From Gammaproteobacteria bacterium (GTDB lineage Bacteria; Pseudomonadota; Gammaproteobacteria; GCA-002705445; GCA-002716945): 41,126 nt of DNA. The translations under genes were made by a program, and so were the position numbers. The notes under the pieces are model-generated. The model saw only the letters and a list, made by a program, of their open reading frames with translations, ran no database searches and was not told where the DNA came from. This document shows, piece by piece, positions 1 through 41,126 of this stretch; within the stretch, counting starts at the first letter, position 1; each line of letters opens with the position of its first letter. The stretch covers positions 1 to 41,126 of the forward strand of contig JBJKYE010000038.1 in assembly GCA_045561195.1 (NCBI GenBank), written 5' to 3'.

Positions 1-114
1 TGTAAAAGCCAATTTTCAAAGGCTTTCCAATATTACGGATTTGAGTTAGATCAAATAATTAGCCTGCATAACCTTGTTGGTGATGCGCTTATAATGAATA
101 AAAAAGAGCTTTAG
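1..114 (+). CDS. dsrK: 3' end of DsrK (HdrD-like Fe-S subunit of DsrMKJOP), partial
   Basis: Frame 1 reads CKSQFSKAFQYYGFELDQIISLHNLVGDALIMNKKEL*, resembling the DsrK C-terminus. It lies directly upstream of dsrL, as in the dsrMKLJOPNR order of sulfur oxidizers. Confidence 0.8.
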   Translation, partial: CKSQFSKAFQYYGFELDQIISLHNLVGDALIMNKKEL

Positions 115-128
115 AGCTATTCCTGTTG

Positions 129-169
129 TGCTATAATTATCCAATATTAGATAAGCATAATAAGCTTAT
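129..169 (+). promoter_or_regulatory. Putative internal sigma70 promoter (extended -10) and inverted repeat upstream of dsrL
   Basis: TG-C-TATAAT at 129-137, then ATAAGC-N7-GCTTAT at 151-169, in the 76-bp dsrK-dsrL gap. Confidence 0.5.
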
Positions 170-190
170 ATTAAGTGTGAGATTAAAAAA

Positions 191-2164
191 ATGACGAAAA
201 TTGAACAAACTGTTAACTTAATGAAAGAAGAGAATACCTTCAAAAGATATCAAGAAGGAGATCACACTTATAAAGACTTTTCTAAGCAGATATTTAATGA
301 GGATAAGTCTCATAAATGCCCAACATATATCCATAAAACACCTCCATGCCAAGGTAGTTGCCCATCAGGTGAGGATATTAGAGGTTGGCTGCAAATTGTA
401 AGAGGCATTGAAAAAGCACCTGAAGGTTTGACAATGTCTGAATATGCATTCCGAAGATCTACAACAGCGAACCCGTTTCCGTCTCAAATGGGTCGGGTAT
501 GTCCAGCGCCGTGTCAAAGTGGTTGTAACAGAAATGAAGTTGATGACTATGTAGGGATAAATGCTGTAGAACAATTCATTGGTGACAAGGCTTTCAAAGA
601 AAACTACTCATTTGAAAAAGCTCCTAAATTAAATAAAGAAAGGGTAGCGATAATTGGTGGCGGCCCAGCAGGATTATCTGCTGCTTTTCAACTAAGAAAA
701 ATGGGCTATGCTTCAACGATTTTCGAGGAGAGAGAAGACCTCGGCGGCATGATGAGATATGGTATTCCGAATTATAGGACACCTAGAGATATATTAGATG
801 CCGAAATCAAAAGAATACTAGATCTAGGCGACATAGAGGTTGTGCTCAATAAAAGGGTCGGGAAAGATATACCAATGGATGAAGTGGAAAACTCTCATGA
901 TGCAGTTTTGTGGACTATAGGCTGTTGGAATGGCAAAGCTCTACCAATAGAAGGCAGTGATGCTGAGAACTGTCTAAGTGGGGTAGCTTTTTTAGAAGCT
1001 TTCTGTCAAGGCAGGCTTAAAGTTGGTTCAAAAAAAGTCGTATGTGTAGGTGGCGGTGATACGTCAATTGATGTTGTATCAGTCGCTAGAAGATTAGGTC
1101 ATATTTCAAACCTTAACCCACAAGAAACTCCAGAAGCAGTTGTTCATGGTTATGTAGCTCAAGATGTATCAGAATCTGCTGTTAAAGAAGGTGCTGAAGT
1201 TACTTTAACATCATTGTTCCAAAAAGAAGAAATGACTGCCGCAGAGCAAGAAGTAAATGATGCTATACATGAAGGCGTAACCATTATTAATGGTGTTATC
1301 CCTGTACGTGTGGAAAAAGATGAAAATAATAGAGCTGTAGCTCTAATAATATCTGAGTGTACATTTGAAGATAACAAGCCAGTCCCTGTTGAAGGCACAG
1401 AAAAACGAATAGAAGCTGACCTTATTGTTTCTGCAATTGGTCAGTCACCTGATATTGAAGGACTTGAAACATTAGGTAATGACCATGGTTTCTTTGATGT
1501 AGACGATTTTTATAGACATAAAACAAAAGAAGGACATTTTGTTGCAGGTGATATAGTTAGACCTCATCTACTCACAACTGCTATCGGACAGGGTTCAATT
1601 GCATCACAATCTATTAAAAGTTTTTTTGAAAATAAAGATTTCAAACGTAGACCTAAAGTTGATGTTCATCATTTTAATTTACTTGATAAATTACGTGAAA
1701 CAGAGCTAGAACCTGAAACTTATACTGCTCCTATTGAAAACCCAGATCTACAGAGAGGTACTGATAATAGTAAAGCTGTAATTCATAATTATGAAGATAG
1801 ATCAGCCCAAGAGGTCATTCCTTCTACTGAGCTTTTCCTTGGTCACTTTAAACATGAAGACAGAGTGAAAAGAGGCGAAGCTGTGCCTACAGGAGATGAG
1901 GTTATTGATCATTATGAAGATAGAATCATCGGATTGTCAGAGGAAGATGCAATAAAAGAGGCATCAAGATGTATGAGTTGTGGTATGTGTTTTGAATGTG
2001 ACAACTGTGTAATATATTGCCCTCAAGATGCTGTATTTAGGGTTAAAAAAGATGTTGCTACAATGGGTAGATATGTAGATACTGATTACGACAAGTGTAT
2101 AGGGTGCCATATTTGTGCTGATGTGTGTCCTACAGGCTATATCAAAATGGGCTTAGGCGAATAG
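191..2164 (+). CDS. dsrL: DsrL, iron-sulfur flavoprotein NAD(P)H oxidoreductase (DsrL-1 type)
   Basis: N-terminal Fe-S (CQGSCP, CPAPCQSGC), FAD motif IIGGGPAG, second motif VGGGDTSID and C-terminal ferredoxin (CMSCGMCFECDNC, CIGCHICADVCP). TSLF sits where DsrL-2 has YRR. dsr context. Confidence 0.95.
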   Translation: MTKIEQTVNLMKEENTFKRYQEGDHTYKDFSKQIFNEDKSHKCPTYIHKTPPCQGSCPSGEDIRGWLQIVRGIEKAPEGLTMSEYAFRRSTTANPFPSQMGRVCPAPCQSGCNRNEVDDYVGINAVEQFIGDKAFKENYSFEKAPKLNKERVAIIGGGPAGLSAAFQLRKMGYASTIFEEREDLGGMMRYGIPNYRTPRDILDAEIKRILDLGDIEVVLNKRVGKDIPMDEVENSHDAVLWTIGCWNGKALPIEGSDAENCLSGVAFLEAFCQGRLKVGSKKVVCVGGGDTSIDVVSVARRLGHISNLNPQETPEAVVHGYVAQDVSESAVKEGAEVTLTSLFQKEEMTAAEQEVNDAIHEGVTIINGVIPVRVEKDENNRAVALIISECTFEDNKPVPVEGTEKRIEADLIVSAIGQSPDIEGLETLGNDHGFFDVDDFYRHKTKEGHFVAGDIVRPHLLTTAIGQGSIASQSIKSFFENKDFKRRPKVDVHHFNLLDKLRETELEPETYTAPIENPDLQRGTDNSKAVIHNYEDRSAQEVIPSTELFLGHFKHEDRVKRGEAVPTGDEVIDHYEDRIIGLSEEDAIKEASRCMSCGMCFECDNCVIYCPQDAVFRVKKDVATMGRYVDTDYDKCIGCHICADVCPTGYIKMGLGE

Positions 2165-2204
2165 TCACAAGTTTTATTCGGTAACAAATTTTGGAGAGAG
2201 ATTA

Positions 2205-2690
2205 GTGTACCAACTTATTAGAAGCCTGCCTTTTATGCTACTAGCGTTGTATTCAAATAATTTGTATTCTCATGATGGTGAAAAACATATTATCAAAGGA
2301 CACTCTAAAGCGGATAAGTTAGAGCAATGTGTTGAACCTACTGAAGATATGCAAAAAAGTCATTTTGGCTATCTATACCATCAACGAGACGAAACCGTAA
2401 AACATGGAATCCGAACAAAAGAACATAGTTTAGCTAACTGCATAGATTGCCATGTTTCATACGATGATAAGGGTGATGCTATTTCTATAAATTCTGAAGG
2501 ACAGTTCTGTCAAACTTGTCATGTCCAAACTGCTGTTAACATAGATTGTTTTACTTGCCATGCAACAGTACCAAGAGAAAAACAAGCCAGACTAGACATA
2601 AAACATAATCATCATTCAGCAGCGACTATTGAAGAGCATACTTCTAGTCTAGTAAAATACTTTAATGAGGCAAATGATGACCGATACTAA
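2205..2690 (+). CDS. dsrJ: DsrJ, periplasmic triheme cytochrome c
   Basis: Three CxxCH motifs (CIDCH, CQTCH, CFTCH), signal peptide, HQRDETVKHGIR segment, GTG start after a GGAGAG RBS, located between dsrL and dsrO. Confidence 0.92.
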   Translation: MYQLIRSLPFMLLALYSNNLYSHDGEKHIIKGHSKADKLEQCVEPTEDMQKSHFGYLYHQRDETVKHGIRTKEHSLANCIDCHVSYDDKGDAISINSEGQFCQTCHVQTAVNIDCFTCHATVPREKQARLDIKHNHHSAATIEEHTSSLVKYFNEANDDRY

Positions 2691-3423
2691 GATTACAAAT
2701 AGACGAGATTTTTTAGTGAAATCAGTTACAGCATTATCAATCATATATGTGGTACCCGATATATTTCCTATGGCTGATGCCTCTATAAAAAAACCTTTTG
2801 ATAAAAAAGTTAACGCATCTACTAAATGGGGAATGAATGTGGAGGTTGATAAATGTGTCGATGGTTGCACTGCTTGTGTAGAAGCATGTATTGATGAAAA
2901 TGGACTATATGGTTTAGATAGACCAGAAACAGACTCACAGTGGATCAGAAAACTAGTTATCAAAGATATTGCTTCAGATAAGGTAACTACATTGCCCATG
3001 ATGTGTCAGCATTGTGAAAATCCACCTTGTTGCGATGTATGTCCAACAGGAGCCTCTTTTCGTAGAGAGGATGGGATTGTAATGGTTAACCAGCATACTT
3101 GTATAGGATGTAGGTATTGCATGATGGCTTGTCCATTTAAGGCCAGGTCTTTTGTCCATGAAAACCTAACACAGCAATTAACGTCAGCTCCGAGAGGCAA
3201 GGGTTGTGTTGAAAGTTGTAATCTTTGTGTAAATAGAATTGATCATGGTTCTGAGACTACGGCATGTGAGGAAGCTTGCATGAAAGAAGGTCATACAGCT
3301 ATTAGTTTTGGAGACCTTACAGATCCGAATAGCAGAGTAAGTAAATCGATCAAACGAACAAATAATAGACGTTTGAGAGCAGACTTAAAACTAAAACAAA
3401 ATGTGACATATTCAGGGTTTTAA
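2674..3423 (+). CDS. dsrO: DsrO, periplasmic 4Fe-4S protein (NrfC family)
   Basis: Tat motif NRRDFL and multiple ferredoxin motifs (CQHCENPPCCDVCP, CIGCRYCMMACP). Start moved to the ATG at 2674/2677 after a GAGG RBS. Confidence 0.92.
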   Translation: MMTDTKITNRRDFLVKSVTALSIIYVVPDIFPMADASIKKPFDKKVNASTKWGMNVEVDKCVDGCTACVEACIDENGLYGLDRPETDSQWIRKLVIKDIASDKVTTLPMMCQHCENPPCCDVCPTGASFRREDGIVMVNQHTCIGCRYCMMACPFKARSFVHENLTQQLTSAPRGKGCVESCNLCVNRIDHGSETTACEEACMKEGHTAISFGDLTDPNSRVSKSIKRTNNRRLRADLKLKQNVTYSGF

Positions 3424-4650
3424 ATGATCGATAAAATCATACTCACAAAATATATTATATCCCCCAAAGTATTTTGGTCTAAATTTATATTACTAGGATT
3501 TTTTATCTTAGTTGGTTTTGCTTGCTCATTGTATATGGAACACGAAGGCCACTATGTGACTGGAATGAACAATCAAATTGTATGGGGATTGCCTCATATT
3601 TTTGCGGTGTTGTTAATAGTAATAGCCTCAGGTGTATTAAACATAGCGTCAATATCATCAGTCTTTGACAAAAAACTATATAAACCTCTTGCGCCATTAT
3701 CTGCACTTCTAGCGATTGCTTTCCTTATAGCTGGTTTGATTATATTGGTACTTGATTTAGGAAAGCCAGATAGATTAATTGTAGCCATGACAACATATAA
3801 TTTTAAATCTATTTTTGCTTGGAACATATTTCTTTATTCAGGATTTGCAGTAGTTTTAGCTGCATATATTTGGACTATGCTAGATAGAGAGGTGAATAGA
3901 TTTTCTAAATATGTCGGAACATTCGCATTCGGATGGAGGATTATATTAACAACTGGTACAGGATCAATATTTGGTTTTTTAGTAGCCAGAGAAGCTTATG
4001 CAACAGCTATTCTTGCTCCATTATTTATAGTGATGTCATTGTTGTATGGAACAGCAGTATATTTTCTTATACTTAAAACTATTAGTAAATTTCATAAAAC
4101 ATACATATCTAACGATATATTAATGAATCTAAGAAGATTAACTGTCATGTTTTTATTTGCTAATCTTTACTTTTTATTCCTTTATCATATTACGAATATG
4201 TATATAGCAAAACATGTAGAATATGAAATATTTATCTTGTCTAATGGCGGCATATACACATTTGCCTTTTGGCTTGGACAACTACTAATTGGAATAATAC
4301 TTCCTATTATTGTAATTAACTCTAAGAAGCTATGTAATGAACTATCACTAATTATTTCATCTATATTAATTCTGATAGGTAGCTTTGTTGCGATGTATGT
4401 CATTATTATCGGTGGACAAGCGTACCCACTAACTATATTCCCAGATCATATTATTATAGAAAGTAGCTTCTATGATAATGTTATTCATTCCTATGTACCT
4501 TCTTTGTATGAATTTGGCTTAGGCCTGGGTGGTGTCGCACTTGCATTGATTATAGTATTAATAGGTATAGCAAACTTCAAATTCCTGCCAACTCTCATCA
4601 AGTCACCTAAAAAGAATTTGTCGGATGAACAAGAAAATACTGCTGGTTAG
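3424..4650 (+). CDS. dsrP: DsrP, NrfD/PsrC-family integral membrane protein
   Basis: Polytopic membrane protein with TGMNNQIVWGL and LDLGKPDR NrfD-family motifs; follows dsrO. Confidence 0.92.
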   Translation: MIDKIILTKYIISPKVFWSKFILLGFFILVGFACSLYMEHEGHYVTGMNNQIVWGLPHIFAVLLIVIASGVLNIASISSVFDKKLYKPLAPLSALLAIAFLIAGLIILVLDLGKPDRLIVAMTTYNFKSIFAWNIFLYSGFAVVLAAYIWTMLDREVNRFSKYVGTFAFGWRIILTTGTGSIFGFLVAREAYATAILAPLFIVMSLLYGTAVYFLILKTISKFHKTYISNDILMNLRRLTVMFLFANLYFLFLYHITNMYIAKHVEYEIFILSNGGIYTFAFWLGQLLIGIILPIIVINSKKLCNELSLIISSILILIGSFVAMYVIIIGGQAYPLTIFPDHIIIESSFYDNVIHSYVPSLYEFGLGLGGVALALIIVLIGIANFKFLPTLIKSPKKNLSDEQENTAG

Positions 4651-4652
4651 TT

Positions 4653-6035
4653 TTGACTTCTTATCTTATAACATCAACACGCAAATCTTCTGGTAAAACA
4701 ACTATAACAATCGGATTGTCACGTATCTTGAATAGAATGAAGTATAATCTAGCAACTTTTAAAAAGGGACCAGATTATATTGATCCACTATGGATATCAA
4801 AAGCTAGCAAGACAAGTTGTTATAATTTAGATTTTAACACTATGTCTACTGCAGAAATTAAAAAGCTTTTTAAATTAAAAACACAGAATACTGCACTAAA
4901 TCTTATCGAGGGAAATAAGGGTCTTTTTGATGGTGTTAGTCTTGATGGATCAGATAGCAATGCTGCTATGGCGCATTTACTCAAGCTTGAAATTATACTA
5001 GTGATAGATTGCTCGGGTATTACGAGAGGTATCGCACCCTTGATAAACGGTTATAAGGATTTTGATCCTAAGATTAAATATAAGGGTATTATATTAAATA
5101 ATATTGCAAGTGATAGGCATGAAGGTAAAATTATTAATGCTATTGCCGAGTATAGTGATTTCAAAGTATTTGGGTCGATACAAAAAAACAATAAAATTGA
5201 AATATTGGAACAGCATTTAGGTTTACAACCATCATTTTTAACTTCTAGTAATAATAATATTATTAATAATATTGCTTCATTAGTTAAATCTTCTGTTGAT
5301 ATTAAACATTTAGTTAAAGGAGTTAGTAATAAAAAAAAATTATCAACTAAAACCCCTAATGTAATAACTAAAAAGTATGCTGGAATAAGTATTGGTGTTG
5401 CTAGAGATAATGCTTTTGGCTTTTACTATGCTGATGATATCGAAAAGTTTAAATCGTTAGGCGCACGAATTATTTATTTTAATACATTAAAAGACGAATC
5501 TTTGCCAAACGTAGATGCCTTATTTATTGGTGGAGGATTTCCAGAACTTGTTGCTAAAGAGCTGAGTTCTAATAAAAAAATGATCTCATCAATCAAGAAC
5601 TTCATTAATGCCAATAAACCTGTTTATGCAGAATGTGGAGGTTTAATGTATTTAGCTAAATCTATAAAAATAAATGATAAATCATTTAGAATGGTTGGTA
5701 TTATTAATGGTAGGGTAGTCATGCATGATAAACCTGTTGGAAGAGGCTATGTAGAACTTATTAAATCTTCTAGCCATCCATGGCTATTGTCTAATGATAG
5801 TATTAAAGCTCATGAGTTTCATTATTCAAGACTATCATTGGATGCTAAACTATCTAATTATACATACAAGGTTAAGAGAGGATATGGAGTCAATGGTAAA
5901 TATGATGGTATTAAATATAAAAATCTTCTAGCAACCTATAGTCATTTAAGGGATACTAAAAAAACAACATGGATTACAAACTTTTTAGAATTTATAAAAA
6001 ATAATAAAAAAAATGAAACAAAAAACAATATTTGA
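4653..6035 (+). CDS. dsrN: DsrN, siroheme amidase (cobyrinate a,c-diamide synthase family)
   Basis: KSSGKTT P-loop, FKKGPDYIDP, IEGNKGLFDG, glutaminase motifs AECGG and HEFHYS; TTG start; dsr context. Confidence 0.9.
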   Translation: MTSYLITSTRKSSGKTTITIGLSRILNRMKYNLATFKKGPDYIDPLWISKASKTSCYNLDFNTMSTAEIKKLFKLKTQNTALNLIEGNKGLFDGVSLDGSDSNAAMAHLLKLEIILVIDCSGITRGIAPLINGYKDFDPKIKYKGIILNNIASDRHEGKIINAIAEYSDFKVFGSIQKNNKIEILEQHLGLQPSFLTSSNNNIINNIASLVKSSVDIKHLVKGVSNKKKLSTKTPNVITKKYAGISIGVARDNAFGFYYADDIEKFKSLGARIIYFNTLKDESLPNVDALFIGGGFPELVAKELSSNKKMISSIKNFINANKPVYAECGGLMYLAKSIKINDKSFRMVGIINGRVVMHDKPVGRGYVELIKSSSHPWLLSNDSIKAHEFHYSRLSLDAKLSNYTYKVKRGYGVNGKYDGIKYKNLLATYSHLRDTKKTTWITNFLEFIKNNKKNETKNNI

Positions 6036-6369
6036 AATATCTGATGCTGCATCAAAACAGATACTAGCCTCTTCTGAATCATCAAGTTCTAAAGATTGGC
6101 CACTAAGAATTGCTGTTAATGTAGATGGTAATGGTAAATTTAATTACCTTATGGGCTTTGACCAATCAAAAGAAGAAGACTTGAGATTGAAAATTAATAA
6201 GGTTGAAATAATTATCGCTCCAGACTCAATGATTAATCTGAAAAACTGTAAACTTGATTACGTTGAGATTGATAAGGATAAGCATGAATTTATATTTTTA
6301 AATCCTAATGATCCAGCATATGTCCCACCCGATGATAGTCTCGATGAAAATGTAACACACGATCTATAA
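6013..6369 (+). CDS. dsrR: DsrR, IscA-like protein lacking the cluster-binding cysteines
   Basis: IscA/HesB fold motifs (LRIAV, YLMGFD, LDYVE, FIFLNPN) without the CxC tail, as known for DsrR; follows dsrN. Confidence 0.85.
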   Translation: MKQKTIFEISDAASKQILASSESSSSKDWPLRIAVNVDGNGKFNYLMGFDQSKEEDLRLKINKVEIIIAPDSMINLKNCKLDYVEIDKDKHEFIFLNPNDPAYVPPDDSLDENVTHDL

Positions 6370-7320
6370 GTTTCTTAATTCTTTGGGCATGCTAAATGTT
6401 ATATTTTCTTTAATTCCCTCTTTATTAATTTTATTCATTACAGCTCCTTTATCAATTAGATATTCTGTTACTTGATCTAATAATATTTGAGGCGCTGATG
6501 CACCAGCTGTTATACCAATAGTTTTCTTACCTTTCAATTTGATTAGATCGATATCATGATAACTATCAATTAATTTTGATGGGATCTTATTTTTTAAAGC
6601 TAATTCAACCAATCTTCTGCTATTTGAGCTATTAACTGAGCCAATTACAAGTAGATAATCGCAATATTTAAGTATTGATTTAACTGCATCTTGTCTATTC
6701 TGTGTAGCATAACATATATCACTTTTTGCAGGAGCCATGATATCAGGAAACTTTTTTATTAAATTCTTTATTATATCTTTTGTGTCGTCCATTGATAATG
6801 TTGTTTGAGTCACATAGGCAACCTTTGTATTATCAATATCAAGAGCAGATATATCTTGAACATTTTCAACTAAGTGTATTTTGCCAATCAGAGAATCATA
6901 TTGACCCATAGTACCTTCTATTTCAGGATGTCCTTTATGTCCAATCAATACAACATCAACTCCTTCTTTTGAGTATTTATGAACTTCTATATGCACTTTT
7001 GTCACTAGTGGGCAGGTTGCATCAAATATTTTTAGATTTCTATTCTTAGCATCATTTTTAACCTTAATGGAAACACCATGTGCACTATATATAATAGTTG
7101 AATTCATAGGTACATCGGTTATGTCTTCAATGAATATAACTCCTTTTTTTTCCAGGTCTTCTATAACATATTTATTATGAACCACTTCATGTTTTACATA
7201 TATTGGTGCCCCAAATACATCTATTGCTTTATTTACAATATCTACAGCTCTTTCAACTCCAGCGCAGAATCCGCGTGGCGTTGCAAGCATTAGCTTGGTG
7301 TTTGTGAAAAACTTATTCAT
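6364..7320 (-). CDS. ispH: 4-hydroxy-3-methylbut-2-enyl diphosphate reductase
   Basis: PRGFCAGV, DATCPLV, ICYATQNRQ, SSNS and TAGASAP motifs. Confidence 0.97.
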   Translation of the reverse strand: MNKFFTNTKLMLATPRGFCAGVERAVDIVNKAIDVFGAPIYVKHEVVHNKYVIEDLEKKGVIFIEDITDVPMNSTIIYSAHGVSIKVKNDAKNRNLKIFDATCPLVTKVHIEVHKYSKEGVDVVLIGHKGHPEIEGTMGQYDSLIGKIHLVENVQDISALDIDNTKVAYVTQTTLSMDDTKDIIKNLIKKFPDIMAPAKSDICYATQNRQDAVKSILKYCDYLLVIGSVNSSNSRRLVELALKNKIPSKLIDSYHDIDLIKLKGKKTIGITAGASAPQILLDQVTEYLIDKGAVMNKINKEGIKENITFSMPKELRNL

Positions 7321-7750
7321 ATACTTTGATAATTTTTACCTTAAATTTTATTTCTATTCCTGCTAACGGATGATTTAGGTCAAGAAGTACCTGATTACTC
7401 TTGATCTCCTTAATCATAGCAAATGAGGTTGCTTCTTCGCCATCATTTTCTTTTATATCCAGCTCTATTATATTTCCAACTTTTACCATTTCTTGATTAG
7501 GGAATAAGTCTTTAGGAACATATTTAGTCTTATTAACATCTTTTACTCCAAAGGCATCTAGTGGTGATAAGATTATAGTTTGTTCCTTATTATCTGATAA
7601 TCCATAAAGGGTCATCTCTAATTTTTGGGGTATTACTCCATTGCCGATAGTTATGTCTACCGGGTCTTTATCAAATGTAGACTCAAAAACTAAATCATCA
7701 ATACTAGATATAGAATAATGAAGTTTTACTTTTGAATTAAATTTAATCAT
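7313..7750 (-). CDS. fkpB: FKBP-type peptidyl-prolyl isomerase (SlpA/FkpB)
   Basis: VKLHY, FESTF, DAFG and LDLNHPLAG; conserved lspA-fkpB-ispH order. Confidence 0.85.
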   Translation of the reverse strand: MIKFNSKVKLHYSISSIDDLVFESTFDKDPVDITIGNGVIPQKLEMTLYGLSDNKEQTIILSPLDAFGVKDVNKTKYVPKDLFPNQEMVKVGNIIELDIKENDGEEATSFAMIKEIKSNQVLLDLNHPLAGIEIKFKVKIIKVYE

Positions 7751-8213
7751 TTTTCTTTATGAATAAAAAACTATATATTATTAATAAAGCACCAAAACTA
7801 ATTAGTATGTCTGCTACATTGAATACAGCAGGAAAATATATCTGATCATAATTTATAATTATAAAATCTAATACAGACCCATTCGATATTCTATCTATGA
7901 AGTTACCAAAAGCCCCGCCAAGAATTAACATATATCCAAATAATTCTAATTTTTCAAGAATATCAAAATCCCTCAAAAATAAATAAAATATAAATAATAT
8001 AATAGCGCCAATTATTATAGCTAGAATAGTATTAGCTAAGATGGATTCAGAGTTAAATATGCTAAATGCTATTCCTTTATTATATATAATCTCAAATGAG
8101 ATAAAGTCATTATATTTATATGATCCATTTTTAACATAATCCTGAATAAGTGATTTAGACAAGTAGTCAAAAAATGTTAAGAAAAATATAAATGTTAAGG
8201 CTAATAGTCTCAT
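7743..8213 (-). CDS. lspA: Lipoprotein signal peptidase II
   Basis: NKGIAFS, GGAFGNFIDR, VLDFI and FNVAD motifs. Confidence 0.95.
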   Translation of the reverse strand: MRLLALTFIFFLTFFDYLSKSLIQDYVKNGSYKYNDFISFEIIYNKGIAFSIFNSESILANTILAIIIGAIILFIFYLFLRDFDILEKLELFGYMLILGGAFGNFIDRISNGSVLDFIIINYDQIYFPAVFNVADILISFGALLIIYSFLFIKKND

Positions 8214-10978
8214 TAGCCAAGTTTTCTCTGTTCACCATCAGCATAGACATTGCTATGACATCTGGAACATAAAAGAGGGTGTTGTTCAATCGTACCTACT
8301 GTCTCACTCATATGCCAGCATCGCTCACATTTTGGGTTATTATTTTTTTCTACTAGAATCTCTATTTCATTATTTTTAAATCTGGAGTTTAAATTACAGT
8401 CAGATGTAATAAAGATAAATTTTAGTTCATGTTTATAGCTACTAAGGAGATCATATGTTTTATCATCCACGTTTAAGTGGATAGTGGCTTCTAATGATGA
8501 TCCAATTATATCGTTATTCCTAGCCTCATCTAGTTTTTTTGAAACTAACTGCTTTAATGCAAATAACTTATTACCAACTTTATTTTCATTATCATCTATT
8601 AAGAATTCATCATTTACCCATTCATCTAAAAATACTGAATCGAACTTTCTATCACTGATCTGTTGATAAACTTCTTCTGCAGTAAACGATAAAATAGGAG
8701 CTATCCAAATATTCATCATTTTTAAAATATTGTAACAAACATATTGACTAGCTCTCCTTGGGCCACCATCAACTTTAGATGTATATAATCTATCTTTAAT
8801 TATATCTAAGTAATATCCTCCTAGTTGAATAGTGCAGAAATTTTGTATGTCTTGAACTATCTGATGGAACTTAAATTCATCATAATTTCTTCTGACAGAT
8901 ATTTGCAGTATTTGTGCTTGATTGAGTATCCATCTATCAACCAATGTTAACTCATCAGGAGTTTTATTATTTTTATTTGAATAATCAGATATATTAGACA
9001 ATAAAAACTTTATTGTATTTCTGATTCGCCTGTATCCTTCTGACGCTCTTTTTAAGATTTCTTCAGATATATGCATTTCTTTTGTGTAATCTGTAGTTGC
9101 AACCCATAATCTTAAAATATCCGAGCCTTTGCTCTTTATAATACTTTGCGGCGCTATTACGTTGCCTTGTGACTTAGACATTTTTTGTCCATTAGCATCA
9201 ACTACAAAACCATGAGTTAAAACATTTTTATATGGAGGCTTATCCATAATTGCCATACCTGTTATGAGTGATGACTGAAACCAACCCCTATGTTGATCTG
9301 ATCCTTCTAAATACAAATCAGCTGTATCTCCTAAACCTCTCTGCTTCATGACAGCAATATGAGAAACACCAGAGTCAAACCATACATCTAGTGTATCAGT
9401 GACCATGTAATACTCATCCGGATTATTGATAAGTTTACTTTTGTCAAAATCGAACCATCCTTCGATATTTTCTCTAGAAATTATATCTGCAACTTTATCT
9501 AAGATCTTAGAAGTATCTATATGTAGTTCGCTGGTTTCTTTGTTAACGAATAGTGGAATTGGTACTCCCCAAAATCTCTGTCTAGAAATACACCAGTCAG
9601 GTCTATTTTTAATCATATTTTTGATGCGATCATAACCCCAGCTGGGGACCCAGTTCACTTTATCTAAATTATCATTTATTTTTTTTCTCAAGGATCCTTG
9701 ATCCATGCTAACAAACCACTGAGGCGTTGCTCTGAAAATTAGAGGAGTCTTGAATCGCCAGCAATGCGGGTAGCTATGATTATATTTCTCATGATGAAGG
9801 ATTTTATCATTATCTATTAGACATTTGATGATAGGATCATTCGCTTTCCTGACATGGAGACCGCCAAATAGTTCAAGACTTTCGATAAATATACCCTTAT
9901 CATTTACTGGATTAAAAACTTCAAGATTATTTTCGAGACCTGCTATATAGTCATCTTGTCCATGACCAGGAGCAATATGAACCAAGCCGGTTCCATTTTC
10001 AGTTGTAACATGGTCAGCAGTTATGATTGGGACTACTTTATTATAAAATGGATGTTCTGACTGAAATCCTAACAGGGAATCTCCTGTAAATTTTTTGATA
10101 AAATCTTTTGGCGCTATTTCATCTAGGGCTTTTTTAAAAAAATTGTCCACTAGATCTTCGGCTATAATCACATATTTATCTTTTATTTTCACTAAAACAT
10201 AATCTATGTTGCTACCGATAGCTATTGCTTGATTAGCTGGTAAAGTCCAAGGTGTAGTAGTCCAGATACAACAATATATATCTCCTTTTAAATCTTCTAA
10301 TGAGAAAATTTTCTTGAATTCATTTTGATCAGAAATTTTAAATAGAATATCCACTGCATCTGACACTAGATCTTTGTATTCAACCTCTGCCTCAGCTAAT
10401 GCAGATTCAGATTCAATACACCAATGTACTGGCTTAGAACCATGATAAATATGATTATTTTTTAGAATACTTGAAAAACTTTTCACAACTGATGCTTCAA
10501 AATCTTTATCCATACTGGTATATGGGTTTTCCCAGTCAGCAACTACACCAAGTCTAATAAAATCTATTTTTTGTTTATTAATTTGTTTTGAAGCATATTC
10601 TCTACATGCTTTTCTAAATGCATTCTTATTATCTTTAAATTTAGATTTGCCATACTTTTTTTCTACCATTAGCTCTATAGGCAATCCATGACAATCCCAT
10701 CCAGGAATGAGAGGCGCATTAAAGCCAGAAAAGGTTTTACTTTTAGTAACAATATCTTTTAGGACTTTATTTACAGCATGACCTATATGTATATCGCCAT
10801 TAGCATACGGAGGCCCATCATGGAGGATATAATCATCAGATTTAGCATGCTTATCACGAATCTTCTTATACAAATTGATTTTATCCCAAAATTTTAAAAT
10901 ATCTGGCTCTCTTTGAGGCAAGTTAGCCTTCATCGGAAACTTAGTGCTTGGTAGGTTTAATGTATCCTTATAGTTCAT
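8213..10978 (-). CDS. ileS: Isoleucine-tRNA ligase (type 1)
   Basis: GPPYANGDIHIGH, WTTTPWT, DWCISRQR, KMSKS and C-terminal CERC..CSRC zinc site. Confidence 0.98.
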   Translation of the reverse strand: MNYKDTLNLPSTKFPMKANLPQREPDILKFWDKINLYKKIRDKHAKSDDYILHDGPPYANGDIHIGHAVNKVLKDIVTKSKTFSGFNAPLIPGWDCHGLPIELMVEKKYGKSKFKDNKNAFRKACREYASKQINKQKIDFIRLGVVADWENPYTSMDKDFEASVVKSFSSILKNNHIYHGSKPVHWCIESESALAEAEVEYKDLVSDAVDILFKISDQNEFKKIFSLEDLKGDIYCCIWTTTPWTLPANQAIAIGSNIDYVLVKIKDKYVIIAEDLVDNFFKKALDEIAPKDFIKKFTGDSLLGFQSEHPFYNKVVPIITADHVTTENGTGLVHIAPGHGQDDYIAGLENNLEVFNPVNDKGIFIESLELFGGLHVRKANDPIIKCLIDNDKILHHEKYNHSYPHCWRFKTPLIFRATPQWFVSMDQGSLRKKINDNLDKVNWVPSWGYDRIKNMIKNRPDWCISRQRFWGVPIPLFVNKETSELHIDTSKILDKVADIISRENIEGWFDFDKSKLINNPDEYYMVTDTLDVWFDSGVSHIAVMKQRGLGDTADLYLEGSDQHRGWFQSSLITGMAIMDKPPYKNVLTHGFVVDANGQKMSKSQGNVIAPQSIIKSKGSDILRLWVATTDYTKEMHISEEILKRASEGYRRIRNTIKFLLSNISDYSNKNNKTPDELTLVDRWILNQAQILQISVRRNYDEFKFHQIVQDIQNFCTIQLGGYYLDIIKDRLYTSKVDGGPRRASQYVCYNILKMMNIWIAPILSFTAEEVYQQISDRKFDSVFLDEWVNDEFLIDDNENKVGNKLFALKQLVSKKLDEARNNDIIGSSLEATIHLNVDDKTYDLLSSYKHELKFIFITSDCNLNSRFKNNEIEILVEKNNNPKCERCWHMSETVGTIEQHPLLCSRCHSNVYADGEQRKLG

Positions 10979-11897
10979 ATAAATCCTTTAATAAAATTTC
11001 TGCTGTCTTTTTATCTTTATTCATTTGTTCAATTAATTCATCCTGATTATCAAATTTGATCTGATCTCGGATCTTATCTATAAATATCACTTTTAATTGT
11101 TTTCCATATATATCAGATTCAAAATCTAAGATATTTACTTCTAACACATGGTCTAAACCGGAAAATGTCGGCTTATTTCCCCAGCTAGCTAGACCAAATA
11201 ATTTTTTATCTTCAAATAAAATATTGACTAAAAATATACCATTTATTGGATAAGATTTATATATTTCTATATTAGCGGTTGGATAACCAAGTCTTCTTCC
11301 TCTTTTTTCACCATGAATAACTTCACCTGATAATGAAAAAGGCATGGCTAATAATTGGTTGGCTTCTTTAATTTTTCCATTTTTTATTAATATTCGTATA
11401 TCTCTACTAGATATCTTATCGTTTGATATTTTGACTAGATCTAACGACAGCAGATTATAATCGCCTAGTTCACTATATTTTTGGAGAAGTTTTATGTTAC
11501 CCATTCGTTTGTATCCAAATTTAAAATCCTTACCAACAATTAAATATTTCAATGATAATTTCTCAATCAATATCTCTTTTATAAATATATTTTCATTAAT
11601 TTCCGAAAAACTTTTATCAAAAGGTATAACAATTACCTGCTCTACCCCTAATCCTTCGAAAACTTTGTATTTATCAGACATTTCCATCAATCTAAAAAAA
11701 TCGTTAGCTTTGAAATATTCTTCAGGCATTTGGTTAAATGTTAATATAGTTGGTACTAAATTATTTTCTTTTGCAATCCGAACAGTCTCTTTGACTAACT
11801 CAATATGACCCTTATGCATACCATCAAAATTACCGATTGATATGCAATTGTTGCTAGTTGTTTTTTCTATATTATTAATATCTTTTATTATTATCAT
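10968..11897 (-). CDS. ribF: Riboflavin kinase / FAD synthetase
   Basis: IGNFDGMHKGH, ISSRDIR and GRRLGYPTAN motifs. Confidence 0.96.
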   Translation of the reverse strand: MIIIKDINNIEKTTSNNCISIGNFDGMHKGHIELVKETVRIAKENNLVPTILTFNQMPEEYFKANDFFRLMEMSDKYKVFEGLGVEQVIVIPFDKSFSEINENIFIKEILIEKLSLKYLIVGKDFKFGYKRMGNIKLLQKYSELGDYNLLSLDLVKISNDKISSRDIRILIKNGKIKEANQLLAMPFSLSGEVIHGEKRGRRLGYPTANIEIYKSYPINGIFLVNILFEDKKLFGLASWGNKPTFSGLDHVLEVNILDFESDIYGKQLKVIFIDKIRDQIKFDNQDELIEQMNKDKKTAEILLKDLYEL

Positions 11898-13468
11898 GAG
11901 AGAGATTTCTTAAATTTATAGCCAAGGATATACATTGAAATAATATAAACTAATCCGCCCATAATGATATATAAGCCTAGCAATAAGCCCCTGATATAAT
12001 ATTCATTTTTAGCAAGCTCTATTGGTTCAATTAAAATACTTCCTAAAATCACCAACATTATTATACAACTTACTATTGAAATAAATGGCTCTTTATTAAA
12101 AATATTAGAGTTATAGATTACTTCATCTTTTTTTAATCTCAAGTATAGCAAGATCACCTGAATCCAGGCAGACAAAGATGTTGCTAAAGCTAGCATGGCA
12201 TGCGCCCCATCAAAGGGATTAGATAAATAATACAGAACAACTATCGTATTCATGAATATGTTAAATGCTACAGCTATCAGCCCATACTTAACTGGCGTTT
12301 TAGTATTTTGTCTTGAGAAAAAACCTGTTAGCAAAACTTTCATTAAGATAAAAGCTGGCAAGCCAAGAGAATAAGCCACTAAACTAAGAGAGCTCATATT
12401 TGTATCATTGTTGGTAAAACTTCCATACTGGAATAGACTCATGATTATATGATCAGATAACAGTATTAGACCAAACATTGCAGGCAGACTAAAGATCAAA
12501 ACAACTTTTAATGAATTAGATAAGGTATTTTTAAAACCAATCATATCCTTTGAGGAATATTTCGCAGATAAAAGAGGCAAGATAACTGTTGCAATTGCAA
12601 TACCAAATACACCTAAGGGAAATTCAACCAACCTGTCTGAATAATAAAGCCAGCTTATACTGCCTGGGGCTAGCATTGATGCGACAATAGAATCCACAAT
12701 CAAATTAATTTGAACAACAGCAGTACCCACTATTGCGGGTAGCATCAATTTAAGGACTTTATTGACGCCAATGAAACTAAAATTTATTCTTGGCATCACT
12801 AGAAGGTTCATCTTGTATAGGAAAGGCAGCTGAATAAAATATTGAATTATTCCTGCAATTAAAACACCATAAGCTAGAGACATTATAGGCGTATAAGACA
12901 AATGAGAAGAATATATAGTTGCAGTTATCAGGGATATATTTAGAAGAACTGGTGTAATTGACGGCAGCAAAAACTTATCATATGTATTAAAGATTCCTGC
13001 ATACATCGCAGTTAATGAAATAAAGAATAAATAGGGGAAAGTAATTTTTAGCATATCAGAAGCAAGTGCATACCGTATATCATATTCAGTAAAACCAGGT
13101 GCAAAAATATTAATAATATTCTCTGAAAAAACTATCCCTAATAGAGTTATAAAGAATAATATTAATCCAAGATTACCTTGTATGTAACTAATTAATTTTT
13201 TCACCTCTAAGGGTTTTGTCGTTTTGTACTCATTTAATATAGGGACAAAAGATTGAATAAATGCACCTTCAGCAAATAATCTTCTAAAAAAGTTTGGGAT
13301 CTTAAATGCAACGAAAAAGGCATCTGTATTAGAGGATGCTCCAAATACATTTGCGAAAATAATATCCCTTATAAATCCAGAAACCCTGGATATAAATGTC
13401 ATCCCACCTACTATAAAAGATGATTTAACTACAGAATTCCTAGTATTTGCCTTGTTTTGGTCGATCAT
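11894..13468 (-). CDS. murJ: Lipid II flippase MurJ (MviN)
   Basis: SRVSGFIRD, DAFFVAFKIPNFFRRLFAEGAF and YYSDRLVEFPLG motifs. Confidence 0.96.
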   Translation of the reverse strand: MIDQNKANTRNSVVKSSFIVGGMTFISRVSGFIRDIIFANVFGASSNTDAFFVAFKIPNFFRRLFAEGAFIQSFVPILNEYKTTKPLEVKKLISYIQGNLGLILFFITLLGIVFSENIINIFAPGFTEYDIRYALASDMLKITFPYLFFISLTAMYAGIFNTYDKFLLPSITPVLLNISLITATIYSSHLSYTPIMSLAYGVLIAGIIQYFIQLPFLYKMNLLVMPRINFSFIGVNKVLKLMLPAIVGTAVVQINLIVDSIVASMLAPGSISWLYYSDRLVEFPLGVFGIAIATVILPLLSAKYSSKDMIGFKNTLSNSLKVVLIFSLPAMFGLILLSDHIIMSLFQYGSFTNNDTNMSSLSLVAYSLGLPAFILMKVLLTGFFSRQNTKTPVKYGLIAVAFNIFMNTIVVLYYLSNPFDGAHAMLALATSLSAWIQVILLYLRLKKDEVIYNSNIFNKEPFISIVSCIIMLVILGSILIEPIELAKNEYYIRGLLLGLYIIMGGLVYIISMYILGYKFKKSLS

Positions 13469-13481
13469 TCGTATCTAAATG

Positions 13482-13510
13482 TTGACAGTAATCCCCTTCA
13501 CTGAGATAAT
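13482..13510 (+). promoter_or_regulatory. sigma70 promoter of rpsT
   Basis: TTGACA (13482-13487), 17-bp spacer, GATAAT (13505-13510) with an upstream TG. Confidence 0.75.
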
Positions 13511-13546
13511 CTTGTTTTATTTTACCTTTAATTGGAGAAGATTACA

Positions 13547-13810
13547 TTGGCAAATACACCACAAGCAAGAAAAAGAGTTAGGCAAGCAGTTAAGGCTCGA
13601 ACAAGAAATGCTGCTCAGAAATCTAATTTTAGATCTAGCATCAAGAAGGTTCTGAAATCTTTGGCTGAGAAAAATAAAGATCAATCCAATGCTAATTTTA
13701 AAGAAGCTATGTCTATAATGGATAAATTAGTTATCAAAGGTTTAATCCATAAAAACAAAGCAGCTAGACACAAGTCACGTCTTAATAAACATATACAAAA
13801 ATTATCCTAG
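13547..13810 (+). CDS. rpsT: 30S ribosomal protein S20
   Basis: ANTPQARKRVRQ...GLIHKNKAARHKSRL. TTG start at 13547 follows a GGAG RBS; divergent from murJ. Confidence 0.97.
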   Translation: MANTPQARKRVRQAVKARTRNAAQKSNFRSSIKKVLKSLAEKNKDQSNANFKEAMSIMDKLVIKGLIHKNKAARHKSRLNKHIQKLS

Positions 13811-13812
13811 AT

Positions 13813-14589
13813 CTATTTTTCTGACTTGAAATAAGTACCAACTTTCTCATTAGAGAGTATTCTCTTTACGACATCACTTTCTAATCCTGAAGCAATAATT
13901 GCGTCAATACCATTTTCAGAAATCATATTAACTGCTTGTAATTTAGTTTTAAAACCACCAGTTCCTAGGTCGCTTTTTTCATGAGAATTATACTCATCAA
14001 TATTAATATCTTTTATATTACAGTTTTCAATCAATTTAGCATCGTTATGTTTATCTGGATTCTTATTATAAAAACCTGATTGGTTAGTCAGAATTATCAT
14101 GAGATCAGCATCAATGAGATTTGCAACCATAGCAGCAAGTTTATCATTATCTCCAAACCTTATCTCTTCTGTAGCTACAACATCATTTTCATTAATTATA
14201 GGAATAACATTTAAAAGAAGAAGTTTCTCAATCGTTGCTTTTGCATTCATGTATCTCCCATGATCATTCATATCATCATGAGTAAGAAGTACTTGTGCAA
14301 TTAATCTATTAAAATTATTAAAATATTTTTCATATAAACCCATCAATTGCTGTTGTCCAATTGCAGCTAATGCTTGGAGAGACTCAAGATCTTTTGGTTT
14401 ATTATTGATATTGAGTATATTCATACCTTGGCTAATTGCGCCAGATGTAACAATAATAAATTGAGTGTTTTTACTCAGAGCAGATACCTGTCTCGTTAAA
14501 TTTTCTATAATTTCTAAGGATGCAGAATTACTCTCACTGATAAGAGCACTGCCAATCTTTAGTACAACTTTATTATATTTTTTCATCAC
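13813..14589 (-). CDS. proB: Glutamate 5-kinase (short form, no PUA domain)
   Basis: VVLKIGSA, VTSGAI, PIINEND, FGDNDKL and GTGGFKTKL; 258 aa; downstream of obgE. Confidence 0.93.
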   Translation of the reverse strand: MMKKYNKVVLKIGSALISESNSASLEIIENLTRQVSALSKNTQFIIVTSGAISQGMNILNINNKPKDLESLQALAAIGQQQLMGLYEKYFNNFNRLIAQVLLTHDDMNDHGRYMNAKATIEKLLLLNVIPIINENDVVATEEIRFGDNDKLAAMVANLIDADLMIILTNQSGFYNKNPDKHNDAKLIENCNIKDINIDEYNSHEKSDLGTGGFKTKLQAVNMISENGIDAIIASGLESDVVKRILSNEKVGTYFKSEK

Positions 14590-15592
14590 TCATCTCATCT
14601 CTTAAATATTCAATTATATCTTCACATAAATTATTTAATCCTATACCTTCAATAGCAGAAGTATAGTATTTGTTTGATTGAATTGCATCCTTTGCATATT
14701 TCTTTAATCCCTCTAGTTCTTGTTGACTAAGAACATCTATTTTATTGAACACATACCATTTATCTTTTTTACTTAGATCCTGATCATAATCTTTTAATTC
14801 TTTTGCTATCATGTCAACATCTTTCATTATTTGATCTAGTTTGTTTTTCGATACGTCAATAACATGAAGCAACAACCGTGTACGAGATATATGTTTAAGA
14901 AACTGAATCCCTAAACCAGCTCCTGTTGATGCACCAACAATTAAACCAGGTAAATCTGCTACCACAAATTTTTCATAATCGCTTATAAGTACAACCCCAA
15001 GATTTGGGTGGATTGTGGTGAATGCATAGTTTGCTATCTTTGGTTTAGCCATACTAACAGCAGCAAGTATCGAGCTCTTCCCAACATTTGGTAACCCAAT
15101 TAGACCAACATCAGCAAGAACTTTTAGCACAATTTTGAGTTGCCTTTCTTCGCCGACTTTTCCGTCAGTAGTTTTTCTTGGCGCTCGATTAGTTGAGGTT
15201 TTAAATCTTGCATTACCAAGACCAAATTCTCCACCTGAGGCAATAACTATTGATTGGCCATCTTTTTCTAGATCACAGATCAATTCTTCTGTATCTAGAT
15301 CATAAATTACACTACCAGCTGGTAGTTGTATAACTAGATCATCGCCAGATCGACCTTTTTTATTTTTACCTCCACCGGTTTTACCATTAGGTGCGATAAA
15401 TTTACTTCTATTTCTAAAGTCGGCAAGAGTATTAAGTCCATCTTTAGCCTTAATAATAACAGAGCCACCTTGACCTCCATCACCACCATCAGGACCACCA
15501 AAGGGTATATACTTTTCTCTTCTAAAGCTTAGACAACCATTACCACCATTACCAGCTTTAACCAATATTATGGTTTCATCTATAAATTTCAT
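14573..15592 (-). CDS. obgE: GTPase ObgE/CgtA
   Basis: Gly-rich Obg fold (GNGGNGCLSFRREKYIPFGGPDGGDGG), GLPNVGKS, DLPG and NKID. Confidence 0.97.
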   Translation of the reverse strand: MKFIDETIILVKAGNGGNGCLSFRREKYIPFGGPDGGDGGQGGSVIIKAKDGLNTLADFRNRSKFIAPNGKTGGGKNKKGRSGDDLVIQLPAGSVIYDLDTEELICDLEKDGQSIVIASGGEFGLGNARFKTSTNRAPRKTTDGKVGEERQLKIVLKVLADVGLIGLPNVGKSSILAAVSMAKPKIANYAFTTIHPNLGVVLISDYEKFVVADLPGLIVGASTGAGLGIQFLKHISRTRLLLHVIDVSKNKLDQIMKDVDMIAKELKDYDQDLSKKDKWYVFNKIDVLSQQELEGLKKYAKDAIQSNKYYTSAIEGIGLNNLCEDIIEYLRDEMSDEKI

Positions 15593-15610
15593 ATTATTTG
15601 ACTGAGGGTT

Positions 15611-15877
15611 TTAGATATTTTTTGTCGGTAAGACACTAACAAACTTATGTTTGCCTAGACCTTTTTTTTGAAAAGTAACGTATCCATCTGCTTTAGCGAA
15701 TAAGGTGTGGTCTTTACCGCAGCCTACGTTAGTTCCTGCTTTTACCGGCGTGCCTCTTTGACGAATAATGATATTGCCAGCCTTAACAAACTCGCTACCA
15801 TATTTTTTTACTCCAAGTCTTTTGGACTCCGAATCTCTTCCGTTCTTGGTGCTACCGCCTGCTTTTTTATGAGCCAT
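15611..15877 (-). CDS. rpmA: 50S ribosomal protein L27
   Basis: [22 protein letters not shown]. Confidence 0.98.
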
Positions 15878-15886
15878 TTTTTTACC

Positions 15887-16186
15887 TTATTTAATTTTTT
15901 CTATTTTGACTTCTGTAAAGTCTTGTCTATGACCATGTGATCTCATATAGTGTTTTCTACGTTTAAATTTTACTACACGAATTTTTTTATATCTACCATG
16001 TTTTTGTATGGTACCCGTTACCTTGATCTTTGACCCTGAAATCATTGAATTTTTATCATCAAAAGCCATCAAGACATCATCAAAAGATACAGCTGTTCCT
16101 TCAGGAGAAGATATTAGATCTACTTTGATAGAATCTCCTTCAGTTACCTTATACTGTTGACAGCCATTTTTGATTATTGCGTACAT
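15887..16186 (-). CDS. rplU: 50S ribosomal protein L21
   Basis: MYAIIKNGCQQYKV...GHRQDFT; upstream of rpmA. Confidence 0.97.
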   Translation of the reverse strand: MYAIIKNGCQQYKVTEGDSIKVDLISSPEGTAVSFDDVLMAFDDKNSMISGSKIKVTGTIQKHGRYKKIRVVKFKRRKHYMRSHGHRQDFTEVKIEKIK

Positions 16187-16318
16187 CTCTTTACCTTTAA
16201 AACCAATGATTCTAACTTGTATTTAGTATTTAATAAATACTTTTATCACTATAATTCATATATTTCGTATTTTCTTGTAGAACTAGTACTTTTAGCTATC
16301 TATCTGTAATATATGAGA

Positions 16319-17284
16319 ATGACAATTGTATCAATAAATAAGCTCTTATCAAGTGAATTAGGGGCCCTAGATGACCAGTTAAAAGCTAGATCTCAAACCA
16401 AAGTAGAGATGATAAATACGCTAAGTGATCATATAATTTCCAGTGGGGGCAAACGGTTAAGACCTATAGTTTTGATGCTTTCAGCATATGCCTCAGATCC
16501 AAAAGTCCAAGAAAAAGTCATAGATGCGTCAGTGGTGGTTGAATTTATACATGCAGCAACTTTGTTACATGATGATGTGGTTGACATGTCAAAAATCAGA
16601 CATAGCAAAGATACTGCGAATATAATTTGGGGAAATAAAGGAGCGGTATTGGTTGGTGATTTTTTATATTCTAGAGCTTTTGAGATAATAGTGGAAATAA
16701 ATAGATCACTTGTTTATGAAACTCTGGCAAAAACTACCAATATCATCGCTCAAGGAGAAGTTCTGCAGCTCATGAATGTAGGCAATATTGATTTAGATGA
16801 AGAATTATATCTCGATATTATTTATAGGAAAACTGCAATATTATTCGAAGCCTCAGCAAAAATAGGCTCAATACTGAGCGATGACAAATATTCTGAGAAC
16901 CTTGCATCTTTTGGTTTACATTTTGGCAAAGCTTATCAGCTAAGAAATGATTATCTTGACTATTTTGGTGATTCTGAAAAAACTGGCAAGAATGCAATCG
17001 AGGATCTTTATGAGGGAAAAGCTACTATGCCTGTCATACACTCACTTAGGAATGCTAATAAAAGCGATCAGGATTTTCTTCGAGAATCTTATGCTAATAG
17101 TGAAAACATAGATGGTAATGCTTTCATTAAATTACTCAAAAAGTATAAATCTGATAAATATATTGAAGAAAAAATAAATAAAGAAACTAAGTTAGCAATT
17201 TCATCTTTAGATAGTCTTAATTCAAGTAAATATAAAGAGGGGCTTATAAAACTCGCAGAATTCTGCCAACAGAGAACTAGTTAA
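16319..17284 (+). CDS. ispB: Polyprenyl (octaprenyl) diphosphate synthase
   Basis: GGKRLRP, first Asp-rich motif LHDDVVD and second motif LRNDYLD; divergent from rplU as in gammaproteobacteria. Start is 16313 or 16319. Confidence 0.9.
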   Translation: MTIVSINKLLSSELGALDDQLKARSQTKVEMINTLSDHIISSGGKRLRPIVLMLSAYASDPKVQEKVIDASVVVEFIHAATLLHDDVVDMSKIRHSKDTANIIWGNKGAVLVGDFLYSRAFEIIVEINRSLVYETLAKTTNIIAQGEVLQLMNVGNIDLDEELYLDIIYRKTAILFEASAKIGSILSDDKYSENLASFGLHFGKAYQLRNDYLDYFGDSEKTGKNAIEDLYEGKATMPVIHSLRNANKSDQDFLRESYANSENIDGNAFIKLLKKYKSDKYIEEKINKETKLAISSLDSLNSSKYKEGLIKLAEFCQQRTS

Positions 17285-18380
17285 GATATACGTTAGGCTT
17301 ACCCATTATTTCAGTTAACGTTTTTCCTGTAGAGTAGCCGTTCATGAATTTTTTACCTAATCCTAGTTTCATCATCCAGTAACTAATTCTTGGATAGCCA
17401 TATAAAATTTTTGAACCCTTACGATATAATTTCAACTCTTGGGTAAATGAATCCAAAAAATTATTATAAAGCTGATTAGCACTATGTGAGCTATGCTTAC
17501 TATCAACTATGGCTTTTGCTACATATTTGCCGGAGATAATAGCATTATAGATCCCCTCTCCTAAAAGAGATTCCGCAAAACCCGCTGCATCACCAACTAA
17601 AAAAATGTTATCCTTTGCCTTATAACCATCTCCTTCGGTACCTATTGGGAAGGCTGTTATATTTTTTATCTTGTCTGTTTGGAAGTATTGAGAAACAAAA
17701 CTGAACAAATCTTTCTTTGAAATTTTTTTTGAGTTTTTGTTAGGTATGAGGTTACCTATACCAACATTATAATGTTTGCCTTTAGGGAAGATCCAAGCAT
17801 ACCCAGACTTGTTAAATATAAATTCTGTCACATATTTTGAATCATTTTTCTCAACAATCCCCTCATACGCATACACTGGGGTTTTATATTTTAGATCTGA
17901 GGTGAGTTTTCTTACAGTGCTGTTAGCGCCATCAGCCCCTATTAAATAATCAGTCTCATAAGTTTTTCCATCAACTTCCAAAATTACTTTATTTTGAAAA
18001 TTAGTAATTTGTTTTATTTTATCTACTTTTTGAAATACTGCCCCTTTCTTAATTGTTTGTTCAAAAAAATATGCATCAAATTTATCTCGAATTACCATCA
18101 CACACGAACCATTATCATGAGATAAACTTACCTCTTTACTGCCCCCAAAGTTAAATTTCATCTTTCTAGCTGTATGTTCTATCAAATGATCTATATTAAT
18201 TGGTAAATGTCTTAGAGTCTTCATTGTGATTCCTCCTGCGCATGGTTTATGTCGAGGAAATGCTGATTTATCCATTACTAGAACTTTCTTTCCAGCATCA
18301 AGTAGTTGATGGGCGCATGAGCAGCCTGACGGACCTGCGCCTATGATAATTACATCAAAAGAATTATTTACTTGATCCAT
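17277..18380 (-). CDS. Geranylgeranyl reductase family FAD-dependent oxidoreductase
   Basis: IIGAGPSG, FPRHKPCAGG, IGADGANS, GYAWIFP and LVGDAAG...GEGIYNA. Confidence 0.85.
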   Translation of the reverse strand: MDQVNNSFDVIIIGAGPSGCSCAHQLLDAGKKVLVMDKSAFPRHKPCAGGITMKTLRHLPINIDHLIEHTARKMKFNFGGSKEVSLSHDNGSCVMVIRDKFDAYFFEQTIKKGAVFQKVDKIKQITNFQNKVILEVDGKTYETDYLIGADGANSTVRKLTSDLKYKTPVYAYEGIVEKNDSKYVTEFIFNKSGYAWIFPKGKHYNVGIGNLIPNKNSKKISKKDLFSFVSQYFQTDKIKNITAFPIGTEGDGYKAKDNIFLVGDAAGFAESLLGEGIYNAIISGKYVAKAIVDSKHSSHSANQLYNNFLDSFTQELKLYRKGSKILYGYPRISYWMMKLGLGKKFMNGYSTGKTLTEIMGKPNVYLN

Positions 18381-18410
18381 AATAGTGCATATTTGTTTTA
18401 TATAAGTGCA
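18373..18410 (+). promoter_or_regulatory. Two putative NtrC-type enhancer sites, 21 bp apart
   Basis: TGATCC-N5-AGTGCA (18373-18389) and TGTTTT-N5-AGTGCA (18394-18410), compared with consensus TGCACC-N5-GGTGCA; ~130-165 bp upstream of the predicted amtB start site. Confidence 0.55.
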
Positions 18411-18511
18411 ACAGTTTTACCATATACACTAAAAAAATTTTATGTGTCCATGATTTCATTTTTTTATTAATAATTCAAAGGCTTTATATTATTTTAGTAA
18501 ATGCTCCAATT

Positions 18512-18527
18512 TGGCACACTTTGTGCA
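18512..18527 (+). promoter_or_regulatory. sigma54 (-24/-12) promoter of amtB
   Basis: TGGCACACTTTGTGCA has exact GG-N10-GC spacing. Predicted +1 ~18538, just before RBS AGGAG (18542). Confidence 0.85.
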
Positions 18528-18554
18528 TGTATTTGGACAACAGGAGATTTAAAA

Positions 18555-19856
18555 ATGAATATAATTACAAATAGGATATTTACATTATTTACGTTAATTG
18601 GTATTGGTTTATTACCTAATATTGGTTATGCGGAAAATTCTGAACTTTCTGGTGCTAACACGGCCTGGATTTTGACGTCTACAGCTTTGGTGTTATTTAT
18701 GACGATACCAGGTTTAGCATTTTTTTATGGAGGATTGGTTAGAAATAAAAATGTATTATCCGTTTTAATGCAGTGCTTTGCATTGACATGTCTAGTATCA
18801 ATAATGTGGGTTGTTGTTTTGTATGGATTAGCGTTTGGCGACGGTGGCTCTTTAAACTCAATCATTGGAAGCTTTGATCAAATATTCATGTCAGGTATAA
18901 CAAATGAGAGTTTAAGTGGAGATATTCCAGAATCAGTCTTCGCGATGTTCCAGTTAACATTCGCAATTATAACTCCAGCACTAATAGTTGGTGGTTTTGC
19001 AGAGAGAATGAAGTTTTCTTCTATGCTTCTATTTAGCACTCTTTGGATGTTGTTTGTTTATGCTCCAATATGCCACATGGTATGGGGCGGCGGATGGCTA
19101 GGAAATCTTGGGGTTATGGACTTTGCAGGTGGAACTGTTGTTCATATTAATGCTGGTATTGCAGCATTAGTTGCAGCAGTAATGCTAAGAGAAAGAAAAG
19201 GTTTTCCTTCGACTCCTATGCCGCCACATAATCTAACTATGACTGTTGCCGGTGCATCTATGTTATGGGTTGGATGGTTTGGGTTTAATGCCGGTTCTGC
19301 ACTAGCAGCTGACCAATCTGCTGGTATGGCAATGCTTGTAACTCATATTGGTGCAGCAGCAGGTTCTTTATCATGGATGGGCAGAGAATGGATGAAGCAA
19401 GGTAAACCAAGTGTCCTGGGTATAGTTACAGGTATGGTAGCTGGCCTTGGAACAATTACTCCAGCATCTGGTTTTGTTGGACCAATGGGAGCATTATTTA
19501 TTGGTGTATCCGCAGGATTAATTTGCTATGAGGCTACACAATATATTAAAAAAGTCCTCAAAATAGACGATTCTCTGGATGTTTTTCCAGTTCATGGAGT
19601 AGGTGGAATTCTTGGTACAATATTGACTGGAGTATTTGCATCAGCAAGCTTTGGAGGGATGGGTCTCGAAAACTCAATAAGCACGCAAGTATTTATACAA
19701 ATTATTGGTGTTGTGTTTACTATTATATGGTGTGGGTTCTTCACATACATAATTTTAAAATTGGTTGATAATCTTTTAGGTTTAAGAATTTCAGAAGAAG
19801 AAGAGGAAACTGGAATAGACTTAGCAGAACATGGTGAAAAAGGATACAATAACTAA
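18555..19856 (+). CDS. amtB: Ammonium transporter
   Basis: DFAGGTVVHINAG, LWVGWFGFN and DDSLDVFPVHG, with both pore His residues present. Start set to the ATG at 18555 after the AGGAG RBS. Confidence 0.97.
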   Translation: MNIITNRIFTLFTLIGIGLLPNIGYAENSELSGANTAWILTSTALVLFMTIPGLAFFYGGLVRNKNVLSVLMQCFALTCLVSIMWVVVLYGLAFGDGGSLNSIIGSFDQIFMSGITNESLSGDIPESVFAMFQLTFAIITPALIVGGFAERMKFSSMLLFSTLWMLFVYAPICHMVWGGGWLGNLGVMDFAGGTVVHINAGIAALVAAVMLRERKGFPSTPMPPHNLTMTVAGASMLWVGWFGFNAGSALAADQSAGMAMLVTHIGAAAGSLSWMGREWMKQGKPSVLGIVTGMVAGLGTITPASGFVGPMGALFIGVSAGLICYEATQYIKKVLKIDDSLDVFPVHGVGGILGTILTGVFASASFGGMGLENSISTQVFIQIIGVVFTIIWCGFFTYIILKLVDNLLGLRISEEEEETGIDLAEHGEKGYNN

Positions 19857-19864
19857 ACAATAAT

Positions 19865-19959
19865 ATAGTTAAAGCTAGGATTAGAGGGGGAGTTGCATAT
19901 AAAGATAACGCTTCTAACCTAGCTTCAACATATAAAAGAGGAGATTATTTCTTTTATAT
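19865..19959 (-). ncRNA. Candidate sigma54-dependent small RNA with two stem-loops carrying anti-SD loops
   Basis: Hairpin 1 at 19930-19959 (10-bp stem, loop AAUAAUCUCC). Hairpin 2 at 19872-19925 (AAGCUAGG/CCUAGCUU plus UUAGA/UCUAA, loop containing CUCCCCC). The 5' end coincides with the +1 predicted from a -24/-12 promoter. Confidence 0.65.
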
Positions 19960-19968
19960 ATAACTAAA

Positions 19969-19985
19969 TGCACAATTCATGCCAA
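19969..19985 (-). promoter_or_regulatory. sigma54 (-24/-12) promoter pointing toward the amtB 3' end
   Basis: Minus strand TTGGCATGAATTGTGCA (GG-N10-GC), sharing the TTGTGCA -12 element with the amtB promoter. Confidence 0.75.
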
Positions 19986-20053
19986 AACTAGTCAAAAGTA
20001 TTAATTATTATAAAATGTAGAAAATATAGATTATTTTGTGAATGTAAGCCTTA

Positions 20054-20806
20054 TTAAGACACCCTGATAACTTCAGTATCAAAACTACCATCATCATTTA
20101 GAGAAATTTTCCTATATCCTGGTAAAGCTTCAGGATCAATTATAAAATCCTTTGATTTCTCTTTAGCCTGATAGCATGTGGATGGTGTTGAAAAAAGTTT
20201 TGTCGATCCCATGTTAAGATTAAACTCATTGTGAATATGACCCCACGATACTGCCTTGATTTTATCGTATTTCATTATTCGATCAGTTAGTAATTCAGCA
20301 TTTTCTATTATCATGGAATCCATTGAAGCAGAACCAATTTGAACAGGGTGATGATGTAAAAATATAATAATATTTTCATATAACGTATTTGAAAGAACTT
20401 TGTCAAAACATACTAGTTCTTCGCTTTTAAGAAGTCCGTTAGGCGAGCCTTCTTTTTTTGTATTAAACATAAAAGCTCCCCAGTTATTAAAAGACTCAAA
20501 ATTTTTAAAAAAAATATTCTTATTATTTGATAAGGTTTTTAAGAGAGATGGAGAGTCATGATTGCCAGACATCAGGTAAATTGGTGTTTCAAAATCTTTT
20601 AACAGCTGCATTAGATGATCATAGGACTCTATAGAATAGTCATTTGAAAGATCACCACTTAAGATCAAACAGTCTATATTTTTTTCATTAATCCTTATAC
20701 TTTCTATAACCATATTAGCCGATTCAAAAGTATTAACACCATTACTGACTTTATCTTTCGATTTATTGAGATGAAGGTCTGTAATTTGAATTATTTTTGT
20801 ACTCAT
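20054..20806 (-). CDS. cpdA: 3',5'-cyclic nucleotide phosphodiesterase (CpdA/Icc metallophosphoesterase)
   Basis: QITDLHL, SGDLS, GNHD, LHHHP, WGHIH and TPSTCYQ. Confidence 0.85.
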   Translation of the reverse strand: MSTKIIQITDLHLNKSKDKVSNGVNTFESANMVIESIRINEKNIDCLILSGDLSNDYSIESYDHLMQLLKDFETPIYLMSGNHDSPSLLKTLSNNKNIFFKNFESFNNWGAFMFNTKKEGSPNGLLKSEELVCFDKVLSNTLYENIIIFLHHHPVQIGSASMDSMIIENAELLTDRIMKYDKIKAVSWGHIHNEFNLNMGSTKLFSTPSTCYQAKEKSKDFIIDPEALPGYRKISLNDDGSFDTEVIRVS

Positions 20807-20884
20807 AAACTCAGTTTTATTTGGTTATAGTTATATTGTAATGTATGAAACGCGGAAAATGTATATTTAACCTCATAAAATGTT

Positions 20885-20913
20885 TTGAGACTATTAAATC
20901 TATGGTATATTGT
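20885..20913 (+). promoter_or_regulatory. sigma70 promoter of rpmE2, predicted leaderless
   Basis: TTGAGA-17bp-TATTGT-7bp-ATG(20921); no SD sequence. Confidence 0.5.
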
Positions 20914-20920
20914 TCAAACT

Positions 20921-21166
20921 ATGAAAAAAGATACTCATCCAAAATATCAACCAATTATATTTCATGATGTTACATGTAATAAGAGTTTCTTGATATCTTC
21001 AACTCTGTCTCCCAAAGAGACCATGAAGTATGAAGATGGTAATGAATATCCTGTATATAAAATAGAAACTTCTTCTGAATCTCACCCGTTCTACACAGGT
21101 AAGGGTAGAATAGAGACAAAAGAAGGAAGAATTGCTAAATTCCGTAAAAAATATACTTCAAAATAG
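20921..21166 (+). CDS. rpmE2: 50S ribosomal protein L31 type B (zinc-independent)
   Basis: MKKDTHPKY...SSESHPFYTG; 81 aa; no CxC/CxxC pairs. Confidence 0.92.
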   Translation: MKKDTHPKYQPIIFHDVTCNKSFLISSTLSPKETMKYEDGNEYPVYKIETSSESHPFYTGKGRIETKEGRIAKFRKKYTSK

Positions 21167-21200
21167 TCCTTAACTAGTACACTCCATTAGCCAAATATCT

Positions 21201-21230
21201 AAATACATAATAAAAGTATGTATTTTTTAT
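21201..21230 (+). terminator. Possible AT-rich intrinsic terminator after rpmE2
   Basis: AAATACATA-N7-TATGTATTT followed by TTTAT; the stem is weak. Confidence 0.35.
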
Positions 21231-21239
21231 TCTATTTGC

Positions 21240-21350
21240 TTGACAGCTCTTTTTTGTTGATATAATGTTATGTACAAGACATGGACAAAAGTTATAAATA
21301 TTAGACAACATTAATATTATAATATATTTGTCCAGATATATATAGACAAA
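21240..21350 (+). promoter_or_regulatory. Promoter and putative operator repeats of the monooxygenase gene
   Basis: TTGACA (21240) and extended -10 TG-A-TATAAT (21258-21266). Repeated GACAA/TTGTC half-sites include the near-palindrome TTTGTC-N12-GACAAA (21327-21350). Confidence 0.5.
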
Positions 21351-21372
21351 AATACGACGTAGGAGGAGTATT

Positions 21373-22566
21373 ATGTTAACAATATTCGCAAACATTAAAT
21401 ATTTGCTTGCCCCAGTATTAATACTTGTGACTTTCGCAGGTGTACTAGCAGGTGGAATATTTGCATGGCTTGGTGTGGCATTGTTATTTGTAGGTATCGT
21501 AATCGATACACTTATCAAGAAACAAGCATCAAGTGTCATGCACAGTGATTCAGGAGAAACACTAGCAAGTCCAAAATTTCAAAACATGGTGATGTACTTT
21601 ATGTTACCAGTATTTGTATTACTACAACTTGCACTAGCATGGCGTGTATATGGCTTTATGACAGGAGTACCTGTAGAAGTAACATCAGTATGGATGGGTC
21701 TAATTCCAATTACCTCAGGAATTACAGGTCTTGACTTGATTGGTGCGACTCTATCAACAGGAATATTCGCTGGTATAGGCATCATATACGGGCATGAATT
21801 GTCACATTGCAAAGGTTTTGCATTTATCATTTCAAGAATGACTATGGCACTATCTGGCTCAGCACATTTCTGTTATGCACATGTATACAACCATCACCTA
21901 GAACTTGCAAGTGAAGATGATCCAGCAACTGCACCACGTGGGCGCACAATTTATGGTCATTACTTACTATCATATCTAGGTCAATCAAAATTTGTATTTA
22001 ACATGGAAAAAGAAAGACTAAACCGTATGGGTGTATCTTTCATTTCATGGCAAAATCGTTGGATCCGTGGTTATCTGATGTCAGTACCTTCAGTCGCATT
22101 ATTTTTTGCAGCTGGTGGATGGATAGGCGTATCTGCGTTAGCAGTAGTATGGGTTGTTTCAAACTTTGAGTTAGAAGCTTTGAACTATCTAGAGCACTAC
22201 GGCTTAATACGTGTAAAAGATCAACCTATTGACTATCGTCATAACTGGGATAACAACACATTGTTCACAAGTTGGTTCTTCATCGAAATTGGTCGTCAAG
22301 CTGACCATCATGATCGTGGTGAAACACACTTTTGGGAGCTTGAGAATGTAGGCGCACCTAACACAGGATGGGGCTACTTCACAATTTTTGCGCTAGCACT
22401 AGTACCACCAGTATGGCATTGGTATATGCGTAAAAGATTAGCTACATGGGACGAAAAGTTCGCAACAACTGAAGAAAAAGCGATTGCAACAAGAATCAAC
22501 AAAGAAGTTGGTTATGAAGGTACGCGTTTCGAAGGTGATGAACTATCATTCCCAATTGAAAATTAA
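21373..22566 (+). CDS. alkB: Integral-membrane non-heme diiron monooxygenase, AlkB/XylM family
   Basis: His boxes HELSH, HVYNHH, NYLEHYG and ADHH, plus DPATAPRG. The N- and C-termini (KYLLAPV...GG..AWLG; LATWDEKFAT.EE..IA...NKEVG) look XylM-like. Strong AGGAGGAG RBS. Confidence 0.85.
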   Translation: MLTIFANIKYLLAPVLILVTFAGVLAGGIFAWLGVALLFVGIVIDTLIKKQASSVMHSDSGETLASPKFQNMVMYFMLPVFVLLQLALAWRVYGFMTGVPVEVTSVWMGLIPITSGITGLDLIGATLSTGIFAGIGIIYGHELSHCKGFAFIISRMTMALSGSAHFCYAHVYNHHLELASEDDPATAPRGRTIYGHYLLSYLGQSKFVFNMEKERLNRMGVSFISWQNRWIRGYLMSVPSVALFFAAGGWIGVSALAVVWVVSNFELEALNYLEHYGLIRVKDQPIDYRHNWDNNTLFTSWFFIEIGRQADHHDRGETHFWELENVGAPNTGWGYFTIFALALVPPVWHWYMRKRLATWDEKFATTEEKAIATRINKEVGYEGTRFEGDELSFPIEN

Positions 22567-22594
22567 GGATAGTATATATCATAAGGAAATGATG

Positions 22595-22628
22595 ATGACC
22601 CCTCTATTTTAGAGGGGTCATTTTTTTG
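22595..22628 (+). terminator. Rho-independent terminator of the monooxygenase gene
   Basis: Perfect 12-bp stem ATGACCCCTCTA / TAGAGGGGTCAT with a TTT loop, followed by a T run. Confidence 0.9.
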
Positions 22629-23033
22629 CTAATAATGCAGTTGTATATCTTTGCTTATACCTCTGTAGATATAAGAACACCATCCACACTTGTACTTCAA
22701 TCCTAAGTTACATGCTAACTTAAATAGAATTTCATCTACTAATTCATTATTAATATTATTAATATTAAATTTAATATAATAATGATCAGGATTTTCTATA
22801 TTTTGGTGAGTACACAATAGATTACTTATCGAACCTTTTGTAGGTGATAGACATAAGAACTCTCTTATATCATTATTCACTCTAACTGTTGGTAAGAGTG
22901 ATTTATCACTATTACTACTCAGTGATAATATTATACACACATAAGACTCATCTAACTTAGAGTCTTTTATGATTAAATCATTAATCACTTTTGCAAATAT
23001 GCTGCTTGATACAGCATGGGTCTTAATTTTCAT
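22629..23033 (-). CDS. Hypothetical protein (134 aa, 6 Cys) under SAM riboswitch control
   Basis: Open frame with a strong GAGGAGAGG RBS embedded in a SAM-V-like aptamer. It ends at the alkB terminator. No family recognised. Confidence 0.75.
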   Translation of the reverse strand: MKIKTHAVSSSIFAKVINDLIIKDSKLDESYVCIILSLSSNSDKSLLPTVRVNNDIREFLCLSPTKGSISNLLCTHQNIENPDHYYIKFNINNINNELVDEILFKLACNLGLKYKCGWCSYIYRGISKDIQLHY

Positions 23034-23035
23034 TT

Positions 23036-23098
23036 TCCTCTCCTCTTTAGTGTTTTACCTGATCGGTATTGGTCACAAGCTGAAGATCAACAAACCAA
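23036..23098 (-). ncRNA. SAM-V riboswitch aptamer (translational), second of a tandem pair
   Basis: Minus strand UUGGUUUGUUGAUCUUCAGCUUGUGACCAA...AAAACACUAAAGAGGAG. P1 is UUGGU/ACCAA. It has the SAM-V signatures GUUGA, UUGUG and CACUAAA, and CUUC can pair with the GAGG SD. Confidence 0.8.
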
Positions 23099-23132
23099 AA
23101 AAAAACCACCATACGCTAAGCATTGGTGGTTT
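23097..23132 (-). terminator. Intrinsic terminator (riboswitch expression platform) between the two aptamers
   Basis: Minus strand AAACCACCA-AUGCUUAGCGUA-UGGUGGUUU continuing into a 9-U run. Confidence 0.85.
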
Positions 23133-23137
23133 ACCGA

Positions 23138-23185
23138 TCGCTTTAGCTATTTAACGCCGGCAAGCTGAATTTCAAAACGGCGTAT
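23138..23185 (-). ncRNA. SAM-II (SAM-alpha) riboswitch aptamer, first of a tandem pair
   Basis: Minus strand ACGCCG-UUUUGAAAUUCAGCUUGC-CGGCGU-UAAAUA-GCUAAAG. It has a 6-bp P1 and the SAM-II signatures UUUG, GCUUGC, UAAA and GCUAAA. Confidence 0.78.
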
Positions 23186-23189
23186 TTCA

Positions 23190-23218
23190 ATTACAACAAA
23201 TTAGGGAATTAATGTCAA
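23190..23218 (-). promoter_or_regulatory. sigma70 promoter of the riboswitch leader
   Basis: TTGACA-17bp-TGTAAT on the minus strand. Predicted +1 ~23183 is the first base of the SAM-II P1. Confidence 0.6.
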
Positions 23219-23226
23219 TAGATAAA

Positions 23227-24000
23227 CTATGATAATGGGTGTTTAAAATACTTTAATATCCCAAATTCTTTAGTTCTATCATCTAAACCAAGTTTAGTTC
23301 TTTCAAGATCGTTAGCATCTTTATATGTAAAAAATATTTTATCCCAAATAGTTAATATCGAACAATAATTTGCCTCTCTAGATTCTTTTTTAATCGTATG
23401 ATGATTGGTATGATATCTTGGCGTCACTATAAACTTCTCTAAGGTAGCATTCATTTTATCTGGTAGATCAATATTAGAGTGATGGAACTGATTGCTCATG
23501 GATAAAATAATTTCGTAAAAAATAAATATAGAAATAGGAATACCTATCAAGAATATTAAAGATACCTTAAATATAGATGATAGTAATAGTTCTCCAATAT
23601 GGAATCTTAAGGAAGTAGTCACATCTAGATGAGTGTCTAAATGATGTACTGAATGAAATCTCCAAAAAAAACTAATAGTATGGTTTATCCTATGCCACCA
23701 ATAAAATGCTAGGTCAAGTAACATCAAGCCAATTAAACTTTTGATAAAAAAATTAATTTCGAGATTATTAAGTAGCCCATAATTACTTTCATTAATGATA
23801 AGCAGGGCAGGTATAATAATAAACAGCGAAGGCAATCTCATAATTAATGTATTTATGAGGGCTATGAGTCCATGAAAACCAATACGCAAGATTCTTCTAC
23901 TAGTCCAAGTTCTTTTAGGAAAGTAGCTCTCAACTATAAGCATTAATAAGAAAAACATTACAAAAAAAATGAGTTTTAGGTTTGTAAGAAGCTCAATCAT
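23227..24000 (-). CDS. Sterol desaturase / fatty acid hydroxylase superfamily protein
   Basis: His boxes HRINH, HSVHH, HHSN and HTNHH, NY..ILTIWDKIF tail and membrane segments. Confidence 0.88.
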   Translation of the reverse strand: MIELLTNLKLIFFVMFFLLMLIVESYFPKRTWTSRRILRIGFHGLIALINTLIMRLPSLFIIIPALLIINESNYGLLNNLEINFFIKSLIGLMLLDLAFYWWHRINHTISFFWRFHSVHHLDTHLDVTTSLRFHIGELLLSSIFKVSLIFLIGIPISIFIFYEIILSMSNQFHHSNIDLPDKMNATLEKFIVTPRYHTNHHTIKKESREANYCSILTIWDKIFFTYKDANDLERTKLGLDDRTKEFGILKYFKHPLS

Positions 24001-24078
24001 TCTTTTATACTATCATCTATTGGAATAGAGAGTCATTATACAATATACTAAAAAAATTAATAATATTTAGGAAACAAA

Positions 24079-24855
24079 ATGACAAAGCCAAATGAAAGAC
24101 ATAGATTGAGTCGGATAATTGCAACCCTGGGACCATCAACAGATAATGAGAAGGAATTAATCACTATGTTAATGGCAGGCATTGCTAGACAGTGGACAGA
24201 CGGTGTTGATATTGCTAGGGTTCTTTACAGTGATGGAGAAAGCATTGCTAAAAACAGAATTGAGATATTTAGAGGTCAATCTAATAAAAGAAATCTATCA
24301 ACTCAGGTATATTTAGATTCTGATGAAGACAATATTGATCTTGATAAATATATAGCTTTTGCAAATTCGATTAACCCAGATATTATTTCTTTTCCAAAAT
24401 CTATAGGATTAGAACTGTTTTCTAGTTTAAAAGAAAATCTTAATAAAAATATTAAGATAAGCTTAAGATTAAGAAGTTCAGATACCTTTGCTGACCTTGG
24501 AGATTATTATGATCATTGTAGCTATGTAATGGTAGAATCTTCTTCTCAAGATATAGTTGATAATAAGCTTGTAGAAAATGCTAAATTAAAAAATGTTGAA
24601 CCAATTTACCTAGCAAAAATGCCTACATTAATGAAAGGTCAGGTACAATCTAGAGAGGAGAATTTTGAAATTGGGCATACTCTGGAAGAAGGTTTTGATA
24701 TTGTGGCGTTATATGAAGAAACAGCACAAGGACCATATCCTGCAAGATCTGTTAAGTGTATAGATGAAATTGCAGTAGAGTCTGAAAAGCTTCGTGTAAA
24801 TCCATTTGCAGATTTACTAGAAAAAATAATGAGTATTTTTAAAAGAACAACTTAA
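24079..24855 (+). CDS. Pyruvate-kinase-like barrel protein, truncated and degenerate
   Basis: RIIATLGPST and EETAQGPYPARSV match the ends of the PK A domain. It is only 258 aa and the catalytic motifs are altered. Confidence 0.7.
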   Translation: MTKPNERHRLSRIIATLGPSTDNEKELITMLMAGIARQWTDGVDIARVLYSDGESIAKNRIEIFRGQSNKRNLSTQVYLDSDEDNIDLDKYIAFANSINPDIISFPKSIGLELFSSLKENLNKNIKISLRLRSSDTFADLGDYYDHCSYVMVESSSQDIVDNKLVENAKLKNVEPIYLAKMPTLMKGQVQSREENFEIGHTLEEGFDIVALYEETAQGPYPARSVKCIDEIAVESEKLRVNPFADLLEKIMSIFKRTT

Positions 24856-25190
24856 CCAGGAGGCCATCCAAAAGGTCTTCCTGCCAATATATGTAAATGT
24901 AAATGGAACACTGTTTGACCTGCTTCAGAGCCATTGTTTATGATAATCCTATAATCTGTTATACCCATATCAGACGTTACTTTTTTCGCAACTAGCAGTA
25001 AATGGCCTAATAAATTCTCATCTTCGTCATTAGCATCACTTATCTTAGCAATATTTTTCTTTGGTATTATCAATATATGTGTAGGCGCTTGGGGACTAAT
25101 ATCATTGAAGGCTATCGATAGATTATCCTCATAGACAATATCTGCAGGTATTTTTTTATCAATTATCTCTTGGAAAATATTTTCAGACAT
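24852..25190 (-). CDS. hinT: Histidine triad nucleotide-binding protein
   Basis: AFNDISPQAPTHILIIPK and GQTVFHLHLHILAGR...WPPG. Confidence 0.93.
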   Translation of the reverse strand: MSENIFQEIIDKKIPADIVYEDNLSIAFNDISPQAPTHILIIPKKNIAKISDANDEDENLLGHLLLVAKKVTSDMGITDYRIIINNGSEAGQTVFHLHLHILAGRPFGWPPG

Positions 25191-25413
25191 ACTTTTTCAT
25201 TTTTGCCATATAAGAAGTTTTTAATTTCTCTAAATCTTCCGACGGCATTGGGCTATCAGATTCATTTTTTGTGGTACTTTGATTTTCTGATATCTTTCTG
25301 AGTAATACATTAGTTTCTTCCTGAAGTTTTATTAATTTCTTAAAAAAAACTAGGCCATTTAATAAAGTCAAAACAATCATGACAAAAAGGAGTAGTTGTA
25401 TTATTTCCATCAC
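25183..25413 (-). CDS. Hypothetical single-pass membrane protein
   Basis: N-terminal hydrophobic helix followed by a coiled, charged tail. Overlaps both same-strand neighbours, consistent with translational coupling. Confidence 0.65.
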   Translation of the reverse strand: MMEIIQLLLFVMIVLTLLNGLVFFKKLIKLQEETNVLLRKISENQSTTKNESDSPMPSEDLEKLKTSYMAKMKKYV

Positions 25414-25874
25414 TGCATCTCCTTTATAAATTTTATTACTTCTTCAACATGACCTTTTACTTTCACATTTCTCCATATATTTAAGACTTCTAATTCACGA
25501 CTAATCAAAAAGGTACTCCTGTCTATCCCCATATATTTTCTTCCATAGAGACTTTTTTCTTTTATAACATCAAACATTTTACACACCTTTTCACTCTCAT
25601 CAGATATTAGAGGGAATTTAAATGAATATTTGTTTATAAATTTTTCATGTGATTTTATAGTATCTCTTGAAACGCCTACAACATTCCAACCTAATTTCTT
25701 AATTTTGTTAAGGCTATCATTAAACTCATTACTTTCTGTTGTGCATCCTGGAGTTAAGTCTCTGGGATAAAAATATAATATTAGATTTTTGTTTAAGTAA
25801 TCCGATAACATTTTCTTATTATCAGATGAAACTACTGCGAGATCTTTAACTTTTTTCCCTATGTTTATTTTCAT
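25410..25874 (-). CDS. bcp: Peroxiredoxin Bcp/PrxQ
   Basis: LYFYPRDLTPGCTTE, FPLISD and RSTFLI. Confidence 0.92.
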   Translation of the reverse strand: MKINIGKKVKDLAVVSSDNKKMLSDYLNKNLILYFYPRDLTPGCTTESNEFNDSLNKIKKLGWNVVGVSRDTIKSHEKFINKYSFKFPLISDESEKVCKMFDVIKEKSLYGRKYMGIDRSTFLISRELEVLNIWRNVKVKGHVEEVIKFIKEMQ

Positions 25875-26060
25875 TTAAACCTCATCAAGCTCTTTTGGTT
25901 TCAAAGCCCTAGCTTCATCAACTAGTAAAATAGGAATATCATTCTTTATTGGGTAAGCTAGCATAGACTCTTTACAGATTAATTCATTTGTTTTATCAAC
26001 ATAAATAAGATTATGACCTGATTTTGGGCAAACAAGAATATCTAATAAAAATTTATCCAT
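25875..26060 (-). CDS. Trm112-like protein (UPF0434, YcaR)
   Basis: LLDILVCP...LAYPIKNDIPILLVDEAR. Confidence 0.9.
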   Translation of the reverse strand: MDKFLLDILVCPKSGHNLIYVDKTNELICKESMLAYPIKNDIPILLVDEARALKPKELDEV

Positions 26061-26104
26061 ATGAACTATAATTTATCATAAATATATGTTAATAAAAAAT
26101 ATTA

Positions 26105-26133
26105 ATGACATAGTTTTGATATCTGTTTATAAT
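26105..26133 (+). promoter_or_regulatory. sigma70 promoter of the PCuAC gene, predicted leaderless
   Basis: ATGACA-17bp-TATAAT-6bp-ATG(26140). Confidence 0.65.
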
Positions 26134-26139
26134 ATAACA

Positions 26140-26634
26140 ATGAAAAAATTACTATCTTTAATACTTTTTACCATACTGTCTTCTAATGCTTATTCATTCA
26201 TGTCCGGTGTTAGTCCTGAGAAAGATGGAGGTCCAAAATTAGTACTACTCGAAGGTGTCATACATAAAGGCCCACCAGGTTCATCTGTTACTGTTGGTTA
26301 TGGAATTATCAAAAATAATACCGATAATGATTTAGTGATTACAGGTGTAAGATCTCCCGTATATGATGAAGTCCAGATTCACTCAATGGAGTATAGTAAC
26401 TCTGGTACAGCTAAAATGATTCATCAGAATACGTTATTAATACCAGCTCGACAGGAAGTAGTTCTAGATAGTGGCGGTTTACATCTTATGCTGATGGGAC
26501 CAAGAAGAGATATTGAAGTAGGGCAGGATGTCAAAATGATAGTGCGAGATAAACAGGAAACTAGATATATGTTTAACTTAATCGTTATAGATCCAAGGCA
26601 TAATCATGGTAGCCATGACCACCATATGCACTAA
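26140..26634 (+). CDS. Periplasmic copper chaperone PCu(A)C
   Basis: Signal peptide MKKLLSLILF, Cu motif HSM...AKM...GGLHLML and His-rich tail HNHGSHDHHMH. Confidence 0.88.
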   Translation: MKKLLSLILFTILSSNAYSFMSGVSPEKDGGPKLVLLEGVIHKGPPGSSVTVGYGIIKNNTDNDLVITGVRSPVYDEVQIHSMEYSNSGTAKMIHQNTLLIPARQEVVLDSGGLHLMLMGPRRDIEVGQDVKMIVRDKQETRYMFNLIVIDPRHNHGSHDHHMH

Positions 26635-27299
26635 AACCATCTTCTGACAGATATTTTATAGCTAAGATATTTTTCTCCAAATTTTTCCTCTAAATATTTT
26701 TCTTCTGGAATAATTACATAGTATTTTAATACTAGATAAGTAAATAAAGTAAAAATAGTTATGTGTATCACGCTCAGTAGCATTCCAATCCCAATTTGTA
26801 ATATTAATAATCCAAGATACATTGGATTTCTTGAATAAGAATAAATATTATTTTTGATGATTAAGCTAGAAGGCGAGGTTGGGATAGGGTCTTCGTTGAC
26901 ATCAGTAAACTCTTTTAATGAAAAATATAAAATTAGTAATGCGATTATAATTAAAAAACCTCCTATCAGTCTAGAGCGAAAGATGTCTAGTTCTTCTGGA
27001 ACATCATATACTTGAAAGTAATACATATTCGTCATTGATACAAGAAATGCAAGGTTTATAAAAAATAAAAAAATAACAGGGGGGAAAGATATAACTTTAG
27101 CTCGATCAGTCATATCCGCAGGATAGTAGAATATGTGTATCAATACTAAAGCTAAAAACATAGGAATAGACGACAATAGCGATAATATTAAAGCGTCTTC
27201 AACAATTATCTGATTTTCGCTGAAGTACCAGTTAAAGAACTCATAATAGTTAGAGATCGAATAAAGCATTAGTATATATATAACTACTTTTTTAAACAT
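26631..27299 (-). CDS. Isoprenylcysteine carboxyl methyltransferase / PEMT family membrane protein
   Basis: YSYSRNPMYLG and PEEKYLEEKFGEKYLSYKISVRRW, with an extra N-terminal membrane segment. Confidence 0.82.
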   Translation of the reverse strand: MFKKVVIYILMLYSISNYYEFFNWYFSENQIIVEDALILSLLSSIPMFLALVLIHIFYYPADMTDRAKVISFPPVIFLFFINLAFLVSMTNMYYFQVYDVPEELDIFRSRLIGGFLIIIALLILYFSLKEFTDVNEDPIPTSPSSLIIKNNIYSYSRNPMYLGLLILQIGIGMLLSVIHITIFTLFTYLVLKYYVIIPEEKYLEEKFGEKYLSYKISVRRWF

Positions 27300-28053
27300 A
27301 TTTTGATATTCTTAAAAAATCTTCAACACTCAGAACTTCAGGGCGGTGTTTTGGGTTTACAGACAGGCTCTTAAGAGCATTCTCATCAAGATATTCTTTT
27401 AGGGATGTTTTTATCATTTTTCTCCTAGCGGTAAACATCATAGTGACAAGCTTTTTAAACTTTTGTTCATTATTATTTCTAAATGGCAATGCCTTCGGGA
27501 TTAATTTTATATATGATGACTGAACTTTCGGTTTAGGTACAAAAACATTTGGAGAAATATCAAAGAGTTTTGTGACTTTAAAATATACCTGTGTCATAAC
27601 GCTCAATCTGCCATAAACCTTAGATCCTGGAGTCGCTACCATCCTATCTACTACTTCTTTTTGAAGCATTAAATGCATATCAGTTATAACGGATGTAATG
27701 GGTAACAATTTAAATATAATTTCAGTTGATATGTTATATGGTAGATTTCCTATGATACGGGTTTTGCCAAGAAGATATTCTGAGAGATTACATTTTAATA
27801 TATCACTATTCACAATCTGTACATTATCTGACTCAATATATTGGCTTTGTAGAATAGGCATTAAGTCTTTGTCTTTTTCTATTAGAATAATATTTTTAAT
27901 CTTATCTAATAAAGGTGTTGTCAGCGCACCTTCTCCAGGACCAATCTCTAGAAAAGAGTCAGTAGTTTTAGGTTTAATGGCGATAACAATTTTATTAATA
28001 ATATTTTTATCATTTAAAAAATGTTGACCGAGTTTTTTTTTATAATTTCGCAT
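27292..28053 (-). CDS. rsmA: 16S rRNA m6(2)A1518/1519 dimethyltransferase
   Basis: GQHFL, LEIGPGEG, GNLPYNIS and MLQKEV. Confidence 0.97.
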   Translation of the reverse strand: MRNYKKKLGQHFLNDKNIINKIVIAIKPKTTDSFLEIGPGEGALTTPLLDKIKNIILIEKDKDLMPILQSQYIESDNVQIVNSDILKCNLSEYLLGKTRIIGNLPYNISTEIIFKLLPITSVITDMHLMLQKEVVDRMVATPGSKVYGRLSVMTQVYFKVTKLFDISPNVFVPKPKVQSSYIKLIPKALPFRNNNEQKFKKLVTMMFTARRKMIKTSLKEYLDENALKSLSVNPKHRPEVLSVEDFLRISKYV

Positions 28054-29017
28054 TACTTATAAATTTAGCAATTCTTATGGCTTCCACAAAACTTGAAATA
28101 TCTATATTTCCTGTACCAACTAAATCTAAAGCAGTTCCATGATCTACTGAGACCCTTGTGATTGGTAATCCAAGGGTAACATTAACAGTTCTCTTAAAAT
28201 TATTAAATTTTATAACTGGCAAACCTTGATCATGATACATAGTCAAAATTATATCAAAACTCTCGATATATTTTTTTAGAAAAGCTGTATCTGCTGGAAT
28301 AGGTCCTTCGACCATAATTTTCTTTTTACGCATTTCCAGAATCGCTGGTCTAATGATCATAGAATCTTGTTTCCCAAGCATACCGTCTTCACCAGCATGT
28401 GGATTTAATCCAGTAACTAATATTTTTGGATTTTGTATGCCGAATTTATTTTTTAAATCAGCATGAATGATGCGGATAGTTTTTTTTATAGATTCAATTG
28501 TTATATATTTATATACATTTTGTAATGGAACATGAGTAGTATGAAGAGCTACCTTCATATAAGAATTCATCAGCATCATCACTGATTTATGTTTGCATAT
28601 GTCAGCCAAAAACTCTGTATGTCCGGAAATTTTATAACCACCATCATTTAAAACTGACTTACTTATTGGCCCTGTTACCATAGATCTAGCTTTTTTTGCC
28701 AGACATAATTCTGCAGCTTTCTTGATAGTATCCATTACATAGGTTGCATTTTTTGGATTAAGTTTTCCAGGTGTATTTTTTGTAGTGAGATTTATAGGTA
28801 AGATATTAATAACAGAGGGACCTGCATGCGTTTTAGAGTCAATATCATCAAGAATATTTAGTTTAATTTTTTTTTTAAGCGTTTTAGCACTCGTCTGAAT
28901 TAGACATGGATCTGCAATTACTACAGTATTCCTAGTAAGATATTTTTCTGCAAGCATAACGCATAGGTCTGGCCCTATCCCAGCTGGCTCACCTAATGTA
29001 ATTAGTATTTTATTCAA
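28040..29017 (-). CDS. pdxA: 4-hydroxythreonine-4-phosphate dehydrogenase
   Basis: GEPAGIGPD, GHTEFLA, GLNPHAGE, MYHDQGL and VSVDHGTA; TTG start. Confidence 0.96.
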   Translation of the reverse strand: MNKILITLGEPAGIGPDLCVMLAEKYLTRNTVVIADPCLIQTSAKTLKKKIKLNILDDIDSKTHAGPSVINILPINLTTKNTPGKLNPKNATYVMDTIKKAAELCLAKKARSMVTGPISKSVLNDGGYKISGHTEFLADICKHKSVMMLMNSYMKVALHTTHVPLQNVYKYITIESIKKTIRIIHADLKNKFGIQNPKILVTGLNPHAGEDGMLGKQDSMIIRPAILEMRKKKIMVEGPIPADTAFLKKYIESFDIILTMYHDQGLPVIKFNNFKRTVNVTLGLPITRVSVDHGTALDLVGTGNIDISSFVEAIRIAKFISNAKL

Positions 29018-29019
29018 AT

Positions 29020-30264
29020 TTAAAACTCTTTAATTTCAATATATGCCTGCTCTTTTAACTTGGCAACCCAATCATCTCGTTCTGCTTTAGCTTTATTTGA
29101 TCTAATGATATTTGCAACATTTTTCCTGACCAATGATTTTGTATCGTCAATAGATCGCATATTTTCTACATATAATATATGCCATCCAAATCTAGACTGA
29201 AATGGGTCGCTAATCTTTTTTAGTGGTGTATTTTTCATGATATCAGAAAATTCTTTAACCAAAGCCTCAGGTCTTTGATATCCTAGGTCTCCGCCTTTAT
29301 AACCTGACCCCTTGTCTTCAGAGAACTTTTTAGCAAATAGTATAAAATCATCTAAATCTTTAATCTCATTTTTTATATCTAACAAATTCTTCTTAATTTC
29401 TTCACTATTAGTCATTACATTTGGCTTTAATAGTATATGTCTAACTTTATATTCATTTACTATGGTGGATGTTTTATTAACTGAGTCTACAACATTAAGA
29501 ACATGATAACCTTTTGAACTAGTAATTATTTCTGTAAATTTATCATTTAATTTACCTCTGAGCGCTCCTAGAAAAATATTTGGCAACTTATCTTGCTGGA
29601 CTAGACCAATATTTTTTATCTTAATATTAACGTTATCATACTGTACTTTTGTATTATTAAATCCTTGTTTTAAAATGCTTGAGTAAATATCATTGATAAC
29701 ATCTTTATCGAGTTCTTTCCGTTCATCTTCTATTACAAATTCAATCAAATCATATTCAATATTACCATGTTGATTAATATCTTCTCTTTTAATAAAGTTT
29801 TCTACTTCTTCCTCTGTAACATTCATTCTAGAGTAAAATTGTGAGACAAATAATGTCTCTATAGTCATTTTATTTCTTAGATCATCTATAAATTTAGAAT
29901 AGTTACCTCCCTGATCTATTACTGTTTTTCTAAAGTCATTAATTGATAAATTCTGGGTAGAAGCTATACGTTGGAGTTCATTCTCCAGAGCTATGTCTGA
30001 AATCTTTATTCCAAATCTATCTGCAGCTTGAATAAGTAAACTAGTTTCAACTAGATCCTGTATAGCTTTGTTAATTATTTCTTGATCAGATAGCATGCTA
30101 TATTCTTTAGAAATGATCTCTGGAGATAAATTATCTATAACATTCTGAACTTCAGACTTAAGTATTACTTTGTCATTGACAATTGCAATAATCCTATCGT
30201 CATAATTAGCAGCATTCGCAATCAATGGAATTGTTAAAAAAAATAAAGCAAATATATTCTTCAT
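29020..30264 (-). CDS. surA: Chaperone / parvulin PPIase SurA
   Basis: Signal peptide, DRIIAIVND and C-terminal parvulin (RHILLK, GGDLGY, SRFGWHIL); lptD-surA-pdxA-rsmA order. Confidence 0.92.
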   Translation of the reverse strand: MKNIFALFFLTIPLIANAANYDDRIIAIVNDKVILKSEVQNVIDNLSPEIISKEYSMLSDQEIINKAIQDLVETSLLIQAADRFGIKISDIALENELQRIASTQNLSINDFRKTVIDQGGNYSKFIDDLRNKMTIETLFVSQFYSRMNVTEEEVENFIKREDINQHGNIEYDLIEFVIEDERKELDKDVINDIYSSILKQGFNNTKVQYDNVNIKIKNIGLVQQDKLPNIFLGALRGKLNDKFTEIITSSKGYHVLNVVDSVNKTSTIVNEYKVRHILLKPNVMTNSEEIKKNLLDIKNEIKDLDDFILFAKKFSEDKGSGYKGGDLGYQRPEALVKEFSDIMKNTPLKKISDPFQSRFGWHILYVENMRSIDDTKSLVRKNVANIIRSNKAKAERDDWVAKLKEQAYIEIKEF

Positions 30265-30268
30265 TACA

Positions 30269-33004
30269 CTAGTAATCAAATACATCTTGATACCCCAGAA
30301 TACCTTCTCTTAGTAACTCAGCAGTTTGATTGTTTGATGTTGCGATTCCTTTTGGTAAAAATTCAAAATAGAATGCATTATCAGATTTAGTACCATTCCA
30401 ATAATCTCTTATAACAAACTTTAATCCATAACAACAACTCTCATACTCAAAACCAAACATTTTCTCAATCATATCCTCTTCATTGCTTCGTCTGTTATTA
30501 AAAGAATAATTAATTTTACCCACTAATGATAACCTACTGTTAACTGGAATAACTGCAGAAAAATCAACCTCCTCTTGAGTGCCTCTTGAGAACCTGTAAC
30601 TAGAGTTAAATATCTGATTTTGCTTTCCATATGGTCTTTTATAAGATAATCTTATCTGATTTTTTTCACCATAACCTCTATGTGGATTAAATTCAGAATA
30701 TCCTGAAAGTCTCCAGTGGTCTGCTAATCTCGCATTGACTAAACCTAGTACGTTTGAGACGTTTGTATGACTTGTAACACTATCATTCAAATTTACGGAT
30801 CTATCATCGAGATAAAAAATTTGTCCTATGGTTCCTCTTAAAAGCTCATTACCATTAGATGTGTCAACAATACTTGATGTTAAAGCCAAAGTTAGTTGCT
30901 TTGCATCATTTAGTCTATCTTCGCCATAAAATTTATTCTCTGAAAACAAATTATATTTCAAATCATTTTCACCGGCATCAAAAATTGGAATGTTATCTTG
31001 ATTTGATGCAGGTATGTATAAAAAATACATTTCTGGTTCTAAAGTTTGAAAAATATCTTTAGTATGCATTTTGTCAAATATCATTTTACCTCTAAGGCTG
31101 AATATAGGTGTTGTATCAGAAATACTATTGTTGGAATTGCCAGAGAGACTATAAGATCTATGTTTTACACCAAATTTAGGAGTTATTTCCCAACCTATAT
31201 TTTTTATAGGGTATTCAACAGAGGGATATACTGTAAATCTTGTACCAGTAGCTTTATAGACATAAGTATGATCAAAAACTGATAATTCACTATTAACTTT
31301 ATAATTAAAATCATTATTTTTTTCATGACTTGAATATTCGAGTCTAGCTTGAGGTAGGACGCTATACTGTTCTTGGAGATCAGTTTTAACTAGTTGATAA
31401 TCTGTTGCCCTAATAGATGTATTTAAGCGGCCAAATTCACCATAATCTATTCTATCCATTTTAAACTCTCTAGTAATATGCGTTCTACCTATTCTTGATA
31501 CACTATTACCAAAGTCCTCAAGAAAAAATAAATCAGAAATCCCTCCAATATCTATTTTTGAGTTTATGAGAGAGCCAGCCCACAACCCATTATCATCCGC
31601 GACAAGAGTATTTTTATATACCCTATCGTCCCTCAGATAATATGCATGACGGCTTGTACCTTTAATGTCATCCTTGCTCATCTCAGAAAGCTGAATCTCA
31701 GTATTGCTATAATCTGTTTTGTAACGAAATTCACCATCTATCATCATACCTCTGCCGGAATAACTCGTTGGAGTTAATGTAAAGTCCATATTCTCTGCAA
31801 TATTGAAATAATAGGGAGTTGAAATAACAGTTCCGCTTTCACCAGAACTTCCAATTGATGGAAGTAGAAAACCAGTGTGCCTATCTTTACTTAATGGAAA
31901 ACTGAAAAATGGCGAATACAATATCGGCACATCTTTATATTTTAGAAGTATGTTATATGCATGACCCCTGTCTGTATCCCTATATAGAATAGTTTTAGAT
32001 GATACTATTTCCCAGTCTGGATCATCTAATCCACAGGTTGTGTAGCTACTAGGTGTTAAATAAATAATGCCATCATTATCTATAAATATATCTTCTGACA
32101 GCCCTCCACCCGGTCTCCTTTGAGTGGGAAATTTATATTTAGTAGTGGAGAATGAAACAGTATCATTTTGGCTATTATAACCACCTTTATTTGCATAAAG
32201 TGATAAATCTTCAGTTAAATATTTAACATTACCATCAGCTGCCAGAACACCTGTATCTGCATTGAAGACAGCCTTATCGGATTTTATTAAATCATCTGCT
32301 CTTTCAATTTCAACATTACCTGAAGCATAAAATATGCCATCTTCATCTTGATTTTGCTTGTCTGAGCGAACTTCTAGCGTATCTTCATCTGCATTAAACA
32401 AAGTCTTCTGTGACAGATAATCTTCAAATTCATCATCTATGCAAACAGGTAGTTTATTTTTTTTTATAGAGCTTAAATAGTCAGTTCTTTTCGCAATTAT
32501 AATTTCCTGATTAGCATTTTGTTCATCAACAGGTTTGATATTTTCGTCTATCGGAGCATTCGTATAATCACTTATAATTTCAGAGCCCATTTTCTTTATG
32601 AGTTTGTCTTGGTTATAGACTTCACCCACCTTTTCATTTTTAAATACTATTGTAATTCTTTTTGGCTCAGTAAAACCTTTTGCTGTTCTTTCGTAATAAA
32701 GATAGTCCCACCTGTCAACATGAAATAAATCAATGATTGAGGGACTTCCAAGCAAAAACCTTACTTGCTCTTTACTAAGGCCGGGTACGACTTTATTTAG
32801 ATTATCTATATCAAGTAGCACACCTTGTTCTATCGGAGTTTTATATGGTTTTGGTAACCAGCTTGGACCAGATTCAAGAAATTCAAGAATTTCTTCATCT
32901 GGCAGGGAGATACCGGGAGTTGCAGCAGCATGTGTATACATACTATTGAATAATACTAATATAATTGTGCTATGTATTAATCTTTTAATATATGGTCTAA
33001 ACAT
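30269..33004 (-). CDS. lptD: LPS assembly protein LptD with an N-terminal BamE (SmpA/OmlA) domain
   Basis: LptD motifs YTTC, PYYFNIAEN.D.T, LEPEMYFLYIP and YESCCY. Residues ~53-130 (PYKTPIEQG...GLSKEQVRFLLGSP...DRWDYLY) are BamE-like. Confidence 0.92.
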   Translation of the reverse strand: MFRPYIKRLIHSTIILVLFNSMYTHAAATPGISLPDEEILEFLESGPSWLPKPYKTPIEQGVLLDIDNLNKVVPGLSKEQVRFLLGSPSIIDLFHVDRWDYLYYERTAKGFTEPKRITIVFKNEKVGEVYNQDKLIKKMGSEIISDYTNAPIDENIKPVDEQNANQEIIIAKRTDYLSSIKKNKLPVCIDDEFEDYLSQKTLFNADEDTLEVRSDKQNQDEDGIFYASGNVEIERADDLIKSDKAVFNADTGVLAADGNVKYLTEDLSLYANKGGYNSQNDTVSFSTTKYKFPTQRRPGGGLSEDIFIDNDGIIYLTPSSYTTCGLDDPDWEIVSSKTILYRDTDRGHAYNILLKYKDVPILYSPFFSFPLSKDRHTGFLLPSIGSSGESGTVISTPYYFNIAENMDFTLTPTSYSGRGMMIDGEFRYKTDYSNTEIQLSEMSKDDIKGTSRHAYYLRDDRVYKNTLVADDNGLWAGSLINSKIDIGGISDLFFLEDFGNSVSRIGRTHITREFKMDRIDYGEFGRLNTSIRATDYQLVKTDLQEQYSVLPQARLEYSSHEKNNDFNYKVNSELSVFDHTYVYKATGTRFTVYPSVEYPIKNIGWEITPKFGVKHRSYSLSGNSNNSISDTTPIFSLRGKMIFDKMHTKDIFQTLEPEMYFLYIPASNQDNIPIFDAGENDLKYNLFSENKFYGEDRLNDAKQLTLALTSSIVDTSNGNELLRGTIGQIFYLDDRSVNLNDSVTSHTNVSNVLGLVNARLADHWRLSGYSEFNPHRGYGEKNQIRLSYKRPYGKQNQIFNSSYRFSRGTQEEVDFSAVIPVNSRLSLVGKINYSFNNRRSNEEDMIEKMFGFEYESCCYGLKFVIRDYWNGTKSDNAFYFEFLPKGIATSNNQTAELLREGILGYQDVFDY

Positions 33005-33064
33005 GATAAAAATGATTATATCATGTAATTAAAAACAGGGTAGTAGTACTTGAGTCCTTGCTTG

Positions 33065-33706
33065 TTAGCTAGCCTTTAAAACTGAAGCAATCTTGCTTGA
33101 TAATTCAAGAGGATCATTCCCGCCAATCATGTTATGAAGTATGCCTTTGCTTTGGTAAAAATCTATTATAGGAGCAGTTTGCTCTTGGTAGACATTTAAC
33201 CTGTTTTTTACGGTTTCTTCTTTATCATCTTCTCTTTGATATAGTACACCACCGCCTTCACATTTATCTCCTACTTTGTCTCCTTTATCTGTATTTCCAA
33301 TATATCCACTAGTAGTACATAATAATCTTCCAGTGCATCTTTTGATCAACGTTTCAAATGGAACGTCTATTAAAAAGACATATTCTAGTGCAATGTTCTT
33401 AGCTATAAATAGTTCATCCAAACTTTTTGCTTGCGAAATATTTCTTGGATAACCATCAAGTATAAAACCTTTTTTGCATTCGTCTTGGTCAAGTTTTTTT
33501 GAAACTAGGGATAGAACTAAATCATCACTGACAAACTTTCCAGTTGACATGATTTCTTGAATTTCTTCTCCAAGGCTTGAACCACCTTTTATTTCTTCTC
33601 TCAGAAGATCACCTGTTGAAATTTGGGGAATACCAAACTCTTTTATGATAAATTTTGACTGCGTACCCTTGCCGCAACCTGGTGCTCCTAAAAATAATAT
33701 ATTCAT
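33065..33706 (-). CDS. adk: Adenylate kinase
   Basis: [27 protein letters not shown] and QREDD. Confidence 0.97.
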
Positions 33707-33723
33707 AATTCTTCTCCTAATAG

Positions 33724-35742
33724 TTACAGTAATGGCGCAATTACAAGACTTACTATTGCCATCACATTAATTAAAATATTCATTGACGGGCCAGAAGTAT
33801 CTTTCAATGGATCACCCACTGTATCGCCAACCACTGCAGCTTTATGTACATCGGAACCTTTCCCACCAAGATTTCCTTGTTCAACGAATTTTTTTGCATT
33901 ATCCCATGCTCCACCAGCATTAGACATTGTTAAAGCTAACAAAACGCAACCTAGTAGCCCACCACCTAGTAAACCACCTAACATTTCAGGGCCAAATCCT
34001 AAACCTATTACAACTGGAGAAAACACAGCAATTGATCCTGGCAGTATCATTTTCTTTAATGCTGCTGTCGTTGCTATTTCAATACATCTTGCATTATCTG
34101 GTTTTCCAGTACCTTCTAGTAAACCAGGTATTTCCTTAAATTGTCTTCTGATCTCATTTATCATTTCATAAGCAGCATCACCTACAGCAGTAATTGTTAG
34201 TGATGCTACAAGAAATGGAATCATTCCACCTATAAACAAACCTATTAACACATTGGTGTCGGTAAGTAATAATTCAATGGGAACTTCTCTTCCATGATTT
34301 ACTTCTTGAACAAAAGCAGTAATTATAGCTAGTGCAGCTAAAGCTGCTGCTCCAATTGCAAATCCTTTCCCAATAGCTGCTGTAGTATTTCCAACTTCAT
34401 CTAGACTATCAGTAATTTTTCTTGTGTCTTCTCCTAGCCCTGCCATTTCAGCAATACCACCTGCGTTGTCAGCTACAGGACCATATGCATCAATAGCCAT
34501 TGTAATACCGACTGTTGCCAACATACCAACAGCAGCGATTCCCACTCCATATAAATCTGCATAAGCATTGGCTATAAATATAATCACAGCAATCGATAAA
34601 ATTGGAACAACAACCGATTCTAACCCAATCGCTAAACCTGTTGTGATAACAGTAGCTGGGCCAGTTTCACCTTGACCAGCAATTTTTCTAACAGGAGCAC
34701 CACCAGTATAATATTCTGTTACTAATCCAATAATTACGCCACCAAATGTTCCAGCTAAAACTGCATACCAGATACTAGAATTAAGAGAGAGTAAGTCTAT
34801 AACTAAATATGAAAAAAATATAAATATAACTGCTGCAGAGAAAGTTCCACCTCGAAGTGCGCCACTTATTTTTTCAGTTGATGTCGTTCTTGCAAGATAT
34901 TTGACTATCAGAATACCTGATATTGAACATAGCAGCCCTAGGGATGCCAATGCTAGAGGAAGAAACATTAATGATTCTCTGGGACCTAGTTGATCAATCA
35001 GAGATACACTTAGTGTAGATGCAATCGCTATTGAGGCAATTATTGAGCCACAATAAGATTCAAATATATCTGAACCCATGCCAGCAACATCACCCACATT
35101 ATCACCCACATTATCAGCTATAACACCTGGGTTTCTTGGGTCATCTTCTGGAATTCCGGCCTCAACTTTACCGACTAAATCAGCACCAACATCGGCACAT
35201 TTTGTAAATATACCGCCACCTACTCTAGAAAATAACGCCACTACCGAAGCACCCATGCCAAAACCATGTATTACAGAAGCAGTTTTAGGGTCACCACCAA
35301 ATAGAAAATATAACACCCCTAAACCTAATAAGCCCATCGCAGCAACGGTCAAGCCCATTATAGATCCACCAAAAAAAGCCACAGTTAAACTCTCTGATAT
35401 ACCAAATTTGTTTGCAGAATTTGTTGTCCTAACGTTTGCCTTAGTTGATGTGTACATGCCAATAAATCCTGTCGCAGATGAACAAAGTGCTCCAATTACA
35501 AACGCTAATGTACTCTCTGCCCCCAGTCCTACAAAAACACCTACTGTGAGTAAAAGCGAGAAGACAAACAGAATTGAATATTCTTTTTTAATAAAAGTCA
35601 TTGCTCCAAGATGAATCTCATCAGCAATTTCAACAATTTTACCTTCACCAGCTGAAAAGCCTAGAATAAATTTATATAGGAAAAAGGCTGTGATTAAGCC
35701 AATAATACCCAGGTAAATAGGTAATAAGTCTAAGTTAAACAT
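33724..35742 (-). CDS. hppA: Membrane-integral pyrophosphatase, K+-dependent, probably Na+-translocating
   Basis: [20 protein letters not shown] and [16 protein letters not shown] indicates K+ dependence, and the Glu in DIFESY is typical of Na+-PPases. Confidence 0.93.
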
Positions 35743-35840
35743 AATAGCTCCAGGTCAATTTTTTTTACAATACATATAAAATTATCAGTTCTTGCACAAT
35801 TTTGATATTCTTTTAATAGAACTCTTAATATAATCATGTT

Positions 35841-37751
35841 ATGAAAACAAAAGCTCGAGAAGACTCTATCAGAAAACGCCATAATTTTGAAGAAAAATAT
35901 AGTCGTGACCCGATGAGTAATGCAGAAAACGAGAGAAGATCTCATAGATTAAGAGCTCTTATTGCAACCGGGATTGTCTTTATTTTTTTCACCACATATA
36001 TATCTGAATTATATGAAGTTCAAGTATCTGAGCATAGTTATTATACTGTAAAATCAGATTCTAACAGAATAAGAATAAGACCAGTCCAAGCAACTAGAGG
36101 TCTTATATATGATAGAAATGGAAAAACTCTTGCTGATAATATTAATACTTTTAATCTGATTGTAAAAAAAGAGTTAATAAGTGATAAAGAAATTTTTCTA
36201 CAAAATCTTCAAAAACTTTTAGTCCTCAATCCTAATCAAATAAAAAGAATATCCCAACAATTTCAAAATAGACGCCTGAAAGACATAACAATTTTAGAGG
36301 ACATTTCATTAGATGATTTCTCTAAGATAGCAGTTGATAGGCATGTATTACCAGAGATTGAGTTAGTGCCAAAGTCAAAGAGGAGATACTTATCGCCATA
36401 TGCTATGTCTCATGTTCTGGGATACGTTGCAAAAGTTTCTGATGATGACATTGAATCAGACGTAGTAAAAGTTCATGAAGGAATGACAGAAATCGGAAAA
36501 CTAGGAATTGAGAGATTTTACCAAAATATTTTATCCGGAAAACCTGGATATGAAAAGTTAGAAACAGATGCGAAAGGAAAAGTCATTAGAGTTATTGAAA
36601 AAAAACAACCAGTAAGAGGGGATGATATTTATCTAACATTAGATCTTAACCTTCAACAATATATATATAACAAAGTAGATAAAAAAGAGGGAGCGATAAT
36701 TGTTATGGATCCTAATAATGGCGATATTTTATCATTTGTTAGTTTCCCTGGTTATGACAGCAACCTTTTTACTAAATCTATATCCACTAAAAAATATAAT
36801 GAATTGATAACCGATAAAAGAAGACCATTGATTAATAGAGTAATATCTGGTCAATACCCGCCTGGTTCTACATTAAAACCTTTTGTTGGTCTAGTCGCTT
36901 TAGAGGAGCAGATTATCGATTCAACTAAATTAGTTAATTGTGATGGAGCATATGAACTTAAGAATCACAGCAGACCATTTAAGTGTTGGAAGAAAACAGG
37001 GCATGGGGATACTGACTTATCCTATGCATTAGCTCAATCTTGCGATGTTTTCTTCTATAGAGTTGCTCAGTTAACAGGCATAGATACTATAAGCGAAAAT
37101 TTATATAAGTTCGGTTTTGGTCAAAAAACATACATTGATTTATATGGTGAAAAGTCAGGGTTAATTCCAGATCGTGAGTGGAAAGTTAAAACAAAACAGC
37201 TCCCTTGGTATCAAGGGGAGACACTTAATGTTGGAATCGGACAAGGTTATTTTTTAGCTACACCAATTCAGTTAACTTTGGCCACATCAATTTTGGCGAC
37301 TAATGGTAACACTTATACCCCTCATTTACTGAAAGGCTATAAGAGTAGCTCGACTAGAGAAATATTTAATTATAATCCTCATGATAATAAATTTACTACA
37401 GTGATTGAAGATGAAAATTATTTAGACATTGTCAAGCATGCAATGTGGAGGGTAGTCAATGAAAGGAATGTTGGTACAGCTTCAAGTATGAGAAAAGTTG
37501 CTAATATAGAATATGCTGGAAAAACTGGAACTGCGCAAGTCTATAATCTTGATGCAGGAAAATCTGATAAAAAGATATTACAGGATCATGCTTTATTTAT
37601 AAGTTATGCTCCATATGAAGCCCCTGAAATAGTAGTTACAGTAATTGTTGAACATGGTGGAGGAGGTTCCTCGACTGCGGCACCACTAGCTAGAGATATT
37701 ATAGATTTCTATATACAAAACAAAAATAAGAAGATTGCGCATAATGAATGA
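35841..37751 (+). CDS. mrdA: Penicillin-binding protein 2
   Basis: RGLIYDRNG, STLK, SCD and KTGT. TATAAT lies 6 nt before the ATG. Confidence 0.96.
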   Translation: MKTKAREDSIRKRHNFEEKYSRDPMSNAENERRSHRLRALIATGIVFIFFTTYISELYEVQVSEHSYYTVKSDSNRIRIRPVQATRGLIYDRNGKTLADNINTFNLIVKKELISDKEIFLQNLQKLLVLNPNQIKRISQQFQNRRLKDITILEDISLDDFSKIAVDRHVLPEIELVPKSKRRYLSPYAMSHVLGYVAKVSDDDIESDVVKVHEGMTEIGKLGIERFYQNILSGKPGYEKLETDAKGKVIRVIEKKQPVRGDDIYLTLDLNLQQYIYNKVDKKEGAIIVMDPNNGDILSFVSFPGYDSNLFTKSISTKKYNELITDKRRPLINRVISGQYPPGSTLKPFVGLVALEEQIIDSTKLVNCDGAYELKNHSRPFKCWKKTGHGDTDLSYALAQSCDVFFYRVAQLTGIDTISENLYKFGFGQKTYIDLYGEKSGLIPDREWKVKTKQLPWYQGETLNVGIGQGYFLATPIQLTLATSILATNGNTYTPHLLKGYKSSSTREIFNYNPHDNKFTTVIEDENYLDIVKHAMWRVVNERNVGTASSMRKVANIEYAGKTGTAQVYNLDAGKSDKKILQDHALFISYAPYEAPEIVVTVIVEHGGGGSSTAAPLARDIIDFYIQNKNKKIAHNE

Positions 37752-38859
37752 GTATATTGAAAATAACAGACGTCCTTTTACGGGATTATCATCTCTTTTT
37801 TATATTGACCTAAAACTTTTTATGCCCATTGTCATTATTACTCTAATAGGGTTGGTAACAATTTATAGTAGTTCATCAGGAGACATTGCTCTTGTTTTAA
37901 AGCAACTTACTAGAATCCTGATTGGTGTAATAGTAATGATTTTTATTGCCCAAGTTCATCCTGACAACCTTAAGTTATTCGCACCTGTCTTATATTTTTT
38001 GACTCTAGTCTTATTAATTTTAGTGCTTTTCTTTGGTGTAGGTAAAAGCGCAGATAGATGGTTAGACTTATATGTCATTAGGTTTCAACCTTCAGAATTA
38101 ATGAAGATATTCGTACCTCTTATGTTAGCGTCATATTATTCGGACAAACCATTGCCTCCGAATATTAAATATATCTTCATTGCTATATTAATAGCTTTAA
38201 TACCCGTTTTCTTGATAATGAAACAACCAGACTTGGGTACTTCCCTGCTCATAGGAATGTCAGGAGCAATAGCAATTTTATTGGCGGGCATGAGCATTAA
38301 GTTTTTTCTAGGAAGTTCTCTCTCTGTAGCCGCACTCGCACCGATACTATGGATGAATATGCATGAATATCAAAAACAAAGAGTGCTAACATTTTTTAAC
38401 CCTGAGCTTGATCCTCTAGGTTCAGGTTATCATTTAATGCAATCTAAAATTGCTCTAGGATCTGGAGGGTTTTTTGGCAAAGGTATTTTTAATGGTACCC
38501 AGTCAAAACTTGGTTTCGTCCCAGAACATTCAACAGACTTTATTTTAACTGCATTTGGAGAAGAATTTGGATTTTTTGGCGTTCTAATATTGATGACATT
38601 GTATCTCTTTGTTGCTTTACGAGGATTGAGTATTTCCATCAAAGCCACTGATAATTTTGGAAGAATATTAAGCGCAACGTTTAGCTTAACAATTTTTTTA
38701 TATGTACTTGTTAATGTAGGAATGGTGATTGGGTTCCTACCAGTTGTTGGAGCGCCATTACCGTTCATGAGTTATGGAGGAACATCGATGGTGACACTTT
38801 TTGCGACGATAGGTATTATAATGTCAATTAAGTCTCATCAAAGGATACTGCGAAAATGA
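37744..38859 (+). CDS. rodA: Rod shape-determining protein RodA
   Basis: FQPSELMK, QPDLGT, PEHSTDFI and PLPFMSYGG. Confidence 0.96.
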   Translation: MNEYIENNRRPFTGLSSLFYIDLKLFMPIVIITLIGLVTIYSSSSGDIALVLKQLTRILIGVIVMIFIAQVHPDNLKLFAPVLYFLTLVLLILVLFFGVGKSADRWLDLYVIRFQPSELMKIFVPLMLASYYSDKPLPPNIKYIFIAILIALIPVFLIMKQPDLGTSLLIGMSGAIAILLAGMSIKFFLGSSLSVAALAPILWMNMHEYQKQRVLTFFNPELDPLGSGYHLMQSKIALGSGGFFGKGIFNGTQSKLGFVPEHSTDFILTAFGEEFGFFGVLILMTLYLFVALRGLSISIKATDNFGRILSATFSLTIFLYVLVNVGMVIGFLPVVGAPLPFMSYGGTSMVTLFATIGIIMSIKSHQRILRK

Positions 38860-39875
38860 TCAAAAACATCCTAATTTTTATAATATTTGCATCACCACCA
38901 GTTTTTGGTGGAGTTGATAAAAGTGAAGTAAATATTTTTATTAAATTTATGCATGATAAATACTCGTTTGATCAAGAAGAGCTGAGGAATTTATTTGATA
39001 ACGTTAGAGTAGAGCCGCGCATCAAAAAATATATTAAAAAAGCTCCAGAAAGAACACTCACATGGAACGGATGTGCTGTCAATGATAGAAAATGCACAAA
39101 TTACAGAAATTTATTTGTAAATAATAAAAATATTCAAAATGGCATAGATTTTTGGAAAAATAATCTTAGAGCATTAACCAAAGCAGAGAGAGAGTTCGGT
39201 GTGCCAGCTGAAATTATAGTTGCAATTATAGGCATTGAGAGCAAATATGGCTTAAGAACAGGAACCTTTAAGACTTTCGATACACTTGTCTCTCTCTCTT
39301 TGGGTGATAATAAAGGAAGAAGAGCCAAATTTTATAAAACTGAACTAATCAACTTTTTGTTGATGTGTCGAGAAAATAAGTTTGACCCATCTATTATAAA
39401 AGGCTCATATGCAGGAGCCCTCGGTAAACCACAGTTTATTTCTAGCAGTTATAGGCATTATGCTGTTGACTTTGATCAGGATGGTTATATTAATTTATGG
39501 GAATCAGATTATGATGTCATTGGGAGTGTTGCAAATTATTTTAAAAAAAATGGATGGCAAGCTGGACAGGATATCATGACACCTATTTCATACTCTCAAT
39601 CTAATATGAATAATATTGAAGAAGCATCAACAAAAACCTATAAGCCTACTACTAAATATAAATCATTCAAGAAAAGTAACATCTTCGCAGAAGTGAACAT
39701 AGATCATGATAAACTTTTGTCTGTAATTGGCAGAAAAGAAAGAAATGGCAAAGAGTATAGTTTCGGGCATAAAAATTTCTATGTAATTACAAGATATAAT
39801 CGAAGTAGACTGTATGCTCTTGCTGTTTATTATTTGAGCAGAGAAATTAAGAAGGCCAAATCAGACATTTTATAA
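38856..39875 (+). CDS. mltB: Lytic murein transglycosylase B
   Basis: IIVAIIGIESKYG, GSYAGALGKPQF, SVANYF...GW and ITRYNRS..YA. Confidence 0.92.
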   Translation: MIKNILIFIIFASPPVFGGVDKSEVNIFIKFMHDKYSFDQEELRNLFDNVRVEPRIKKYIKKAPERTLTWNGCAVNDRKCTNYRNLFVNNKNIQNGIDFWKNNLRALTKAEREFGVPAEIIVAIIGIESKYGLRTGTFKTFDTLVSLSLGDNKGRRAKFYKTELINFLLMCRENKFDPSIIKGSYAGALGKPQFISSSYRHYAVDFDQDGYINLWESDYDVIGSVANYFKKNGWQAGQDIMTPISYSQSNMNNIEEASTKTYKPTTKYKSFKKSNIFAEVNIDHDKLLSVIGRKERNGKEYSFGHKNFYVITRYNRSRLYALAVYYLSREIKKAKSDIL

Positions 39876-39904
39876 TATTAATTTATGATATAATTTTTTC
39901 ATAT

Positions 39905-41053
39905 ATGAATACTTTTACTGACAAATTTATTTATAAGCATTTCCTATCAGTTATAGTGTTAATAATTGGTTTTAACATTAATGCTGCCCCGATTCCTAAG
40001 GCTCCAAACCCTGATGTTAAGTCATACATTTTAATCGATTATGACAGTGGAATGGTGATTGCTGAAAAAAACGCTGATCTTATTCTTCCTCCAGCTAGCA
40101 TTACAAAAATCATGACATCTTATATTATTTTCACAGAACTTCAAAATGAAACTCTAGCAAAAAGTGATTATGTTCTTGTTAGCAAAAAAGCATGGAAAAC
40201 TGGGGGCTCAAAGATGTTCATCGAAGTAGGAAAAAAGGTAAAGGTTTCTGACTTGCTCCAAGGAATTATCACCTCATCTGGGAATGATGCTAGTGTTGCT
40301 ATGGCAGAGCATATTTCTGGAGATGAAGAAACTTTCTCAATATATATGAATCAATTAGCTGAGAATCTAGGTATGGTCAATACTAGTTATGCTAATTCAA
40401 CAGGCTTGCCAAATGATGATTTGTTTACAACAGCTAGAGATATATCTTTGTTAGCTCGCTCATTAATAAAAAAATTTCCTGATGAGTATAAGTTATATTC
40501 AAAAAAAGAATATGTTTATAATGAAATTAAACAATACTCTAGAAATAAGTTGCTGTATCTAGATGACACTGTAGATGGGATGAAAACTGGTTATACTAAA
40601 AAGGCTGGTTATTGTCTTGTTAGTTCTGCTTTAAGAGGAAAAAAGAGATTAATATCTGTTGTTCTTGGTGCTAAATCGCCAGAACATAGAACTAATGCGT
40701 CAAAATCACTTTTAGAATATGGCTTTAGATTTTTTGAAACTCATAAGCTATATGAGCAAAATAAAATAGTAACTGAGGGTAATATTTTCGGAGGCTCTCA
40801 ACAGAAAATCAAGCTTGGAGTTCTTGACGATGAATACATATCTATTCCTAGAAGGCAAATAAAGAATATAAAAACTAAATATGTAATAGATCAAAATTTA
40901 ACCGCACCAGTACAAAAAGGTGAATCCGTTGGTTACGCTGTCATACAACTTCAAGGTAAAAATATAACTACTATTGAGTTATATGCCATGGAGTCGGTAG
41001 ATGAAGGCAGCTTTTATAGAAAAACTCTTGACTCAATATTGAGAAAATTTTAA
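39905..41053 (+). CDS. dacC: D-alanyl-D-alanine carboxypeptidase (PBP5/6 family)
   Basis: PASITK, SGNDA and KTGYT; extended -10 TG-A-TATAAT at 39886-39894. Confidence 0.9.
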   Translation: MNTFTDKFIYKHFLSVIVLIIGFNINAAPIPKAPNPDVKSYILIDYDSGMVIAEKNADLILPPASITKIMTSYIIFTELQNETLAKSDYVLVSKKAWKTGGSKMFIEVGKKVKVSDLLQGIITSSGNDASVAMAEHISGDEETFSIYMNQLAENLGMVNTSYANSTGLPNDDLFTTARDISLLARSLIKKFPDEYKLYSKKEYVYNEIKQYSRNKLLYLDDTVDGMKTGYTKKAGYCLVSSALRGKKRLISVVLGAKSPEHRTNASKSLLEYGFRFFETHKLYEQNKIVTEGNIFGGSQQKIKLGVLDDEYISIPRRQIKNIKTKYVIDQNLTAPVQKGESVGYAVIQLQGKNITTIELYAMESVDEGSFYRKTLDSILRKF

Positions 41054-41055
41054 AT

Positions 41056-41126
41056 ATGGATGAAATATATCTCAATGGTAAGTTCGTAAGTAGATCGAGT
41101 GCACAAATATCAATAATGGATAGGGG
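41056..41126 (+). CDS. Class IV (probably D-amino acid) aminotransferase, 5' fragment
   Basis: MDEIYLNGKFVSRSSAQISIMDRG matches the class IV N-terminus (YLNG...A.IS..DRG) and follows the dac gene; truncated by the window edge. Confidence 0.75.
   Translation, partial: MDEIYLNGKFVSRSSAQISIMDR

Follow-up and report, generated by a model that had tools for sequence, protein, structure and literature searches.

The stretch of DNA analysed here (henceforth the window; 41,126 nucleotides) is contig C38 of a genome that we refer to as G000, an incomplete assembly (588 kb, 57% complete, 31.6% G+C) from an order comprising 37 species genomes of about 1 Mb each in six genera. Sequencing runs containing this stretch are of seawater or marine origin. 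We focused on the gap between an ammonium transporter gene and a phosphoesterase gene, whose synteny is maintained across the family, and on a candidate small RNA (sRNA) gene within it. The features concerned are as follows, with coordinates given in the window:

18511-18527, plus strand: sigma-54 promoter of amtB1 (TTGGCACACTTTGTGCA), found by motif search, with GTGCA half-sites upstream
18542-18549, plus strand: ribosome-binding site of amtB1 (AGGAGAUU)
18555-19856, plus strand: amtB1, ammonium transporter gene (Pfam Ammonium_transp, E 1.8e-119), convergent neighbour of the RNA candidate
19857-20053: gap of 197 bp between amtB1 and the phosphoesterase gene, which lie tail to tail
19929-19868, minus strand: hairpin 2, whose long stem is closed at its base by CUAGG (19922-19918) / CCUAG (19879-19875); UUU comes next
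19959-19930, minus strand: hairpin 1, a 10-bp AU-rich stem (19959-19950 / 19939-19930) with a 10-nt anti-Shine-Dalgarno-like (anti-SD-like) loop, AAUAAUCUCC (19949-19940)
19958 (+/- 2 nt), minus strand: predicted transcription start, 12 nt from C(-12) at 19970
19985..19969, minus strand: -24/-12 motif TTGGCATGAATTGTGCA, with GG at 19983-19982 and GC at 19971-19970
20054-20806, minus strand: metallophosphoesterase gene (CpdA-like, with a Pfam hit to Metallophos only; called cpdA in the preliminary description), read from the strand of the RNA candidate and lying upstream of it

The preliminary description of this locus had placed in the gap a minus-strand -24/-12 promoter resembling that of amtB, and the motif is indeed there. 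It is built like the promoters of glnA, amtB1 and gcw-glnK in G000 and differs at one base over 21 from the promoter directly upstream of amtB2, the second amtB paralogue, in genus g4. Sigma-54 transcription starts about 12 nt downstream of C(-12), and this spacing rule gives the predicted start listed above; it had been expected at the foot of a 10-bp hairpin and falls one base inside the foot of the hairpin 1 stem. The description had also remarked that no glnK accompanies this amtB, which is true locally; genome-wide, a P-II gene (glnK) adjoins amtB2, elsewhere in the genome. This second nitrogen unit is seen on contig C15 of G000 (L046:1-1100, minus strand), where a sigma-54 motif, TTGGCATAGTTTATGCA, with a TGCACCTATTTTGTGCA palindrome upstream of it, is followed by a Gcw_chp (porin-like) gene and then, where the contig stops, by glnK; relatives have the amtB2 paralogue, which is about 35% identical to amtB1, after glnK.

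We assessed how far such a motif can be taken as a promoter by counting its occurrences. When one mismatch is allowed, the motif is not rare (5 found in the window vs 2.8 expected), and three such matches inside long open reading frames (12590-12605, 32324-32339 and 40048-40063) are most likely chance. The strict form TTGGCAY-N6-TGCA, by contrast with its reversed control (0 matches), was found 60 times in the ten genomes of the genus, at 4-8 per genome and in every one of them. Intergenic strict motifs in G000 lie upstream of glnA, upstream of amtB1, upstream of the Gcw_chp-glnK(-amtB2) unit and in the studied gap. In the 99% complete genome G009, four of the five strict sites are intergenic, at the glnA, gcw-glnK-amtB2 and amtB1 positions and at an orphan RNA unit (the first two being named by position and ORF size, as Pfam was run in G000 only). 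A conserved strict motif also lies antisense within a small gene that looks TusA-like by eye, in two other genomes (L064, G004 C4:9321; L076, G001 C15:168169).

The proteins that would read these promoters are few. G000 has one rpoN gene (E 2.1e-61), and each of the five genus genomes checked has a single Sigma54_activat gene. The G000 activator carries Response_reg, Sigma54_activat (AAA) and HTH_8 domains, i.e., it is NtrC-like, and its gene lies downstream of glnA and of a HisKA kinase gene, on another contig than the window. With an NtrC-type response regulator as the sole activator that these genomes were found to have, synthesis of the RNA would be expected when nitrogen is limiting; responsiveness to nitrogen is thus suggested by the single activator per genome and by its place beside glnA and the kinase in G000. 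Dependence of the promoter-hairpin-hairpin module on NtrC and sigma-54 is, in our estimation, probable.

The RNA predicted to start at 19958 has a marked secondary structure. Folded as a 94-nt molecule it reaches -27.6 kcal/mol (z -6.2), and none of 200 shuffled sequences folds as well. The stem of hairpin 1 contains a single G-C pair; the hairpin is identical in the related genome G006, and in G007 both arms of its stem are shortened. The preliminary description had proposed two stem-loops presenting CU-rich motifs, and this stands in so far as both hairpins are present and AACUCCCCC (19894-19886) is unpaired; AACUCCCCC does not form a hairpin loop, as had been supposed, and is instead an internal loop on the 3' side of hairpin 2. 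The statement that no open reading frame follows the promoter agrees with our finding of none of at least 10 codons in the window copy.

Hairpins between convergent genes can be read in a different way, namely as mere 3'-end structures (terminators or exonuclease blocks) of the amtB and phosphoesterase mRNAs, beside a sigma-54 motif that is non-productive or a relic. We judge this improbable for several reasons, the first of which is that a simple terminator scan calls no terminator-like site in 19857-20053 and passes neither hairpin on either strand. An intrinsic terminator of amtB or of the phosphoesterase gene was rejected, the combination of a G+C-rich stem with a U run being absent from both strands. 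The U tail after hairpin 2 is UUU in the window copy and U6 in the G002 copy only, and for an independent sRNA gene this lack of a canonical terminator is a point on the negative side. We likewise rejected the CTAGG...CCTAG hairpin as a common repeat or terminator type: the pattern has 12 matches in the genome, of which only the window copy is both extended and intergenic.

Conservation between G000 and G006 also speaks against hairpins that serve as mRNA ends alone. Neutral divergence between these genomes is about 22%, judging by fourfold sites in amtB (46 of 207 differ, 22%) and in the phosphoesterase gene (17 of 72, 24%). From the promoter to the end of hairpin 2, only 8 of 117 sites differ (binomial p 8.6e-6 vs 22%), and of the 22 aligned promoter bases beginning at -2 of the motif, 21 are identical. 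The sequence ahead of the -24 element differs at 18 of its 65 aligned sites, and after hairpin 2 the figure is 6 of 14, together with a 17-column indel. The onset of the conserved block is sharp and lies at the -24 element or just upstream of it, not at hairpin 1, and conservation that begins with the promoter is hard to explain by terminator hairpins alone.

We then asked whether the module occurs elsewhere, reading 43 instances of the motif in the genus (41 further sites, and L054). Ten copies of the promoter-hairpin-hairpin module were found in eight of the ten genus genomes, one each in G000, G006, G007, G005, G009 and G002 and two each in G008 and G003 (marked a and b). They occupy five kinds of locus:

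amtB1/phosphoesterase gap: copies in G000, G006 and G007
convergent gap between His_Phos_1 and DUF3050 genes: copies in G005, G009 and G008 (G008b)
gap facing an alpha-amylase gene: copy G003a
upstream of a DUF2721 gene on the same strand, 147-163 nt away: copies G003b and G002
beside a tRNA and a DsrC-like gene: copy G008a

The G002 copy is also divergent from amtB2, about 150 nt from that gene's own sigma-54 promoter. A combined promoter/hairpin pattern run over all 37 genomes gave nine matches, all in this genus, and none in reversed controls. Given that look-alike copies stand at other places in sister species, we interpret the module as most likely a small new RNA family rather than a chance motif; its presence at loci unrelated to amtB is, in addition, not expected of 3'-end structures of the amtB mRNA.

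The copies share a common anatomy. The preliminary description had made conservation in relatives a point on which its proposal turned, and GG/GC at fixed spacing is intact in all ten copies while the flanks differ, a pattern that a relic promoter would not be expected to keep. In every copy the first base of the 5' hairpin falls somewhere from -9 to +2 relative to the predicted +1, the base of the 3' hairpin has the common form (A/G)NCYAGG...CCURG, and the predicted RNA is 80-101 nt long. All ten copies fold as a 5' hairpin followed by a long 3' hairpin (z -2.5 to -9.3), with CUCCUC-like and C-run motifs wholly or partly unpaired. The view that the promoter and the two hairpins behave as one conserved unit is thereby supported. 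The promoter motif was part of the query that led to nine of the ten copies, so that their having a promoter is partly by construction; the G005 copy was reached differently. A covariance model of the RNA part alone (R1), built from the three near-identical copies of G000, G006 and G007, had no significant match outside these three training genomes, and its best plus-strand match there, in G005, was weak (E 0.34). This match sits between convergent genes, 5 nt downstream of a perfect orphan sigma-54 motif, and is an independent case linking the RNA part to such a motif.

With the covariance models and the combined pattern, we found no module in G001 (94% complete), in G004 (99%) or in the 27 genomes of the five other genera. 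A second model restricted to hairpin 2 (R2) recovered nine of its ten training copies, missing G003a, and had no match in other genera (139 candidates per genome scored); one extra match lay inside coding sequence and was rejected. Scanning metagenomes with the hairpin-2 pattern returned three contigs, each resembling one of three known variants and thus adding no new diversity. One alignment (A4) was left unused as it mixed true and junk matches.

The paired structure of hairpin 2 bears the mark of selection. In its ten-pair basal helix (alignment A5, which includes a partly misaligned G002 row), 94% of cells are paired and seven of the ten pairs have changed on both sides, vs 24-64% of cells paired in controls in which the partner was slid; none of 500 shuffles reaches the covariation score. 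No pair count is given for hairpin 1, since the full-length MAFFT alignments (A3, A6) misalign it, and its support comes from single-sequence folds.

Several further observations concern the distribution of the module. Species differ in how many copies they have and in where these lie, a trait also of 'cuckoo'-type sRNA families: two copies lie about 10.8 kb apart on contig C25 of G003 (2876-2976 and 13664-13776), and the two copies of G008 are on different contigs. The flank of the G008a copy is syntenic by eye with sequence that in G009 precedes a tRNA and DUF2721 and lacks the RNA (L083/L187), so the module resembles an indel of about 150 nt there. In G005, G009, G004 and G008 (L010, L012, L014 and L013), inspection by eye shows in the amtB1/phosphoesterase gap a hairpin that has the CYAGG/CCURG base, is CU-rich on its minus-strand side, stands without either the sigma-54 motif or hairpin 1 and was not recovered by R2; in G005 the phosphoesterase ORF seems to extend into it. 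A stem resembling hairpin 2 that stands in the same gap and has no promoter motif is what one would expect if these hairpins were mRNA ends. Either hairpin 2 is the older element, or the promoter and hairpin 1 were lost from the gap in these four genomes. Finally, an intergenic sigma-54 motif in G052 of genus g6 (L204:1500-1700) stands ahead of a 12-bp hairpin (GGATGCATGCAT...ATGCATGCATC) with UUUACUCCUCAUUU in the loop, and a small ORF beginning MSDYFICTICEKEF lies some 150 nt beyond; a remote counterpart of the RNA is one possible reading of this element, a leader another.

The arrangement of the copies raises a further possibility, i.e., that the promoter is active and its transcription acts in cis, by antisense read-through into the 3' end of amtB or by polymerase interference, the element forming at other loci a structured leader for the gene that comes next. 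Only weak termination signals follow hairpin 2, the copies in the window, G005, G009 and G008b face a convergent gene, and the same-strand position of G003b and G002 with respect to DUF2721 would suit a leader. The neighbours, however, vary by locus (amtB, DUF3050, alpha-amylase, DUF2721, DsrC-like), and the conserved parts are the unpaired CU-rich motifs of the RNA itself. An ancestral DUF2721 leader was rejected as an origin of the module, the DUF2721 genes of G006, G007 and G009 having other upstream sequence and no such leader. We consider action in cis about as improbable as a purely 3'-end role for the hairpins.

Transcript data for the locus consist of assembled, unstranded metatranscriptome contigs. 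One study provides a contig that matches 19434-19963 with 0 mismatches (depth 8.3), and another provides a contig of a G006-like variant spanning 19665-19958 (depth 13.6). Both run from amtB into the gap and are complete, ending at 19963 and 19958, where depth drops from 8-14 to about 1; a low-depth contig (2.95) covers 19845-20092, and we do not take the missing contig cover beyond 19963 as silence. The boundary near 19960 coincides with the predicted start of the RNA, which is a weak hint in its favour, and it fits equally well a 3' end of the amtB mRNA past both hairpins. Continuity of these contigs with the amtB coding sequence, and their ending just past hairpin 1, are indeed what hairpins that close the amtB mRNA would produce.

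A second point on that side is found upstream of the promoters. We searched for the half-site TGCAC/GTGCA, which we take to be an NtrC site, within 147 nt upstream of each promoter, and found at least one at all 22 gene-proximal promoters (amtB1 9, glnA-type 6, gcw-type 6, amtB2 1) vs two of the ten RNA promoters; the classes were set by position and ORF size (with Pfam in G000 only), and amtB genes by protein query or Pfam. In the window, no half-site occurs within 260 nt upstream of TTGGCATGAATTGTGCA, and the 65 nt upstream of its -24 element diverge at the neutral rate between G000 and G006. A promoter lacking enhancers may be weak or silent, and the absence of half-sites from eight of the ten RNA promoters is compatible with a motif that no longer works. 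In enterobacteria, sigma-54 sites have been reported between convergent genes that possibly do not fire (PMC3844500), which would also suit a silent motif between mRNA 3' ends. The same paper states that the AAA+ domain of an activator can activate without DNA binding (PMC3844500). Given that the cell would hold a single activator and that such activation is known elsewhere, firing of the RNA promoter at high NtrC~P without an enhancer is plausible by analogy. All in all, we hold it likely that the module is a real RNA gene.

Its unpaired motifs suggest how the RNA might act. The preliminary description had pointed to complementarity between AAUCUCCU and the amtB ribosome-binding site, which we find as described, with the last U already in the stem. 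Specific feedback on amtB, which had been offered as a possible role, found no backing in a ranking of motif-only duplex energies over 723 crude start regions of G000, where the amtB1 site ranks 35th for loop 1, 226th for the C-run and 101st for their sum. The corresponding ranks of glnA are 21, 78 and 34, and AGGAGAUU itself is present in three of the 723 regions. A ranking with the whole RNA was discarded in favour of the motif-only one since it ignored the RNA's own fold; neither singles out amtB or any other gene. The longest perfect complement between each RNA and the amtB1 site of its own genome is 13 nt for G003b, 10 for G003a, 9 for G008a, 8 for G000 and G009, 7 for G005 and 5 for G008b, while cross-species pairs are often equally good and the G003 10-mer is found at four other places too. 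Judged from the sequences, then, the pairing with the amtB site is of a generic anti-SD kind. Hfq, a potential helper, is present in all five genomes checked. We give slightly less than even weight to the proposition that the RNA acts by anti-SD pairing.

The sigma-54 RNA could be real and yet do something else: it might, for instance, serve to titrate a protein, or the copies of one subgroup might code for a small peptide. That no target stands out is in keeping with this, as is a frame of 28-29 codons shared by the copies of G005 (L054:1532-1618) and G008b (L177), which begins MMVKTRSNSSK... in the one and MIVKTRSNSSK... in the other and differs between the two by an in-frame indel of 3 nt. 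No obvious ribosome-binding site goes with this frame. The G009 copy (L057), close kin of that of G005, breaks it by a 1-nt insertion, however, and no ORF is common to the subgroups, the window copy having none of the length stated above; the family-wide CUCCUC and C-run motifs, moreover, are as expected for pairing with Shine-Dalgarno sequences. A function of this other kind strikes us as quite unlikely, slightly more so than either of the two alternatives above; the G005/G008b subgroup may carry a dual-function RNA.

We compared the anti-SD sRNA candidate with known systems. The preliminary description had called the RNA undescribed, and accordingly no Rfam 15 family matched the window at the gathering score; a permissive scan (E up to 1) of seven loci with family copies yielded no family, only a tRNA and two chance matches elsewhere. 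In the literature within our reach, i.e., outside subscription journals and supplements, we found no description of this RNA or of sigma-54 sRNAs in marine bacterioplankton. Among known RNAs, Qrr of Vibrio is a sigma-54-dependent sRNA, and NfeR1 of Sinorhizobium contacts ribosome-binding sites through a number of unpaired anti-SD motifs and is not known to be driven by a sigma-54 promoter. Apart from a presumed link to nitrogen, the window RNA resembles the alphaproteobacterial NfeR1 in its anti-SD-like motifs only, with no sequence or Rfam relation. NfeR1 is described as a nitrogen-responsive sRNA linked to NtrBC (PMC10746234).

A close parallel is with NrsZ of Pseudomonas, described as an NtrB/C- and RpoN-dependent sRNA in the ntrC-PA5126 gap, made of 1-6 repeated stem-loops with the loop motif ACAGGCAG, processed to pieces of about 40 nt and activating rhlA (PMC4253122). 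NrsZ and the predicted RNA have in common an orphan sigma-54 promoter in a tail-to-tail gap of nitrogen-regulon genes, a short, folded RNA whose loop motif is conserved, and modules whose number and position vary between species. Unlike NrsZ, the window RNA has two unlike hairpins with CU-rich motifs and lies at a different locus; identity with NrsZ was rejected, as the RNA sequence has no ACAGGCAG, the ntrC gene lies on a contig other than C38 and Rfam gives no match. GlmY/GlmZ of enterobacteria are likewise listed as sRNAs with sigma-54 promoters (PMC3844500). They and Qrr share with the window RNA the organisation of a small RNA gene with a -24/-12 promoter, and depend on an NtrC-family activator; they differ in their activators (LuxO for Qrr, GlrR for GlmY/GlmZ), in their signals (quorum and cell envelope, respectively) and in sequence and fold, and no Rfam match to them was found here. 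GlnZ, reported as an NtrC-controlled sRNA derived from the glnA 3'UTR (PMC9731577), is similar in that it is placed at the 3' end of a nitrogen-assimilation gene, but GlnZ is released from the mRNA of the same strand and lacks a separate promoter, whereas the window RNA lies opposite the amtB strand behind its own promoter motif.

In the mechanism that we infer, sigma-54 RNA polymerase under NtrC control would transcribe an independent sRNA gene from the TTGGCATGAATTGTGCA promoter, giving an RNA with a predicted length of about 90 nt and a predicted 3' end near hairpin 2 (minus strand, roughly 19958 to 19868). The loop of the 5' hairpin would display AAUCUCC, and the long 3' hairpin would leave the C-run CUCCCCC unpaired. 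Acting in trans, with Hfq available to help the pairing, both anti-SD-like CU-rich motifs would base-pair with the ribosome-binding sites of candidate target mRNAs and lower their translation. The module probably represents a new family of nitrogen-responsive sRNAs, and on balance we favour the full statement that it is a genus-restricted, sigma-54/NtrC-driven family of RNAs of about 90 nt that acts by anti-SD pairing. A more far-reaching scenario, which we put forward as speculative and rather unlikely in its entirety, is that sigma-54 and NtrC serve about four transcription units including this locus-hopping sRNA, which has shed its enhancers so as to fire only at very high NtrC~P; it would then be a threshold switch for severe starvation that damps mRNAs with strong Shine-Dalgarno sequences, amtB and glnA among them, through two anti-SD motifs resembling that of 16S rRNA.

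Streamlined ocean bacteria have very few regulators, and their regulatory RNAs are almost unstudied. If our interpretation is true, a non-coding RNA would account for one quarter of the sigma-54 regulon that can be recognised in this lineage, and the response to nitrogen starvation would include an inexpensive post-transcriptional arm. The lineage is uncultured, and its abundance suffices for it to show up in many seawater metatranscriptomes. The family would also offer a natural set of enhancer-less sigma-54 promoters that can be compared with enhancer-bearing ones in the same genome.
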